A stretch of 64,000 bases of DNA, taken from IMG/VR virus record IMGVR_UViG_3300044568_000868, positions 120 to 64,119 of that record. One strand, 5' to 3'. The translations under genes were made by a program, and so were the position numbers. This document shows, in pieces, positions 1 through 64,000 of the stretch. Source of the DNA: a virus (lineage: Duplodnaviria > Caudoviricetes). The notes under the pieces were generated by a model. It did not search any database. It was not told the origin of the DNA and was given only the letters and a program-made list of their open reading frames with translations. Position 1 is the stretch's first letter, and the number at the start of each line of letters is the position of its first letter.

Positions 1-335
1 TTACTCGGTACGTCTTTCATAGTTCTAGCAGAGCTTGGTATTTCTGGTTTTACAGGACCTGGCTGGCTTGTTCCTCTAGGAACTATATTTTTAGGACCCG
101 CAGTTGGTTTTTGGCTACCTATATTACGGTCACCTGACGCCATATCTACGCGACTTCTTGGAATAATGTTTGAACCACCACTTCCGCCCGTACTAGTTTT
201 TGGAGAGTCACTTCTAAATGAAAGAGAGCGACCATAGGATGGCTCATCCCTAAGAGCGGTAGGAAGATTTCTAAGTTTAGTCTTTTCCCCTACTTTAGTC
301 CCACGTTGGGCGTATCGTTTTGGTTCAGTAGCCAT
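1..335 (-). CDS. Hypothetical virion-module protein, N-terminal part (runs off left edge)
   Basis: ATG at 335, open frame MATEPKRYAQRG... to the window edge; probably continues as the ORF open at 64000. Confidence 0.7.
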   Translation of the reverse strand, partial: MATEPKRYAQRGTKVGEKTKLRNLPTALRDEPSYGRSLSFRSDSPKTSTGGSGGSNIIPRSRVDMASGDRNIGSQKPTAGPKNIVPRGTSQPGPVKPEIPSSARTMKDVPS

Positions 336-619
336 TAGATCATCCTACCTTTTGTATGCCCTTTAATAGCACAACCATCACCACGAGAAGCTGTACCGCC
401 TGATTTGTAGCCTTTTACAGAACCACCGCATTTTTTACCTCCAAGCATCTCACCATCAACATCCCAACCAGACATCCCTTTAATGGCTCTATCACCGCTC
501 ATACCTTTAAAGTCATCTTCAGCTGTTTTGGCACGTTTTGCTTCCTCTTTAGCTTGTTGAATCCTGTCTCTAACTACAGACTCCCCAGCCTCCATATCAT
601 TGGTTTTTTTAGTAGCCAT
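335..619 (-). CDS. Small basic virion-associated protein with GG motifs
   Basis: KKCGG, YKSGG, C-terminal RGDGCAIKGHTKGRMI; coupled to neighbours. Confidence 0.75.
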   Translation of the reverse strand: MATKKTNDMEAGESVVRDRIQQAKEEAKRAKTAEDDFKGMSGDRAIKGMSGWDVDGEMLGGKKCGGSVKGYKSGGTASRGDGCAIKGHTKGRMI

Positions 620-924
620 TAGATTATCTTCCCACGAGTTCTGCCTTTTTTAACAGCGCCGTCAACACTGCCACCTTTGTACATACCTCTACAAGCAGAT
701 CCACCTTTCTTCATAGCCGCAGTTGGAGAACCCGGAACAGCTTTTAAACCCGCAGAACGCATAGCACCTATTTGAGCCATATCTGGAGTTGGAGCACGTT
801 TAGTTACTTTAGCTTTAAGTGTATCTTTTTTCTTTAATGGGGCCATGCCCGCTTTTAACTTAGTCATTTTGTTTCCTCTAGCCTTTTCTTGTATATCAGA
901 AATACCGCGTGATGGGCGAGTCAT
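619..924 (-). CDS. Small Lys-rich protein with GG motifs
   Basis: MKKGG, MYKGG, C-terminal DGAVKKGRTRGKII. Confidence 0.75.
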   Translation of the reverse strand: MTRPSRGISDIQEKARGNKMTKLKAGMAPLKKKDTLKAKVTKRAPTPDMAQIGAMRSAGLKAVPGSPTAAMKKGGSACRGMYKGGSVDGAVKKGRTRGKII

Positions 925-941
925 ATTACTTTCCCGTTAGT

Positions 942-1208
942 TTACTTACTACCACAGTTCCACCTTTTTAGAGATGCCGCTTTGCGTGTAGGTTTACCAT
1001 TCTCATCTTTCATAGGCCCCGGCATTCCACTCATACGTGCGCAGAAGGACTTTTTACGTGGTCCCCCTTGTGGTTGTGGGGCTTTAAGATTAGACCCTGT
1101 AGCTGCATTATAAACTTTTCTACCTTTAGCTGTTAATCCCGCACCTTTAGATACTGGAAGTTTTTCACCTCTACCAACAGCTAAATTAGGAGCTTTTTTA
1201 GTAGCCAT
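942..1208 (-). CDS. Small basic hypothetical phage protein
   Basis: RKKSFCARM...SLKRWNC pattern; in late operon. Confidence 0.75.
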   Translation of the reverse strand: MATKKAPNLAVGRGEKLPVSKGAGLTAKGRKVYNAATGSNLKAPQPQGGPRKKSFCARMSGMPGPMKDENGKPTRKAASLKRWNCGSK

Positions 1209-1209
1209 A

Positions 1210-1467
1210 TTAGTTCCTTGCGAGATCTATTATCCAAGACATACTAGCCCCTATTGCAGCACCTATACCACCAAAGATCATGAACATACGCCACCCACCT
1301 TTAGCTTCAGACAGGGTTTTACTGATTTCTTTTATGGCTTCTTTTATCTCATCCATATCTTTAATCATTTTGTCCATGTCATTCTGTAAGTGTTTTATGT
1401 CCGCACTGTGGGTAGCGAGCTCCCGCGCCGTTTGTATCACTGGATCTGAAGCTCTTTGATGTTCCAC
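1210..1467 (-). CDS. Coiled-coil protein with C-terminal transmembrane helix
   Basis: Heptad region then hydrophobic WRMFMIFGGIGAAIGASMSWII; AGGTAGGT upstream of GTG. Confidence 0.7.
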   Translation of the reverse strand: MEHQRASDPVIQTARELATHSADIKHLQNDMDKMIKDMDEIKEAIKEISKTLSEAKGGWRMFMIFGGIGAAIGASMSWIIDLARN

Positions 1468-1485
1468 AAGCTACCTACCTATTTC

Positions 1486-1944
1486 TTATGCAGAAGCAGG
1501 ATCTTGAGCACCACTAGATGTTTTTTGTATATAACTGATAGTAATAAAACCATCACCTGCAGTTGCAGTTGTACCAGCCATAGTTACTACTATCTGCATA
1601 TCAGTAGTACCAACATTACTCATAGCTGTTAATTGAGCTGCAGTTGGAGTTAACGCTTGACGTCCTGCTGCTGGAGTTGTGATTGCAGTTACATAAGCTG
1701 CTGCTGTTGTGCTGTTACCGACAGCTAATGTTGCGCCAGATGTAAAAGTAGTAGTTACATCAATGAAGATGTTTACGATTTGTGCACCTGCAGGGAGTAC
1801 GAAAGGAGTGCTAGTAGTTAAACTTAAAGCCGCAGATTGCGCTAAAACTACAAGACCAGTATTATCAATAGAACCGACAGTAGTACCAGTAGTATATCTA
1901 ACAGTACCTGCGCGAACTGGACCAGAAAAAGTTGAAAAAGACAT
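1486..1944 (-). CDS. Putative capsid decoration / minor structural protein
   Basis: Thr/Ala-rich beta-type sequence, N-terminal STFSGPV, downstream of MCP. Confidence 0.6.
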   Translation of the reverse strand: MSFSTFSGPVRAGTVRYTTGTTVGSIDNTGLVVLAQSAALSLTTSTPFVLPAGAQIVNIFIDVTTTFTSGATLAVGNSTTAAAYVTAITTPAAGRQALTPTAAQLTAMSNVGTTDMQIVVTMAGTTATAGDGFITISYIQKTSSGAQDPASA

Positions 1945-2030
1945 ATTTAATTCCTTATTGCACTTGCGCCTATCGTTGTGTGCGAATCTGCTGAGTCAGT
2001 CGAGTAGGCAGTTAAATTAATCCCCAGATT
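1945..2030 (-). ncRNA. Candidate structured (pseudoknotted) 5' leader RNA
   Basis: Pairings on minus strand: CUGGG/CUCAG, GCCUA-UCG/CGA-UAGGC, GCAC/GUGC, CUG/CAG; ends at RBS AAGGA. Confidence 0.45.
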
Positions 2031-2037
2031 TACAGTT

Positions 2038-2066
2038 CTTATACTATGTATTTATTATTCGTGCAA
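2038..2066 (-). promoter_or_regulatory. Sigma70-like promoter
   Basis: TTGCAC-17nt-TATAAG on minus strand. Confidence 0.55.
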
Positions 2067-2082
2067 GTTTATTTTTAGTTAC

Positions 2083-3006
2083 TTATCTACGATAGGTAGG
2101 GGTACCTTTTGGCATAGGTTTTTCATGCGGATAAGCCTCGCCATGAGCCAATCCCATGTTAATTATATCCATAAACTCTTTATTTTTAGGTTGCTTAGCT
2201 GCTTCCATCTGTTTTTGTAAGTGTTTAGCATATTGTGCGCCAGATGTTTTAGCCCAATTTTTACCTGTACCGTTCCATAACTCACCAAAGGGTTTTTTTA
2301 GTCGTTTAGCAAGCTCATACTTACCTTCCATCTGTGCTAAAAACTCTGCATTAGAAAAATTAACTCCATGCTCTATTAACTCATTTACCCTAGCTGCTTG
2401 TTTTTTACTATTACGGTCTGAAAACCCACCTCCCATACCTGCACTGCCTTCTTGTAATACAAGACCACCTAACTCTTCGGGGGTTAACTGGGGTACCCCT
2501 AAATGCTGTGCAGCCCTCATAGCTCTCGCTCTAGCATAAAGCATAGAGTATCCTAAATAAGGGTCCGTTTTTTTATTTGTTTGCCCCCAGCCCCCACTAG
2601 CCCCTCCTCCACCATGGGCTGGGTTTTCAACTTTGCCTCGCATAGGTAGTGTTTCTAACCCTGTTTTAGGGTCAGTATCTTTAGGGTTCACTCCAGCTCT
2701 ATAGGCTGGTACTCTCATTTTATCTGTACCAATGGGGTCTGTTTCATTTAACCAGTATTCTTTAGGTATAGTTTCTGGGGCAAAACCCTGCATATGGTAC
2801 GGCAAGTCTGTTTGTTGTTTCCTATACAAAGATTCTTCCGCTAGGCGTCTATCTTGTTCAATAGATTTTGTTTTTAATTCAGCATTTGTAGGTATACCAA
2901 TTATACCTCTAACAGCATCTAACCCTTTTTCCCCATAATCTTCTATACTTTTTTTTGATGGAATTGCTGCTAATATCCCACGGGCCATATTTAAAGGTAT
3001 TGGCAT
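2083..3006 (-). CDS. Hypothetical protein, possible C-terminal lysozyme-like fold
   Basis: 307-aa ORF, AGGAGG RBS; LVLQEG...WNGTG...YA loosely like a transglycosylase E...YNG pattern. Confidence 0.6.
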   Translation of the reverse strand: MPIPLNMARGILAAIPSKKSIEDYGEKGLDAVRGIIGIPTNAELKTKSIEQDRRLAEESLYRKQQTDLPYHMQGFAPETIPKEYWLNETDPIGTDKMRVPAYRAGVNPKDTDPKTGLETLPMRGKVENPAHGGGGASGGWGQTNKKTDPYLGYSMLYARARAMRAAQHLGVPQLTPEELGGLVLQEGSAGMGGGFSDRNSKKQAARVNELIEHGVNFSNAEFLAQMEGKYELAKRLKKPFGELWNGTGKNWAKTSGAQYAKHLQKQMEAAKQPKNKEFMDIINMGLAHGEAYPHEKPMPKGTPTYRR

Positions 3007-3029
3007 GTTCCCTCCTTGATAAATTATAT

Positions 3030-3052
3030 AAAAAGGCCCACCGAGGTGAGCC
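3030..3052 (-). terminator. Rho-independent terminator after major capsid gene
   Basis: GGCTCAC-CTCG-GTGGGCC then TTTTT on minus strand. Confidence 0.75.
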
Positions 3053-3085
3053 CTAATTTTACTCTAAGTTATTAAAATCAATAAC

Positions 3086-4000
3086 TTAGGCAGAGCCAGC
3101 CGAACCAAAAACACCCAATGGATCACTAAAACCGAACGAGTACCGTTCACGGGCCTTGTACCTAGAGTTGCCCGTGTCGAAATCACTGTCCATTGATGTA
3201 GCTAATGGAGTTCTAACGAAATGTTTCAGACCGTTTGGAACGTCAGTCAATAAGAACCAAGCATTTGTATCAGTCAACCATGGGTTAACAGTATAGCCGC
3301 CGGGAATTGAACCGTTGTTCTTAAGAGCGTTAACATCATTGTCAGTTGTACCAACACGCAATTCAGTTTCTAACAAACGAGTTGCTACGAATTGTAATGC
3401 AGGAGGTAGAACCAATTTTTTAGGTTTAGCAGCAATCAATAAACCACGTTCGTCAGTCCACAAGGCAATTTGAATAACCGCATTTTCCAATGAAGTTTCG
3501 TTCAAATCAGCTGGTGTAGCTGGTACGTTAGAAATTGTTGAGCCATAAACTAAAGGATGTGCACTGTTACATAAAGATTTGCCGTCACCACCAGTATAGT
3601 TGGAGTTGAATGCATTGTTTAGTACAGCAGCGCCTTTAACTTCTTTGGTGTACGCCATAGCGCGAGCCAATGCTTTTGTATAACGAGCAGACAATGAGTC
3701 ATACAAGTTATCTTCAATAGCTTCTTCAGTTAAAGAAAAGCCCAGAGCGATAGTTTCGTGGGTGTAGCGAGTAGACCAAGCTTCTTGCGCATTGTCATAC
3801 GTAATACCTGAGCCTTCGTTTTTAACCGCAGCGGCACCAAAGCCAGACAGTTTTTGTTCTTCTTCGAAAGAACGATCAGATGATTCAGTTTCGAAGATTT
3901 CTTTATACTTCTCACCATAACGATCATATTCTAAACCGAACAGAGCGTTAAGACCGGGAAGTAGTTCTTTTAGTAGTTGCGCGCGTGAAATAGCAGCCAT
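3086..4000 (-). CDS. Major capsid protein (Mu gpT-like family)
   Basis: AISRAQLLKELLPGLNALFG start, C-terminal YKARERYSFG.SDPLG; AGGAG RBS; followed by terminator. Confidence 0.9.
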   Translation of the reverse strand: MAAISRAQLLKELLPGLNALFGLEYDRYGEKYKEIFETESSDRSFEEEQKLSGFGAAAVKNEGSGITYDNAQEAWSTRYTHETIALGFSLTEEAIEDNLYDSLSARYTKALARAMAYTKEVKGAAVLNNAFNSNYTGGDGKSLCNSAHPLVYGSTISNVPATPADLNETSLENAVIQIALWTDERGLLIAAKPKKLVLPPALQFVATRLLETELRVGTTDNDVNALKNNGSIPGGYTVNPWLTDTNAWFLLTDVPNGLKHFVRTPLATSMDSDFDTGNSRYKARERYSFGFSDPLGVFGSAGSA

Positions 4001-4012
4001 TAGTTAAACTCC

Positions 4013-4735
4013 TTAAATGCCGACAGGGTTGCGATATGCGTGACCACCAACGACAGTAATAGCCACAGCTGAAACAGCAAATGGAGTAGTACCTGATTGA
4101 GTCACAGCCGCAGTCATTGTTGGTGCTGTATAAGCTACGAAAGCTTCTACAAACGTACCGTCAGATAATGCAGTTTCTTGAACCATACTAACAATGCGCA
4201 AAGGCAGTGTTGCAGTAGTGTTTTTAGAAGCCAAATCAACTGAAATGGCGCTGTTACCAGTAGCAGTATTAACGCCATCAACAATAGAACCTGAGTTAGT
4301 AGGAATGAAGTAACCAATGTTTTGGCCAACATCAGCTAGAGTAGCAGCACCAGAAGTGTAAGCTGTACCAGCATTAGTCAAATTAACCTTCATTAAAATT
4401 TGTGGGTCGTCAGCAACAATAGCAACGGCATCAGAAGCAGAAGTTCCAGTAGGCCAGTATTGTGAGAAAACTTTGTATTTTAAAGTTGGGCTAGTGTAAG
4501 AGCAACCTAAGAAGATACCGATTGGGTTAATAGCCCAAGCAGTTTTAGCTCCAGTAGATGAATCTACACGTGCGATAGTACCATCAGCTAATAGAGACAC
4601 AGGGTCGCCATAACCAATATTTTTTGCGTAGCCAGACGCAATCGGTAAATACCGAGTTGCACCAGCGTAAGGCTGAAAGCCTTCTAAGGTATTCGGTAGA
4701 AAACCGTAGGGACCGACGTTGCTAGGATATGCCAT
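4013..4735 (-). CDS. Capsid-associated (decoration/cement-like) protein
   Basis: Directly upstream of MCP; PYGF.P, GIFLGCSY, DDP motifs. Confidence 0.65.
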   Translation of the reverse strand: MAYPSNVGPYGFLPNTLEGFQPYAGATRYLPIASGYAKNIGYGDPVSLLADGTIARVDSSTGAKTAWAINPIGIFLGCSYTSPTLKYKVFSQYWPTGTSASDAVAIVADDPQILMKVNLTNAGTAYTSGAATLADVGQNIGYFIPTNSGSIVDGVNTATGNSAISVDLASKNTTATLPLRIVSMVQETALSDGTFVEAFVAYTAPTMTAAVTQSGTTPFAVSAVAITVVGGHAYRNPVGI

Positions 4736-4774
4736 AAAAAACTCCTAAATAAGATTCAACACGGCCCTAATTAT

Positions 4775-5236
4775 TTAGGAACCGCGACCAAAAGACACTT
4801 TAGATGCTTTTTCAGAGAAAAGGGGCATCCGAGGATCATTTTCGCGCAAGAAGTTGTTATCAACAGACTCCACAGACGCTCTGGACATATTAGCATAGTA
4901 TTCCTTACGAGAATTTGAGTTCTCGACAGTAGTCTTACACAAAACAAGCCCACCAATTTCAATCAACCCTTGGGGTTTTAAACCAAAGGCAGCAAAGTCA
5001 GACAATAACTCAGGATGATCTTCCGCTTGACAAGGTATCCACCCCTCGCGTTTGGCCTTAGCCATATTCGCTGGATCAGGCACCCCCATCATAGAAACTC
5101 TTTTCCAGTGAAACACGTAGCCATCTTGTGGGTCTGGAGCTGGCAAATCATGCGCAGGTTTCCATGATACTGGACGAACTTCTTTATCGCGTGTTTCTGT
5201 AGAGCGTGGTGCTCTGTCAATTTGTACGTTAGCCAT
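4775..5236 (-). CDS. Head-module hypothetical protein
   Basis: Between scaffold and capsid genes; REGW and IGGLVLCK motifs. Confidence 0.7.
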   Translation of the reverse strand: MANVQIDRAPRSTETRDKEVRPVSWKPAHDLPAPDPQDGYVFHWKRVSMMGVPDPANMAKAKREGWIPCQAEDHPELLSDFAAFGLKPQGLIEIGGLVLCKTTVENSNSRKEYYANMSRASVESVDNNFLRENDPRMPLFSEKASKVSFGRGS

Positions 5237-6128
5237 TGAGTTGTTGCTCCTTTACTTTATACTTGGCGTATACCTCTAAAGGTACTCCAAGACGTTTTGC
5301 TATAGCGACTTCAGATGTGTTCAGAGTGACTTTTTTAGGTGCGGTAGTTCTACCTACCGATGCCACTGGTGAAGATTTCTTTTTGTCGAAGTTCTTTGGG
5401 AATACTTCCCGTATGCGGGAGTCTACTCGCTGATAATACTCGTCAGAGGTAGGGTCTACACCGGATTTAACCAATTTTTCGTGCAGTCCATAAGCGAAGG
5501 CGGTCATCTCTTCATCTTTACCAAACCATGGATTCTTTCCAGCCCAGCTCTCGGCTTTATAGTCTCTTGGTGGCGCTTCTGGCACTGATGGTGGAATATA
5601 TACATCATTACTTTGTGGTTGTAAAGCTTTTTGTTGTACAGGTGGCACCAAGTTAGCTAATTGCCGTTTTTGATTGGCTAATTCGCTTAACTCTTCCTGT
5701 GCTTCAAGTACTCCATCTGTATCGCCCGTTTCAAAAGCTTGACGGTATTTATCCTGCGCAATTTTATGTGCGTATTCTAAACGGCCTTGAGCTTCCTTCG
5801 TATACTCCTGATGCCCCCAGTTAAGTGTGCTTTTTAACTGTTCGTTTTCTGCAAGAATAGCCTGAGCAATACGTATAGCTTCAGCATTTTGTCTTTCTAA
5901 AGCTTCTTTCTCACGTTTAGCATCGTGGTACTTATGGTTTATCTGATTAATGCGTTTTTGAACGCCTTTAGAGTATGATTCTAACTCATCATCGTCATCG
6001 TCCTCTGCATCAGCTAACTTAGTTCTACCTCGATCTTCTTCAGGAGTATCGTCTACGATATCAACTTCGTAATCATCGCCCCCATCAAGATCTACATCAA
6101 TATCTTCGTTTTCGTATTCTTCAGCCAT
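5229..6128 (-). CDS. Capsid scaffolding protein
   Basis: Acidic N-terminus, coiled coil, NPWFG, C-terminal IAKRLGVPLEVYAK. Confidence 0.75.
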   Translation of the reverse strand: MAEEYENEDIDVDLDGGDDYEVDIVDDTPEEDRGRTKLADAEDDDDDELESYSKGVQKRINQINHKYHDAKREKEALERQNAEAIRIAQAILAENEQLKSTLNWGHQEYTKEAQGRLEYAHKIAQDKYRQAFETGDTDGVLEAQEELSELANQKRQLANLVPPVQQKALQPQSNDVYIPPSVPEAPPRDYKAESWAGKNPWFGKDEEMTAFAYGLHEKLVKSGVDPTSDEYYQRVDSRIREVFPKNFDKKKSSPVASVGRTTAPKKVTLNTSEVAIAKRLGVPLEVYAKYKVKEQQLNG

Positions 6129-6789
6129 TTATCCTCCTAGTATGCACACCGAAATAGCGATCGCTATGTAAGTGAGATTTTTGTTTATTCCATTTTTCTG
6201 GAACTACTTGAATGTTTTCATATCTACTATTTCCACCTTTAGCTATCGGGTGAATATGGTCTACATTCCATAAAATATTAGTTAATTTGTTTCGTAATTT
6301 TCGTAAAGAATGAGCCTCTTTTAACCCAAACAAACTAAACTCATCCATAGAAATAACTAAGTTATTGTGTTTCTCACGTCTTTGAGAATTGTTAGCGTTT
6401 TTAGCTAGTTTTCTAGCTTCTGACATAGGTTTTTCTGACCTACGAATCTCACATAATTTGCGTCCTCCAGTGGTTTTATACGACTTATCTTCACGACGTT
6501 TACATTCTTTACCTTTTTCAGAGGCATAAAACTTACGTTTTACTTCTTTATACTTTTCCGTATTTACTTTTCGCCATCTTGCTGCACTTTCTGCTTGCGC
6601 CTTTTTGCGCTCACTTATTTTAACAACTACTTTTTCACATAACTTACATTTTGATCTGTAAGATATATTTCCTGTAGGTAAAGTTCTTTTATAAAAAGCA
6701 CCTATTTGTTTAAGTACCCCACATCCATTACATGTTTTTTCTTCATTACAAATGGACGGGGTACTCCCGTTTATCTTTTTAACCCCCAT
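6121..6789 (-). CDS. Free-standing HNH homing endonuclease
   Basis: CxxC pairs; VDHIHPIAKGGNSRYENIQVV..WN..K HNH motif. Confidence 0.85.
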   Translation of the reverse strand: MGVKKINGSTPSICNEEKTCNGCGVLKQIGAFYKRTLPTGNISYRSKCKLCEKVVVKISERKKAQAESAARWRKVNTEKYKEVKRKFYASEKGKECKRREDKSYKTTGGRKLCEIRRSEKPMSEARKLAKNANNSQRREKHNNLVISMDEFSLFGLKEAHSLRKLRNKLTNILWNVDHIHPIAKGGNSRYENIQVVPEKWNKQKSHLHSDRYFGVHTRRING

Positions 6790-6791
6790 TA

Positions 6792-7190
6792 CTAATACGC
6801 CCTAGAAATTCCTCTAGGGTCAGCTACAGTACCCTCAATCATGTCATCATTTACTAAGATGAACTCTTCCCCATCAACAGAGAACCGTGAACCACGATAT
6901 GCTCCAATTAACACGAAATCACCTTCTTGACACCAAGGACCTGTAGGGAACTTTACTTCATCTTTATAGGCCATAACACCTACTTTAAGCACCATACAAA
7001 CTACAGCACCAGCCTCTTCTTTCTTTTTGAAAGCGTCTGGCATTTCAATACCGCTTGCTGTTTTGTCCACTATCTTTGGTTTAATCAATAAAAGCTTATA
7101 ACCTACCGGATCTGGTAAGCGGTCAGCTAATGACTCCCCTTTTTCGATAGTAGCATCCGTATCTATATTTCCTATATCTTTGGTACTCAT
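6792..7190 (-). CDS. groES: Co-chaperonin GroES (Cpn10)
   Basis: PVGYKLLL, KTASGI mobile loop, VLKVG, GDFV, ILVNDD. Confidence 0.85.
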   Translation of the reverse strand: MSTKDIGNIDTDATIEKGESLADRLPDPVGYKLLLIKPKIVDKTASGIEMPDAFKKKEEAGAVVCMVLKVGVMAYKDEVKFPTGPWCQEGDFVLIGAYRGSRFSVDGEEFILVNDDMIEGTVADPRGISRAY

Positions 7191-7375
7191 TAATTTTCTT
7201 CCTCGATTTTTTGCAGGTCTTTTAAACGATTAAGAGCTAAGGACAGACCCGATAAAGTCCCTACCAATAATTTGTAAGCTGGGAAGTCTTCAACACGCCC
7301 TTTTGCAAGGGCGTCCATGTGAGCAACTATCTCATCTTCAAGATCTCTACGCAGTACATCTAGTACAGTTTTCAT
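7190..7375 (-). CDS. Hypothetical protein
   Basis: Coupled ORF; LAKG..DF..YK..VG pattern. Confidence 0.7.
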   Translation of the reverse strand: MKTVLDVLRRDLEDEIVAHMDALAKGRVEDFPAYKLLVGTLSGLSLALNRLKDLQKIEEEN

Positions 7376-7563
7376 GTGTTATAAGGCTCAAGTTTTTGAG
7401 GGTTGTATATTACCTCTGATATTGGGTAGCTGTAGTGCGCTCTTGCATGTTCTTTTGCAAATTGTTCAGCAGCCTCTAATGTATAAAATATCTGAAATTG
7501 TCTTTCAGGCTCATCTTCAAAACGCTCTTGGACTACATATTGTTTTTTATATTCTTCAATCAT
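7372..7563 (-). CDS. Hypothetical protein
   Basis: Overlapping start/stop with neighbours; GGAGG RBS. Confidence 0.6.
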   Translation of the reverse strand: MIEEYKKQYVVQERFEDEPERQFQIFYTLEAAEQFAKEHARAHYSYPISEVIYNPQKLEPYNT

Positions 7564-7901
7564 TTAGCCTCCTGTGGTGCTGCGTAAAGTGGTATTACTT
7601 CTTCAAGATCAAAATTTATATCAGGTAACACTTGTTGAATTACATATTCTCCCGAAGCTTTATCTATTATTTTCCAAGCTGCAGCTCCAAGCTTTAAGAG
7701 TTCTTTACGTTCTTCACGCATTCTATGTCTTAGGAGACGTTGTATTTCATTATTTAATTGGTCTTTAGCAAAAAATACAGACCTCAACTGCTCAGCATCA
7801 GATAGCATAAAATAATGGTGTGTATAACCAATAACAGGGTGTTCATCCGCATCATTTTTATATAAAGAAACTAATCTTGTGTTGTCATCTAAGTTGCTCA
7901 T
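7560..7901 (-). CDS. Hypothetical protein
   Basis: 113-aa ORF with GGAG RBS. Confidence 0.6.
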   Translation of the reverse strand: MSNLDDNTRLVSLYKNDADEHPVIGYTHHYFMLSDAEQLRSVFFAKDQLNNEIQRLLRHRMREERKELLKLGAAAWKIIDKASGEYVIQQVLPDINFDLEEVIPLYAAPQEAK

Positions 7902-7929
7902 TTAGCTTTCTCCAAGTTCTTTTCCATTT

Positions 7930-10419
7930 TTAACCCATAGGTGGTTGTGGAGGTGGTGCAGGTGCTGGCGCTCCTTGTGGTGGTGGAGGCGCTGCAGGTG
8001 CTCCTTGTGGCCCTGCTTGTGGCATTGGTGGAACCTCGGCTTGTCTTTGAGCTTCTATTTGTTGAGTCGCCATATCTAACCCTTTAAATAACCCTTGAAC
8101 CTTAGCGTCTTCACCTTGAAGCATTAATTTAGCCTCATTGTTTAGCATCGCTATTTCTTTACTAGCGTCAATCTTCTTAAGCTCGATCTCTTTTTTGTTA
8201 TTGATCTCTTGCTCTTTAAGTTGTAACTCTTTCTGCTGCATCTGTACTACAGGGTCTTGAGCTTGCTGTTGAGCCGTTTGTTGGGCTTGTTCAGCTTGGT
8301 TCGCTTGTAGTAGTTGTTTAGCTGCATCAGCAGATAGTTTTGCCAGTTGTACTGCCATTTCAGGGCTTAACTCTGCATCTTCTGGAGGTAATGTAGTCCC
8401 TAATTGAGTCTCTATACCTCTACGGTATTGGAAGCCCACATGCTCCATTATATGTGCCATTAACGCCTGTTTTATGACAGAAGCTTGAGGGTTTTGCCCC
8501 ATTGCTGCCGCTATCTTAGGGTCAGTTAGCATACTGTTATGCACTGTTAAGTGCGCATCGTGATCTTGTTCTATGAACGCTTTGACAGGTTTAGCTTTAA
8601 GAATGTCCATATTCTCTGTTACAGGATCAGTTGGCTTTTGATCTTCTTCCACAATAACGATCTTATCCGCATCTTTAATACCCATAACTTCAAGCATTTG
8701 TCGATGTAGTACAGGTAAGTTGTATATTTGTGGAGATTGTTGAGCTAACTGAATAGCTGCTTGGTACTGAATGATCCTTTGTGCCATAGTACTAGCGTTC
8801 GGATCAGAGACTGGAATAATATCAACTTTATCATAGTCTTCTTTCTTAGCAGATGGTTCTGCATCAAACTCTGGCATGTAGTCATATGCAGGGGCAGTAT
8901 AGTCTCTTACCAACGCTGCAATTAACTTAAACTCTTGCTCCATCGAGTAGTGAACACGAGCCTGAACAGCTGACATCACCTTTAGAGTTCTTTCCAAAAT
9001 AGCCAGTGTAGTACCTACTGGCGCCTCTCCATTCATATTATCCAGCTTAACATCAGCAACTGCTGCTAATCTACGGCCTTCTTCTACTACATTCTGTAAT
9101 AGTGTGAATAGTGTTTGGCTTGGTTCTTTATAAGGGAGCGGTAAGATATTATCTTTAATATTAGAAGATGGTACATCTACGTCTCGCCATTCACCCGGCA
9201 TGATCGGAGTATCATCACCTTTAATCCTAAGACCTCTAGATTTTAAGCCTCCGGGTAGGTTACTTAGTGTACCTGCATCAATTAACTGTCTGACAATAGA
9301 AGTTGCAGATTTAGCAAACCCACCAATAAGATGTATAAGACCGTAGCCATAAGCACCGAAACCGGGGATATAAGTATATTGTACAAAATGTTGCTTAGCT
9401 TGTTTAAGAGGGTCATGTTCATCCCAGTTACGTCTAATGGATAAAATCTCTTGTGTGCCTTGTTCAATGGTCACAACATATGGCAGGGCTATGCCTGTCT
9501 CTTCACCTGAGTCATCATCAACATCTTCAAACCCAACAAGGTCTAACTCAACCTGCATCTCTAATAGTCTGTATCTATTGTCGTATGTGGCTTTATACCC
9601 CTCAGCTTCGTCTTTGCGCTTCTGAATATCGTCAAGGTCTTTTGTTGGTTCACCAAGGTCTATATCACGATAGAACTCCGCATACTGTAGCTTCTTAACA
9701 TCATTCTTGGTTTTACGCATGACATGAGTCAGTCGCTCTGAAGTACGTGCATCAGAGGCTCCATAGGGGATATACAGATCTTCCGCAGGTACAAACATAC
9801 TTACCTGACGGTTTAGTGAGGGGTCAAAATATACTTTCTTAAACGCGGCTCCTGCCAATGCTAAGGACCACAACATCTTTTCGTGTTCAGGTCTAAACTC
9901 AGTCATTTTTTCCGTAAGCTGGTAGTTCATGTCTTCTACAACACGTTCCGCAGACTTCTGGGTATCAGGGTCATCTTTACCGATTATTCGGGCTTTTACA
10001 GGTCCCTGAGCAGGAAATGTTTCAGAGATCATCTCAGACTGAAAGCGGATAGCCGCTTCTGTTAGCATGGGGTGGTATACACCACAAGCGCCTTGCCAAG
10101 GTTCTGAACGCTCTTCAATTTTTAAACCTAACAAATCTAAGCCGTCTATATAGGTAGACTCCCACTCTTTACGAGCGTTCTTGTCATTGTTAAAGTCATC
10201 CATCAAATCAGCTACTAACGAGGCCATATCCGCCTCATCCATGTACTCCGCGAGGTTCGCATCAAACCCCGGCTCTTGCTCCATCTCTACATCAACTTCA
10301 GTCTCAACAGGATCCATAGGATCCCCTATATTAACCTCTATTGGTGCTTCATCATCTTCTGTTAAAAAGGGACTCTGCGGTTGCATTGCCTTAAATATGT
10401 TGTTTGGGACTTCAGCCAT
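7930..10419 (-). CDS. Portal protein
   Basis: 829 aa directly after TerL; FKKVYFD, GFGAYGYGL, RQLIDAGTLSNLP; Q/P-rich tail. Confidence 0.85.
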   Translation of the reverse strand: MAEVPNNIFKAMQPQSPFLTEDDEAPIEVNIGDPMDPVETEVDVEMEQEPGFDANLAEYMDEADMASLVADLMDDFNNDKNARKEWESTYIDGLDLLGLKIEERSEPWQGACGVYHPMLTEAAIRFQSEMISETFPAQGPVKARIIGKDDPDTQKSAERVVEDMNYQLTEKMTEFRPEHEKMLWSLALAGAAFKKVYFDPSLNRQVSMFVPAEDLYIPYGASDARTSERLTHVMRKTKNDVKKLQYAEFYRDIDLGEPTKDLDDIQKRKDEAEGYKATYDNRYRLLEMQVELDLVGFEDVDDDSGEETGIALPYVVTIEQGTQEILSIRRNWDEHDPLKQAKQHFVQYTYIPGFGAYGYGLIHLIGGFAKSATSIVRQLIDAGTLSNLPGGLKSRGLRIKGDDTPIMPGEWRDVDVPSSNIKDNILPLPYKEPSQTLFTLLQNVVEEGRRLAAVADVKLDNMNGEAPVGTTLAILERTLKVMSAVQARVHYSMEQEFKLIAALVRDYTAPAYDYMPEFDAEPSAKKEDYDKVDIIPVSDPNASTMAQRIIQYQAAIQLAQQSPQIYNLPVLHRQMLEVMGIKDADKIVIVEEDQKPTDPVTENMDILKAKPVKAFIEQDHDAHLTVHNSMLTDPKIAAAMGQNPQASVIKQALMAHIMEHVGFQYRRGIETQLGTTLPPEDAELSPEMAVQLAKLSADAAKQLLQANQAEQAQQTAQQQAQDPVVQMQQKELQLKEQEINNKKEIELKKIDASKEIAMLNNEAKLMLQGEDAKVQGLFKGLDMATQQIEAQRQAEVPPMPQAGPQGAPAAPPPPQGAPAPAPPPQPPMG

Positions 10420-10445
10420 TGATGGATCCTTAAGTTATTTGTTCG

Positions 10446-12869
10446 TTAGTAGTAGTTAGCACGTTTCTTATACATCCAGCTATCTTCATCAATATCCTTA
10501 TCTTTAGCAGATCCAATAAAGCCCCCAGACCTAAACCTAGCAAGAGCTAAAGTTACAGCATCCACAAAGTCATCATTCCTACCTGCTGGAAACGAGGCAA
10601 TCTCATTAATTACTTCATCAGCCCATCGAGTAAGAGGAGCCCATACTTTACCAGAAGCAAAAATATCAGCCACCGCATTAAGTCTTGATATCTTATCTTG
10701 TCCGCGTGAAGGTGTAAACTCTTGTACAGGTATGCCCATACGTCTTAACTCGTATATTAGCGGAGCTCCTGATGCTTTCTTCTCAACAATAACCCCGTCA
10801 GGCTCCCACTCTTGATAAAACTCTAAAGTCCGTTGCTTTAAATCAGGGAACTCTAAGCGTTCTCTCCATGCCTCTAAAAGTATTAAATTTGGTTGATCTC
10901 CGTCTTCAGGATTGTTCCAAACACCAAATATCACAATGGCACTATAGTCAGCACTGGTCTTTTTCTCAAACGCCGTATCCATTGACATCAACAAAAAGTC
11001 ACAATCAGGGGGATCTTTTTCCTTCCATTCTTGCCACCACTCTCTCTTGATTATGGCTGTTGCTTCTGATGTAGGTTGTTGTTGATACTGTGCTTGCCAT
11101 TTACTTGCTGGAATTTCGTTACGTACAGCTTCAAGTTCTTCAATGTTCCAAAACTCAGGCCATAGTGGCTTGCCACTGGGTAATATAGCAGGGAACTCAA
11201 CAACCTCCCATTTGTCGCCGCCATTCATAGCAGAGTGCTCTAAAATCTGTCCTGTCAGGTCTCTCATGGACCACCGAGTATTATGGCTTACAACCCCATT
11301 AGCTATAAAATTTTCCGTGCGGTCTATTTCAACATCAAAAACTTCTTCCTCGCCATCATAACTTATTTCAGCGATCAGGTCTGTTGTGAATTCGGAAATA
11401 TTCTGCAACCGCAAGAGCTGTTCTTTCTGTTTTTGCGTACCCAACAGCGAGATTGCAGTTGTTACACAGTAACGCACGGACTTTACCAGTGTCGTGGCAA
11501 TGGTCAATACATAACTTTCCATTCCAATGCGCTCTTGTATTGTGTGTTGATGGAACTTCTTTACAAATAGCGCATTTGCCGCCTTGTTCAACAACCATTT
11601 TTTGATACTCGTCAACAGTGATACCGTATCGACTTTTAATTCTTTTGGCGTAATGCTCTTCTGGGGTTGGCCTATTTCGTCCAGATGCCCAATTTGCTTT
11701 GTTATTGTGGGACTTGCACAAGTTGTTGCAATACGCGGGTTCATCGCACCCATCAGTCGCGCAAACTTTACCTTTATATTTTCCGTGATATTTAAATTCT
11801 CTGTAAGGCGCATCTGGGTGGCGCTTATGGTAGCTCTTATTTGCTTGGCACGGTCCGCATAGTCCCGCCTTTTGCTGGGATCTTGATGGTCTATCACACT
11901 CTTCGTTACTACAAGTGACATACCCGGCTTTAAGTTCTTTAGTCGTACCCATTTTCTAACCCCTTTGTCATCTACAAGAAACGGATGTCTCTCATTAGCT
12001 CGGACAATTATACCAGAGGTTGTTCTTATTTTATATACTTTATCAATACCATTTGACCGATGATTTAAAACCTTAGCCGTTGATAGCTCCCCATTGTCAT
12101 AAGTGGCTACTTCATCACCAACACATAGGTATTTAAGTTGTTTTCCAATTCCTGTACACATTAGCACAGGGGTATCCCCCGTCATGCACATAACGATAAT
12201 AATGGCTCCCCCAGGCTGTAACCGCTGTCTTGGACCTGATGAATACCAACTAAAGACCTTATCGTAAACTTCAGGGTTAAACTGAGCTATAACGGCTTCG
12301 CCTTCTGAATGAGGGTCATCAATAATGAGCAAATCAGCACCCCGCCCAGTAACGGTGCCACCAACACCAGCAGCAAAGTACTCGCCATTAAAGTTTGTAT
12401 TCCAGCGTCCCGCTGCCTTGGAATCCGTGCGGAGCTCGACTTCTGGGAATATTCGTCTGTATTCATCTGAGTTTACCAAGTTACGTACTTTACGACCAAA
12501 ACCCTCAGCTAACTCAGCAGTGTTGCTTATCTGCATTATCTTTTTCTTAGGAAACTGCCCTAAGAACCACGCGGGTAATAAATAAGACGCAAACTCAGAC
12601 TTGGTGTGCCTCGGCCCAAGATTAATAATAATTCTTTTCTTTTCACCACGAGCAACAGCTTCAAAAAGCTTCGCTATACGCCTATGGTGCGCACCACTAA
12701 TAAAGTCAGGCCACACTGAATTAACAAAGGCTATATAGTCTTTTCTGGCATGGGCTCTTTCTTTACGGGTGTTTAGTTCTTGTATAACGTCTAATAAAGC
12801 GGCTTTTTCCGCCAATGGTGCGGCACTAATAAGGGCATCAAAATCTTCTGAACTAAAGTCCTCAAACAC
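10446..12869 (-). CDS. terL: Terminase large subunit, intein-containing
   Basis: Walker A-like PRHTKS, Walker B LLIIDD, coupling motif IVM/TRW split by intein, RNase H-like SMDTA and DDFVDA. Confidence 0.95.
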   Translation of the reverse strand: MFEDFSSEDFDALISAAPLAEKAALLDVIQELNTRKERAHARKDYIAFVNSVWPDFISGAHHRRIAKLFEAVARGEKKRIIINLGPRHTKSEFASYLLPAWFLGQFPKKKIMQISNTAELAEGFGRKVRNLVNSDEYRRIFPEVELRTDSKAAGRWNTNFNGEYFAAGVGGTVTGRGADLLIIDDPHSEGEAVIAQFNPEVYDKVFSWYSSGPRQRLQPGGAIIIVMCMTGDTPVLMCTGIGKQLKYLCVGDEVATYDNGELSTAKVLNHRSNGIDKVYKIRTTSGIIVRANERHPFLVDDKGVRKWVRLKNLKPGMSLVVTKSVIDHQDPSKRRDYADRAKQIRATISATQMRLTENLNITENIKVKFARLMGAMNPRIATTCASPTITKQIGHLDEIGQPQKSITPKELKVDTVSLLTSIKKWLLNKAANALFVKKFHQHTIQERIGMESYVLTIATTLVKSVRYCVTTAISLLGTQKQKEQLLRLQNISEFTTDLIAEISYDGEEEVFDVEIDRTENFIANGVVSHNTRWSMRDLTGQILEHSAMNGGDKWEVVEFPAILPSGKPLWPEFWNIEELEAVRNEIPASKWQAQYQQQPTSEATAIIKREWWQEWKEKDPPDCDFLLMSMDTAFEKKTSADYSAIVIFGVWNNPEDGDQPNLILLEAWRERLEFPDLKQRTLEFYQEWEPDGVIVEKKASGAPLIYELRRMGIPVQEFTPSRGQDKISRLNAVADIFASGKVWAPLTRWADEVINEIASFPAGRNDDFVDAVTLALARFRSGGFIGSAKDKDIDEDSWMYKKRANYY
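11280..12188 (-). mobile_element. Intein (303 aa, TerL residues 228-530)
   Basis: Block A CMTGDTPV, block B ANERHPFL, block F VFDVEIDRTENFIANG, block G SHN followed by +1 Thr. Confidence 0.93.
11368..11952 (-). CDS. Endonuclease VII-family homing endonuclease overprinted inside the intein
   Basis: YGIT..EY..M..QGGKCAIC, IDHCHDTGKVRALLCNNCN; AAAGGGGT RBS-like element upstream of ATG; frame +2 relative to terL. Confidence 0.88.
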   Translation of the reverse strand: MGTTKELKAGYVTCSNEECDRPSRSQQKAGLCGPCQANKSYHKRHPDAPYREFKYHGKYKGKVCATDGCDEPAYCNNLCKSHNNKANWASGRNRPTPEEHYAKRIKSRYGITVDEYQKMVVEQGGKCAICKEVPSTHNTRAHWNGKLCIDHCHDTGKVRALLCNNCNLAVGYAKTERTALAVAEYFRIHNRPDR

Positions 12870-13374
12870 CTACTACCGTCCCTTCAATAACCTTTTCGTC
12901 TGATTTATTGAGATATCTTTGCATTGCTTGGCGTAGGGTCTTCTCTAACTCGTCACTTGTTTTATGGGTAATGCTAAGTTCTGTTTTCTCCACCATGAGG
13001 CCCACGGTGCTGGTTTTAGCTAGAGTGTCTAACGCAGATTTACTTATTTTTGGATCGGGATCATTAGCTTGTTGTACTAATTTAGTCAGAACGAAGTTCT
13101 GCCATTGTCCCTGCGTTGTAGGCAAGTCAAAGTTGTATTGCCCGAAGTGCTTTTTTAAATATTTTTCAGCTGCAAGTGATGGGGCACTTGTTAATTTTAC
13201 GCCTTCTTGTGCGGTTTTCTCCGCCCATTTTTTATCCTCTTCTGTTGGAAGCAAAGGTAAGTCGGCAGGGTGATTCAGTTCTTGAAATTTTAGATCCGCA
13301 AAAACGTCTTGTGCGTTAACACTAGGTACCCCTAGAGGGATTTCAAAGTCATCTGTAGTTTTATTTTTTGTCAT
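12862..13374 (-). CDS. Putative terminase small subunit
   Basis: Immediately upstream of and overlapping terL; size and helical character fit; assignment positional. Confidence 0.6.
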   Translation of the reverse strand: MTKNKTTDDFEIPLGVPSVNAQDVFADLKFQELNHPADLPLLPTEEDKKWAEKTAQEGVKLTSAPSLAAEKYLKKHFGQYNFDLPTTQGQWQNFVLTKLVQQANDPDPKISKSALDTLAKTSTVGLMVEKTELSITHKTSDELEKTLRQAMQRYLNKSDEKVIEGTVVGV

Positions 13375-13404
13375 GTTCGCAGAACTCGGAGTTCAGATGG
13401 TGGA

Positions 13405-13433
13405 AGCGTAATGGATACAGGACGTGATGTCAA
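13405..13433 (-). promoter_or_regulatory. Promoter of the packaging/late operon
   Basis: TTGACA-17nt-TACGCT on minus strand. Confidence 0.6.
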
Positions 13434-13502
13434 TGAAAATTTTTATATAAAATTTTTTGGTTTTTGTTTTAAAAAAGGCATGGGGGTGTTTTGGGGAAAA
13501 CG

Positions 13503-13565
13503 TAGTTTTTGTAGGGTAATTATGTTTTGGCTTTACATTAGTTTTTGTGGGGTAATTATGTTTTG
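13503..13565. repeat. 27-bp direct repeat, 2 copies, 1 mismatch
   Basis: TAGTTTTTGT(A/G)GGGTAATTATGTTTTG at 13503 and 13539. Confidence 0.9.
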
Positions 13566-13751
13566 AGATTTTGATGGAAATTTTGGGATTAAGTGAGTGG
13601 AATATAGTTTATGCGCACCTGCCGGGACGTTAAATGCCAGCGGGGGGTTCCCCCATGGGTGGGGTCTGCGAAGCAGTCATTCTGCCCAGGCGACTGAGTT
13701 TTGACGTTAGTCAAGCTGCATAACTTTATTCAATTGATTGATAATATTTAT

Positions 13752-13806
13752 TTGATTTTATTGTTTTAGTCTGTTATATTGTAATTGTCATCGGTGATTC
13801 ACCGAT
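13752..13806 (+). promoter_or_regulatory. Early promoter with downstream 17-bp palindrome
   Basis: TTGATT-17-TATATT with extended TG; ATCGGTGA-T-TCACCGAT at 13790-13806. Confidence 0.65.
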
Positions 13807-13838
13807 TGTTTTTAACTTAACTTACAGAGTACTTACAA

Positions 13839-14141
13839 ATGAACACTACAATAAAAAAAGATCATTACAATCATTGGATAGCTAAAACAGATATAGATTT
13901 ACCATCAGGTAAATTGCTAACAATAACCACTCGAAAAAGTAATAACGGCTTGGTATCTAGTGCAAGCGTGGCAAGTTATGAAAATGGGTTTTTGACTCAT
14001 GTTATGTTCCAAGATTTCAGTATTAGATTGGAACACTCTAACCCTAAAAGGATATCTGAAAAAGTAGTAGTGCAACAGCATAATACAATAGACTTTAACA
14101 ATGTTAAATCACAGGCTCTTGCATTTTATAAACTAGTTTAA
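13839..14141 (+). CDS. Hypothetical early protein
   Basis: 100-aa ORF downstream of promoter. Confidence 0.7.
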   Translation: MNTTIKKDHYNHWIAKTDIDLPSGKLLTITTRKSNNGLVSSASVASYENGFLTHVMFQDFSIRLEHSNPKRISEKVVVQQHNTIDFNNVKSQALAFYKLV

Positions 14142-14197
14142 ACCAAACAAACCGCCAAGGATGGCTTAACCTAATTCAAACAAAAGAGAATCTTACA

Positions 14198-14938
14198 ATG
14201 AACAAAGCTAAATTAAAACCTGTTACAGGTTATATCTTGTATCGAGGTACTAGTCTATTAGATGGGAAACCGATCGTAGTTGTAGCAATTACTAAGCGAT
14301 CTAACAATGTCAAAACAGGGGACGTTGTCCAGACTTATATACTTGCCGATAATGGTCAGAGTCCCCTTGAAAACCTTAAGAGTTTGGGTGATGTTAGTAT
14401 CTGTGGACAATGTCCACATAGGCGTGGTTTGGGTGGCTCATGTTATGTTAACGTCGGTCAAGGCGTGACCATGGTTTATAAATCACTACTTAAGGGAAAT
14501 TATCCTGTATACGATCCGAGCGTAAATGATCCAGTTAGCGGTAAGATGGTTAGATTAGGGACTTACGGCGATCCAGCGAGCGTTCCGCGCTATGTTTGGG
14601 ACTTGTTGCTTGCCAATGCATCAGGTCATTTGGGATATACTCATCAATGGAAAAATGGACAGGCTGATCATGTGATGGACTTATGCATGGCAAGCGCTGA
14701 CAATGCCAGCGAGCGACTACAAGCAAAGCTTTTAAAGTATAGGACTTTTAGAGTCCGAGCTGTTAGCGAGCCAGTACTTAAGGGCGAGTTTGAATGCCCA
14801 GCGAGTGCCGAACAAGGTAAGCGTTTGACATGTGTCGAGTGCAAAGCTTGTTCGGGCGGTGTCGGTACAAATAAAGGCGACCCAGTTGTCATAGTTCATG
14901 GATCACTTAAGAGCCGATTTATTCCAATGGTGGCATAA
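14198..14938 (+). CDS. Gene product 88-like Cys-rich protein
   Basis: CGQCPHR, CYVN, RLGTYGDP, GYTHQW, CPAS, CVECKAC. Confidence 0.65.
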   Translation: MNKAKLKPVTGYILYRGTSLLDGKPIVVVAITKRSNNVKTGDVVQTYILADNGQSPLENLKSLGDVSICGQCPHRRGLGGSCYVNVGQGVTMVYKSLLKGNYPVYDPSVNDPVSGKMVRLGTYGDPASVPRYVWDLLLANASGHLGYTHQWKNGQADHVMDLCMASADNASERLQAKLLKYRTFRVRAVSEPVLKGEFECPASAEQGKRLTCVECKACSGGVGTNKGDPVVIVHGSLKSRFIPMVA

Positions 14939-14957
14939 AACCAAATAAAACCGAATC

Positions 14958-14981
14958 AAGGGGCTAACAAGCCCCTTTTTT
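14958..14981 (+). terminator. Rho-independent terminator
   Basis: AAGGGGCT-AACA-AGCCCCTT then T run. Confidence 0.85.
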
Positions 14982-14999
14982 GTGCCTGCAATCTTTAGC

Positions 15000-15700
15000 A
15001 GTCATATCCTGCTCAACCTGCCAAATAAACGAAGTAGCACATTCTTTATTGAACGAAAAAGAAAAAGTAATACTCAGACCTAGGTTTAAAATTATCGGGG
15101 CTTAAATCGATTATTTTTATGGCAACACGCATTGAGTGCGATCTGGTAGCATTGGCACGGCTTGAAATTATACTTTATGGGGTTACATAGTGCGGTTTAT
15201 TTACGTTTATTATGCTTGTTGTGTATGTTTAAAAATGGCTTGTACAAAAAAGGCAATAAGGCAATTTGATGGCAATGCCCAACAGTTCTGTGGTTCGGTT
15301 GTATTTGTTAAGTTATATTATTATTATTAAAATAAATATATATATATATTCTAGACTTTTTAAAAATTCAACCTTACTAAAAGTAGGGTTATTTGGAGTT
15401 ACCATTTTTTCAATCTAAATATAAATACTTTCTCAGATTTTAAATTATTTTATCATTCCCCATAAACATCACCCCACACCCTGCATATCCTCTACATTCC
15501 CACACTCAATTGACAACACCCCTATTTTGTACAACTCAATTCTCAACGCACATACAAAGCTTATTTTTTCAATCACAGATACAGTACAGCAATACTTGCG
15601 GAGTTTGTTGAGTTAATTAATTATTTTTTTTGGCAGCAAAACCTCTACAGCCCGCATGAAACCTGGATTCTTCATTTTAAAAACCCAAAAAAGATTGCTT
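15000..15700. other. Long non-coding AT-rich region, candidate replication origin
   Basis: No credible ORF; pure A/T core near 15312-15350; G/T-rich left flank, C/A-rich right flank. Confidence 0.4.
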
Positions 15701-15716
15701 TGAATAAAATAATTAA

Positions 15717-15745
15717 TTGACATTGTTGTAAATCGTAACTAAATT
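15717..15745 (+). promoter_or_regulatory. Sigma70-like promoter
   Basis: TTGACA-17-TAAATT. Confidence 0.55.
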
Positions 15746-15826
15746 GTATCCAACTTCTGAAGTGTCCAGAATTGTTAAAGTTCTTGTTTAAGTAGTAAAT
15801 TAAATAAGATATGACACTAAACATCA

Positions 15827-15859
15827 TTGTAATGTAGATTAATAGTCTGTTACAATGTA
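15827..15859 (+). promoter_or_regulatory. Extended -10 promoter
   Basis: TTGTAA-18-TACAAT with TG; shares 15/17 nt with 13767-13783. Confidence 0.55.
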
Positions 15860-15887
15860 CTAAACAACCATAAAAGAGGATTAAATC

Positions 15888-16148
15888 ATGAAAACACAAA
15901 ACTCAATAAACGCCTTAGTAAAGGTGATGAATACAAAAAATGATGCCGAAAGGGCATCAAAAGTGCAGGCGTTGAATGCACAAATAGACCTTCTAGAATA
16001 TGACATCCTAGAAGAAAGGAGGGACTCATCCACAATTTATTGTGGCTGGGGAACCCAGCATAACCAGCTCATAGAAGAGCTAAACGAAGCCAAGAATGGC
16101 TTCTACATTTGGGACGAAGCCAAGGAGGAAATTGTATGGAAAGCGTAA
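15888..16148 (+). CDS. Hypothetical protein
   Basis: GAGGA RBS; first of a coupled early ORF string. Confidence 0.7.
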   Translation: MKTQNSINALVKVMNTKNDAERASKVQALNAQIDLLEYDILEERRDSSTIYCGWGTQHNQLIEELNEAKNGFYIWDEAKEEIVWKA

Positions 16149-16399
16149 GCGTCCCAAGGGACGCACTACTCACCACATGCGTGGTGGCAGGGGTAGACAT
16201 GGATGTCATCTTCACGTACGAAGCACCTGATTATATAAAGGCTTTAACCCACGGACACCGTGGTCTAGTAGAGATTTATGCTGTTATACACAGCGGAGTT
16301 GATCTTATCTTAGTGCTTAACGAGGAGACATTGGGAGAAATAGAGAAACAGTTGCTGGAGCAACACGAAGAGATGCACGAAGACCGAGATTATTATTAA
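16136..16399 (+). CDS. Hypothetical protein
   Basis: AGGAGG upstream of ATG 16136. Confidence 0.65.
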   Translation: MESVSVPRDALLTTCVVAGVDMDVIFTYEAPDYIKALTHGHRGLVEIYAVIHSGVDLILVLNEETLGEIEKQLLEQHEEMHEDRDYY

Positions 16400-16447
16400 C
16401 CTTACCCGTGCCTGTGGCACGGACTTGAAACGCATACTGGAGAACTT

Positions 16448-16780
16448 ATGACCCCAAAAGATAAAAGAGACTACTTAGAGCTGTTGCTCAATGCGATAGT
16501 ACGTCACGATGAAGACTTTTTCTATACGCATACAGGAGCTGTATGCTGGGAAGTAGAAACAAACCGAACAATATACTGTACTCCTGCATGGGAGTATCTT
16601 GAAGACTCAACGCTCGAACTGCCTGACGATGGGGATATAGGGGTTACGTTCGATTGGGTAGACGACGATCGGGACAGGACTGTAATTATCGACTTCTTCA
16701 CAAGTTACGACAACCTTGAGTCAGATTTAGCTGACTACATGTATATATTAAAACAATTTAAAGAGGAGTATTTGAAATGA
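16448..16780 (+). CDS. Hypothetical acidic protein
   Basis: GGAG RBS. Confidence 0.7.
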   Translation: MTPKDKRDYLELLLNAIVRHDEDFFYTHTGAVCWEVETNRTIYCTPAWEYLEDSTLELPDDGDIGVTFDWVDDDRDRTVIIDFFTSYDNLESDLADYMYILKQFKEEYLK

Positions 16781-16950
16781 GCAAACTAGAAGAGTTAAAA
16801 GAAAGAGCAAAGCAAATAAGATCGAGCCGAAGCCATTGGGCATCGAGTCAGGATGGTAGTTATGAAATGGCATTGAGTGAAGCGGGATATTACAGACTAT
16901 TGAAAGAGATAGACGACTTAGAAAAAGAAATCAACGGAGAGATAAAATGA
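16777..16950 (+). CDS. Hypothetical 57-aa protein (not in ORF track), paralog of 26184..26360
   Basis: MSKLEELKER...DGSYEMALSEAGYY; ATGA overlaps at both ends, GAGGAG RBS. Confidence 0.7.
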   Translation: MSKLEELKERAKQIRSSRSHWASSQDGSYEMALSEAGYYRLLKEIDDLEKEINGEIK

Positions 16951-17195
16951 ACCATTTAGAAAAATTACTAGATAGAAAAGATTACCTGCTCGCACGATTA
17001 ACCAGAGTTAAGGTCGTGTTAAATACTCACGGCACATGCATCACGGTCGGGAGTGGGCTAGATATAAACGTCAATGAGCCGACATTCAGTAGGGTAATGG
17101 AGGTACTGTACGTTCACGAAGCTGAGTGCAAAGAAGAGCTAAGGGACATAGACCGCAAGATCAATGCAATCAACGAGCTATTAGGGGGTATGTGA
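16947..17195 (+). CDS. Hypothetical protein
   Basis: ATGA overlap, GGAG RBS. Confidence 0.65.
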   Translation: MNHLEKLLDRKDYLLARLTRVKVVLNTHGTCITVGSGLDINVNEPTFSRVMEVLYVHEAECKEELRDIDRKINAINELLGGM

Positions 17196-17347
17196 TGAAT
17201 GAAGACCAATTTAGAGCCTACGCTCTCGGATATTACCACGGGAAGGCGGAAGGGTTAGAAGACTGCCCATATGAGGGTGAGCTTAGACATCTTTATAAAA
17301 GAGGCTATGACGCAGGAATAGCTGACTATTGCGAGGAATTGAAATGA
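17195..17347 (+). CDS. Hypothetical protein with GY..G repeats
   Basis: MNEDQFRAYALGYYHG...YKRGYDAG. Confidence 0.6.
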   Translation: MNEDQFRAYALGYYHGKAEGLEDCPYEGELRHLYKRGYDAGIADYCEELK

Positions 17348-17832
17348 AGTTCGAAGTACAAACAAGATTCGGTATAGGCAACTGGGAAAACGTGTGGCAC
17401 GACGGTGAAGAGCTAACATACTTCAACAGCCCAGAGGAAGCCCAAGAGGAGTTAGAAGACATGTTCGAAGAGATGGAGTTGCAAGGAATGGACTACGACC
17501 GTGACGACTACAGGATCATGCAGGTAGTACAGGTAATGAACACCACGGACAATGGCAAGCTGTGGAACATAACATCAGACGGTAAGACATTGAAGTTTTA
17601 TGATGGTAGTAGCTTACAAGATCATGATGGTGTCGCATCGTATGCCTTTACCGAGTATGGGCAGTTCGTTAGTTCGTACTATATCTCAACATTTCTGGAG
17701 GGCGATTGGAAAAGGGAGCGAGGCAGAGGCTTGAACCTTAACGGTGGTGTGCCTGAGTGGCGCATTACAGGACAAACAATGGACGACATTATGGATTGGG
17801 CAGAGACAACATGGGAGAGCAGTCATGACTAA
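17344..17832 (+). CDS. Hypothetical protein (duplicated domain A plus unique domain)
   Basis: N-terminal part near-identical to C-terminal part of next ORF. Confidence 0.7.
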   Translation: MKFEVQTRFGIGNWENVWHDGEELTYFNSPEEAQEELEDMFEEMELQGMDYDRDDYRIMQVVQVMNTTDNGKLWNITSDGKTLKFYDGSSLQDHDGVASYAFTEYGQFVSSYYISTFLEGDWKRERGRGLNLNGGVPEWRITGQTMDDIMDWAETTWESSHD

Positions 17833-18181
17833 AAAAACGATCAAGACCACGCAAGCACAAGCACCACTACTATGCGTAGAGTTATCAGGAGGTGGATATA
17901 CCACCCAACAAACAGCCAAGGCGATGGAGGCACTAGGTGACCTATTGACCAAGGGAGCGACAACCATCAAGGGTATGGCAATGAAATATGAAGTACAAAC
18001 AAGATTCGGTAGAGGCAACTGGGAAAACGTGTGGCACGACGGCGAACACTTGGCATACTTTGCATCACCTGAAGAAGCCCAAGCAGAAATCGATGACATG
18101 ATTGAAGAGATGGAGTTGCAGGGGATGGATTACGATCGTGATGATTACATCATTGTGCAGGTAGAAGGAGAGCAGTCATGA
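17825..18181 (+). CDS. Hypothetical protein (domain B fused to domain A copy)
   Basis: GGAGAGCAGTC-ATG start; GGGYT.QQTAKAME then EVQTRFG. Confidence 0.65.
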   Translation: MTKKTIKTTQAQAPLLCVELSGGGYTTQQTAKAMEALGDLLTKGATTIKGMAMKYEVQTRFGRGNWENVWHDGEHLAYFASPEEAQAEIDDMIEEMELQGMDYDRDDYIIVQVEGEQS

Positions 18182-18360
18182 CTCTGCTCATCACGACAAA
18201 AAATAACGCACACCGAGTGCTACTCGATGTCGCAGGTGGAGGATATACAGTCCAGCAAACCGCCAAAGCTATGGAAGCATACAGAGAACTACTCGCCAAG
18301 GGTGAGGTTAAAATTAAGAAAACCATAATAAAACTGGAGCAAGACAATGGCACTAACTAA
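18178..18360 (+). CDS. Hypothetical protein (domain B copy)
   Basis: Same start context; GGGYTVQQTAKAME. Confidence 0.65.
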   Translation: MTLLITTKNNAHRVLLDVAGGGYTVQQTAKAMEAYRELLAKGEVKIKKTIIKLEQDNGTN

Positions 18361-18538
18361 ATGGAAATACACGAAATTCTCAAGAGCTAAATTCGAGGAG
18401 GTAGTATGCAGACATTATAAGAATGTAAAAAGGGACTTGAGAAAAGAGGAGGATATTAACTTATCTTTATATTATTCACACGACAGGCACATAGCCACAT
18501 GGCATAAAAAAGGTGCGTGGATGGAGGTAATACAATGA
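18347..18538 (+). CDS. Hypothetical protein
   Basis: GGAG RBS, coupled. Confidence 0.6.
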   Translation: MALTKWKYTKFSRAKFEEVVCRHYKNVKRDLRKEEDINLSLYYSHDRHIATWHKKGAWMEVIQ

Positions 18539-18810
18539 GCGATATAAACCGATACTACCTAGTAAACATCATAGATGATTACTATGCCATGGAATTCAGA
18601 ACTAGTGTGCTTGTGCGAGCAACAGATGAAACACTTGAAGCTAAACTTAAAGACCTATGCTCAACATGGTATAGCGAGGACGATCCAATAAGTGAAGAGA
18701 TAGAGGGAACATATGAACAACCTAACGGATGTTTAACTTACATAGATACCTCTAAAGAAATAACAGAAGCAACTTTCAATGACTTAATCCCAATTTTAGG
18801 AGCATTCTAA
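18535..18810 (+). CDS. Hypothetical protein
   Basis: GGAGG RBS before ATG 18535. Confidence 0.65.
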   Translation: MSDINRYYLVNIIDDYYAMEFRTSVLVRATDETLEAKLKDLCSTWYSEDDPISEEIEGTYEQPNGCLTYIDTSKEITEATFNDLIPILGAF

Positions 18811-19049
18811 TGGACACTAAAAATATATTAGCAACAATTGCAATCACAGCTCTTTTTACATTCGGCTTAGGCTATGTAACAGGACAACAAAGCGACACCT
18901 CTAAGGTTACTATACACAAGACTAGATCGGGCATGTTCATCGTAGATGACACAGCCCAAAGCAAAGGTAAAATGGAGGCTAAGATATACGAAGTGCTAGA
19001 GCTACCGACTAACCGAAAGAGCTTTCAAGAAGGGGATATTTCACAATGA
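18810..19049 (+). CDS. Small membrane-anchored protein
   Basis: N-terminal hydrophobic helix. Confidence 0.6.
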   Translation: MDTKNILATIAITALFTFGLGYVTGQQSDTSKVTIHKTRSGMFIVDDTAQSKGKMEAKIYEVLELPTNRKSFQEGDISQ

Positions 19050-19645
19050 GAATCTTAGTAGGGTGTGAAGAGTCACAAACAGTAACGAAAGCATTCCAAG
19101 CATTAGGGCATGAAACATATAGTTGTGACATCATACCCTGTTCAGGGGATCATCCAGAATGGCATATCAGAGGGGATGTATTTGATGCGATAGATGAAGG
19201 CGGTTGGGACATGGGTATTTTCTTTCCTCCTTGCACATACCTCACCGTGACAGGCAACAAATGGTTTAAAGATCAACCGCCAAGAAAGTCTGGTGCTTTA
19301 GTTGGACAGGCTCGAAGAGATGCTAGAGAAGATGCGATCTTTTTCTTTATGCGATTGATGACCTGCAACATACCGAAGATAGCAATAGAGAACCCAATAG
19401 GTATTATGACATCGAGATATAGAAAACCCGATCAGGTGTTACAGCCTTGGATGTTTGGACATAATGAACAGAAAGCAACATGCCTTTGGTTAAAGAACTT
19501 ACCCACACTAACACCGACAGACATAGTGGAAGGGAGAGAACAAAAGCTACACTTATTACCGCCTTCAAAGGACAGGGCGAAGCTTAGATCAAAAACATAT
19601 CAAGGCATAGCATCAGCTGTGGCACAACAATGGGGATCATTATGA
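19046..19645 (+). CDS. Short phage C5-cytosine methyltransferase-like protein
   Basis: ILVGCEES, SCDI, catalytic FPPCT, IENPIG. Confidence 0.7.
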   Translation: MRILVGCEESQTVTKAFQALGHETYSCDIIPCSGDHPEWHIRGDVFDAIDEGGWDMGIFFPPCTYLTVTGNKWFKDQPPRKSGALVGQARRDAREDAIFFFMRLMTCNIPKIAIENPIGIMTSRYRKPDQVLQPWMFGHNEQKATCLWLKNLPTLTPTDIVEGREQKLHLLPPSKDRAKLRSKTYQGIASAVAQQWGSL

Positions 19646-19896
19646 ACTGGAAAAAAGAAATAGAAGACGAAGTGCGATCACTAGGCGAGGATATAGCTTC
19701 ACTTGCAACAACCTTAACGGAAGCAGAGATGTTACAAGAGTTTGATGGGGAGAGTTACGGATTCCCAAAAGGCAAACCATTTACAGCATGGACAACTAAC
19801 TATGTGTATTTCCCTGCTGAATACGATGGAGCGGAATGGGTTGAGAGTGTGCCTAGAGACCCCTGCATGAAAAAGACATCACACGTAGGCGGTTAA
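19642..19896 (+). CDS. Hypothetical protein
   Basis: EFD..YG..G.PFTAWT..YVYFP.EYDG.E.V.SVPRDP. Confidence 0.7.
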   Translation: MNWKKEIEDEVRSLGEDIASLATTLTEAEMLQEFDGESYGFPKGKPFTAWTTNYVYFPAEYDGAEWVESVPRDPCMKKTSHVGG

Positions 19897-19897
19897 G

Positions 19898-20683
19898 ATG
19901 AAAGTGCTAAGTCTGTTTGCAGGTATAGGAGGGTTTAACCTTGGGCTTGAGAAGACAGGAGGGTTTGAAACCGTAGGGTTTGTGGAGTGGAATAAGGAAG
20001 CACAGACCGTGCTGCAAAGACATTGGAAAAACGTGCCTATATTTGGAGATATCAGGGGGGTAACACACTCCTCATTATGGGAAGCAGGGATCAAACATGT
20101 TGATGTACTTACAGGGGGGTTTCCATGCACAGACCTTAGTATTGCAGCAAAAGGATCGCATAAAGGTTTAGAGGGTGCGGAGAGTGGATTAGTCCATGAG
20201 TTCGGAAGACTGGCTAAAGAACTACAACCAGAATGGGTGTTGATAGAAAACGTACCGCAAGTAAAGAAATATAGAAAACAATTAGAGGATATTTTTAATG
20301 ACTACAAACTCACTTATACAGACACAGATGCTCTCGACTATGGAGCTTATTGCAGAAGAAAACGGACGTTCATTATCGGACATCTTAGAAGCAGAGGTGG
20401 ACGAGAAGTATCTTTTAAGCCAGAAATCTATAGACAGGCTCTACGCTCAAGAGGGTGTGAAGACTCTGCACCGATGTTGTTACCTTGGAAGGGTGGGGTC
20501 TCTCTTGAACGCTTATCCTCTTGCATCATTGAGAATACGGAAGCTAACGCCAGTAGAATACGAAAGGGCATTAGGGTATCCAGAGGGTTGGGTGACGGAA
20601 AGCTTTATCTAATGTTGGGTAACAGCTTGTCGCCTTTAGTCACCGAAGTAATCGGTAACGCTATATTAAGAGAACTACTATGA
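19898..20683 (+). CDS. C5-cytosine DNA methyltransferase, alpha chain (motifs I-VIII and X)
   Basis: LSLFAGIGG (I), GGFPCTDLS (IV), IENV (VI), RRKRTFIIG (VIII), LGNS..P.V..IG (X). Confidence 0.9.
   Translation: MKVLSLFAGIGGFNLGLEKTGGFETVGFVEWNKEAQTVLQRHWKNVPIFGDIRGVTHSSLWEAGIKHVDVLTGGFPCTDLSIAAKGSHKGLEGAESGLVHEFGRLAKELQPEWVLIENVPQVKKYRKQLEDIFNDYKLTYTDTDALDYGAYCRRKRTFIIGHLRSRGGREVSFKPEIYRQALRSRGCEDSAPMLLPWKGGVSLERLSSCIIENTEANASRIRKGIRVSRGLGDGKLYLMLGNSLSPLVTEVIGNAILRELL
20298..20612 (+). CDS. Overprinted methyltransferase beta chain (motif IX)
   Basis: +1 frame; SLSDILE...KYLLS and RKLTPVEYERALGYPEGW; GAGGA RBS 8 nt before ATG. Confidence 0.8.
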   Translation: MTTNSLIQTQMLSTMELIAEENGRSLSDILEAEVDEKYLLSQKSIDRLYAQEGVKTLHRCCYLGRVGSLLNAYPLASLRIRKLTPVEYERALGYPEGWVTESFI

Positions 20684-21669
20684 CACCACAAGAACTAATA
20701 AAAGCCTTCCCCCACTATACGTTCGCAGTACACGAAAAAAAGAAAGGAGTGCCTCTTGAGCATGGGACTATTCCTATGAGCGTATATATAAGGTATGAAG
20801 TAGATAAAAATATGCTGTATGTTGACTCACGTTTTATAACGCAGGAGCATTTGGTAGAGGAAGCAGTCATATGGCGGAAGTCGTCCGCATACTGTGGAAC
20901 GCTCTTGAAACGTATATCAGCAGGGACTGGATATAAAGCGAAACCCATCTATTGCCTGGCATTTGACCTATCGTACGGTGAGCAAGGTGACGTAACATCA
21001 CGCATACGCAAAAGAAAAGGGAGACCGCTACAGGTCGCAAACACAGCCAAACTGACCGCTAAAGCCAAAGAAGTAGCACCAAGGCTAAAGAGTTTAAACA
21101 CACGACTAATGGAGTGGCAAAAAGCATATGAACACCTAGCTCTGTGGGACGACTTATATGAAGCGATAAAAGAGGCTAAGAAGTTCTATGAGGACAGTTA
21201 CTCAATGCTAAGTCAGGGCAGACGGAAACGGATAATGCCTGAGCCAAGTCCAATAAAGACGATAAAGAAAGAGATCATATTGCCCAAACATAAGATATAC
21301 AGCAAAGGGCTTGATGAACTCATAGCACGAGATACAGATGCAATATTTAAAAACATAAGGGAGTTTAGAACAGATGAAAAAGGGGTGACTACACTATACG
21401 AAAAGGAATTCAGACCGATACTGCCTAGAGAAGAGTGGATCGCAAGATACGAACAGGGGACAACCTTGGACGGGAAGACAGTATACAAGCACTTGTATGT
21501 ATTGGTAAGTGTATTAAAATCAGGGGCTTATGAGAATGAGGACATCAAAGACTATAAGAGGGATATTCGCTTTGTGCAGATGTGTCAGAAGCAAGTTGGA
21601 AAATCAGCACACCGCTGTGCATTCTTTGACTTAACAAAAAAGCTTGACAATGAAATCATTAACGACTAA
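20680..21669 (+). CDS. Hypothetical protein
   Basis: 329-aa ORF, ATGA overlap. Confidence 0.7.
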   Translation: MTPQELIKAFPHYTFAVHEKKKGVPLEHGTIPMSVYIRYEVDKNMLYVDSRFITQEHLVEEAVIWRKSSAYCGTLLKRISAGTGYKAKPIYCLAFDLSYGEQGDVTSRIRKRKGRPLQVANTAKLTAKAKEVAPRLKSLNTRLMEWQKAYEHLALWDDLYEAIKEAKKFYEDSYSMLSQGRRKRIMPEPSPIKTIKKEIILPKHKIYSKGLDELIARDTDAIFKNIREFRTDEKGVTTLYEKEFRPILPREEWIARYEQGTTLDGKTVYKHLYVLVSVLKSGAYENEDIKDYKRDIRFVQMCQKQVGKSAHRCAFFDLTKKLDNEIIND

Positions 21670-21877
21670 TCTGTTAAGCACGTTGGGACTATCCCAACTG
21701 ATATTAATACTGCTGTTAACCCCCATCGATACGATGGCAAGAGATAAGTTTACGGCTAAAGCTCCGATAAGTAAACATTGCTTACAACTCGGAAGACAAT
21801 ACCGCCATGCAGTAAAAACTAATAACCCCATCCGCCACTTACTGGCGGAGAAACTTTGGAAGGAGTGTGGAGTATGA
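21644..21877 (+). CDS. Hypothetical membrane/secreted protein
   Basis: N-terminal hydrophobic stretch. Confidence 0.5.
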   Translation: MTMKSLTTNLLSTLGLSQLILILLLTPIDTMARDKFTAKAPISKHCLQLGRQYRHAVKTNNPIRHLLAEKLWKECGV

Positions 21878-22734
21878 TAACGGCAAAAAATTACGCTGCC
21901 CAAGCTGAAGTTGCTCTTATTAATGCTAGTAAACGCTATCTAGGCGTAGGGAGAAAAGACCAGGCTGATTATATAGGAGCGTTAGCTAGAGGAATACGTC
22001 ACGGAGTTAAGTTCGTTATACCTGACGGAGGACTTATATTAGATGATAATTTAAGGGGGATTATGTCAACCCCCGTTAGACTACCTTTTGAGGTTACAGT
22101 AATAGAGTTTGCAATAACTCACTACCCAAGTAAGCCTGATCATTACACTATGCATAAAGTAGTAATATTGTGTGTAGAGTTTGGTGAAGATGGGGATTTT
22201 AAAATACATCCTATGATGTATCTAATGGGGGCGGGACAAGCTTTTTGGATACCTTGTGCATATGAAGCGGTTGTTCCTTTTGAAGACCAACTACAAATAA
22301 GAGAAGATGGGCGGGTTGCGTTTAAAGCTACAATTATCCCTTCAGGTGCTTTAGATGACATTACTGATAAAAATAAAACCCGTGATGTGCATACTGAAGT
22401 AATAACAAAATGTATAGGGTCAACGTATGAACTACTAGAAGCCTTAACATGTACCAATATAGAGCAGTCTATATATCAACAGGCTTCTCCTAAAAATGCC
22501 CAGCGGATTAAATCTCATAAAGCTCCTATCTATGAGACAAGATGTCTAACACTAAAGACTACTAAGAAAGAATCATTTAGCAGTAATGGTGGACTAAGTC
22601 ACAAATCACCAAAACAGCACCTGCGTAGAGGGCATATACGAAGACTAGAGAAAGGAAACATATGGGTTAATTCTTGTGTAGTCGGTGATGCTAGTAATGG
22701 GATAATAGACAAACACTACAGAATAAAAAAGTAA
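21874..22734 (+). CDS. Hypothetical phage protein
   Basis: C-terminal SPKQHLRRGHIRRL...WV motif. Confidence 0.7.
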   Translation: MITAKNYAAQAEVALINASKRYLGVGRKDQADYIGALARGIRHGVKFVIPDGGLILDDNLRGIMSTPVRLPFEVTVIEFAITHYPSKPDHYTMHKVVILCVEFGEDGDFKIHPMMYLMGAGQAFWIPCAYEAVVPFEDQLQIREDGRVAFKATIIPSGALDDITDKNKTRDVHTEVITKCIGSTYELLEALTCTNIEQSIYQQASPKNAQRIKSHKAPIYETRCLTLKTTKKESFSSNGGLSHKSPKQHLRRGHIRRLEKGNIWVNSCVVGDASNGIIDKHYRIKK

Positions 22735-22740
22735 CAAATA

Positions 22741-22910
22741 TTACGCAGTGCCCTACTCTCCAAGGAAATATCGCAACAAGGATGTTAAAGGCTACGCTGA
22801 CGGCTTGAAGTACTATTGATGCCACCTCTATATTAACTGCTAATCATCTTGAGTATAGAGGATAGGTAAAAGGTAAGGGCTAATGTAAGTACCATAATCA
22901 ATAGGTCAGC
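22741..22910 (+). ncRNA. Candidate structured intergenic RNA
   Basis: Nested perfect helices GCTGAC/GTCAGC, CTATTGAT/ATCAATAG, CCTCTATA/TATAGAGG. Confidence 0.45.
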
Positions 22911-22934
22911 ATTCAATTAATTATTGGAGGACTT

Positions 22935-23453
22935 ATGACAACAGAAGAACAGATAAAGAAAGCTCTAAGAAATAAAGAGTATAGAGAAAAGAATAAAGAA
23001 GCCCTACGCCTTAAACGTGTAGCTAAATTTGAGGCTAACGAAGAAAAACATAGATCAGAAAAGTTAGCCTGGTACTACAAGAATAAAGAAAAACAACTTC
23101 AGGAAGAAGATGCCAGCCCAATGATGACCTTGAAGTCCGTTGCTAGACTAATAGGTGTAAGAGAAAATGTAGCACAAAAGATAAGTAAGACCGAGTCTTA
23201 TAAGATGCCTAAACCAAAGATGGCTAGGTGTGATGGTAGTGATTTATACTGCCGAATGGAGATCGAGGAATGGATGCCCTTTATACGGGAGGTAGTCGCC
23301 TTCTATTCAACAAAAAGAAAACTAATCAAACTCACAGGGGCTGCGGTTCACATTGTGAACTTCATGAAAAATAATAAAGCAGTCATATCTCATTGTGAGG
23401 ACGAAAGAACAAGATTGAGGGGTTTATGGCTAGAGACGTTGACTACGCACTAA
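22935..23453 (+). CDS. Putative DNA-binding protein
   Basis: GGAGG RBS; basic helix then TLKSVARLIGV HTH-like segment. Confidence 0.6.
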   Translation: MTTEEQIKKALRNKEYREKNKEALRLKRVAKFEANEEKHRSEKLAWYYKNKEKQLQEEDASPMMTLKSVARLIGVRENVAQKISKTESYKMPKPKMARCDGSDLYCRMEIEEWMPFIREVVAFYSTKRKLIKLTGAAVHIVNFMKNNKAVISHCEDERTRLRGLWLETLTTH

Positions 23454-23677
23454 TATTACAAGTTTTATATAGTAAGGGTTATAGCCTAGCAAGCATAGCA
23501 AAAACAACAGGCGCAGCGGTGAGTACATTGTCCGCAGTAAAACAAGAGTATAAAGCAGTACCTGCTGGATGGCACGATGGATGGGAGGGTATGGCGATGC
23601 AAGAGTATTATCAGAAAGTAACGGGTGAAGATGCTCCTCGTATTGGGGACTACATTGAGATAGAGGGTGAGAAATGA
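23426..23677 (+). CDS. Small HTH protein
   Basis: GYSLASIAKTTGAAVSTLS. Confidence 0.6.
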   Translation: MARDVDYALILQVLYSKGYSLASIAKTTGAAVSTLSAVKQEYKAVPAGWHDGWEGMAMQEYYQKVTGEDAPRIGDYIEIEGEK

Positions 23678-23871
23678 AACTACATCAAATGCAGTATCCA
23701 CTGCCAACAACCAGTGCCAGATGTATGGGTACTAACTGCAACCAGAAGAACCTATGTCAGAGATACCTGACCATTGAGATAGACACACAGAACTACGTGT
23801 GGCATATGGACGTAAAGAAAGAAATAGACGATGACGAGATATGTGATTTTTTTATTGAGTGGGGTGTGTGA
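23674..23871 (+). CDS. Small Cys-rich hypothetical protein
   Basis: C.G..C.....C.RY...CDFF. Confidence 0.6.
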   Translation: MKLHQMQYPLPTTSARCMGTNCNQKNLCQRYLTIEIDTQNYVWHMDVKKEIDDDEICDFFIEWGV

Positions 23872-24053
23872 TGGACGCAGTTATATTAGAAAAAATTATC
23901 TATACAAGTTTGATGCTTAATTTTGTTTTCGGCTTAGGTGGATATATTTGTTATGAGAAAAGATACTATACATTGAGAGACAGCTGTATTTATTCACTAG
24001 TGTTGAACGGTATTTTTATTTTGGTGGTAATGCTATTAAGGGTGTGGATGTGA
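23871..24053 (+). CDS. Small membrane protein (2 TM)
   Basis: Two hydrophobic segments. Confidence 0.55.
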   Translation: MDAVILEKIIYTSLMLNFVFGLGGYICYEKRYYTLRDSCIYSLVLNGIFILVVMLLRVWM

Positions 24054-24598
24054 TGAATGATGAAGTAGTAATAAACCTATTTAAGAAAGTAGCAAGGATC
24101 CTAGAGGACGACACGCAATACGAATGGTTAGCTGATGAGGTCAAAGATTACTTAAATGAGATATATGTTAATAAAGCATTTGAACCTGAGCAGACTGAGC
24201 AAGAGCCTTTAGGTACTCATGGGGAATATGATGATATTGATGAGCGTTTAAAAGAACAATACACAATGAAGAACCATATAGAACATCTGGAAGGGGAAAT
24301 AAAAATACTCTCAAAACAAGTAGTAGAACGCGATGATCTATTAAAGCGTGTGTACGAAAGAATAGACAGCGAGGTATTAAGAAAAGAAGTAGATAACATA
24401 ATACCTAAATGGGATGACAATATCCCTGAGCATGGTGTGTTGTGCTGGGTACAACATAACCCAGAGGGTAAGAAAAAAGTAGTTACCATATATAGCCGTA
24501 AAAATAGAGATGATTATGAAACCACTTTTTATTGGATTGATTCACGGACTATTGTTACACCCCTAACCAACGAAGAGATCGAGGAGTTTAAAAGGTGA
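24053..24598 (+). CDS. Hypothetical protein
   Basis: Coupled ORF; EPEQTEQEP linker. Confidence 0.6.
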   Translation: MNDEVVINLFKKVARILEDDTQYEWLADEVKDYLNEIYVNKAFEPEQTEQEPLGTHGEYDDIDERLKEQYTMKNHIEHLEGEIKILSKQVVERDDLLKRVYERIDSEVLRKEVDNIIPKWDDNIPEHGVLCWVQHNPEGKKKVVTIYSRKNRDDYETTFYWIDSRTIVTPLTNEEIEEFKR

Positions 24599-25068
24599 TG
24601 AGTAAAGAAAGAGAGTTACTGAAAAAGATTTTAAATACAGGTTGGTTAAATCATGAGTTAAGTTGTGAAGTAGAAGCGATCCTCGCCCGACCTGAGCAAG
24701 AACCTGAAGCTTGGATTACCGAATGGGTGCAAAGATATAGACATAACGATACTCCTATTATTGATAGAGCTGTGTCGTTTACAAAAGGGGATGCACCTGC
24801 TGTGCCAAATCCTAATTACATCCCACTCTACACAGCACCGCCAAAACGTGAGCCTTTGAGTGAGGATGAAATGAGAGCTATTTGGAAAGAAGGGTACAAT
24901 CAAGGATTTAACGATGGTAAATATTTAAGTTCACCAAAACGTGAGCCTTTGAGTGATGATGAAATGAGAGCTATTTGGAAAGAAGGTGTTAGAGGTGAAA
25001 TACCGTTTGTTGAAATCGGAAGAGCGATAGAAAAAGCTCACGGCATTGGAGTAGATGATGAAAATTAA
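24595..25068 (+). CDS. Hypothetical modular protein with internal duplication
   Basis: QEPEAW...PLYTAPPKREPLS...RAIEKAHGI; PKREPLS.DEMRAIWKEG twice. Confidence 0.65.
   Translation: MMSKERELLKKILNTGWLNHELSCEVEAILARPEQEPEAWITEWVQRYRHNDTPIIDRAVSFTKGDAPAVPNPNYIPLYTAPPKREPLSEDEMRAIWKEGYNQGFNDGKYLSSPKREPLSDDEMRAIWKEGVRGEIPFVEIGRAIEKAHGIGVDDEN
24841..24986 (+). repeat. 53-bp direct repeat, 2 copies, 1 mismatch
   Basis: 24841-24893 and 24934-24986. Confidence 0.9.
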
Positions 25069-25182
25069 AAATAAGTGGTGTCGCATAGCATGGTTTTTAG
25101 ATGCTAAAAGAGAATGTAATAAATATAAATTTGAGTATATCCCACATAGCCTAAGGGCTACTAAAGCCCTGCACAGCATGTA

Positions 25183-25413
25183 TTGGAGAGAGAAATGAAT
25201 AAAGAAATAAATGATCTTAAGCAACAAATAATGTGGCTACAGAATCGAAATGCTTTCCTTACAAATAGACAAGAAGCACTCCGTGACCATTTTGCAGGAA
25301 TTGCAATGCAGGGATTTTTATCACTTAATAAATTTAATACAGATATGATTGTTAAGTTGTCTTACGACATGGCAGACGCAATGTTAGCAGAGAGGGAGAA
25401 AAGAGATGTGTAG
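25183..25413 (+). CDS. Hypothetical protein (LRD.FA...ADAML family)
   Basis: LRDHFAGIAMQG...SYDMADAMLAEREK. Confidence 0.65.
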   Translation: MEREMNKEINDLKQQIMWLQNRNAFLTNRQEALRDHFAGIAMQGFLSLNKFNTDMIVKLSYDMADAMLAEREKRDV

Positions 25414-25546
25414 TTATATAGAGATAATGGTTTTAGTATTGCTTAGCTGTATAACACTTATAGTTGTGATGGGTGTTGTAGGTCTTGTTTGTTATGTTGT
25501 ATCAAATTGGGAAGACCTATGTAACGAGGGAAGGGGAAAGAGATGA
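25406..25546 (+). CDS. Small hydrophobic peptide (46 aa)
   Basis: GGGAG RBS; single TM; not in ORF track. Confidence 0.45.
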   Translation: MCSYIEIMVLVLLSCITLIVVMGVVGLVCYVVSNWEDLCNEGRGKR

Positions 25547-25665
25547 TTAAAGAATGGTTTATGCTTATGGGTGGAATATTTATGTTTAATATGGTTGTTT
25601 TGTTTTTTGGCGTTATTATGACAATAATAATTAATTACTTCCTTGGAAATGTAGGAGTATGTTAA
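25543..25665 (+). CDS. Small hydrophobic peptide (40 aa)
   Basis: ATGA overlap; single TM; not in ORF track. Confidence 0.4.
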   Translation: MIKEWFMLMGGIFMFNMVVLFFGVIMTIIINYFLGNVGVC

Positions 25666-25758
25666 TGACACTTGCACTAATAGCTTTAGCATTGGAGCTG
25701 TGGTTTATTATATTTGTGTAAACAGTAAGGCTCTTTGTAATGAACTACGGGAAAGACT

Positions 25759-25947
25759 ATGAGTGAGATAACATTAAGAGATACGATAGCAACAGCTGTG
25801 CTGCAGGGGTTTATTCAATATATGGGGTGCGATCCTGAAGATTTATTATACCCAAAAAGAGAGCAGAAAAATAAACATGCTCTAAGTAAGTCAGCATATG
25901 CCTATGCTGATGCGATGTTAGAAGAGAGGGAGAAGAAAAATGAGTAA
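25759..25947 (+). CDS. Hypothetical protein, paralog of 25183..25413
   Basis: LRDTIATAVLQG...AYAYADAMLEEREK. Confidence 0.65.
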   Translation: MSEITLRDTIATAVLQGFIQYMGCDPEDLLYPKREQKNKHALSKSAYAYADAMLEEREKKNE

Positions 25948-26194
25948 CCAAATAATACTAAACTACCGAACAGAAAATGATAGATGGGTTATTGATTTTA
26001 ATCGTGACCAAGAGAACTTTGGAGTATTTAAAGCCTTTTTAGAGCAGCTTGAATTTGATATACAACAAAATAATATAAAACGCCTAGTGCTATGTATGAG
26101 GCAAGATAATAAAAGTGTTTTAGCACAAGCGGTTTTAGATTATATGAAAGAGATCAATGCACCTATTGATATGGAGAAGAGAGATGAAAAATGA
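25940..26194 (+). CDS. Hypothetical protein
   Basis: Coupled ORF. Confidence 0.55.
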   Translation: MSNQIILNYRTENDRWVIDFNRDQENFGVFKAFLEQLEFDIQQNNIKRLVLCMRQDNKSVLAQAVLDYMKEINAPIDMEKRDEK

Positions 26195-26360
26195 TATAGA
26201 AGAATTACAAACAAAAGCAGATAGAGTACTAGATCAATGTAGTGTTTGGTCAGAGATAGGAGATGGGTCTTATGAAGCTTGCCTATCCTATTGTGGTTAT
26301 TATGCTATACTAGCCGACATTTCAAAACTTGAACAAGGTAAAGAAGATGAGATTTTATAA
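26184..26360 (+). CDS. Hypothetical protein, paralog of 16777..16950
   Basis: DGSYEACLSYCGYY. Confidence 0.65.
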   Translation: MKNDIEELQTKADRVLDQCSVWSEIGDGSYEACLSYCGYYAILADISKLEQGKEDEIL

Positions 26361-26552
26361 CTGTGATGAGCTTACTAAAAGAGCCAACAAATATCGCATG
26401 ATAGGAGTATTATTAACAGCCGTCCTTATTGCTTCCATGGTATTAAATGCCACTCTGTTGGCGCATTGCTAGGATAATATGGCACTTAAACAAACGAACA
26501 AAAACCGTAAGAAGAAAGAAAAAACCTAATCCTTTTAGAGCGAGGGAGAACT

Positions 26553-26750
26553 ATGGGTGACGTTATTGATAAAGCAAATGAACAAGCCCAGTTAATACTG
26601 GAGAAACAAATAGAGCTGGCAAAAGGTGCTAAATTAGACATCTTTTCTAATGAATCTGGACAATGTTGGGAATGTGATTCTCCTGTTACAGATAACAGAC
26701 GCTGGTGTAGTAAAGAGTGTGCTGAAATGGCTGAGAGGAGTGGCTGGTAA
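26553..26750 (+). CDS. TraR/DksA-like C4 zinc-finger protein
   Basis: N-terminal D.ID.A, CWEC...RRWCSKEC. Confidence 0.65.
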   Translation: MGDVIDKANEQAQLILEKQIELAKGAKLDIFSNESGQCWECDSPVTDNRRWCSKECAEMAERSGW

Positions 26751-26980
26751 TGGATAGAGAAGATCGAAAAATGACTAGAGAAGAGGCACAACAAATATTG
26801 GATTTGTTAGCACCGGGGTTTAAACTGCCGCCTCCTCGTACTGAAGAAGAATTTCTAGCGGCTACACGACCAATAAATTTTGAGTTAGAAGAAGAAATGA
26901 CCAAAATACATGGCGAAACAATAATGAATTTATATAAGCTATACAAAAAAGAAAAAGCTTTGAAAAATGATATGGCCTAA
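26750..26980 (+). CDS. Hypothetical protein
   Basis: Coupled ORF. Confidence 0.55.
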   Translation: MDREDRKMTREEAQQILDLLAPGFKLPPPRTEEEFLAATRPINFELEEEMTKIHGETIMNLYKLYKKEKALKNDMA

Positions 26981-27293
26981 CTTTTATTTTCCACCTATAA
27001 ACCTTTGGAGTTATCCCAATATGATAAACGAAGAATCAACTGTAAAACCTGTGTGGAAACCAAAACAAAGCAATGCAGACGATATGCAAGTTGGCGGTAA
27101 CCACTATAAAGATATGGCAATACAACCTTGGACAGTAATGGAGTCTATACTAACTTATGAAGAGTTTGTAGGGTTTCTTAAAGGTAACATAATTAAGTAT
27201 TCAATGAGAGACGGTAAGAAAGATCACTCTCAAGATGCAGGGAAGGCGGCACATTACATAGCTAAACTAGCTGAGGTACAGAGGGATGATTGA
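26967..27293 (+). CDS. DUF3310 / SaV-like protein
   Basis: QVGGNHYK, GFLKGNIIKY..R.GKK, D..KA.HY. Confidence 0.8.
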   Translation: MIWPNFYFPPINLWSYPNMINEESTVKPVWKPKQSNADDMQVGGNHYKDMAIQPWTVMESILTYEEFVGFLKGNIIKYSMRDGKKDHSQDAGKAAHYIAKLAEVQRDD

Positions 27294-27436
27294 AAAGATT
27301 AAAGGTTGGTTTTGCCCACCGCATAAGTGTACAAAGTTCAGGCAGTATTATGGTTTGAATTTAAAGATATGCGATGAGTGTAAAAAAGAAACTCCCTTAT
27401 GGGAAGCAAACATAATAAAACATCAGAGATAATAAA

Positions 27437-27682
27437 ATGAAAACGATAAGAGATAATATAAACATACCAACGGCAGATATAATAATAGACCTATTAACAT
27501 CTTGGGAGCAATATCAAGACCATAAGTTTGATGAGCAGGTTAATGAAAGTATGCCACTAATGTTAGACGCGGCAGCAGCTAGAATGTACGCATTGGTTAG
27601 AACGGTACGGTTTGCTACAATGGGTTTAATAATAACTAATTTAATGTGGATTTTAAACGCAACAGGAGTACTACAATGGTAG
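27437..27682 (+). CDS. Hypothetical protein with C-terminal TM
   Basis: 81-aa ORF. Confidence 0.55.
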   Translation: MKTIRDNINIPTADIIIDLLTSWEQYQDHKFDEQVNESMPLMLDAAAARMYALVRTVRFATMGLIITNLMWILNATGVLQW

Positions 27683-27966
27683 ACGCTGAGCAGTTAGACT
27701 GGGTAGAAGAACTCGAAGAAGATGAAGACAAAGATGATGGGGTATATGTATTAGTAAAGATAGTAGAGAATGAATTAGGTATAGGACTTAGTGTACCAAA
27801 TGACGAACCAAACGGAGACTACTTCATGCATGTTATCGACTCTCTATATAAAAACGCTACAATCCATGCCCTTGAAAACTTAATTGAAAGCTGTAAAAGA
27901 AGTGAAAGAAATGTATTAGCTAAAGAGATCCGTGCCTTTCTAGACACACCTAAAATTCTACACTAG
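27676..27966 (+). CDS. Hypothetical acidic protein
   Basis: AGGAG before ATG 27676. Confidence 0.6.
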   Translation: MVDAEQLDWVEELEEDEDKDDGVYVLVKIVENELGIGLSVPNDEPNGDYFMHVIDSLYKNATIHALENLIESCKRSERNVLAKEIRAFLDTPKILH

Positions 27967-27974
27967 GGGAAGCT

Positions 27975-28250
27975 ATGAAAACCATACTATTTTTAATGTT
28001 GTTAATGCCCACACTATCTATGGCAGCGTCACTTATCTTAACGCCTGGGCAACCTATGCAAGCTATAGAACAAACAGCAGGAGGCTACACTATTATGGAC
28101 ATGGGGGGTAAAGGAAATACGCTTATACAAAATGTGGGAAATATGGAGATCATTCACCACGGAGATTCTCCGGCAACAGTCATAATACATGAAGAGCCAG
28201 TGGGAGTTCCAACGCCGTACAACCTAATCGACATGACCGGAGAAGAGTAG
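27975..28250 (+). CDS. Predicted exported small protein
   Basis: Signal peptide-like MKTILFLMLLMPTLSMAA. Confidence 0.6.
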   Translation: MKTILFLMLLMPTLSMAASLILTPGQPMQAIEQTAGGYTIMDMGGKGNTLIQNVGNMEIIHHGDSPATVIIHEEPVGVPTPYNLIDMTGEE

Positions 28251-28579
28251 TGACCCCAGAAGGAGTTATCAAGAAGCAAGTAAAAAGTATACTTGCTGAG
28301 GTAGGAGCATGGTATTGTATGCCTGTAGGGTCTGGTTACGGTAAGTCGGCTATCCCAGACTTTATAGTTTGTCATCAAGGATATTTAATAGCTATAGAAA
28401 CAAAAGCTGGCAACAAGCAAGCGACAGCTATACAGGCTAGAGAAATAGAAAGAATAAAAACTGCCAAGGGCTTTGCCTTTGTGATAAATGAAACTAACAT
28501 AGGACACTTAAAAGAATGGTTATTATTGGAATCGACTTTGAAACCTACTACGCCAAGGATTACTCCCTCTCAAAAATAA
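28250..28579 (+). CDS. VRR-NUC domain nuclease
   Basis: TPEG, IPDF, AIETKA, T..Q...I. Confidence 0.8.
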   Translation: MTPEGVIKKQVKSILAEVGAWYCMPVGSGYGKSAIPDFIVCHQGYLIAIETKAGNKQATAIQAREIERIKTAKGFAFVINETNIGHLKEWLLLESTLKPTTPRITPSQK

Positions 28580-30321
28580 GCACACAAGCGTATGTAGATC
28601 ACCCTCACTTCGAGGTTATCGGAGTTGCAGTAAGAGTTAATGACGAACCAACTGAATGGTTTAGTGGCACGATGGAAGAGACACAGGTCTGGTTAAATAA
28701 GTTTGACTGGGCAAATGCTTGGGTCTACGCACATAATGCCATGTTCGATGCGACTATATTGACATGGAGGTTCGGTATAAAGCCTAAGTTGTGGATAGAT
28801 ACATTATCTATGGCTCGCGCTGTACATGGTACAGAAGTAGGTGGATCACTAGCTAAACTTGCTATTCATTATGGGCTAGGTGAGAAAGGCACAGAGGTTG
28901 TCAGTGCGCTAGGTAAACGTAGAGTAGACTTTACTGAGGAAGATTTAGATAAGTACGGAGAGTATTGTATTAATGATGTTGATCTTACTTATGGACTATT
29001 CCTAAACTTAGCACCGCATTTTAATAAGACCGAGATGAAGCTTATTGATATGACCATACGTATGCATAGTGAACCCCAGTTTATCTTAGACATACCCACA
29101 CTTGAAGACCATTTATACCATACTAAGAAACGTAAGGAAGAGCTGTTAAGTGCAAGCGGTATAGCTAAAGAAGACCTTATGAGCAACAATAAGTTTGCAG
29201 ATATATTAAGATCCTATGGTGTTACCCCTCCACTAAAGATAAGCCCTGCTACTGGTAAGGAAACTTACGCTTTCGCTAAGACAGATGAAGAGATGAAAGA
29301 GCTGTTAGACTTTCCTGATTTTGACGTTCAAGCTATTGTGGCAGCGAGGTTAGGTACTAAGTCTACATTGGAAGAGAGTAGAACAGAACGCTTTATAGAG
29401 ATAGCCAATGCAGGTGGGGCGATGCCTATACCGTTAAAGTACTACGGTGCTGATGTAACAGGTAGATGGAGTGGGTGTGATGGTGTTAATATGCAGAACC
29501 TACCAAGATCATCACCTATTAAACATGCGATACAAGCACCAGAAGGTTATGTAATAGTAGGGGCTGACCTTAGTAACATTGAGTTAAGAGTTAGTTTATA
29601 CTTTTCAGGGCAGATGGATAAATTACAAATTATCGCTGACGGTCTAGATTTGTACAAAGACTTCGCTGCCACTGCATTTAAGGTAGGTTATGACGAAGTT
29701 ACTAAGGAGCAACGCTTTGTTGGGAAGACCTCTATTTTAGGACTTGGGTTCGGTACAGGCGCTGCTAAGTTAAGGGAGTCTATCAGAGCGATGTCCGGTA
29801 ACGACATAGGCAAAGACGAAGCAGAACGCATTGTAAACTTATACAGGAGCGAGTTTGATAAGGTTAAGGCTACGTGGAATGAAGGCACTCAGGTACTAAG
29901 AGACATGCGTGATAACGTCACTTCCAATTTCGGTGCTATTAACTTAAAAGTAATGGGTAAACAAGGAATACTATTACCATCTGGGCTTTACTTAAAATAT
30001 CCTGACTTAATAGAGCAAGACGAGTGGACATACTCCAGCCATAGAGGTTCAAGACGTAAGATATATGGTGGTAAAGTCGTGCAAAATTGCATACAGAGCC
30101 TAGCAAGGTGTATAATGGGCGAAGCCATGGTGAGAATCACCAGACGTTATAAGATCGCCCTCACTATCCATGATAGTTGTTATTGTGTAGTTCCTAAAGA
30201 GGAAGCCCAAGAGGCTTTTGATTTTATAATTGGGGAGTTATGCAAGGAACCTAGTTGGATGCCAGGAATACCATTAGGCGCAGAGGGGGCATTTGGGGTA
30301 ACCCTTAAAGAAGCAGGATAA
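28516..30321 (+). CDS. polA: DNA polymerase, family A
   Basis: Exo I DFET, Exo II HNAMFD, TGRWS, motif A DLSNIELR, motif B R..GK...LGLGFG, motif C IHDS. Confidence 0.92.
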   Translation: MVIIGIDFETYYAKDYSLSKISTQAYVDHPHFEVIGVAVRVNDEPTEWFSGTMEETQVWLNKFDWANAWVYAHNAMFDATILTWRFGIKPKLWIDTLSMARAVHGTEVGGSLAKLAIHYGLGEKGTEVVSALGKRRVDFTEEDLDKYGEYCINDVDLTYGLFLNLAPHFNKTEMKLIDMTIRMHSEPQFILDIPTLEDHLYHTKKRKEELLSASGIAKEDLMSNNKFADILRSYGVTPPLKISPATGKETYAFAKTDEEMKELLDFPDFDVQAIVAARLGTKSTLEESRTERFIEIANAGGAMPIPLKYYGADVTGRWSGCDGVNMQNLPRSSPIKHAIQAPEGYVIVGADLSNIELRVSLYFSGQMDKLQIIADGLDLYKDFAATAFKVGYDEVTKEQRFVGKTSILGLGFGTGAAKLRESIRAMSGNDIGKDEAERIVNLYRSEFDKVKATWNEGTQVLRDMRDNVTSNFGAINLKVMGKQGILLPSGLYLKYPDLIEQDEWTYSSHRGSRRKIYGGKVVQNCIQSLARCIMGEAMVRITRRYKIALTIHDSCYCVVPKEEAQEAFDFIIGELCKEPSWMPGIPLGAEGAFGVTLKEAG

Positions 30322-30324
30322 TAA

Positions 30325-31002
30325 ATGAAAATACCCGCATGGAGTTTTAGTTCAATAAAATTATACGACACATGCCCTAAGAAGTATGAGTCAGAAAGAG
30401 TAACTAAAGAAGTGGGTTATCAGCAAACAGAGGCCACAATTTACGGCACAGAGTTGCACCTTGCTGCTGAAGAATACATCCGAGATGGTAAAGAGATAGA
30501 TCCAAGGTTTAAGTTTATAAAGCCCTACCTAGACAAACTCAATGCCATACCGGGGGAAAAGTTATGTGAAATAAAGTTGGGGGTAAAGAAACATGAGGGA
30601 AGATTGGTTGCTTGTGATTTTTTCGATGATGACGTTTGGTTCCGCGGTGTGGCTGATTTGGTCATACTCGATGGGGATAAAGCTTGGATTGTAGACTATA
30701 AATCTGGTAAAAGTGCTAAGTATGCGGATATAAAACAGTTAGCTTTAATGGCAGCTGCAATGTTTCTTAAACATCCAGAAATTAAAAAGATTAAAACGTC
30801 CTTGCTGTTTGTAGTATCTAAAGAATTTATAAAAGAAGACTTTGTTAAAGAATGGGGGCTTGAGATCTTTAGCAAATATGATGAGTTGTTGACCCAACGA
30901 GAAATGGCGTATAATTCAGGCGTCTTTAATGCTAAACCTAATGGGCTATGTCGCCAATGGTGTGGTACGTTAAGTTGTCCTCATAATGGGAAGAATAAAT
31001 AA
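30325..31002 (+). CDS. PD-(D/E)XK exonuclease (Cas4/RecB-like)
   Basis: WSFSS...CP, GT.LH, RG.AD, VDYKSG, QL, C..WC...C. Confidence 0.85.
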   Translation: MKIPAWSFSSIKLYDTCPKKYESERVTKEVGYQQTEATIYGTELHLAAEEYIRDGKEIDPRFKFIKPYLDKLNAIPGEKLCEIKLGVKKHEGRLVACDFFDDDVWFRGVADLVILDGDKAWIVDYKSGKSAKYADIKQLALMAAAMFLKHPEIKKIKTSLLFVVSKEFIKEDFVKEWGLEIFSKYDELLTQREMAYNSGVFNAKPNGLCRQWCGTLSCPHNGKNK

Positions 31003-31277
31003 TGCCTAAAACAAGTAAAGTAAAACTAGCTTATCAAGCTGAACGTCAAAAAGCCCCTGCGGAAGTAGCCGCTAGAGTGGCACGTAATAAAGCTAGACGT
31101 CATGCGATCGCCGCAGGTAAAGCTAAGGTGGGTGATGGAACCCAAGTTGATCATATAAGACCTTTAAATAAAGGCGGCAGTGCTAAAGATAGTAACACTC
31201 GTGTGGTGAGTACAGCAAAAAATGAAGGATGGCGTAAGACGTATCCAGAAATGTACGGAAAAAATAAAAAGAAATGA
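31002..31277 (+). CDS. Small HNH endonuclease
   Basis: VDHIRPLNKGG....N.RVV...N. Confidence 0.75.
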   Translation: MPKTSKVKLAYQAERQKAPAEVAARVARNKARRHAIAAGKAKVGDGTQVDHIRPLNKGGSAKDSNTRVVSTAKNEGWRKTYPEMYGKNKKK

Positions 31278-31507
31278 TTATTAAAACGAGATCAGTTAGA
31301 CAATTAGCTAGAGACGCAGGTCTCAATGAAGAGCTTATTGAACGTAATATAGAAGCCTTGTGTGATTTCACATGGCGTGTGGCAAAGAAAGAAAGAAAAC
31401 AATGTAACAGTAGAGTGCGTAAGTGGTTGCTAAGCAATGAGCTAGTTAAACCCCCATTAGTAGAGTTACTAAAAGACGAGGATGAAGAAGAGTACGACTT
31501 CATTTAG
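31274..31507 (+). CDS. Hypothetical protein
   Basis: Coupled ORF. Confidence 0.6.
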   Translation: MIIKTRSVRQLARDAGLNEELIERNIEALCDFTWRVAKKERKQCNSRVRKWLLSNELVKPPLVELLKDEDEEEYDFI

Positions 31508-31560
31508 AGATAATTAAAACGCTTCATCCCCGTAAGGGATTGTTAATAAAAAGGAAAACA

Positions 31561-33129
31561 ATGGAAATTATAGATAATAAAGCGCTCGTGCTAAAAACAC
31601 GAGACCCTGACAAGGTGACTCAGGTTATCCCTCAGTCTCATGTAGTAAGTCAAACACAAACCCCATCAGGTGTGGGCTACGAAGTAGCTGTTAAATGGAC
31701 ATTGGCTAACGCCAAGATATTACAGAACTTAGGTTTTAAGAATGTGCCGTCCCCTATAGTGGGGCAGTACAACTGGCCTGGAATGTATAAACCTTTTGAA
31801 CATCAAAAAGACACTGCGTCTTTCTTGACTCTTAATCAACGAGCCTTTTGTTTAAACGACATGGGTACAGGCAAGACCATGAGTGTTATATGGGCAGCTG
31901 ACTATCTAATGACTAAGAAAATTATTAAACGAGTATTAGTTATATGCCCTCTATCTATTATGGACCCAGCATGGAGAGCAGACTTATTTAAAACGGCAAT
32001 GCACCGTATGGTAGATATTGCCCATGGCTCCAGAGATAAACGCATTAAAGTCATTAAGTCTGACGCTGAGTTTGTAATTATTAATTATGATGGGATAGAG
32101 ATAGTAGCTAATGAAATAGCTAAAGGGGGGTTTGACCTGATTGTATGTGACGAAGCATCGGCGCTAAAGACACCAACTACTAAAAGATGGAAGACTTTGA
32201 ATAGCTTAATCAACCAACACACATGGCTGTGGTTACTGACAGGAACACCTGCAGCTCAGTCTCCTATGGACGCCTATGGGTTAGCTAAGATATTAAGACC
32301 AGACTCGGTGCCTAGATATATCGGGGCGTTTAAAGACAAGGTAATGTTAAAGATAACTCAGTTTAAATATATCCCTCGTCCTGAAGCACAGGATATAGTG
32401 TACAAGGTACTCCAACCAGCAATTCGGTATACCAAAGAAGAATGTTTAGACTTACCAGAGTTAACCTATACAGAAAGAGACACCCCGATAACCCCACAAC
32501 AGAGAAAGTATTATGACCTATTAAAGAAAGAGTTGTTGTTTGAAGCCGCAGGAGAAGAGGTGAGTGCAGTTAATGCGGCAGTTAAAATGAATAAACTTCT
32601 TCAGATATCATCCGGTGCAGCCTATTCCGATACAGGAGAAGTGGTAGAGTTTGATTGTTCGGTGCGATTAAAAGAAATGACGGAGATAATTGAGCAAAGC
32701 AGTCATAAGGTTCTCATCTTTGCAAATTTTAAACATGGCATAGTCACAATTAAACGGCACTTAGATTCATTGGGTATAACGTCCGATGTTATTCATGGAG
32801 GTGTAAGTGCAAACAATCGTACTAAAATATTTAACCAGTTCCAATTAGAGAAAGACCCACAAGTGCTTATCATACAACCCAAAGCCGCGGCTCATGGAGT
32901 AACACTACATGCGGCTAACACTATTATATGGTGGGGGCCTATAACTAGTACGGAGACTTATTTACAAGCTAATGCTAGGGTACATAGACAAGGGCAAAAG
33001 AACCCATGTACTGTCGTACACTTAGTAGGTAGCTCTGTAGAACGGTCTTTATATGCAAGCTTGACAAGTAAAACAGAAGCTCAAAACACTTTACTAAATA
33101 TGTATAAAAATATATTTGGACTTATATAA
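31561..33129 (+). CDS. SNF2-family helicase
   Basis: DMGTGKT, CDEAS, LTGTP, GVTLHAA, QA.AR.HR.GQ. Confidence 0.9.
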   Translation: MEIIDNKALVLKTRDPDKVTQVIPQSHVVSQTQTPSGVGYEVAVKWTLANAKILQNLGFKNVPSPIVGQYNWPGMYKPFEHQKDTASFLTLNQRAFCLNDMGTGKTMSVIWAADYLMTKKIIKRVLVICPLSIMDPAWRADLFKTAMHRMVDIAHGSRDKRIKVIKSDAEFVIINYDGIEIVANEIAKGGFDLIVCDEASALKTPTTKRWKTLNSLINQHTWLWLLTGTPAAQSPMDAYGLAKILRPDSVPRYIGAFKDKVMLKITQFKYIPRPEAQDIVYKVLQPAIRYTKEECLDLPELTYTERDTPITPQQRKYYDLLKKELLFEAAGEEVSAVNAAVKMNKLLQISSGAAYSDTGEVVEFDCSVRLKEMTEIIEQSSHKVLIFANFKHGIVTIKRHLDSLGITSDVIHGGVSANNRTKIFNQFQLEKDPQVLIIQPKAAAHGVTLHAANTIIWWGPITSTETYLQANARVHRQGQKNPCTVVHLVGSSVERSLYASLTSKTEAQNTLLNMYKNIFGLI

Positions 33130-33190
33130 CAAAGTATGGTAACCTATACACAGCCTTACGAATTTCGTAAGAGAACCAAAGGAGATAAAA

Positions 33191-33589
33191 ATGGAAACAC
33201 AAGTAACTGCTGATAAATTAGTATCAGTCTACATAAAAATTAGAGATAAACGCAGTGCAATTTTACGCGCCTATGAAGAGCAGGATAATGTGCTGAAAGA
33301 GCAGCAAGCGATGGTTTCTAACCAAATGCTAGAAATTATGAAAGAGGTCGGTGCTACTAATATTAAAACTACTTATGGCACAGTATCTCGTAGTGTTTCT
33401 ACAAGGTTCACTACTAATGATTGGGGAAGTATGTATGCCTTTATAAAAGAGCATGACGCCATGCATCTTATGGAGCAACGTATTAGCCAAGGTAATATGA
33501 AAAGATTCCTGGAAGAAAATCCAGATCAACTGCCCATCGGGCTTAACAGTAGCAGTACATATACAGTGTCTGTTCGCAAAGCAAAATAA
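33191..33589 (+). CDS. Replication-module hypothetical protein
   Basis: AGGAG RBS; YIKIRD..., T.YGTV, DW..Y.FI. Confidence 0.7.
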   Translation: METQVTADKLVSVYIKIRDKRSAILRAYEEQDNVLKEQQAMVSNQMLEIMKEVGATNIKTTYGTVSRSVSTRFTTNDWGSMYAFIKEHDAMHLMEQRISQGNMKRFLEENPDQLPIGLNSSSTYTVSVRKAK

Positions 33590-33601
33590 GGAGTAATTGA
33601 A

Positions 33602-33835
33602 ATGAAATTTGACGAGAATTTAGATGAGGGCTATGATGACCAGCTCACAGATGACCAGTGGTTGTCCACTGCGGAAGTATTGGCTCTGCTAAAGATAAGT
33701 CGCCAGACTCTGGCGTCCTTTAGAAATAAAGGGTTAATAAAAGCCTACCGTAAAGGCCTGTCGGGCACAAACATATATAACAAGGCAGAACTTGCTGACT
33801 TGATAGTAAAATCAAACACAATTAGGAGCGTATAA
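33602..33835 (+). CDS. Excisionase-like winged HTH protein
   Basis: WLSTAEVLALLKISRQTL...GLI. Confidence 0.7.
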   Translation: MKFDENLDEGYDDQLTDDQWLSTAEVLALLKISRQTLASFRNKGLIKAYRKGLSGTNIYNKAELADLIVKSNTIRSV

Positions 33836-33836
33836 C

Positions 33837-34739
33837 ATGGCAAACGATATAGCATTATTTAGAGAAGCAGGAGCGACAATCCCAGCACACTTACGTACTG
33901 GCGCTTTAGATAGTTTAACCAAGAGCCTTATGGGTAGCAGTGGTAGTAACAAGACTATCTCTATCAGAGGTGGAAGCTTCCGTATGGTTGTGGATGGTCA
34001 AGAAGTTATGGTTAGTGAAGACCGTGCGCTTGATGTTGTTATTGTTAATGCAGCACCACATATTAGCCGTACTTATTACGAAGGTGCTTATAAAGAAGGT
34101 GAGAAGTCCGCCCCTGTATGTTGGTCTAACGATGGTACTAAGCCAGATCCTTCTTCTGAAAGCCCACAAGCGAGTGCATGTGCTGTATGCCCAATGAATA
34201 TAAATGGTTCGGGTCAAGGCACTTCAAGAGCTTGTAGATTCAATCGTAGATTGGCTGTTGTTGTTGGGTCACCTCATGAGAACAGTGATATTTACCGTAT
34301 GGTTATCCCTGCGCAATCTATTTTTGGTAAAGCTGAAAACGGTAAAATGCCTTTAGGTGCATATGCTAAATTCATTGGGGGTCATGGGTTAACTATCTCA
34401 AGTGTACTTACAGAGGTTCGTTTTGATGCTAGTTCTACTGCACCTAAGTTAACATTTAGAGCGGCTAGGGCGTTAACTGTAGAAGAGATTGAAGCAGCGG
34501 GTGTCTTAGGTAGAGACCAACAAGCATTAGATGCGGTGATCTATAATCCTGTAGTAGCTGATAGTAACAAAACTCCAACGGCTGGTTATATCCCTGCACC
34601 TGCGGCGCCTGTATTCCGTGAAACTAAAGTGCAACCTGCTCCAGAAGTGGAGCCTGTGGTAAGGGAAAAGAAAGCCGCTCCTGCTCCTGCTAAGGATCTT
34701 GCTGATGTTCTAAGTCAATGGGGAGATGACGAGGACTAA
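33837..34739 (+). CDS. Putative ssDNA-binding protein
   Basis: Between helicase and primase; acidic C-terminal tail WGDDED; Cys cluster. Confidence 0.5.
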   Translation: MANDIALFREAGATIPAHLRTGALDSLTKSLMGSSGSNKTISIRGGSFRMVVDGQEVMVSEDRALDVVIVNAAPHISRTYYEGAYKEGEKSAPVCWSNDGTKPDPSSESPQASACAVCPMNINGSGQGTSRACRFNRRLAVVVGSPHENSDIYRMVIPAQSIFGKAENGKMPLGAYAKFIGGHGLTISSVLTEVRFDASSTAPKLTFRAARALTVEEIEAAGVLGRDQQALDAVIYNPVVADSNKTPTAGYIPAPAAPVFRETKVQPAPEVEPVVREKKAAPAPAKDLADVLSQWGDDED

Positions 34740-34753
34740 GTTTTATCCCAGAT

Positions 34754-34778
34754 AGGGGGTGTTATCACCCCCTTTTTT
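34754..34778 (+). terminator. Rho-independent terminator
   Basis: AGGGGGTG-TTAT-CACCCCCT then T run. Confidence 0.85.
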
Positions 34779-34805
34779 AGCACTAATTTATACGGGCATA
34801 GAGCT

Positions 34806-37748
34806 ATGACACGGAGAGAATTTTTTGACATGATGTTTAGCCCATCGGGCTACATTAATATAAGAGGTCTGTATTACGACCAGACCCGCGGTAAACCTGT
34901 CTCTAAATTTTTCATCGATTTTGATGAGGCAGACGAATATATAGAACAACTAGTAGCAGATGGTAGAGAAGCCTATTTTGCTACGCCTACATTTGTAGAT
35001 AACACCAAGCAAGCCACAGTATCTAATATCGCATATCATCGTTCATATTTTGTGGATATTGATTGCGGACCAACTAAGTTCTACAAAAGTAAACAAGAAG
35101 GTGTAACTGCCCTGTATGCGTTTTGTGAGCACACTGGGTTACCTGTACCGATGCTAGTAGATTCAGGTAATGGCATTCATGCGTATTGGATGCTGGGGGA
35201 AGATGTGCCTTATAACATATGGAAGCCTGTAGGTATTAGATTAAAAGAACTTACCCATGAGTTTGGGTTTCAAGTTGATAGTAGTGTGACAGGGGACGGA
35301 GCACGTATTTTACGAGTGCCTGATACCGTTAATACAAAAGATCCTAGTAAGAGCAAAAGAGTATATATAAAAACAGCAGTAGAGCCTATATCCTTTGCCG
35401 AGTTTTCACAGATTGTACCTCCAGCTATTACACATAACACTCTAAACTTAGGTCAGACAGATGATTTAACAAAGAGTCTTATGGGTGGGGAGTATCCCCC
35501 TAGTAAGTTTGAGATCATTCTTCGTAAAAGCCGTAAGTTCATTTCCAACCAAGAAAAAGTAAAGGTAGTCTCTACGGATAATGAAGGTAATGAATCTATT
35601 GTTTTTAAGAATAAAGTGTTTGAGCGTTGTGCAGGGTGCGCACAAGTGCTGTATGCGGATGAGCATCGCACTACATTAGAAGAACCTCTTTGGTGGGCTA
35701 TATTATCTATAGCTAAAGCATGTACAGATGGAGCTGAGGCAATCCATACTATATCTGAAGGACACCCAAATTATACCGTTAGTGAGACAGAGGAAAAGTC
35801 TTCACGATTTAAAGGTCCTCGTACCTGCTTAGAGTTTCAAAAGGATAACCCTGATATATGTAGAGGGTGCATACATAAAGGAAAAATAACAAGCCCTATA
35901 CAATTAGGTAAATACGTAGAATTAGCATCGCCTACTGACAACAGCATTGAAGACTTAGCACATGAGAGTCTACAACAAAATGTAACCATGGAAGCACCAC
36001 ATAAATATCCTTTTGGGTGGGCTAGACGAGCTTCTGGAGGCATTGTTAGACTTAGTATGGAAGTGCAGGACGGTGATGAAACACCGGAGCAAATAGAAGA
36101 TGTTATTTATGAAAATGACCTATGGGTTAAGAAGCGTTTAGACGATCCACATCATGGAGGTTCCTCCATACAGATAGTACATATAGAGCCACAGGGCCCT
36201 AATGAGCCTAAAAAGGTTACAGAGTTTATAGCCCCCCTGACGGCTATAGGTAAGAGAGATAAGTGCCAGGAACTGCTCACATTCCATGGAGTGTATAAGG
36301 CTATTACCCCCAGAACATTAGGGTTATTACAAAAGTATTTTGAAGATTGGGTGGCGGAATTGAAAGACAAACCAGAACAAGCAAGAGCCAGCTTTGGTTG
36401 GCACGATAATAATACAAGTTTCGTTATGGGTAGCCGTGAAGTGGCGTTAGACAAGGGTATTTTATTTAGTCCTACATCAGCATCGACTGACGAAGTAACT
36501 CCCCTATATCAACGTGAGGGGTCTTTAGATACATGGAGAACTATCGCTAATTTATACGCTAAGAAGGGCAATGAAGCACGAGCTTTTGTATTGTTTGTAG
36601 GGTTTGGTGCCCCTTTATATAACTTCTTAAATTTAGGTAGCGTAACGGTGCATCTCACCAATGCGGCATCAGGTGTGGGTAAAACTACTGCTCAGAAAAT
36701 GGCAGGTAGTATATGGGGTGACCCCGTTAAGACTATGATGAATAACAAAGATACCATGAACGCCAAGTACCATAGATTTGGGGTGCTACGTCATTTGCCT
36801 TTGTTAATAGATGAGATCACTAATATGGATGGTGAGGCATTGAGTGATTTTGTCTTCTCTATATCTCAAAACTCAGGCAAGAACCGTATGTCCTCACATA
36901 CAAATACACTGCGTAAAAACGTAACTCAGTGGAACACCATAGCCGTAACATCAGGCAATAACAGTTTATACGACACTTTAAAACAGCATAGAGCATCAGT
37001 AGAAGGTGAGCTGTATCGGATTATAGAGCTCGAAATTGAAAGTGACGACTCTTTAGCAAAGGAAGAATCTGACTATTGGTATGACCAATTACTGCCTGAA
37101 AACTATGGTATGGCTGGAGAAGTTTTTATGACTTATGTTGTAGATAACCTACCTGAAGTTTTAGAGTTGTTAAAAGAGACCCAAAAAGAATTTGATAAGT
37201 GCGCTGGATTTACTGGTAAACAAAGATTCTATTCTGCATGTTGTGCGGCGGCTTTCACAGGTGCTATTATCGCTAAAAGATTAGGTTTGCACGACATAGA
37301 TGTAGACAGCATTAAACAATGGGCTGTTACTACGTTAGGTTCTGTACAAGCTACAGTAAAAGAGTGTAGCTCTGAGGACTCGGTATCGATACTGGGTAGG
37401 TTTTTAAACGAGCATAATAGAAATGTTCTTGTGGTTAATAGCACCTCTATAGAGGTGGGTAGCGTGTTATTAAATGAGCGCCCTGTCAGAGAGGCAATGG
37501 GAGAGCTAGTGGTACGTATAGAGCCTGACACTAACCATATGTATATAGCGAAGAGCGCCCTAGAGCGATGGTGTGCAGAGCGAAGAGTGCCTGTAAAGAG
37601 CTTCTATAATGAGATAGAAAGAAAGGGTATTGTATTGAGCACTAAGACTAGAAAACGCTTGGCAGAGAACACAGCTGCGGCTGGTGTACCCGTTCCTGTA
37701 TTGTGGTTGGATACTACAAAATTAAGCTTGCCCGAATTAAATGTTTGA
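34806..37748 (+). CDS. Primase-helicase (RepB/AEP-like primase plus DUF927 ATPase)
   Basis: FVDID, SGNGIHAYW, RILRVP; SGVGKTT Walker A, IDEIT. Confidence 0.85.
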   Translation: MTRREFFDMMFSPSGYINIRGLYYDQTRGKPVSKFFIDFDEADEYIEQLVADGREAYFATPTFVDNTKQATVSNIAYHRSYFVDIDCGPTKFYKSKQEGVTALYAFCEHTGLPVPMLVDSGNGIHAYWMLGEDVPYNIWKPVGIRLKELTHEFGFQVDSSVTGDGARILRVPDTVNTKDPSKSKRVYIKTAVEPISFAEFSQIVPPAITHNTLNLGQTDDLTKSLMGGEYPPSKFEIILRKSRKFISNQEKVKVVSTDNEGNESIVFKNKVFERCAGCAQVLYADEHRTTLEEPLWWAILSIAKACTDGAEAIHTISEGHPNYTVSETEEKSSRFKGPRTCLEFQKDNPDICRGCIHKGKITSPIQLGKYVELASPTDNSIEDLAHESLQQNVTMEAPHKYPFGWARRASGGIVRLSMEVQDGDETPEQIEDVIYENDLWVKKRLDDPHHGGSSIQIVHIEPQGPNEPKKVTEFIAPLTAIGKRDKCQELLTFHGVYKAITPRTLGLLQKYFEDWVAELKDKPEQARASFGWHDNNTSFVMGSREVALDKGILFSPTSASTDEVTPLYQREGSLDTWRTIANLYAKKGNEARAFVLFVGFGAPLYNFLNLGSVTVHLTNAASGVGKTTAQKMAGSIWGDPVKTMMNNKDTMNAKYHRFGVLRHLPLLIDEITNMDGEALSDFVFSISQNSGKNRMSSHTNTLRKNVTQWNTIAVTSGNNSLYDTLKQHRASVEGELYRIIELEIESDDSLAKEESDYWYDQLLPENYGMAGEVFMTYVVDNLPEVLELLKETQKEFDKCAGFTGKQRFYSACCAAAFTGAIIAKRLGLHDIDVDSIKQWAVTTLGSVQATVKECSSEDSVSILGRFLNEHNRNVLVVNSTSIEVGSVLLNERPVREAMGELVVRIEPDTNHMYIAKSALERWCAERRVPVKSFYNEIERKGIVLSTKTRKRLAENTAAAGVPVPVLWLDTTKLSLPELNV

Positions 37749-37851
37749 CAGATCTGCACTACATGCTAATATGTAGTGCGCTCATTAAATTTCTCTGTGA
37801 TGTCGTTTATGTGTTAATTATATCCTTGCCCCGTTACTACGGGGCTTTTTT
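37745..37851 (+). ncRNA. Candidate small RNA unit (promoter, palindrome, terminator)
   Basis: TTGACA at 37745, TGC-TAATAT at 37764-37772, 9-bp inverted repeat, terminator about 60 nt downstream. Confidence 0.4.
37828..37851 (+). terminator. Rho-independent terminator at arm convergence
   Basis: GCCCCGT-TACT-ACGGGGC-TTTTTT. Confidence 0.85.
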
Positions 37852-40800
37852 ATTGGCTTCTTTAGATATATCAGCGCCAATAGACAATATGTTTCGTTTT
37901 ACATCTAGCAACTCATCATACTGTTTTTTCTTTTGTGCTGTCGTTAATGAAGGATCGTTTATAGTATATGCCATGGCTTGAGTAAGTTTAGTCATAGCCG
38001 CTATTATTTTAGTCTCAGCTTTAGCCCCATATAAAAATGGCATATTTTCTGAAGTAGAGTATAGCGCCGCTCTTGGATCTCCTACTTTAAGCATATGTGT
38101 CATAGTGTTAGCAAACTGTTTAAACTTTTCTGCTTGGTCGTACACTTCATTTTGATCAGCTAAAGAATTAGGATTAGTAACAAAAGCCTTAGCATAAGGG
38201 ACTGTTTCAGTCCAATCTTTATCAACTTGTTCTCCAAAACCTTTAGATAACCCATTAGCAAGCATGTCGGCTACGGAGAACACTTCAGTACCATATCCTG
38301 ATAAAAGCTGTTTACTTACAGCCGGAGACATTCCAGTAATGTCACTAAAAGCATCAGAAAGATAAGATTTACCCCTACCTCGTTCTGTACGAACCAAGTC
38401 CTTAGACCCTCTACTCTCTATGTCAAACCATTCCGCAGGGTTTTTATCAAACATAGCCTTACCTGTAGCTGCTTCCAGAATAGGTTTTATAAATGCAGGG
38501 ATAGGCAATGGAGGAGTTAACCCATTAAGAATACTATTAAACAATAATTCTTTAGTCCGTTCGCCTGTATCTAGGCCCATCATTTGTCGTACCATAGCTT
38601 CGGGTATTAATTTGAATACAACCCCTATTTCAAATGGAGAGGCTACCTTACCCATACGACCATCACCTAAGCCTGGAATTAACCAGTTGCTCATCCAATC
38701 ACTAGCTTTGGCTTCTCTATATTCTTCTGAATTACTACTTAAAGTGTAGGCGTAAGCCATAGAAGCTAAAGTCATATACATCGCTCTAGTTCTAAATAGT
38801 TTACGTGCCCTAGCTGCATCAGCTTTTGACATGTTCATTCCGGTAGCATTTCGTAATATTACGTCCATGCCATTTAAAAATGAATTAAAGAAAGGCACCG
38901 ATTGGTTTATCATACGAACAGAAGCATCACTACCTTGGTTAGCAAAACTCATAAAGTCCCTAGCCCTAGATACAGCAAAGTCATTTTGTTGTTCTTTAGT
39001 TAACCCTTTCTGTTTCTTAGCTTCCTCAAGAGCTGCCTTATAAACTTCCACCCTAGTAGCGGCATCAGCTGCTTCATGTATGTGTTGTAACCAAGACCAT
39101 CCTTTTTTTACAGCACCTCTTTGCTTTTTACCCTTAATAAACTCAATCTTCTGATCAGCTAAATTACTTTGAGATTGTAAGACACCTTTGTTTACTAGTT
39201 CTTTGTACTCTGCATTATGGTTAGTAAGAATACTTAAGAAAGATCTAGCAGCGCCTATAGGCGTAACCAACCCAGTTTGAGCAGTAAAATTAGCCATAAC
39301 TGGATCTCGCACTAATTGACGATACCAAAACATAGGGTTAACTAAAGCGCCTTTACGAACTACCATAGAAGGAGCTGTTATAAAGGAGGGTAAGTCTAAT
39401 CTAGCTATGTCTTTAAAGGCATCAAATAACACAGGATCATCGATAGCATATAAAACAGATTTGCCTTTACGTATAACATTAACTACTTGCTGGAACTGAC
39501 TGCCTTTATTAGACGCTAATTCTCTAGCGGAACCATGGGCAGCTAACCACTTCAACGATGCAGTTTTATAGTTGTTTTCCATAGCAGCATCGACAGCAAA
39601 AGCATAATGCTTTTGTAGGTTTTCAAACATGTTTATTTTATGCTCACTAACGCCTTTAGCTTTAACTTTACCTATACCTTTTACTGCAGAAGAAATACTT
39701 ATATTAGACTCACCAATAGATTCTAGCTCTTCAGTGGACATATAGAGCGGAGCATACTGATACTTAGGATCACGCCATTCACGGGCTACAGTTGCGTCTA
39801 TATTTCCTGTGCTTTCTAATAAGTCTACTAAAGACCGCATGACCTTATGCACATCATCTACAATAGCCTTAATTTCAGGCACAGAGTTCATAACCTTATG
39901 AGCGTCAGATATCATTTTAGGAGTAATATGTTGAGCTACGCCTCCTTCCGCTTTTATCTTGTCTACCCTATGTTGATCACTTTCCGCTAGTTTACGTATT
40001 TCCTTAGCCGCAGCTATAGAGGTTTTTCTTTCTATTGAACCTTTAGCGAATGTTTTTGCAAAGTTCATTAGTTTAGTTGCGTCTGCTCTACGTTGTATTG
40101 CTCTGCGTTCTATGTCTTGATATCTTAATTGATGCCCTTCATTAGCAAGCACTGTAAGAATACGTTCAACGTCTTCTGCTTTATATCCTTTAGGTAGGTC
40201 GTGAGAACGCTCTAGTATTTTAACTAAATTAAGTTTGTCTGATCGGTTTATAGTCAGCAATCCAGTACTAGAACGAGTAACATACCCATGCTCTATAGCA
40301 CTACTAATAAAATTTCTACGTTCTTTGGCTTGGTTACGCAGTATACGTTCGTGGAACTCTCCGTTAGGTGCGATAGTCTTATCTTCCCTCGTTGCGTAGT
40401 CCAGCATACTGTCATGGGCTATAAATCTAGCACGTATTTTATTTAGCGTACGTCCTAAAGTAGTTTGACTATTAGCCGCCATTTGTGCTTTTTCTATATC
40501 TTTCGTACGTTGTTTCTTTAGTTCTTCTGCTTTAGGACTACGATCTACCAAAATGTCAGCCGAACGCAATCTACTTAATTCCGGCTTATCAGGGGTTATT
40601 TCTGAGTACCGTATATCAGGATTTTCAGCGGAGAATGCTCCAGTGTTGTCGGTAGCAGACTTAACTTGGGTAGGGTGAAATAAAACAATATGCTCTCCAT
40701 CTTTGTATGAGTCGTACCCTCCAGCTTCCATGACATCAGTTTTTAAACCCCCATCAATGTCCTTAAACTTACCGGATTTTTTAAACTGAGGAACAATAAC

Positions 40801-43800
40801 ATTGTCCACCCACTCGTCACCATAATTTGGATAGTCATCTTTTAAAACTTGAGCGTACTTAGCAGCCATTTTATCATTAACGGTGCTCTTACCTTCTATG
40901 TAAGGGTTCTCACTTTTAGCATATAGCTCCATAACATTTTTTCCATATGTCTTAGCTTCTGCTTTGTTAGGAGTTGTGTATATACCCCTAGGGTTACCTG
41001 TACGATTCTTTTTCTCAGCGTTTAAATCAAAGGCAGTAAATTCTTTGTCCGAGCCATGATAAACAATTAGCGGTTCTCCTTTGTCATCTTTTAATTTACT
41101 GTTGCCAAACCATTTTTTAAACGCCTCTGTCCTGACTTGGGCATGTTGCATAGCATTTAGGTTTGATGGTTTACCATTAGGAGCTACTTCTGAGTAGAGG
41201 ATTTCTTCTTTAGGTAGAGGGTTTTGTTCTTGAAAAGAGTCTGCAAACTTAGTAAGGCTTGGTGGAGTTGGTAATGAAGCAGCTTTTTTCAGGGCTTCTA
41301 TTTCTTTATTCACTAAAGCTAATCTACTTTCTGACCATCTAAGATAGTCAGGCATGTCTTTCTCATAATCCAATGACTTTTCTAGATGAGTTATTCTATC
41401 TTTAAGGGTGTCTCTATTGGCCTCAATGGATGTCCTTGGGGTTCCAAGCTTAGCTAACTCTCTACTTTTCCTAAAGGCTTCACCCAATTCAGTACGTACA
41501 GCGGAAGTTCCATAAGAAGGGATAAGCCCTCCTGTTTCTTCAGCTAAATCGTACATAGCTGTGGCTATGCCTTGTCTATGCCAGTCCCAGTCTACTTCAA
41601 CATCGGGGTTTGGAATTACGTCATACACCCCCGGAGTACGACCTTCTTGTTTTATATTAGCGTAATCTAAAGAGCCTATAGGGTTGTTATTTTCATCAAA
41701 GGCTTTAATAACACCTGATTGGTTATACTTATCTTGTAAATTAACAAGTTTTATTATATCTCCTTTTTTTGTTTTATGCTCTGTATAATTACCCTCAGCT
41801 AGTGCTCGCTCGTAGTGTTCTTTTTTAAAGTCACTTGGGTTTTCTATATCGGTAGTAACAACCTTTGGAGAAACTACAGGCTTTACTTTTTCTTTTTCAA
41901 CTTGCCCAGTTTCTGGTCTGCCTTCACGAACTCCTTCGCCACTGATTGTGGCACCTTTACCTTTTTGGAGAACTTCGGGTTGTGCGCCGCGGCTAACATT
42001 AGGTGTTGTTGCTTCAGGGACTTCGTTGGCATTTATTTGCTCCTGTTCATTGTATAAAGGTTTAGGGCCTTTTGTATCTTTCCCCCTACGTACAGGTTCG
42101 CTAGGCAATAGGTTTTCTGTATGAGTAAGCAATTCTACAAAGGCATTATCACGTTTAAGTCCAAGCATATTAGCTATAGATTGTGTGAACTTGCCCCACA
42201 TAGTAGTGTTTTCGTACTTTATTTTCTTTAACTTATATTGGAACTCTGGATTAGTTAAGCCTTCAGATACAAACTCATGAACGTCTTTAAGACCATATTC
42301 CTTAGCTAAAGTAGGGTGGTTTTTAACCGTAGCATGTAACTTAGTAAGACCAGCAACTGCGGGCTTTTGCTTTGGTGTAGGGTTTTCTATAGAGTGGTAT
42401 ACGTTAGCATGAAGTAATTCGTGCCCTACTATGGCTTCGTTACCCGCATACTTTGGGTTCATAGTTATTAAATGGGCAGCTGGTTCATAAGCTCCCCCAG
42501 CGTTCTTTTTCTTACCGGGCATCACACCAGATTTAATAGTAAGATCAGTAAGATTTTTTGATGCCTCTGCTAAGTGCCTAATAATAGGGTTTTTACTTTG
42601 ACTAAGAGCATCGATAGTCTGCCCCATGTCACTACTATGCACAGCATTTCGTAGGGGTTCATTTTCCACACCTTTTAACTTAGCATTTATCCGTCCTTCT
42701 CTATCTACTTGGGGCTTCCAGCCATACCCTAGGGCTTCACCAAAGTCTAATTTCTTTTTACTAGTTTCGTACGGGGATATAGCATCTAACTGTTTATAAA
42801 GACCCTCTACAGCTATGGGATCGATCTTCATATTTGTTTTAGCTGCGGAGTCCAGTATATTTTTTATAGCAGAGTGATGATCCGTATCATTTATATCTAA
42901 CTGCTTAAGCTGTTTATACTTAGCACTAGAGGGTGTTAAACCAAGAGCATCTGCCCAGTGAGGGGCTTCAGTAACTTCAGGAGCTTTACCTGCAATTCTA
43001 GCTAAGGTATTTTTTATATTGGCGTCTAATTCTATACGGGTGTTAGCATGACCATTAGATGTAGGAGCAAGTCCTTCGTTTATAGCCGCTATATGGCTTC
43101 CTGTAGCAGAAGTTTGGGGTATAGTTTTGTCAAGTCTAATATCACCATATGTAGCGTCTAAGCGTTCTGCCACTTTTTTAAGTTCAGGGCTTCCATAGTA
43201 GGACGTTACATTTTTACCTGACTTTTTATTAAACCAACCGTCCTCTCCTATACCAAACATAGGGTACCATTTACCACTAGGAACGTCTTTTTTACCTCCA
43301 GCACCAGTGCTTAAATAGAAAGGGACTTTTACCCCATTAACATCAGCAGTTACGGTTTTCCTACCTGCAATATCTACTATCTTAGCTACACCCTCAGATC
43401 GTTTGGCAGACCCTGGTCCTTGTGGATTGTTTATGTCATCGGGAGTCCACTTACTCGTATGGTAGGGTATGTCGGTAAGTTTAACTTCTTCTGGCTTTCT
43501 TAAAGTTGGCTCTGCTATAACCTCTTCTGTAGTGGCACCTTGATCTTCTTGTACACCTTGAGTTTCTTGATCTGTTGTAACAGTAGTTTGGGCGTCTTTT
43601 GCAGCTTGTGCGGCTCTAGCTTCTTCTGCTAGTTTGGCTTCGTTTAATTTAGTTTGTATATCTTGGGTATAGCCTTGTTCATTAACTTCTGGTTGACTAA
43701 CTTCTGGTGCTATTGGAGGCGGTGCTTCTGCTTCTGCTTGGGCTTGTTCTAAGGCACCTTGTTTACCTGCATGACGAGATAGCCCCATAGGCCCTGCTAA

Positions 43801-45378
43801 TAAACCACCACCAACAAGATCCGTTTTAAGGTTCTCCCAATACTCATCCATAGCTTCAGGGGAAGACACATCCTGTCCAGTAGCGGCACGTTCAATAACA
43901 GCAGAACCCACATCACCAAATACCATACCAGTAGTGTTCAATCCAAATTCTTTTGCAATGTCAGCAACTTTAGATCCAACCGCAGCTTTACCTGCTTCTA
44001 CACCTTTAGTCTCTACAACATCAGCAATATACTTTTGAACATTAGGCGTTAGCAGTTCTTCCATGAACCTACTTTGTATCTTACCTTTAAGAGGACCTAA
44101 GACCCCTAGGGTTACATAATTAACAGCTGTTTCTGCCGCTGCTGCAGGTAGATGAGGCATTACTTCAAAGTCTTTACCTTGCTCATCGGTTCTTTGAGCC
44201 ATACTACCTAGTGCTTGAGAGCCCATAGTTCCAGCTAGTAAAGACGGAGCAACCGCTTCGGGTGCAATAGCAAGACCAGCGGCATAAGGACCAATTCCAC
44301 CAACTACCTCTCCAGCATAATGAGGAATCTGTCTATACAAAGGGTCTGTTTCTGTAGGAGCTTCAGACATCTCACCTGCTTTTTTCTCCCACTCTTTACT
44401 TTTTTCAATACCAGATGTGCCAAGTTGTTCCAATGAAGGAAAGCCCATAGCCTGTCCGGCGCCTTGTGCCATCTCCGACCCCCCTCTAAGAAGAGTACTT
44501 CCAGCACTTATAGCCGCGCTTTTAGCACTCGGCATAAAACCCATTTTTTCAGCGTGAGCTTGTGTGGTAAAATCTGTATCAGGGTCCGCTTTACTTGCTT
44601 CTGCAACGGCTTCTTCATCTGACATAGTGTCAGGCACATGCAATATACCCCCATTTAATAAAGGCACATTTCGTATTCCTACCGCATCAATACCTTGAGC
44701 TCTAGCTTCAGCAATAGCTTGCTCTTTAGACATACTTACAGGAACGTGTAGAGTACCCCCATTTGATAACGGAATGTCATAGGTATTTTCTTGAGGAGCT
44801 TGCGCTTGTGAAAGGCGTCCACCTAATATATTAGATAGGTAGCCCTGAGTTTCCTCAGGTATGGCAGACATCCAGTTGTCCCCTGCTTTTCGTATAGCTT
44901 TATTGAGGTTTCCTTCCCCATAGTTATAAGCAGCGACAGCTTTAGTTATATCGCCATTATAGTATTTAACCAACCCTGCCATTTTTTTACCAGCGGCATT
45001 AATAGAAGCATTAGGGTCTCTAGGGTTAATACCATACTCTTTAGCAGTTCTAGGTATAAATTGTAAAATACCAGTAGCACCACTCTCTTGATTTACAGCA
45101 TTGGGATTGAACCTACTTTCTTGATACGCCATAGTAGATAAGAGCCCATTAGGCAAACCATACTGACTTTCAGCTCTTTGAAATGCTTCATCATAACTAG
45201 AAAGAGGAGCTCTAGTAGGCGCAGTGGTTTCTTCTTGAGGTAGCGTTGGTAGCTCACGGGATATAGGCGCAGGGGCAAACTCCCCCATATTTAAAAAGGC
45301 ATCTAACCCACGAGTGCCCGTAGATGTAGCAGAGTTAGAGGCGTTAGTAAAATTATCTATTGCGGTTTCGTTAGCCAT
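37837..45378 (-). CDS. Large polyvalent internal virion protein (SLT, metallopeptidase, GNAT, ART, LPD38-like)
   Basis: QESRF..GATGILQF..AAYNYG; HELLH..HEFVSE; RQGIATAM; FKKWFG..VYHGS..ENP..QVKSA; C-terminal PFFN..G, PFEIG. Confidence 0.85.
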   Translation of the reverse strand: MANETAIDNFTNASNSATSTGTRGLDAFLNMGEFAPAPISRELPTLPQEETTAPTRAPLSSYDEAFQRAESQYGLPNGLLSTMAYQESRFNPNAVNQESGATGILQFIPRTAKEYGINPRDPNASINAAGKKMAGLVKYYNGDITKAVAAYNYGEGNLNKAIRKAGDNWMSAIPEETQGYLSNILGGRLSQAQAPQENTYDIPLSNGGTLHVPVSMSKEQAIAEARAQGIDAVGIRNVPLLNGGILHVPDTMSDEEAVAEASKADPDTDFTTQAHAEKMGFMPSAKSAAISAGSTLLRGGSEMAQGAGQAMGFPSLEQLGTSGIEKSKEWEKKAGEMSEAPTETDPLYRQIPHYAGEVVGGIGPYAAGLAIAPEAVAPSLLAGTMGSQALGSMAQRTDEQGKDFEVMPHLPAAAAETAVNYVTLGVLGPLKGKIQSRFMEELLTPNVQKYIADVVETKGVEAGKAAVGSKVADIAKEFGLNTTGMVFGDVGSAVIERAATGQDVSSPEAMDEYWENLKTDLVGGGLLAGPMGLSRHAGKQGALEQAQAEAEAPPPIAPEVSQPEVNEQGYTQDIQTKLNEAKLAEEARAAQAAKDAQTTVTTDQETQGVQEDQGATTEEVIAEPTLRKPEEVKLTDIPYHTSKWTPDDINNPQGPGSAKRSEGVAKIVDIAGRKTVTADVNGVKVPFYLSTGAGGKKDVPSGKWYPMFGIGEDGWFNKKSGKNVTSYYGSPELKKVAERLDATYGDIRLDKTIPQTSATGSHIAAINEGLAPTSNGHANTRIELDANIKNTLARIAGKAPEVTEAPHWADALGLTPSSAKYKQLKQLDINDTDHHSAIKNILDSAAKTNMKIDPIAVEGLYKQLDAISPYETSKKKLDFGEALGYGWKPQVDREGRINAKLKGVENEPLRNAVHSSDMGQTIDALSQSKNPIIRHLAEASKNLTDLTIKSGVMPGKKKNAGGAYEPAAHLITMNPKYAGNEAIVGHELLHANVYHSIENPTPKQKPAVAGLTKLHATVKNHPTLAKEYGLKDVHEFVSEGLTNPEFQYKLKKIKYENTTMWGKFTQSIANMLGLKRDNAFVELLTHTENLLPSEPVRRGKDTKGPKPLYNEQEQINANEVPEATTPNVSRGAQPEVLQKGKGATISGEGVREGRPETGQVEKEKVKPVVSPKVVTTDIENPSDFKKEHYERALAEGNYTEHKTKKGDIIKLVNLQDKYNQSGVIKAFDENNNPIGSLDYANIKQEGRTPGVYDVIPNPDVEVDWDWHRQGIATAMYDLAEETGGLIPSYGTSAVRTELGEAFRKSRELAKLGTPRTSIEANRDTLKDRITHLEKSLDYEKDMPDYLRWSESRLALVNKEIEALKKAASLPTPPSLTKFADSFQEQNPLPKEEILYSEVAPNGKPSNLNAMQHAQVRTEAFKKWFGNSKLKDDKGEPLIVYHGSDKEFTAFDLNAEKKNRTGNPRGIYTTPNKAEAKTYGKNVMELYAKSENPYIEGKSTVNDKMAAKYAQVLKDDYPNYGDEWVDNVIVPQFKKSGKFKDIDGGLKTDVMEAGGYDSYKDGEHIVLFHPTQVKSATDNTGAFSAENPDIRYSEITPDKPELSRLRSADILVDRSPKAEELKKQRTKDIEKAQMAANSQTTLGRTLNKIRARFIAHDSMLDYATREDKTIAPNGEFHERILRNQAKERRNFISSAIEHGYVTRSSTGLLTINRSDKLNLVKILERSHDLPKGYKAEDVERILTVLANEGHQLRYQDIERRAIQRRADATKLMNFAKTFAKGSIERKTSIAAAKEIRKLAESDQHRVDKIKAEGGVAQHITPKMISDAHKVMNSVPEIKAIVDDVHKVMRSLVDLLESTGNIDATVAREWRDPKYQYAPLYMSTEELESIGESNISISSAVKGIGKVKAKGVSEHKINMFENLQKHYAFAVDAAMENNYKTASLKWLAAHGSARELASNKGSQFQQVVNVIRKGKSVLYAIDDPVLFDAFKDIARLDLPSFITAPSMVVRKGALVNPMFWYRQLVRDPVMANFTAQTGLVTPIGAARSFLSILTNHNAEYKELVNKGVLQSQSNLADQKIEFIKGKKQRGAVKKGWSWLQHIHEAADAATRVEVYKAALEEAKKQKGLTKEQQNDFAVSRARDFMSFANQGSDASVRMINQSVPFFNSFLNGMDVILRNATGMNMSKADAARARKLFRTRAMYMTLASMAYAYTLSSNSEEYREAKASDWMSNWLIPGLGDGRMGKVASPFEIGVVFKLIPEAMVRQMMGLDTGERTKELLFNSILNGLTPPLPIPAFIKPILEAATGKAMFDKNPAEWFDIESRGSKDLVRTERGRGKSYLSDAFSDITGMSPAVSKQLLSGYGTEVFSVADMLANGLSKGFGEQVDKDWTETVPYAKAFVTNPNSLADQNEVYDQAEKFKQFANTMTHMLKVGDPRAALYSTSENMPFLYGAKAETKIIAAMTKLTQAMAYTINDPSLTTAQKKKQYDELLDVKRNILSIGADISKEANKKAP

Positions 45379-45418
45379 GCTACATCCATCTAGTAAATTG
45401 TTGTTAAGTAATTATACC

Positions 45419-47116
45419 CTATTGCGCAGGAGGAGCCGAATATCTTATATTACCTAAAGGCTGTCCTAAAGGCTGTCCTAAAGGTTGTCCTGAAGCCTGG
45501 CCTCCTCTCGCAGTATTTAAATTCCCTAAAGGGTCACTAGCTAGGTTTCGTATGTATTTGTGAGCTAACTCTATCTTAGCATCTGGAGGTAGATTCATTG
45601 TTGTAGGGTTGGTTTGTATTTGTTCTAAAATATTGGTAGCTATAGTCTGCATCTTAGGATCATTTTCATACGAAGCTTTCAGTTTAGTTAATACATAGTC
45701 CTTATCAGCGTTCATTTGAGCTATTTCCATTGAGGACTTATTATGCATTTGCTCTTTTAGAAGGTCTATATCTTTCCCATATTTAAGTTCAGCCCACCTA
45801 CCAGCTGCCGCTGCTGCCGCTGTTTTTTCAGCGTTCTTTTGAGCTAAGTACAAATCAGCAGCTTCTCGATCACCAGTCATAAGAGCTTTTTTATGCGCCA
45901 TTTGTAGAGCCATTAGCTCTTTATTTGCTGATTGTTCGTCTTTAGCACCTTGTTGATACCCCGATACACCTGATAATAACCCGGCACCCAATGCTTGACC
46001 CGCATATGGAGTCTGAGCAGATAGCATACCACCTATACCTTGGGTTAATGCAGTACCCCATTTATCTTTATTAGCCCCTCTAGCTAACTCTTTAGCCATA
46101 GCTACTTCTTCAGACATGTCAGCTTCAGGACCTCTAAAAGCTTTAATAGCCTCTTTCTCTTCATAGGCAGTTGGTGAGGCCTCGTTACGTGCTGCTGAAC
46201 TAGTTGGGCTTGCTTCATGCACTACGTCATCTTTACCTATAGGAGCTTCACTATATTTTGGGGTAGTATCCTTGTTTAACATATTAGCTACTATCGCATC
46301 TGCATCATAGGAGTTAGGGTCTACATTAGATCCTTTAGGAGTTAAATACTCACTTAGTTTAGATATATCAGAAGGTACATAAATTCCTCCGGGCAATGAT
46401 GCAATACCTTGAGCAGAAGAAGCTTCAGGGTGTTCTCTTTTATCTTTAGCTTCAGTTAGTAATTTTTTACGAGTATCCTTTGCTCTCTCTTTAGCATACT
46501 TATTATCACCATACTGAATACTGTCAGTAGATACGTTACCACCCAAGCTTTCAATACTATTAGCCAAATCCCCTGCGGCGCCTTCTTCAGCGTATTTAGT
46601 TTCTAGATTAGGATCGTTAGGGTCTATATTAAGGTTTTTTAGTCCAGCAAGGGGATCTGCTGTATAACTTCCAGCCGTACCATCAAAATGTCTGATCTCA
46701 CCCCCACGAGCCAGTGCAACTAACCCACCTGTAGCCGCTTGTTGTGGAGCTTGGGGCTGTGGAGCTTGTTGTGGAGCGGGAGTATTTTCTGGGGCTACGC
46801 CTATTCCTGCACCTCGCATTGGGTCTACTTGTTGCATAGCCATTTGGTTCCCACCTACAGATGGTAGTCCTTGTGGTGAAGTCTGCGCAAACTCACCTAA
46901 CTTTTGCTCCATTACAGTTTTTTGTGGAGCCTGTGGATGTGGAGCCCTAGCTTGTTGTTGGTATTGAACCCCCATACCTATAGCTAATAACAGAGGAGAG
47001 TCTTTTGGTAGTCCGTGTTTAGCCGCCTCTATCTGCTGTGGGGTAGCTGTTTTTGCCCAATCAAAAAGCTGGTTATTTTGCTGGATATAAGATTGATTAG
47101 TTACTGGAGCACTCAT
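45419..47116 (-). CDS. Putative internal virion/ejection protein
   Basis: Helical Q/A-rich; AATGG, LARGG; C-terminal QPLG x3. Confidence 0.65.
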   Translation of the reverse strand: MSAPVTNQSYIQQNNQLFDWAKTATPQQIEAAKHGLPKDSPLLLAIGMGVQYQQQARAPHPQAPQKTVMEQKLGEFAQTSPQGLPSVGGNQMAMQQVDPMRGAGIGVAPENTPAPQQAPQPQAPQQAATGGLVALARGGEIRHFDGTAGSYTADPLAGLKNLNIDPNDPNLETKYAEEGAAGDLANSIESLGGNVSTDSIQYGDNKYAKERAKDTRKKLLTEAKDKREHPEASSAQGIASLPGGIYVPSDISKLSEYLTPKGSNVDPNSYDADAIVANMLNKDTTPKYSEAPIGKDDVVHEASPTSSAARNEASPTAYEEKEAIKAFRGPEADMSEEVAMAKELARGANKDKWGTALTQGIGGMLSAQTPYAGQALGAGLLSGVSGYQQGAKDEQSANKELMALQMAHKKALMTGDREAADLYLAQKNAEKTAAAAAAGRWAELKYGKDIDLLKEQMHNKSSMEIAQMNADKDYVLTKLKASYENDPKMQTIATNILEQIQTNPTTMNLPPDAKIELAHKYIRNLASDPLGNLNTARGGQASGQPLGQPLGQPLGNIRYSAPPAQ

Positions 47117-49602
47117 TATTTCACACCTCTTTTGCTTACTTTACCGTTTTTAATGAGTCCACCACGAGCCCAAGTAGCTGGGTTATTTGTGGTTTGGCCT
47201 GTTGATGTCCCTCCACTCACAGGTTGAGCATTAACAGCCGCAACAGATCCTGCATTAATCTGGTTAGTAGCACCAAGAGCATTCTGAGCGGTTTGTTGGT
47301 TAGCATTGACACCTGCTTGAGACAGCGCTTGTTGAGCTTGAACTACTTGCCCTTGCGCCCCTAAGTTTGCTATACCCGCTTGATTCTCTGCTGTGCCCGT
47401 ACTTGATAACCCAGAAGCATTTTGTCCTACACCTTGAAGAGCAGCAATACCTTGTTGGTTAGCAGTTAATCCCGCTTGTTGGTTTGCTTGTTGAGCGGTT
47501 AATTGGTTTTGTACATAGGCATTGTTAGCTGCGTTTTGCGCTGCGGTGTTAGTTAGATTGACGTTTTGCTGGTTAGTAGCATTATATTGAGCTGACGCAT
47601 TTTGGGCTACTTGGTTTTGTTGCTCAGCAGTTAGCTGCCCACCGTAGTTAGTTCTAGCTGCCTCAAGAGCTTGTTGAACGTAAGCTTGCTCTGCTTGGTT
47701 CTGAGCCGCCATATTAGTAGCTTGCGTTTGCTGTTGTATATTTTGGTTAGCTAACGCCGCTTGCAAGTCATTACCCGCTTGAGTATTCTGAATACCCAAT
47801 TTAGCTTGTAAGTTTTGCAGTGCAGTGTTGTAGTCCATACCTTGGTTAGCCATCATAGCTTGTATTTCAGCCGCTTGATTAGCCAGAGTAGTCTGTTGAG
47901 AAGCAGTTAAGTTAGCTTGACCAGCTTGTAGTTGTTGCCCTTGCTCATTAGTAAACTGCCCCATACCAGAAGTATAAGCCTCTTGTAAACCTTTAGCCTC
48001 AATATCGCCTAATCTAGTAGCTTGATTACGAGCCGCTTCCGCTTGCTGTATAGCCTGACGAGACCCACCAAAAGCACCTGCTTGTACTGACTGAGCATTT
48101 AATTTATTAAGTTCTTGTAGGTAGTCTCTATTAGCTTCTCTCTTTTGTATATCCACTACGTTCTGCATGTAGGGCGACATGTAAGCTTCTGAGGTGCCTT
48201 TATCTATCCAAGACTTAGGGCCAGCCATTTGAGATGCTTCTGCTGTAGGTGCAGTAACTGCTCCCGGTCCTTGCATTTGGTATTGTTGCAGTTTATCCGA
48301 AGCGACATCACCCGCACCTTGCATAGTAGCAACATTAGCCTTTTGAGCAGCTATGTCTTTAGGGGCGTTCATACTAGCGGCGTTATACCCTGAAGCTTCG
48401 GCGTTAGCTACGTCTGCTTTATTGGCAGAGATATCAGTAGGCTTGTACCCCGCTGCAGCTTCTAACCCCGCTGAAGATCTTCCGTACATATCTGTTGCGG
48501 TTTTAAACTGCTCCGGTGTTTTTAAATCTCTAGCTGCTTGTTGAAGTTTTTGAAAATCTTCGTTTGTAGACTTGTACCCTATTATAGTCCCACCTACAAT
48601 ACCATCTTTCCAAACAGGTTCAGTATCAGCAGTTACATTTGTTATAGATGTCCCGATAGTGTTTTTTAAGTTAGCATCTGCTGTGGCTTGCTCTGCTGTT
48701 TTAGGGGGTGTGGTATCTACATTAGGGTATTGTTTTTTTTGAGCCGCTGTTATAGTAGCCCCTGCCGCTGCCGCCCCAGTTAAATATTTAGTGTAGTCCG
48801 CAGATGACTCTGTTGGGCCTTTAGGTCTAGGGGTCTCTATTCCTGTTTTTAAGTCTATATTACCCTCATACTTATTACCTGAAGAGTCAGTGTAGTTTTG
48901 CATAAAAGTCGTATTCGCTGGGTTAGGAGCGCCCCCCAAATCTATTATTTTTTGTATACGTGCTGCTTTTTGAGGGGCAGTTTCATTCTTTGGGCCTGTT
49001 TGTAGTGCTTTAACCGTTGCGGCGGTAACTGCTGTTTTTTTTACCTCGGCTTGTTTAGCAGCTGCAGCATCTGCTTTACCTTTAGCTGCTTTATCTTTAG
49101 CTGCCTTATCTGCCGCTGCTTTTGCTTTAGCTGCTTTATCTGCCGCTGCTTTCGCAGCAGTTCCACCCGCTGCATAGCCTTGTAAGGACATTATCCCACC
49201 ACGAGCTGCTTGTTGTTGATCTGCGGAGGGGGTAACTATAGGAACAGTAGGAACAGTAGGAACAGTAGGTTTAGTCCCTACAGGGTTTTCTGCAGATGGC
49301 GTAGGAGCTGTTGCATAAGGGGGAACAAACTGAGACTGTGTGGGTACTGGATTATACCCTTTCCTAAGCATGTCATTCCAAGCGGCAGTCTGTTCTGCAC
49401 CTGATCGTAGCATACTAGTAACTGGTCCGGGCTTATCCGCAGTTCCTAACATAAGAGCTTGGTATACTGGGTTTTGCCAAGGAGACTGATTAATAGTCTG
49501 AGTAGATGTAGTATTTGAAGGAGTAGCTGGTGCACCACCATAGAATCTAGGGCAGATGTATGTAAAGAATAATTTGTGAAGACTACTTGGTTTGAATATC
49601 AT
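47116..49602 (-). CDS. Putative internal virion/DNA-transfer protein
   Basis: YMSPY..NVV, AGAFGGSR, Q/N/A-rich repeats; three GG motifs. Confidence 0.7.
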   Translation of the reverse strand: MIFKPSSLHKLFFTYICPRFYGGAPATPSNTTSTQTINQSPWQNPVYQALMLGTADKPGPVTSMLRSGAEQTAAWNDMLRKGYNPVPTQSQFVPPYATAPTPSAENPVGTKPTVPTVPTVPIVTPSADQQQAARGGIMSLQGYAAGGTAAKAAADKAAKAKAAADKAAKDKAAKGKADAAAAKQAEVKKTAVTAATVKALQTGPKNETAPQKAARIQKIIDLGGAPNPANTTFMQNYTDSSGNKYEGNIDLKTGIETPRPKGPTESSADYTKYLTGAAAAGATITAAQKKQYPNVDTTPPKTAEQATADANLKNTIGTSITNVTADTEPVWKDGIVGGTIIGYKSTNEDFQKLQQAARDLKTPEQFKTATDMYGRSSAGLEAAAGYKPTDISANKADVANAEASGYNAASMNAPKDIAAQKANVATMQGAGDVASDKLQQYQMQGPGAVTAPTAEASQMAGPKSWIDKGTSEAYMSPYMQNVVDIQKREANRDYLQELNKLNAQSVQAGAFGGSRQAIQQAEAARNQATRLGDIEAKGLQEAYTSGMGQFTNEQGQQLQAGQANLTASQQTTLANQAAEIQAMMANQGMDYNTALQNLQAKLGIQNTQAGNDLQAALANQNIQQQTQATNMAAQNQAEQAYVQQALEAARTNYGGQLTAEQQNQVAQNASAQYNATNQQNVNLTNTAAQNAANNAYVQNQLTAQQANQQAGLTANQQGIAALQGVGQNASGLSSTGTAENQAGIANLGAQGQVVQAQQALSQAGVNANQQTAQNALGATNQINAGSVAAVNAQPVSGGTSTGQTTNNPATWARGGLIKNGKVSKRGVK

Positions 49603-49613
49603 AGCTCTAATCT

Positions 49614-50027
49614 CTAAAGTTTTTTACCAATAATGGTGTATTTGGGTTTCATGCCGTATCGAGACCATAGCTTAACTATAGATTCACGACCTGCACCTTC
49701 TAAATAAGTAGCACCGTTTGACCGGAGTATGTCTTCAAATTGAGCCCATGTAGCTCTGTTAGACACTAGTTTACCACCAATAGCCACCACAAATCCAACT
49801 CTGTCAGTGGGTCTATTAAAATAAAACACAACTAAAGCTCCATATATAGTATTTTCTTCATCAGTAGCAACAATAAGCTGCCATGACCCTAGTGATACCA
49901 TCACTCTTACTTCTTCAATATTGTAGTCCCCACAAGCATACTCAAGGGCTGCTTCTAAGAAATGCTCAACGTACTCCCATGTTTGGTTTACGTATTCTAA
50001 GGGTACTTGCTGTACTTTAAGCACCAT
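49614..50027 (-). CDS. GNAT-like protein
   Basis: Size and pattern (IGG...GAT.LEG.GR..W.RYG) resemble acetyltransferase-fold proteins of podovirus ejection modules. Confidence 0.45.
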   Translation of the reverse strand: MVLKVQQVPLEYVNQTWEYVEHFLEAALEYACGDYNIEEVRVMVSLGSWQLIVATDEENTIYGALVVFYFNRPTDRVGFVVAIGGKLVSNRATWAQFEDILRSNGATYLEGAGRESIVKLWSRYGMKPKYTIIGKKL

Positions 50028-51126
50028 GTTTTTTAGCCGCTCCTAAGCCTTGAATGTTAACTGCTTCTTTACGCACTTCCATCATAAGATGTCTTAAGAA
50101 CTCTGCACCTGCTTTAGAGGAGCCATTACCCAAAGCACTTACTACATCAGCAGGGATAATATAAGCGCCATCTTTAAGGGGAATTTGACCTCCATGTGCA
50201 AGAGCTGTAAGACCCCCAGTAGCTTTACCAATACCACTTAATGAAGATAGTGGCCCTGAAGGAGCCCCAAAACCTAAACCTTTTAAATTTGCCATACCTG
50301 CCTGATTTTGATTTGCAAACACTCCTGCTCTTGCCGCATCTTGTTGGGCGGCTTTTTTAGCCTCTTCATCTGCGTTTAACATGCTGTGTCCAGCATAATC
50401 GGTCGCAGCTCCAGCAACTACTCCGTTACCTATAGCCCCTAAATTATAAGAGTTATCAGGTCCTTTAGCTAATACTGAAGGCCCAGTAGGGTCATTTGTA
50501 CCTATAGGGGTACCGGGGTCAATTTTACCAAGTTCAGGTAAAGGATTTGTAGTTGTGCCTGTACCTGCAGTATCTGCGAGTGTAGCAGGAGTAGTGGGCC
50601 CCGCAGGTTTCCCAAGCCCTAAATCAGTTGTAGGTACTTCTTTTGGCCCTCCAATTCCTCCAGCCATCTCTCCCGCACCAGCGGTTACTGCGCCAGTAGC
50701 CCCCCCAATAAGGGCGCCTTTACCTATATCTTCTCCTTTTACAGCACTGGATCCTGCGCCTATAGCTGCACCTGTAGTAGCACCAACTGCAACATTAGTA
50801 GCTGTATTTCCAATAGCTCCCGCCATCCCTGCCGCTTTTGCTCCAGCAGCTAACCCTGATCCCACACCAGCTGTGGCTAACCCAGTTCCAGCTCCCATAA
50901 GAGCCCCTTTACCTATATCTTGTCCAGTAGCCGCTGCTTGAATAGCCCCCAATCCAGCACCTGCAGTAGCCGCAGTTCCTGCTCCAATTAATGCTGATGA
51001 AGTAGCTCCTAACGCTGCTGCTGACGCCCCTGCTGCACCTGCTGTGCCCGCTACTGCCCCTGTACCAACACCAACCAATCCTGCGGCTGTGGCTCCAAAG
51101 GTAGCTAATGCTCCTACAAAACTCAT
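50017..51126 (-). CDS. Gly/Ala-rich internal virion protein
   Basis: Glycine-zipper N-half; C-terminal LKDGAYIIPADVVSALGNGSSKAGA. Confidence 0.65.
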   Translation of the reverse strand: MSFVGALATFGATAAGLVGVGTGAVAGTAGAAGASAAALGATSSALIGAGTAATAGAGLGAIQAAATGQDIGKGALMGAGTGLATAGVGSGLAAGAKAAGMAGAIGNTATNVAVGATTGAAIGAGSSAVKGEDIGKGALIGGATGAVTAGAGEMAGGIGGPKEVPTTDLGLGKPAGPTTPATLADTAGTGTTTNPLPELGKIDPGTPIGTNDPTGPSVLAKGPDNSYNLGAIGNGVVAGAATDYAGHSMLNADEEAKKAAQQDAARAGVFANQNQAGMANLKGLGFGAPSGPLSSLSGIGKATGGLTALAHGGQIPLKDGAYIIPADVVSALGNGSSKAGAEFLRHLMMEVRKEAVNIQGLGAAKKHGA

Positions 51127-51914
51127 TGTTCTGCTCCTAGTCTTACTCGGTTAGCTTGTCTGTAGTCCACAGTAAGTTCTTCGTTTTTATATATCTTTTT
51201 TATAGCGTACATGTCTATATTATCTCCAGCCAGCACGTACTGTGTATTAGGGAATGAACTATGATTCGCATATCTCCCAACAGAGGTTCTAAATTGTCCA
51301 ATACGTCCGGGGGCTATACGAGCACCACTAGGGATGTCTTCAAAAGCAAATACACCTTGACCTTGAATAGCAGAGGGGGCTATATAAGTCAGTTTCTCAT
51401 TCTCTGGCATAGGTACTTGGTCTTCTAGATTTTCTGAAAGTGCTCTAGCTTGCATATCTGTAAACCCCGCCTCTGTAATAGCTTGTATATAGTCGTACTG
51501 TTGGTACTCTGCCATTGTATTAAACGTCAACACTTCAGCAACTTTAGTATCATCTTGTTCAGTACATGCGTGTATAGTAGCAAATTCCACTTCTTCGTGC
51601 ACATAAACTACACGGTGCGTTCCAGCTGGTGTTACAAACATATCAGGAGCAGTTACTTCTTGAGATTCACCCTCAGAGTTAAGCATTGTTATACGCCCTC
51701 TAAAGGCCACAGATATATGGTCTGTTTTGTGCACTCTTGTAGTAAAAAAACTCCCTGCAGGGACAATAATCCTACGCCCGTATAATTCTTTTGTGTGGTA
51801 ATGTTTTAGTGTAGTTTCTACACCTTGCAGTTCGCCACTGTCCACTTTAGCCTGTATGCATACCGCCAACTCATCAATAGAGTTTACGATTCCTTGTGTT
51901 TGAACGGAGTTCAT
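51123..51914 (-). CDS. Cupin-like plus SET-domain protein
   Basis: HKTDH..TIH cupin-like half; SAIQGQGVFA, RYANHS..PN, EELTVDY SET motifs. Confidence 0.8.
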   Translation of the reverse strand: MNSVQTQGIVNSIDELAVCIQAKVDSGELQGVETTLKHYHTKELYGRRIIVPAGSFFTTRVHKTDHISVAFRGRITMLNSEGESQEVTAPDMFVTPAGTHRVVYVHEEVEFATIHACTEQDDTKVAEVLTFNTMAEYQQYDYIQAITEAGFTDMQARALSENLEDQVPMPENEKLTYIAPSAIQGQGVFAFEDIPSGARIAPGRIGQFRTSVGRYANHSSFPNTQYVLAGDNIDMYAIKKIYKNEELTVDYRQANRVRLGAEQ

Positions 51915-53371
51915 GCTTTACCTTTTGCCGCTCTAGCTAACATTTTCTCAGCCGCTAAGCGTCCTGCATCTTGCTTGATTTGAGTTTTCTTACCGTGTGC
52001 AGCTTGTCTTACTATAGGTAGCAGGTTGTCTAATAACTTAGCCCCTTCTTCAGGATCACCAAAACCCAACATACGTACTAAATCAGGCGGTACAACAAAC
52101 TCACCATCAGCCAATCTGATCTCTTCTTCACCATCTATATTAGCAGGGATGTCATCAGACATGCCATCACCCGGACCGTCTAACATACCGCCATCTTCAA
52201 ACCCTTCTATTATTTCATGGCGTTGTGGTGTAGCTGCAGGGTATGGTTGGGCACTGTGTATTTGAGACTGCGGGTAAAAAGCATTTGGGTTTACAGGTTG
52301 AGTGTTGATATACCCCCCATTCGCCATTCCTGTCCCTTCTTTAGCTACATTTTGAGCTTGGTTAATCTCGTGCGGAATGTCTAATTTTGAAAATTCATCT
52401 AAATACCTAGGGGGGACAGTAAATGAGACGGGTGTTCCTCCCGCAGATAAAACTTTTGTTAGTGCTCCACCTGTAGCATACCCCTGTTTAGGGTTGATTA
52501 TATCTTTATAGTAGTTAAACTGTGTTTGAGTGTCAGGGCTATTAAGACTAGATAAAGGAGCTAATGGGTATCCTAAGTCCTTAAAGTACTGCTGTTGTTG
52601 CTGTTCATTAGCTTGCGCTGCAAGTTTTTCTTGGCGTATTTGGTTAGCCATAGCTTGGTTCTGCTCTACCATATCTTGAGCACTAGAGCCTAAAAGAGCC
52701 CCCATACCAGCCATTTTACCCCAGTCCCACATAACATCTTTATTAGCAAACATAGCGGAGCCTTGCTTACCCGAGGCGTCTAAAAGTCCCTCTGTTAAAG
52801 TTTTATCCATAGCTGGGTGTTGCAGATTTGGGGCCGCTGCTGAATTTATAGACTGATCTACCCCATATTTAGACGCATTACCTAAAGTAAACTCTGTAGG
52901 GGCTTTAAAGTCAAGTGTTGGAGAAGTCGCTATGCTATTTGTTATTGGGGCACTTTCAACAGACCCTACCTCCGGCAAATTACTACCACCAAAGCCCCCC
53001 ATACCTCCAGAAATAGCACCGCCTAATGCACCTGCACCAAACCCTTTACCTTGAGCTGCACTCAATGTTCCACCAGCTAAGGCACCAGTACCTGCTCCAA
53101 TGGCAGTACCTCCAAGAGCTCCCATACCTCCACCACCTAGAGCAGCAGCACCTGCACCGCCTGTAAGAGCTCCAATCCCGCCTATACCTAGTAGGGCAAC
53201 TATTTTCTTTAAGTCAAACGCCTCTTGTAGCCCTGTATGTGGGTTAGTTGGCAGTTTGTGGCCTATTAGTGATTGGAGCCCAGCTAGTTCGTCTTTGCTA
53301 ACATGTAAGAGCGTGTTGTCTCCGTTACGTCCTAGAGCTGATAAGCCTTTTGCAGTAGTGTTATATGCCAT
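51911..53371 (-). CDS. Internal virion protein
   Basis: GRNGD..L.H, NP.TGL.E, glycine zipper, GPGDGMSDDIPA..RLADGEFVVP. Confidence 0.7.
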   Translation of the reverse strand: MAYNTTAKGLSALGRNGDNTLLHVSKDELAGLQSLIGHKLPTNPHTGLQEAFDLKKIVALLGIGGIGALTGGAGAAALGGGGMGALGGTAIGAGTGALAGGTLSAAQGKGFGAGALGGAISGGMGGFGGSNLPEVGSVESAPITNSIATSPTLDFKAPTEFTLGNASKYGVDQSINSAAAPNLQHPAMDKTLTEGLLDASGKQGSAMFANKDVMWDWGKMAGMGALLGSSAQDMVEQNQAMANQIRQEKLAAQANEQQQQQYFKDLGYPLAPLSSLNSPDTQTQFNYYKDIINPKQGYATGGALTKVLSAGGTPVSFTVPPRYLDEFSKLDIPHEINQAQNVAKEGTGMANGGYINTQPVNPNAFYPQSQIHSAQPYPAATPQRHEIIEGFEDGGMLDGPGDGMSDDIPANIDGEEEIRLADGEFVVPPDLVRMLGFGDPEEGAKLLDNLLPIVRQAAHGKKTQIKQDAGRLAAEKMLARAAKGKA

Positions 53372-53380
53372 GTGTAATCT

Positions 53381-53707
53381 CTATACAATTTTAAGGGTGC
53401 CAGCACTATTCCAAACATCACCAGAACTTAGTCCAGTAGCAGAGGTTGGAAGATTTACAATGTTAACAATCGTTTTATTCACTAGCGAGCTAGTTGGGTC
53501 TACTACATAGTTTATAGAAGCCACAGGCTGTACTGTACCTGACCCTGTTAAAGTAAGTGTAAGATCAGTACCTCGAATACTTCCCGGATACCCTTGCTGT
53601 ACTATGAAGTAGTTTAATAGCCGTATTAGATTATCCATATACTGAACATCATATTCTAACGGGGGTAAAGGCAGTACCGGAGACGGTACTCTATTATTGT
53701 TAGCCAT
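53381..53707 (-). CDS. Tail-module hypothetical protein
   Basis: LPLPPLEY; C-terminal LPTSATGL..GDVWN..TLKIV. Confidence 0.65.
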   Translation of the reverse strand: MANNNRVPSPVLPLPPLEYDVQYMDNLIRLLNYFIVQQGYPGSIRGTDLTLTLTGSGTVQPVASINYVVDPTSSLVNKTIVNIVNLPTSATGLSSGDVWNSAGTLKIV

Positions 53708-55800
53708 TAGGATTTAGTACCATCAGGAGAAATATCTAAACGTGGAGTACCTAACTGCCATTTAACCCCAGTCCCATCACTACCTATTCTAAAAGCAACT
53801 TGCCTTCCTCGCAACCTAACAAACACTTGGTTGGTGTAATCATAAACTTGGGTAGTAACTTTAGAACCGGAGATATTAGTAGGTGTATCGTTAAGAAAGA
53901 GGCCCTGACCCGGAAAGTTGCGTGTTGATACCGTCATAGTTACAGAAGGTGTAGTCGTAGTAGACCCAATAAAGTCAACGTCAGGTATGACCCGTTTAAC
54001 AGCAGAGAACTTATCTCCCTCACCAATGTCAAAGTCAGCGCTCTCTATATATGCAGGGATCGCCGCAGGAGGGTTAACAGAACCATCATCAGTACCTGAC
54101 TCATGTTGCACCAACATGCCGTTATACGTAGCCCAAGGCGTACCCTGTATATGAGAGTCAAGCCACGAAGTTCTATCTATGTCGCCGTAATACCAAAGTT
54201 TTTCTAAGTAGTTATAAATAACATACCTATTGTTATAATCAGATTCAGAGGACGGATAGAACCACCATACTTCATTGTACTTTTCGTTAGTGCCAGCATA
54301 CACTTGGTTCGATTGAACAAAGTTAAAATCATCAAATACATACTGCCGTAGAGCACATGGTAGTGTATCTACCCTACCTGAATAAACATAGAATTTAGAG
54401 TTACCCATCCAGTATGTAATGTTATTAGCTGTTGCTACACAGTTAGGAGAGGCTATGGATACCTCAGTAGAAATTGTGTTGAAACCAAACGTATATGGAG
54501 GCCCTAAATATCGCATGGAATAGACAGATGTATCTGACCATATTAAGGTTTCTTGGCGTGTTGTTTCTGCTGTTATTAAGGCACTACCATATACTAAGCG
54601 TTGACTGCCTGCTGTGTTCGTTACCGCTGGGGTCCATGTTAAAGGGTCTTCTTGACTGCACCATCTAATAAGCAGGGGGTCTTGCGCTGTAGGGTCTACA
54701 GCATAAGGGTCGTTAGCACCAAGTACTACTATATGGCGTTCTTCAGTAACAAACACTCTTGCAGCTACATTAGGTGCTTGTCCATCAGTTCCGGGGAGGG
54801 CTGTTATATCTACGCCAACAGCAGTTACTTGCCCGCTAGGAGTTAAACTAGTTGAAGCATCCCAGTAGTAAACCCCTTCATTACGAACATTATATACAAG
54901 ATTCTGACCGAAAATAGCCGAACTCCATATACGCATCTCCTGCGTATTGACAGAAACTGGATAGGGTGTTCCCCACCCATGCCCTGTACCCCAAGGCCCT
55001 ATACCCCATCCATTACCAAATGTGTCTATAGCTTGCCCTGTATGAATTTGGTATTTAGCTACAACAGGAGCACTTCCACCACCATTAGTAGCTGATGTAG
55101 ATTGTATGCCTGTATATACAGTTATATAGTTTGTGGTTTGAGATGTTACTATATACTCTGCATTGAGCACTGCAGCGCTGTAAGGCCCAAAAGTTGTAGC
55201 CCCTGAAAAAGTAACGTAATCTCCTACGTTAGCGCCATTAGCAGCACTAGCCACAACTAAGTAAGCACTTGATACAACGGAACTTATGCTGTGTGTTGCT
55301 GCTGTTGTACCGTTATACCCTCGTATACAACCTGATAATGTAGTGCCAGCTGCAGAGGTAACGTAAATATCTTCAGACCCTATACGAACTACATAGGGAT
55401 ATACATAAGCAAAAGAAGTACCGCTTGTAACAGATATAGTTGTATCCGTATCTGAAATACCCGCTGAAAGGGTAGAATATATAGGGTAAAAAGGGTTTGC
55501 TGCAAGGTTACTTGATAAACGGATAGGGGTAATATCAAAGTACATCCCCCCTATATAAAGGTAGTATTTTAAATTAGTGCCAACACCCACTATATAGTTA
55601 CTGTTAAGTGACTCCCACTCTACAAGATTACGGCACTCACCTATATAAATATCCGCGCTAGGTAGCGCCCACCCATTTATTTTTTCAGGAGACCCGCTTC
55701 TAAACCGCGCCCATTGACATGCATAGAACCCCCCTGTATTTGCTAAGTTGGTAGATTCTCTAGAGACTCCGGGTCTAAACTGAAGGTATTGTAAAGCCAT
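53707..55800 (-). CDS. Tail nozzle / DNA stabilisation protein (P22 gp10-like)
   Basis: 697 aa beta-propeller-like; IRWCSQED, EVWWFYPS, RLRGRQ. Confidence 0.7.
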   Translation of the reverse strand: MALQYLQFRPGVSRESTNLANTGGFYACQWARFRSGSPEKINGWALPSADIYIGECRNLVEWESLNSNYIVGVGTNLKYYLYIGGMYFDITPIRLSSNLAANPFYPIYSTLSAGISDTDTTISVTSGTSFAYVYPYVVRIGSEDIYVTSAAGTTLSGCIRGYNGTTAATHSISSVVSSAYLVVASAANGANVGDYVTFSGATTFGPYSAAVLNAEYIVTSQTTNYITVYTGIQSTSATNGGGSAPVVAKYQIHTGQAIDTFGNGWGIGPWGTGHGWGTPYPVSVNTQEMRIWSSAIFGQNLVYNVRNEGVYYWDASTSLTPSGQVTAVGVDITALPGTDGQAPNVAARVFVTEERHIVVLGANDPYAVDPTAQDPLLIRWCSQEDPLTWTPAVTNTAGSQRLVYGSALITAETTRQETLIWSDTSVYSMRYLGPPYTFGFNTISTEVSIASPNCVATANNITYWMGNSKFYVYSGRVDTLPCALRQYVFDDFNFVQSNQVYAGTNEKYNEVWWFYPSSESDYNNRYVIYNYLEKLWYYGDIDRTSWLDSHIQGTPWATYNGMLVQHESGTDDGSVNPPAAIPAYIESADFDIGEGDKFSAVKRVIPDVDFIGSTTTTPSVTMTVSTRNFPGQGLFLNDTPTNISGSKVTTQVYDYTNQVFVRLRGRQVAFRIGSDGTGVKWQLGTPRLDISPDGTKS

Positions 55801-55822
55801 CCACCAATCCTCTAAATAGTGT

Positions 55823-56275
55823 CTATGCGGTGTTACTTAAAAAAAGGGCTTTCTCAGCTTCTCTTCTACGTGTGAGTCCTTTATCGGGTTTACCTTTCAC
55901 TTTGTTCCAACGAAGAAACTGCGGGGCTACTAAATCCGGTGCAGTCCCTGCATTTATCATTTTTACTAAAGTGGAAGTTGTAAAATTTGCTTGACCAATA
56001 TTGTAACACAACGATACGCAAGCATCGAACTGATTTTGAGTCAGCCCTTTAGTGGTTTTATTTACCGTATCTTCATATTTAGTAAGGGTGTTAACAAATA
56101 AGTTTTCTGCTTCTGCCCTAGTAATATCAGGATCAGCTAACCTAACTCGTGTTCCTTCTAGATACATAGTCGAGCCAAAACCGATAGTAGGCACCCCAGC
56201 ACTGCACAAATAGGGGGTACTTCTAAACCCCTCAAACTCTTGTATTAACTTTCTTCCGTTGTGGCTTGTCTTCAC
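55823..56275 (-). CDS. Endolysin, GH24 lysozyme
   Basis: EFEG..PY.C.AG.PTIGFG, NQFDA, GLTRRR..E. Confidence 0.9.
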   Translation of the reverse strand: MKTSHNGRKLIQEFEGFRSTPYLCSAGVPTIGFGSTMYLEGTRVRLADPDITRAEAENLFVNTLTKYEDTVNKTTKGLTQNQFDACVSLCYNIGQANFTTSTLVKMINAGTAPDLVAPQFLRWNKVKGKPDKGLTRRREAEKALFLSNTA

Positions 56276-56439
56276 TATTTACCGTTTCTATCAGGCATAG
56301 CAAAAAGGCTCGCCGCTAAAGCAACTAATGCAGTTTGTTGGGGCTCAGCTAAATCAGGCACTCCAAAAATACTAGCTAAAGCTAACATTCCCGCCCAAGT
56401 AGTTTTTTCTTTTAACCACGCAAGTAGCCAAGCTTTCAT
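56275..56439 (-). CDS. Putative holin (54 aa, not in ORF track)
   Basis: MKAWLLAWLKEKTTWAG... two hydrophobic helices, GGAGG RBS, directly upstream of lysozyme. Confidence 0.65.
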   Translation of the reverse strand: MKAWLLAWLKEKTTWAGMLALASIFGVPDLAEPQQTALVALAASLFAMPDRNGK

Positions 56440-56597
56440 TAGACCTCCTCTGCTTCTTCTTTAGGTAATGCTTCAACTTGAGGTACAGCTTGTACTTTTA
56501 TCTTTTCCACTAACTCTGCTACTTGAGCATAAGGTGCTGGACCCAGTGCTTGTAGGATAAGGTTAATTTCTTGTACTGATAATTCTAAATTAATCAT
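56439..56597 (-). CDS. Hypothetical protein
   Basis: MINLELSVQEIN.IL.ALG..PY..V..L. Confidence 0.65.
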   Translation of the reverse strand: MINLELSVQEINLILQALGPAPYAQVAELVEKIKVQAVPQVEALPKEEAEEV

Positions 56598-56974
56598 GGT
56601 TTTGTATTTGTTTCTGTAGTTAATGGAACATCTATTGTAACCGAAGGAGTTGTCCAAGGTAAAGGTGGAGTGACTATAGTCGGGTTAATTTGCGCTTCGA
56701 TCTGGTCAGCAACAGACTTTTCATACGATGCTACTTGTTCTGCGCCTAATGCTGCTTTAGCCCAAGCAACTACTTTATCTAAAGTTAAGTCAGCATAAGG
56801 CACATAATTAGATTTAGCAGGATCAACTTCAAAAGATGCTGTACCGTAAACTGAGCCTGTGTAAGTGCCGTCTGTAGCTGTGAGTGTCCAGTGGCTTGTT
56901 ACGACATAATCAAGCATACCGTTAACATCAGGTTTGCAATTTAAGGCTACGATGTTCCAAGTGTTTGTAATCAT
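56594..56974 (-). CDS. Tail fibre-associated protein
   Basis: Follows fibre gene; PYADLT...W, PPLPW. Confidence 0.65.
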   Translation of the reverse strand: MITNTWNIVALNCKPDVNGMLDYVVTSHWTLTATDGTYTGSVYGTASFEVDPAKSNYVPYADLTLDKVVAWAKAALGAEQVASYEKSVADQIEAQINPTIVTPPLPWTTPSVTIDVPLTTETNTKP

Positions 56975-56975
56975 T

Positions 56976-58493
56976 TTATAATCCTGCTTTAGTTAGTCTT
57001 GCTGTTAATGCTTCGATGAGGGTTTGTTGCTCTTTAATTGCTTCTATAAGAACGCCAGTTAATGCACCATAATTTACTCCCAACATATCACCTGAATCTT
57101 CAACAACTTCAGGGTAAATCCTTTTAACTTCTTGAGCTATAACTCCTATTTCTTGTTGCTGAGTAGCCTTTCTCATAAAAGAAACGCCTCTTAGTTTCAA
57201 TACATTTTTAAGTGCATTGGGTAAAGTTTCAATATTGTCTTTTAATCTTTCGTCCGAACTATTAACCCATGAACCGCCAGACGAAACACAGTTTGCACTG
57301 CCAGAACGTCCTAAATACCAAAAATCAACAGAATCTTTTCTGGTAGTAAGTCCTCCTGTGGAATCTATAGCTATGGCATATTTATTAGTAACACCACTTG
57401 CTGCAAAACCTAAACCAGACCCGGCTGTACCAGAAGCACCATAAATAGTTAATTTAGAGCTTTCAACTTGTGTAGTAGTCCCCACCAGCACATTACCGGA
57501 GGAGTCGATGCGCATGCTTTCAGCACTGCCTGAGCGTCGCCATACGTGATTAAAACTACTATCTATATAATATAACAGATTTTCAGAAGCTACTGAATCT
57601 ACAGCACCTGTACATGCAGGTGCGCCAAATACTTGAAGATAGTATGAACCCCCTCCCGTAAGAATACTCCCTGATAGCCATCCAGTAGTTCCTAACGGAT
57701 AACGCCAATTGGCAACACCTCCGACAGCATAGTATCCAAGGTTTTGATATATGCCAGTTGCACCAATACTTTGATATGTTCCTAGTTGAAGTTTTTGCCC
57801 AGAATTAACATTCGGTGTACACCCAATCCCCACGTTGCCGGAAGCATCTTTATATAACTGACCTGAACCTATGTTCAGTATTCCTGTAGAGCCTGTGAGT
57901 GTGCCTGTGTATTCTAAGGTAGTAAATTTACCTGCAGCTGCTGTAGTACCACCTATGGCTGGTGGTGAAGCTAAATACGTAGAAAAGCCAGTGCCAGATA
58001 CCGTAGAGGACGCACTAAGAGTTGTAAACGCCCCAGTACTAGCAGTTGTTGCACCTATTGTAGTTCCGTTAATAGAGCCACTAGTAATAGCTACAGAGTT
58101 AATAGCCTCAACAAAGTTTGTACCGTCACAATATATTAATTTTTTAGCACCCACACTTAAAGACACTCCAGTACCACCGGAAGCTATAAAGCTAAGAGCC
58201 GCATTTGAGTTGTTGTAAACAATATAAACTTTATTAACCGCAGGTGCCGTAATAGTGCGTGTTACACCCGGAGTTCCTGTCGCTACAATAATCATCTGAC
58301 GGGACTGATCTGAAGCGCCATTTAAAGATGTAAGAGTAACATTGCCCGCAGTTACATCAACAGATACTAAACCAGATATGGCTTGTTCAATTAAAGTGCC
58401 TAGGTTAGTATTGGTTGTAGTACCCCATGTATTGGACTGCTCGCCATTACCAATAAGCTCGATACGTAAATTAGGTGAATAGGTTGATGCCAT
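56976..58493 (-). CDS. Tail fibre with C-terminal intramolecular chaperone (peptidase S74)
   Basis: MRIDSSGNV repeats; SDERLKDNI, GVIAQEV, LIEAIKEQ. Confidence 0.88.
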   Translation of the reverse strand: MASTYSPNLRIELIGNGEQSNTWGTTTNTNLGTLIEQAISGLVSVDVTAGNVTLTSLNGASDQSRQMIIVATGTPGVTRTITAPAVNKVYIVYNNSNAALSFIASGGTGVSLSVGAKKLIYCDGTNFVEAINSVAITSGSINGTTIGATTASTGAFTTLSASSTVSGTGFSTYLASPPAIGGTTAAAGKFTTLEYTGTLTGSTGILNIGSGQLYKDASGNVGIGCTPNVNSGQKLQLGTYQSIGATGIYQNLGYYAVGGVANWRYPLGTTGWLSGSILTGGGSYYLQVFGAPACTGAVDSVASENLLYYIDSSFNHVWRRSGSAESMRIDSSGNVLVGTTTQVESSKLTIYGASGTAGSGLGFAASGVTNKYAIAIDSTGGLTTRKDSVDFWYLGRSGSANCVSSGGSWVNSSDERLKDNIETLPNALKNVLKLRGVSFMRKATQQQEIGVIAQEVKRIYPEVVEDSGDMLGVNYGALTGVLIEAIKEQQTLIEALTARLTKAGL

Positions 58494-58534
58494 TGGGTTT
58501 TATCCTCAAAAATTGTGTGCTATGTATACCATTT

Positions 58535-59374
58535 TTAATGGGGTATGTCAATCCAATCTGGATTTTGTACGGTGTTTACTTGAGACCAAGCGGGGGTTTG
58601 GTTTGTGCCTATATTTACCCAGCTTGGGCTCTGCGTTGTGTTTACTACACTCCATGTTACAGGAGTGGTGCTATTGATCTGCTGCCAATTAGGTGTTTGG
58701 TCTGGGTTAACGGGAAACCAGAATTTTGGAGCATTTAGAGTTAGGTTTAGGTTTTGCCCTATTATATTAGGTGCTACAGATAGTTGTGGATCTACACTAT
58801 TTTCTAAAAGCGTTAAGCTTTGCCCTGTAACAAAAACACTATTAACTGATATTACGTCTACTAAGGACTCTGTAAGAACAAGCCCTTGGCCTGTAACAAG
58901 CATTGCCGCGTCTAATGCTAAATCTATTGGCGACTCAGTAAGGGTTAGATTTTGTCCTGTAACAGATAAGCTTTGCCCTACGTTTAAGGATATAGAGTTT
59001 TCTGTAAGCGTTAAGCTTTGGCCTGTAACAAAAATACTATTAACAGAAATTATACTTACATAGTTTTCCGTTAAATTTAGATTCTGTCCTGTGACAGATA
59101 GAGTTGCCTCCAAAGAAAGGGATACGGATCTCTCAGTAAGTGTTAAATTTTGTCCTGTAACAGATAAGCTTTGACCCGTACTTAGAGCTACCGAGTTTTC
59201 TGTAAGAGTAAGGTTTTGTCCTGTAACCGAGGGTGTTGCACCTGCAGTTGTAGTTACTGATGTTTCTGTAAGCGTTAGAGGAGAGAAAAAAGTAGTCGGG
59301 GTAGGCGTATTCCACGCCTCAACTCCCCATGCACCTCCAGACCAACCTCTTATGCCTACAGAAACATCAGCCAT
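58535..59374 (-). CDS. Repeat-rich structural protein
   Basis: About 9 tandem 20-aa VTGQ.L.LTE.S repeats and 11-aa Trp repeats. Confidence 0.75.
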   Translation of the reverse strand: MADVSVGIRGWSGGAWGVEAWNTPTPTTFFSPLTLTETSVTTTAGATPSVTGQNLTLTENSVALSTGQSLSVTGQNLTLTERSVSLSLEATLSVTGQNLNLTENYVSIISVNSIFVTGQSLTLTENSISLNVGQSLSVTGQNLTLTESPIDLALDAAMLVTGQGLVLTESLVDVISVNSVFVTGQSLTLLENSVDPQLSVAPNIIGQNLNLTLNAPKFWFPVNPDQTPNWQQINSTTPVTWSVVNTTQSPSWVNIGTNQTPAWSQVNTVQNPDWIDIPH

Positions 59375-59381
59375 GTCTCTA

Positions 59382-59813
59382 TCAGTTTAGTATTAATACA
59401 GCGGTAGTAGTAGTAGGCGCAGGGAATACCACCGTAAATGCACCGTTAGTTGATGTAAAAGTACCGCCAAAATCTAAAATACATACTGCTTTATTTGAGT
59501 TAGTTGAATTGTATATCAACGCCCCAGCTGCAGAGATAGTAGAGCTCGCCCAAGTAGAATCAGCAAAATCAATATAAGCTGTAGTACCTGACAAAGTTAT
59601 GCTCTGGCTTGTTAAAGTGTTTCCTCCAGCAGTATAGTTACCTGTGCTTGGGCATTCTCCAGACGTAGTGTAGGCAGTTGTACTTGAGTTTAAAGTAGCA
59701 GATGATGTGTATAATGCTATTTTAAAAGTGTCGCCAGTAGACGCAGTGAAGTTCTGCAATCCCCCTAAAAGCTCTGATTTAAAAGTCGATGCGATTGCTT
59801 GAGTTATAGCCAT
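59382..59813 (-). CDS. Tail/structural protein
   Basis: FK.ELL, FKIALYT, GALIYN, LDFGG. Confidence 0.7.
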   Translation of the reverse strand: MAITQAIASTFKSELLGGLQNFTASTGDTFKIALYTSSATLNSSTTAYTTSGECPSTGNYTAGGNTLTSQSITLSGTTAYIDFADSTWASSTISAAGALIYNSTNSNKAVCILDFGGTFTSTNGAFTVVFPAPTTTTAVLILN

Positions 59814-59918
59814 TAGTCTTCCTCGGTTTCTACAGCCTCTTCAGGCTCATTATTTTCTGTTATTATGCTTACGCTATTAAGCACAGAGGCAATGGGGTTT
59901 TTATTTTCTTCACTCATA

Positions 59919-60599
59919 TTAATTTACCTTATCTCGTACTTGTGTAGTTCTATAAGAATCTTGACGGTTTTTACCATCACCCAACTGTTTAAGCTCAGCC
60001 ATAACTTGGTCAAATTTAGTTTGGTATGTTTGGATTAATTCTTGCTCGCCTTTTAAGAATATATAGGCTTCTACTAAAGACCCCCAAAGCAATGCATTAG
60101 GAAATTCAAGACTCAGCCAAGTTGTACCCGATGGAGCCTCTGTAATAGATTGCGGGTAGGCGTAGTAATGCATTTCAACTGTATAGTTAGAGTCTGGAGT
60201 AGGCCCTACTATAAGGGCAGTATTATCAAATAAACTATAATATTTAGGTATCCCTGTAGATACAGGGTAAGGATACGCTTCTCTAATATAGTTTACGTCT
60301 TTATTTAATAAATACTGGTAGGTTGCTGTTGGGGTTACGTTAACTATAGTATTAGGTACAACAGCTAAAGAGAATATAGATAAAAAGTCTGTAGGTAGCT
60401 CTATATACTGGAATCCAGAAGTAAAAGTACCTGTTACATTTTTACGAAACGCGGGTAGTTGCACCGAGTTATTTATTAGTAACTCAGTGTGTTGAATGAA
60501 GTTGTCAATGTTTGCTACAAATGTAGGCTCTGCTCCGTCACCGACATACTCCACCATAAGGTATTGTTGTATAGCAGTTGTCAACTCATCATACGTCAT
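59919..60599 (-). CDS. Head-tail adaptor / tail tubular protein
   Basis: G.PKYY, GPTPD..Y.VE.HY, TWLS...LL.GSLVEA. Confidence 0.65.
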   Translation of the reverse strand: MTYDELTTAIQQYLMVEYVGDGAEPTFVANIDNFIQHTELLINNSVQLPAFRKNVTGTFTSGFQYIELPTDFLSIFSLAVVPNTIVNVTPTATYQYLLNKDVNYIREAYPYPVSTGIPKYYSLFDNTALIVGPTPDSNYTVEMHYYAYPQSITEAPSGTTWLSLEFPNALLWGSLVEAYIFLKGEQELIQTYQTKFDQVMAELKQLGDGKNRQDSYRTTQVRDKVN

Positions 60600-60602
60600 A
60601 GC

Positions 60603-60770
60603 TTAGCCCATTTTACTAGAAGCCATAGTGCCTTTAGTAGCCGCACCAGTACCACGTACTTTCACTGTCTTTTTGTTTTCGATTTGCACAGGGTATCCGT
60701 TACCTACAGGAGTGGGTACAGATTTAACGCCTTTATACTCAGCAGATCCTTCAATATGTTGCTTAGCCAT
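60603..60770 (-). CDS. Small basic protein (55 aa, not in ORF track)
   Basis: MAKQHIEG...VKVRGTGAATKGTMASSKMG. Confidence 0.65.
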   Translation of the reverse strand: MAKQHIEGSAEYKGVKSVPTPVGNGYPVQIENKKTVKVRGTGAATKGTMASSKMG

Positions 60771-61000
60771 TATCGACCTCTACCTGAACTTTTTTGATTC
60801 ATAGCACGAGCTACATTACGACCCATCTTCTTAGCATCCATAGATGTAATGCCGCCTTTTTTAAGACCCTTCATAGATTTTTGTTTGTCATGCTTAGCGT
60901 CTTTTGGGCTTTTCTCCCAGTCAGACATAGACATCTTGTTTTTCTTTGCAAGGACTTTGTCTTCTTTAACGTCTTTAGCTGAACCTTCAAAACTAGCCAT
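60770..61000 (-). CDS. Small Lys-rich protein with GG motif
   Basis: GAGGT RBS before ATG 61000; LKKGG; ends SSGRGR. Confidence 0.7.
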   Translation of the reverse strand: MASFEGSAKDVKEDKVLAKKNKMSMSDWEKSPKDAKHDKQKSMKGLKKGGITSMDAKKMGRNVARAMNQKSSGRGR

Positions 61001-61008
61001 AGTATACC

Positions 61009-61344
61009 TCAAGTAATCGTAATAAACACATCATTCAATGTGGTAGTAATAGTCTGTGTCGCCACAGGGTTAAAAGCAAATAAACCTCTAGAAGCGTTTA
61101 AGTTTACATCCGGTCTAGGGTTTTGTAGAGCCTGTGGATCATTTGCTACCTTTTGGGCACCTATTATACCAACCCAGTTTTGTGGGTGGTCACCACCAAC
61201 TTTGTCCATACACTCTGGACATACCCGCATATTTATCCGTTTACCTATAATAACATAGGTGTGCAGTTTCTTTAATGCGTATCTAAACCCGCAACGATCG
61301 CAAAACGCATGGGCTATCTTTTCTCCAGCAAATTTAGTACCCAT
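61009..61344 (-). CDS. Zn-finger hypothetical protein
   Basis: CDRCGFRY...VCPEC..HPQ, DPQAL.NPRPD. Confidence 0.7.
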   Translation of the reverse strand: MGTKFAGEKIAHAFCDRCGFRYALKKLHTYVIIGKRINMRVCPECMDKVGGDHPQNWVGIIGAQKVANDPQALQNPRPDVNLNASRGLFAFNPVATQTITTTLNDVFITIT

Positions 61345-61939
61345 TTAAATCTTCCACATAAGTAGGGTATCGTCTGATATATTCAGTTTTCCAATCATCG
61401 CCATATGCACGTTTCATATTGCTAATACGTCCTGCTTTTTTCCTGTTTTCTACTTGTTCAGGAGTACATTTATAGCCTTTATTATAGGCTTTGCCCTTAC
61501 GTGCGGCTATAGCTCTTTCCCTATACTCAGGATTAGCCCAGAGAGTTTTGGTTCGTTCTGATCTACTTTTTAATTCTATGTCTGAATATGTAACCACCCC
61601 ATTTTTATTATTATAATGGTTTATGGTGTCTCCCAGTATAGAAATGCACTGCTCTTCATACATTAATAGGTCTTTCTCTGCACATAATACTAATACGGTT
61701 ACGTCAAATCCAACAGGCCCTAACACATTATATGTAGACTTAAACCTTTCATATAGGCTTAAGTGCTTGCCCCTAGTCGTCTTTAGCTCTGAAAAATGTT
61801 GCATCGCTCTACGCTTTATATTAACTGAGCTCCCTATATACCTATGCCCTAGCGCCTTATCCGTAATCATATACACCCCACTACTACAGGGTAAATCTAA
61901 ATGCGAGATGGAGTTTTCTGTAAATTGATTAGCACCCAT
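61334..61939 (-). CDS. Free-standing GIY-YIG homing endonuclease
   Basis: SGVYMI...YIGSS.NI.RR..H; AGGAGG before ATG 61939. Confidence 0.85.
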   Translation of the reverse strand: MGANQFTENSISHLDLPCSSGVYMITDKALGHRYIGSSVNIKRRAMQHFSELKTTRGKHLSLYERFKSTYNVLGPVGFDVTVLVLCAEKDLLMYEEQCISILGDTINHYNNKNGVVTYSDIELKSRSERTKTLWANPEYRERAIAARKGKAYNKGYKCTPEQVENRKKAGRISNMKRAYGDDWKTEYIRRYPTYVEDLNGY

Positions 61940-62005
61940 ATAACCTCCTAAATTAAAGAGATTATAGTTTACCACATCAATCACACTATTGTCCACATCA
62001 ATCAC

Positions 62006-62710
62006 TTACCAGCCTCCGCCGCCTACACTGCCTATATTAGGTACAAATCTAAAAGACACTCGTTGACGATCTTCATCAGCCGCCAGTTCAAAAGCCTCAT
62101 CATAGAGTTGTTTAAGCATAGGGATTTTATTTTCTGCTTCTGGTGTTTTAAGAGCCAAGTTGTAGGCTAATCCAGCAGTCATAGCTTCTAAGAATCTAAA
62201 AGGGATATCAAGCGTATTTACTCCGGCTTGCCCTGCATCTTGCATTCTACGTAAACGCCAATAAACTAAAGTGTACCCAGTTTGACTAGGTAAAGGCCAT
62301 ATCTTAGCTGTAGGTGTAGGAGTCTGCCTATCAACAAATACCTGTATAGGTCTGCCCTGAGTTAGCTTATTTGGTATTGTTGCGTATGTAGAAACACTTA
62401 TACGCGCTATCTGTAGGTCTACTTGATTAGAAGTACTACCGGGGTTTTGACGTATCACAGTCTCTATTAAATCAACAGTATCATCAGGCAAATCATACGT
62501 ACCGACCCCTACTAACAAAGGGATATCGCCTTGTTCAATAGTCCATAGGTTCAAGCCTTTATTAGCCCAAGAAGCCAACAAGTAATTTAAAGACCTTCTA
62601 GCTGTTCTAAATTGATAGCCTGTACGAATCTCAACACCTACACGTTCGTATGCTTCTTCTATTATCTCAGCTATGTCTGGATTAAATGTAGTAAGACCTG
62701 AAGTGCTCAT
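62006..62710 (-). CDS. Head-tail connector protein
   Basis: IEEAYER, ARRSLN...W.N.GLNLW, GRP, WP.P, PFRF. Confidence 0.65.
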   Translation of the reverse strand: MSTSGLTTFNPDIAEIIEEAYERVGVEIRTGYQFRTARRSLNYLLASWANKGLNLWTIEQGDIPLLVGVGTYDLPDDTVDLIETVIRQNPGSTSNQVDLQIARISVSTYATIPNKLTQGRPIQVFVDRQTPTPTAKIWPLPSQTGYTLVYWRLRRMQDAGQAGVNTLDIPFRFLEAMTAGLAYNLALKTPEAENKIPMLKQLYDEAFELAADEDRQRVSFRFVPNIGSVGGGGW

Positions 62711-62715
62711 GGTTT

Positions 62716-62997
62716 TTAAGCCCAGAAAGCAGTGATTGCATCTACATTAGATAACTGAACATATATACTAGTAGGGAATAAAACGCCTTCACCGGGAACC
62801 GATACATAAATAGTAAATGTGTCGCTAGTACCTACATCTAATTCTACAAGAATCGTACCTGATGCGCTGCCGTCTCTAACCCTAACATACCCTGCTGTAC
62901 CGTTTCCACGGTAAGAAATAGACTTTAATCTAGCTCTATCAGTAGTTACCGCACCACTTGATGCCCTATGGGTAGAATTTACATCTGTCTGTTGCAT
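62716..62997 (-). CDS. Small structural protein
   Basis: Beta-rich; PGEGVLF. Confidence 0.6.
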   Translation of the reverse strand: MQQTDVNSTHRASSGAVTTDRARLKSISYRGNGTAGYVRVRDGSASGTILVELDVGTSDTFTIYVSVPGEGVLFPTSIYVQLSNVDAITAFWA

Positions 62998-63003
62998 GAT
63001 CTT

Positions 63004-63438
63004 TTACCTTTGTTGTGGTCGTTGTACGGGCACCGAAGTAGGATTGCCCTGAATTTGTAGTCCTTGTTGAGGCATATACTGAGACAGACTTGGTGGTTGT
63101 CCTTGCAATGGAGATTGCATTTGAGTCACTGGTTGCCCACCTATTCCCGCATCACTACTGCTATTATCATACCCCATATTGTTACTTGGAGACACCCCGC
63201 CCATATCAGGACTAGGAGCACTTTGTACAGGTGGGAGGGTGTTAGACATAGCCGTAGGCGCTGCACTAGGTTGGTTAGGTTGCCCTTGTTGTGGGTAACT
63301 CATAAAATTGGAATTAGGAGAGGCAAAGTTATTGTACGCACTCTGAGTATTAAACTGTGGTGTTGGGTTCGCCTGTTGGTTCCCAAACCCTTGACCTATA
63401 ATTCCACCATCTGCGTAGCCTTGTCCTCCCCCAGCCAT
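63004..63438 (-). CDS. Low-complexity Q/P/S-rich protein with N-terminal GG motif
   Basis: YADGGII; coupled to upstream ORF. Confidence 0.6.
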   Translation of the reverse strand: MAGGGQGYADGGIIGQGFGNQQANPTPQFNTQSAYNNFASPNSNFMSYPQQGQPNQPSAAPTAMSNTLPPVQSAPSPDMGGVSPSNNMGYDNSSSDAGIGGQPVTQMQSPLQGQPPSLSQYMPQQGLQIQGNPTSVPVQRPQQR

Positions 63439-64000
63439 TAGTATATCCTTCCTTTAGTGTGGCCCTTAGTAGCACAGCCATCACCTCTTGAAGAAGCTGA
63501 TGACTTAACAGAACCGCCTTTAGCAAAAGCTTTCATTGGTTTAGCCTTAACTTTACCGCCTTTTTTCATATGTCCTGTTTTTAAATATGATGCTGTAGCG
63601 GGGTCTCTATTTGTTTTTACCCAGTCTTCATATGCCGCCATTCTAGCATCTTTACTAGTTTGTGACTCACCTTTAGAAGCTCCTGTTTTAGAAGATCCTG
63701 TTTTGGTAGTTGGAGCTTTAGCTACTGGAGCTTTAGCTACTGGAGCTTTAGGTTCTGGAGTTTTGGGGGTGTCTGATTTTTTATCCTCCCAATCTTCAGA
63801 CGGGTTTTTCATTCCAAAATCTTTTGGGATATCATACCCTGTTAGCTTTAGTCCTGAGTAAGGAGCTGGACGATCTTTTCCTTTAAAGTCACTGCCTTCA
63901 CCTGCATTTTTAGAATACAGTGCAGCTCCAAGTCCTAGTCCTGCTCTACTTAAGTTAGATACTCTACTAGCTTTACTCGCTAAACTTTCTGCAGGTCCCG
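63438..64000 (-). CDS. Basic protein with GG motifs, C-terminal part (open to right edge)
   Basis: Frame stays open upstream of ATG 63812 to the window end; KAPVA repeats, MKKGG, FAKGG, RGDGCATKGHTKGRIY. Confidence 0.7.
   Translation of the reverse strand, partial: GPAESLASKASRVSNLSRAGLGLGAALYSKNAGEGSDFKGKDRPAPYSGLKLTGYDIPKDFGMKNPSEDWEDKKSDTPKTPEPKAPVAKAPVAKAPTTKTGSSKTGASKGESQTSKDARMAAYEDWVKTNRDPATASYLKTGHMKKGGKVKAKPMKAFAKGGSVKSSASSRGDGCATKGHTKGRIY

Follow-up and report, generated by a model that had tools for sequence, protein, structure and literature searches.

Inteins are commonly taught as single polypeptides that carry an in-frame homing nuclease. A preprint (bioRxiv 10.1101/2025.01.02.630785) describes actinophage elements, including those of the Gordonia phages Angelicage, Affeca, Keitabear, and Sedona, in which the nuclease is overprinted in "frame 3 relative to the intein." The same preprint cites the Synechocystis dnaX intein, which has a LAGLIDADG endonuclease on the antisense strand; a cyanobacterial dnaX intein is also the subject of bioRxiv 10.64898/2026.09.14.751524. 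Arsenault et al. (2025, PMC11855218) describe a "hidden" out-of-frame HNH insertion, of the ShiLan type, in the DNA methylase of a phage. In fractured genes, a free-standing homing endonuclease gene lies between the halves of a split intein (Dassa et al. 2009, PMC2677866).

We analyzed a 64,000-nucleotide stretch of viral DNA (the window). An earlier reading made from the letters alone (here, the sequence-only reading) had proposed that terL in this window contains an intein whose DNA also encodes a separate nuclease in another frame, and it knew of no description of this arrangement. The latter point did not hold, as the preprint on actinophage elements describes such elements. The arrangement is already known, and the window element is, judged by sequence comparison, a homologue at the same site and in the same frame. 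What is new here is the wider range, which takes in freshwater phages and 17 intact copies from genomes labeled as many bacterial phyla. The features of the locus are as follows.

10446..12869, minus strand: terL, encoding the large terminase precursor (807 codons plus stop) in a single continuous frame that runs through the intein (from the ORF list, Pfam, and tblastn)
12189..12869, minus strand: N-extein, 227 codons, with Walker A GPRHTKS and Walker B LLIIDDPH, ending in ..GGAIIIVM
11280..12188, minus strand: intein, 303 codons, beginning CMTGDTP.. after ..IIIVM and ending ..VVSHN ahead of the +1 Thr (TRW)
11898..12188, minus strand: Hint N-lobe, intein residues 1 to 97, a predicted beta-rich fold with pLDDT >90 (AlphaFold2, alignment A1)
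11400..11897, minus strand: filler, the nuclease DNA as read in the terL frame, intein residues 98 to 263, predicted to be disordered and unconserved as protein
11280..11399, minus strand: Hint C-lobe, intein residues 264 to 303, blocks F and G, ..EVFDVEIDRTENFIANGVVSHN, modeled with pLDDT ~95
10446..11279, minus strand: C-extein, 277 codons plus stop, beginning TRWSMRD, RNaseH-like terminase nuclease domain
11368..11952, minus strand: overprinted nuclease gene, 194 codons plus TGA, in the +2 (= -1) frame relative to terL, with an endonuclease VII (beta-beta-alpha-Me/HNH) domain preceded by two Cys-rich units at the N terminus
11959..11966, minus strand: Shine-Dalgarno-like AAAGGGGT, overlying the Hint Lys-Gly-Val codons at 7 to 14 nt ahead of the nuclease ATG

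The terL protein resembled annotated terminase large subunits by tblastn, and Pfam matches in its frame were to Terminase_6C (1.6e-07) and to Intein_splicing PF14890 (3.2e-14; 53.4 bits, with a cut-off of 35.8). The intein proposed at 11280-12188, with C1, a terminal HN, and a +1 Thr, was confirmed, on the minus strand. A profile search of the element's own genome gave 56.3 bits for PF14890. The N-extein aligned weakly with T7 maturase B from Walker A to Walker B; a PDB sequence search with the empty-allele TerL found, besides T7 maturase B, a single other terminase, again from Walker A to Walker B, so that the IVM/TRW insertion site, read beforehand as a putative coupling motif, was not placed on a solved motif III. 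The Pfam scan of the terL frame found no nuclease family, consistent with the claim that the in-frame middle of the intein lacks a nuclease motif, and AlphaFold2 modeled this filler (residues 98 to 263) with pLDDT <50. Residues C1, H68, D285, H302, and N303 were invariant among 45 sequences, and the +1 Thr (TRW) was present in every junction printed. The presence of the element in terL of near-complete phage genomes, together with the confident Hint model, suggests that the intein splices. Many inteins have a Thr in block B (TxxH). Block B here is NERH, with Asn at the Thr position and the invariant H68; this Asn is a point against reading the locus as a two-gene mobile intein.

The nested ORF matched Pfam Endonuclease_7 (PF02945; E value, 1.5e-20; 73.3 bits, with a cut-off of 23.6) over profile positions 2 to 80 of 82, and PF02945 had one match in the element's own genome. 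Profile scans of both frames, a check that the sequence-only reading had suggested, thus placed Hint in the terL frame and a complete 194-amino-acid endonuclease VII-type protein in the +2 frame of the same strand, as claimed. The motifs that had been read by eye, CAIC, IDHCH, and LLCNNCN, are present and align with kCliC, DHDH, and CNlCN of T4 endonuclease VII in structure 1e7d, where we take the four Cys to be zinc ligands and the Asp-His..His..Asn residues to be catalytic. Their key residues (C127, C130, D150, H151, H153, C163, C166, and N167) were invariant in 47 relatives, as were the N-terminal Cys clusters (C14, C19, C32, and C35; C64, C69, and C79). The proposal of two Zn-finger-like N-terminal units hence stands for the clusters themselves; "Zn finger" is a tentative label for them, because no Pfam family matched these clusters.

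The nuclease was modeled with pLDDT 78. The best Foldseek matches were 1e7l, 3fc3, 2qnf, and 1en7, with probabilities of 0.99 to 1.00 (1.00 for T4 endonuclease VII, at an E value of 4e-3), E values of 4e-3 to 3e-2 (above the tool's 1e-3 line), and TM scores of 0.24 to 0.31 over 66 to 95 columns; the nuclease was also aligned with Hpy99I. A homodimer model scored 0.71 (best control, 0.00; partner pLDDT, 75), and runs agreed in at least 98% of contacts; the score may reflect a memorized structure, because a like complex, the T4 endonuclease VII dimer, has already been solved. Among proteins of known structure, 20 of 30 solved as pairs reached this mark, as did 1 of 23 solved as single chains. 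On this model, the nuclease is probably a free homodimer.

The nuclease ATG (11952..11950, minus strand) lies within the terL codons GAC AAA GGG GTT AGA AAA TGG, and AAAGGGGT at 11966..11959 precedes it. The sequence-only reading was right that the nuclease has its own RBS-like sequence and ATG within the intein K-G-V-R-K-W codons, and right about its own TGA near the end of the intein (11370..11368, minus strand, 88 nt ahead of the intein end). Of 65 distinct loci, 63 had their start at intein nucleotide 236 (the start codon was ATG in 56 of the 65 and GTG in 9), and a GGAG/GGGG-type 4-mer was present at -16..-6 of the start in 64 of the 65 distinct relatives; this conservation of the Shine-Dalgarno-like motif and ATG could partly stem from the intein frame, because both overlie conserved Hint Gly and Trp codons. 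We infer from these signals that the 194-amino-acid product is translated independently. A promoter and terminator scan gave no signal in excess of shuffles (5 promoter-like sites, with 6.2 expected), and the sequence ahead of the nuclease start had no such site. The window contained no tRNA genes. RNAalifold around the start gave a weak hairpin (-4.2 kcal/mol) with compensatory change in 1 of 10 pairs, the others varying little, which does not serve as evidence that the ribosome-binding site is occluded. Two RNA-library runs (X15 and X16) contain contigs of this region. Such contigs say nothing on transcription, strand, or ends, and we therefore make no claim of expression from them; stretches lacking cover in X16 are likewise uninformative.

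A search of IMG/VR found 115 relatives, of which 80 were kept; 77 have both intein ends, and 65 loci are distinct. The nuclease frame was at offset 2 in all 80 loci kept. The terL frame was free of stops in 77/77 loci with both intein ends, while the third frame had 13 to 48 stops, and the nuclease ORF was intact (184 to 236 amino acids) in 78/78 relatives whose sequence includes the start. The homologues therefore share the dual-open frames, none of the 80 IMG/VR loci having the nuclease in frame, an outcome favorable to the sequence-only reading. Its estimate of about 1e-4 for two frames staying open over 194 codons by chance was also sound, since 194 open codons are expected in random sequence at (61/64)^194, or ~9e-5. 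When the nuclease of L001, which is identical to the window locus, was resampled with synonymous codons, the terL frame was stop-free in 1 of 2,000 draws. Across the 65 distinct loci, the median stop-free fraction was 0.0065, and resampling predicted a mean of 4.0 terL-frame stops, with 0 observed in 65/65; in about 9 loci the end coordinates overran the true stop, slightly altering those simulations. The third frame carries 23 stops over the codons of the window overlap. Of 168 internal ATG codons, none was followed by A.

Selection was measured as diversity at each codon position. By terL codon position, diversity was 0.26/0.23/0.51 in Hint-N, 0.15/0.10/0.56 in Hint-C, and 0.24/0.53/0.33 in the overlap; read in the nuclease frame, the overlap gave 0.32/0.24/0.53. 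Wobble-type variation in the overlap thus tracks the nuclease frame, as under purifying selection. Among relatives, the identity of the filler was far below that of the nuclease. Decay was seen in two copies. L180, which is prophage-like, was considered as an in-frame variant (offset 0) and ruled out, because it has decayed and carries frameshifts along with stops in Hint-N. In L178, the nuclease ORF is truncated and the terL frame is open.

Empty alleles of the terL site are common among relatives. Of 79 C-extein relatives, 70 read ..IVM/TRW.. with a gap of 0 to 3 nt, and 10 contigs with empty alleles have exteins 99.1 to 100% identical. One RNA-library sample contained contigs of both the intein-bearing and the empty form. 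Three sibling records without the intein, of which two are 92% and 100% complete, had no PF02945 match. In L002-L004, the nucleases are 85 to 97% identical and the exteins only 62 to 67% identical; a 97%-identical nuclease sits in terL genes 63 to 66% identical. The extein data rejected a clade of L001 and L002-L005 (p-AU, 2.3e-7), a grouping made on the element side from identities. An extein tree of 94 rows required at least 12 presence/absence changes, in a sample biased by having half of its members chosen for having the nuclease. The occurrence of empty alleles, together with the horizontal transfer seen in near-identical nucleases in divergent terL genes, points to an element that is actively homing. 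The candidate cleavage target is the conserved ..IVM/TRW.. coding junction; the window differs from all 13 of its nearest empty alleles at +2 and +5 after this junction.

The locus is very probably a mobile intein made of two genes on shared DNA. The terL mRNA would be translated through the full 303-codon insert, and the Hint lobes (intein residues 1 to 97 and 264 to 303) would fold together and splice the insert out to leave an active terminase. The 166-residue stretch between the lobes would be an unstructured by-product, its sole requirement being to lack a stop codon. Read one base earlier, this DNA would form a second gene, equipped with a ribosome-binding site and an ATG of its own, for a ~22-kDa nuclease of the endonuclease VII (HNH-like) type that carries Cys-rich DNA-binding units and probably acts as a free homodimer. 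During mixed infection, this nuclease would cut intein-less terL at or near ..GTTATG/ACC CGA.., and repair from the intein-bearing genome would copy in the whole element (homing). The comparative data support well what the sequence-only reading had proposed, namely, a two-protein mobile element with a separately translated nuclease, a terL frame purged of stops, and a discarded filler. As that reading also conjectured, the element may have originated when a free-standing gene invaded a mini-intein.

The natural first suspicion with a single metagenomic contig is that an ordinary HNH-type domain, originally in frame with the intein, was shifted out of it by two compensating assembly or sequencing indels. 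We found nothing in favor of such an artifact and consider it extremely improbable. The offset was the same in the 80 IMG/VR loci, in 17/17 intact genome-collection loci, and in three isolate phage records (Angelicage, Phlyer, and AlanGrant), and the start nucleotide is constant in 63 of 65 loci. Independent contigs covered the region with 0 gaps: one from a lake metagenome (X5) spanned 11000-12500 with 6 substitutions, and two from X3 had 0 differences. The conserved offset and these gapless contigs exclude the compensating indels about which the sequence-only reading had itself cautioned. Programmed ribosomal frameshifting could also produce the nuclease within a terL polyprotein, as a terL-N/Hint-N/nuclease fusion or through a double shift, rather than by internal initiation. 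That both frames lie on one mRNA with a -1 offset overlap, and that no internal promoter was evident in the scan, would fit frameshifting. However, a TAG (11958..11956, minus strand) closes the nuclease frame two codons upstream of the ATG in the window, the ATG/GTG start and the Shine-Dalgarno-like motif are conserved at a fixed position, and no canonical slippery heptamer was seen by eye in the first overlap codons. We know of no precedent for a double frameshift yielding an in-frame intein, and we regard frameshifting as very unlikely.

T4 endonuclease VII has a packaging role, and HNH proteins act as terminase partners. Since this nuclease belongs to the endonuclease VII family and is housed in a packaging gene, it might serve the phage, either by clearing branched DNA ahead of packaging, like the T4 resolvase gp49, or by working with terminase as its HNH partner. 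This is unlikely, although less so than frameshifting, given that the nuclease and intein are present or absent together, with siblings that have 99 to 100% identical exteins lacking both, and that two near-complete sibling genomes had no PF02945 match anywhere. Moreover, the element moves between terL genes only 62 to 67% identical, and the extra Cys-rich N-terminal units lie outside the part aligned with T4 endonuclease VII. The decay seen in L180 and L178 raises the alternative that the nuclease ORF is an inactive relic, in an intein inherited only vertically, with frames open by chance or through terL constraint alone. Purifying selection at the wobble positions of the nuclease frame, catalytic and zinc-ligand residues invariant in 47 sequences, ORFs intact in 78/78 viral loci, and the conflict between intein and extein histories together make a relic about as improbable as frameshifting.

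If the locus is a two-gene mobile intein, its layout may have a further explanation. It is conceivable, although we lean slightly against it, that the overprinted layout is one ancient and evolutionarily stable design and not a rare, short-lived accident, with an endonuclease VII-type enzyme plausibly having to be a free homodimer. On the same footing, just short of even, the element would have kept its site in terL, its -1 frame relation, and a start codon at intein nucleotide 236 over the Hint Gly and Trp codons while spreading among phages and prophages in genomes labeled as Proteobacteria, Firmicutes, Actinobacteria, Chloroflexota, and CPR bacteria. A nuclease that must act as a free homodimer would be unable to work as an in-frame Hint loop, which is a plausible reason for the design; the out-of-frame state would then be maintained by selection, as opposed to fusion by indels.

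The data extend the published actinophage cases to freshwater phages and to copies in genomes labeled as many bacterial phyla, and they add conserved translation signals and a with/without polymorphism in one phage species. Because this one phage species occurs with and without the element, homing is directly testable. A splicing part and a nuclease encoded as two proteins by one DNA stretch would be a stable alternative to the in-frame arrangement. The locus is also a clean natural example of overprinting, because its frames are under very different constraints, a working enzyme in one and the lack of a stop codon in the other. Gene callers annotate only terL, and the nuclease is unannotated in the three isolate phage records of Angelicage, Phlyer, and AlanGrant. 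The locus is also relevant to the "splicing first" view of how inteins arose, which bioRxiv 10.1101/2025.01.02.630785 discusses.

Several known systems share parts of this architecture. T4 gp49 is a structure-specific junction resolvase used by the phage itself. Its structures (PDB 1en7, 1e7d, 1e7l, and 2qnf) share the CxxC, DH-H, and CNxCN motifs with the window protein, for which a homodimer is predicted; T4 gp49, however, lacks the ~100 extra N-terminal residues with Cys clusters, and the window protein travels with an intein. In dnaX-type loci, where the endonuclease is on the antisense strand or out of frame, the intein and nuclease are likewise separate products of shared DNA, but the nuclease family, host gene, and strand/frame relation differ. 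Fractured genes (Dassa et al. 2009, PMC2677866) similarly have a separately translated nuclease gene between the N and C splicing parts. There, the host gene is divided between two ORFs whose products are joined by trans-splicing, whereas terL here is one 807-codon ORF, and splicing would be in cis because the terL frame runs through stop-free (77/77 loci). The ShiLan insertion (Arsenault et al. 2025, PMC11855218) resembles the window element in having a homing-type HNH overprinted on a stop-free insertion with a homing-type distribution. As described there, neither a splicing domain nor an RBS is detectable in it, whereas here Hint flanks the nuclease and a Shine-Dalgarno-like motif precedes the start.

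The actinophage elements (bioRxiv 10.1101/2025.01.02.630785) are the closest. As the preprint presents them, the nuclease family and frame are the same (its frame 3 is offset +2 here), and in both the nuclease lies between the splicing blocks. A four-way terL alignment indicated a common terL site, ..[VI][MQ]/CMTGDTPVL ... NG[VL]VSHN/TRW, and homologous Hint. The main text of the preprint, supplements aside, does not contain "start codon," "ribosome binding," "synonymous," or "metagenom." By tblastn, the window nuclease was 54% identical to that of Angelicage (over residues 48 to 189), 48% to that of Phlyer, and 35% to that of AlanGrant. It differs in its N-terminal part, which has a second Cys-rich unit; matches to the Gordonia phages and Phlyer begin at residues 48 to 57, and one relative (L040) has a third such unit. 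The window comes from an uncultured freshwater phage, whose terL exteins were nearest to terminases of the Pelagibacter phage HTVC027P type and of cyanophages (45 to 54%); in a blastn comparison with cultured phages, terL had just two short matches, of 68 to 71%. The nearest cultured terL exteins were those of Pelagibacter, cyanobacterial, and gammaproteobacterial phages, not those of actinobacteriophages, and holders of the element come from lake and freshwater metagenomes. Restriction to actinophages reflects the extent of the survey and does not define the architecture.

The 64-kb virus record that contains the window is rated 99% complete. Its minus strand carries terL with an intein and, inside the intein, a second ORF in another frame:

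10446..12869, minus strand: terL, a single 807-codon ORF; Pfam Terminase_6C and Intein_splicing; tblastn matches to annotated large terminases
11280..12188, minus strand: intein, terL residues 228-530, starting with CMTGDTP after ..GGAIIIVM and ending with ..NGVVSHN before TRW
11368..11952, minus strand: nested nuclease ORF, 194 codons, offset +2 (= -1) relative to terL; Pfam Endonuclease_7, E 1.5e-20

As read from the sequence, the nuclease ATG (11952..11950) straddles two terL-frame codons: its A is the third base of a Lys codon, and its TG opens the Trp codon of the splicing (Hint) domain. AAAGGGGT occupies the stretch 7-14 nt 5′ of this ATG, a TAG two codons 5′ of it closes the nuclease frame, and the nuclease TGA falls 88 nt ahead of the intein end. 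ORF calls, Pfam and the reading of these signals bore out all that the sequence-only reading had stated about the sequence of the terL intein and its nested nuclease. Directly downstream of terL is an 829-aa ORF (7930-10419, minus strand) with an Ala/Pro/Gln-rich low-complexity C-terminal tail; judged solely by position and size, it is probably the portal protein. Upstream, a 170-aa ORF (12862-13374, minus strand) that shares 8 nt with the beginning of terL may encode the small terminase.

Two compensating indels, which the sequence-only reading had named as a possible artefact, could mimic such an arrangement. We queried IMG/VR with the nuclease and kept 80 loci from 115 relatives; the nuclease frame offset relative to terL was identical in all 80. 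For the 77 loci with both intein ends, the terL frame was always stop-free, over 296-341 codons, and the third frame held 13-48 stops. Intact nuclease ORFs of 184-236 aa were found in 78/78 loci that include the start. The window or part of it was present in 20 public runs from 17 studies; 14 of these runs, all labelled lake or freshwater metagenomes, contained 50% or more of the sampled words (two may be the source sample). An independent contig from run X5 covers 11000-12500 with 6 substitutions and 0 gaps, and two contigs from run X3 match the window with zero differences. Because the offset and open frames are conserved and independent contigs are free of gaps, compensating indels are excluded, and the overprinted arrangement is robustly a real, biological design. 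The intein contig of X15, an RNA-library sample, is ~91% identical and differs from the window by a deletion and an insertion of 1 nt each, separated by 4 nt (window 11653-11657), a local compensated shift affecting one or two codons of each frame.

We calculated mean pairwise diversity per terL codon position for the 65 distinct intein sequences among the 77. Diversity at positions 1/2/3 was 0.26/0.23/0.51 in the Hint N-lobe and 0.15/0.10/0.56 in the C-lobe, as is usual for wobble in the terL frame. The overlap gave 0.24/0.53/0.33 by terL position and 0.32/0.24/0.53 by nuclease position. Wobble in the overlap thus follows the nuclease frame; at the protein level, it is therefore the nuclease that is conserved, and not the filler (the terL-frame reading). 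For one relative (L008), nuclease identity was 62% and filler identity just 33%. AlphaFold2, with a 45-sequence alignment, modelled the Hint lobes (aa 1-97 and 264-303) with pLDDT > 90 and the 166-residue stretch between them with pLDDT < 50. Resampling synonymous codons of each nuclease predicted a mean of 4.0 terL-frame stops (median probability of none, 0.0065; ORF ends were overshot in ~9 loci, with a slight effect on those simulations alone), whereas no stop was observed in any of the 65 distinct loci. An A directly after a nuclease ATG codon would unavoidably create a terL-frame TGA, and this combination was absent at all 168 internal ATG codons. We concluded that the terL frame is kept open despite poor protein conservation of the filler.

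Translation signals were also conserved. The first start codon lay at intein nucleotide 236 in 63 of the 65 distinct loci, and L039, which is one of the two exceptions, has an ATG there too; over the 65 loci, the start was ATG in 56 and GTG in 9. A GGAG/GGGG-type word was present 6-16 nt 5′ of the start in all loci except one (64/65). Since these signals coincide with Gly and Trp codons that are themselves conserved, their conservation may partly be that of the Hint frame. A promoter-like site for the nuclease and a convincing RNA structure were sought, and neither was found. Internal initiation on the terL mRNA is the most economical reading of how the nuclease would be made.

In a 47-sequence alignment of the nuclease, C127, C130, D150, H151, H153, C163, C166 and N167 were invariant, as were the N-terminal clusters C14/C19/C32/C35 and C64/C69/C79. 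A profile search of PDB sequences aligned the core motif for motif with Hpy99I (1e-4) and T4 endonuclease VII (3e-4). The predicted structure had pLDDT 78 overall and about 90 in the catalytic half; its top Foldseek match was T4 endonuclease VII (probability 1.00; E 4e-3, above the tool's 1e-3 line). A homodimer model scored 0.71, compared with 0.00 for the best control (at least 98% of contacts shared between runs; partner pLDDT 75). Among proteins whose structures were solved as pairs, 20 of 30 attained that mark, as did 1 of 23 solved as a single chain. As the T4 endonuclease VII dimer has already been solved, the predicted homodimer is a likeness and not proof. Nucleases of the family differ in how many N-terminal Cys units they have, with two in the window and three in the 236-aa nuclease of L040 (L040:2857-3564), which has a third Cys-rich unit, and matches to Gordonia/Phlyer-type nucleases start at window residue 48-57, past the first unit. 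This variation suggests modular DNA-binding repeats.

A search with the C-extein (the terL part following the intein) returned 79 loci: 70 were empty, reading ..IVM/TRW.., six had intein and nuclease, one had an intein end at the contig edge and two were cut off. Ten empty alleles had exteins 99.1-100% identical to those of the window, and terL DNA 95-98.6% identical to the spliced form. In one RNA-library sample, the empty form and the ~91%-identical intein were both represented by contigs. Nucleases of L002-L004 were 85-97% identical to that of the window, with terL exteins just 62-67% identical; for L047, exteins were 83-96% identical and the nuclease merely 55%. Extein data rejected a clade of L002-L005 with L001, which has the window's genotype (p-AU 2.3e-7), and a 94-row extein tree required at least 12 presence changes (49 rows with the element and 45 without; a biased sample). 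This natural presence/absence polymorphism makes homing testable. The nuclease family occurs once in the window's own genome and in none of three sibling records that lack the intein (two of these are 92% and 100% complete). The phage can therefore do without the nuclease, which moves together with the intein. At window 11274-11279, the C-extein opens with the codons ACT CGG; all 13 nearest empty alleles differ at the third base of both codons, reading ACC CGA or ACC AGA, and the ACT is common to the L002-L007 group. The difference would fit co-conversion over a very short tract but is weak evidence for it. L001, whose nuclease is identical, reads differently in the ~20 nt that follow (TCT CAA CGA GAT CTT) and there partly resembles the L002 group; the two junctions may reflect co-conversion tracts of unequal length.

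The terminase places the window's phage outside the actinophages. Among cultured phages, its closest relatives (45-54%) are Pelagibacter phage HTVC027P-type phages and cyanophages. Judging by the run labels, it lives in lakes. Of 53 nuclease relatives in the species-representative genome collection, 18 were nested in a terL intein; 17 of the 18 were intact, with the same offset and site, and started at nucleotide 236 (15 copies) or 239 (2 copies). The contigs of the nested copies carried the following labels (MAG labels can be wrong for phage-like contigs): Caulobacteraceae, Saccharimonadales, Chloroflexota, Geobacteraceae, Microbacteriaceae, Anaerolineae, Oleiphilaceae, Oribacterium, Dysosmobacter, Bradyrhizobium, Mycolicibacterium, Vulcanimicrobiota, Opitutaceae, Sulfuritalea, Clostridiaceae and unclassified "uncultured bacterium". 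The remaining 35 had no Hint or terL flank and hence look free-standing. Two collection copies are decay stages of the element: L180:1679-3200, on a 911-kb contig labelled Alphaproteobacteria, has a Hint-N stop and frameshifts between the terL parts, and L178 has an intact intein and open terL frame with the nuclease ORF truncated to about 115 codons. Some related terL genes have a second intein, either inside Walker A (L006:1325-2332 and L014; GPRH/A...THN/TKSE) or just after Walker B (L067:809-1771 and L069; DDPH/A...THN/SEQE). Both types begin with Ala in place of Cys and have in-frame LAGLIDADG-type motifs (LGxWLGDG, LLxGLxDxDG); canonical in-frame and overprinted inteins can therefore coexist in one gene.

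The mechanism put forward from the sequence alone, a two-protein mobile element whose overprinted nuclease is translated separately, is the best supported, and we regard it as very probable. The accompanying claim that the arrangement was undescribed fails. In their preprint, Gosselin, Arsenault and Gogarten (bioRxiv 10.1101/2025.01.02.630785) propose that free-standing nuclease genes invade inteins, and the first matches to the window's nuclease (Angelicage, 54%, then Affeca, Sedona, Keitabear, Phlyer, Pipefish and AlanGrant) are exactly the published phages. In a terL alignment with phages of that set, the insertion site and frame offset are the same and the Hint blocks are homologous. Given this agreement, the window holds a homologue of the described element; the kind of element is already known, though described very recently, and the window's copy is a further example. 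The isolate phage records of Angelicage, Phlyer and AlanGrant annotate terL alone over the region (Phlyer adds an "intein" mat_peptide), and their unannotated overprinted nuclease frames are open for 178, 183 and 209 codons, respectively. Among other sources, PMC11855218 describes a methylase insertion with an out-of-frame HNH and no splicing domain, a 2026 preprint concerns a cyanobacterial dnaX intein, and the mycobacteriophage intein survey of Kelley et al. 2016 (PMC5050341) gave, in a term search of its text, no match to endonuclease VII and a sole match to "reading frame", on ORF finding. The interest of the element rests on its breadth, its conserved translation signals and its natural presence/absence polymorphism. 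Compared with the main text of the bioRxiv preprint, whose supplementary tables may list more hosts than that text suggests, the additions are a host phage that is non-actinophage by terminase, the lake habitat and copies under many bacterial labels.
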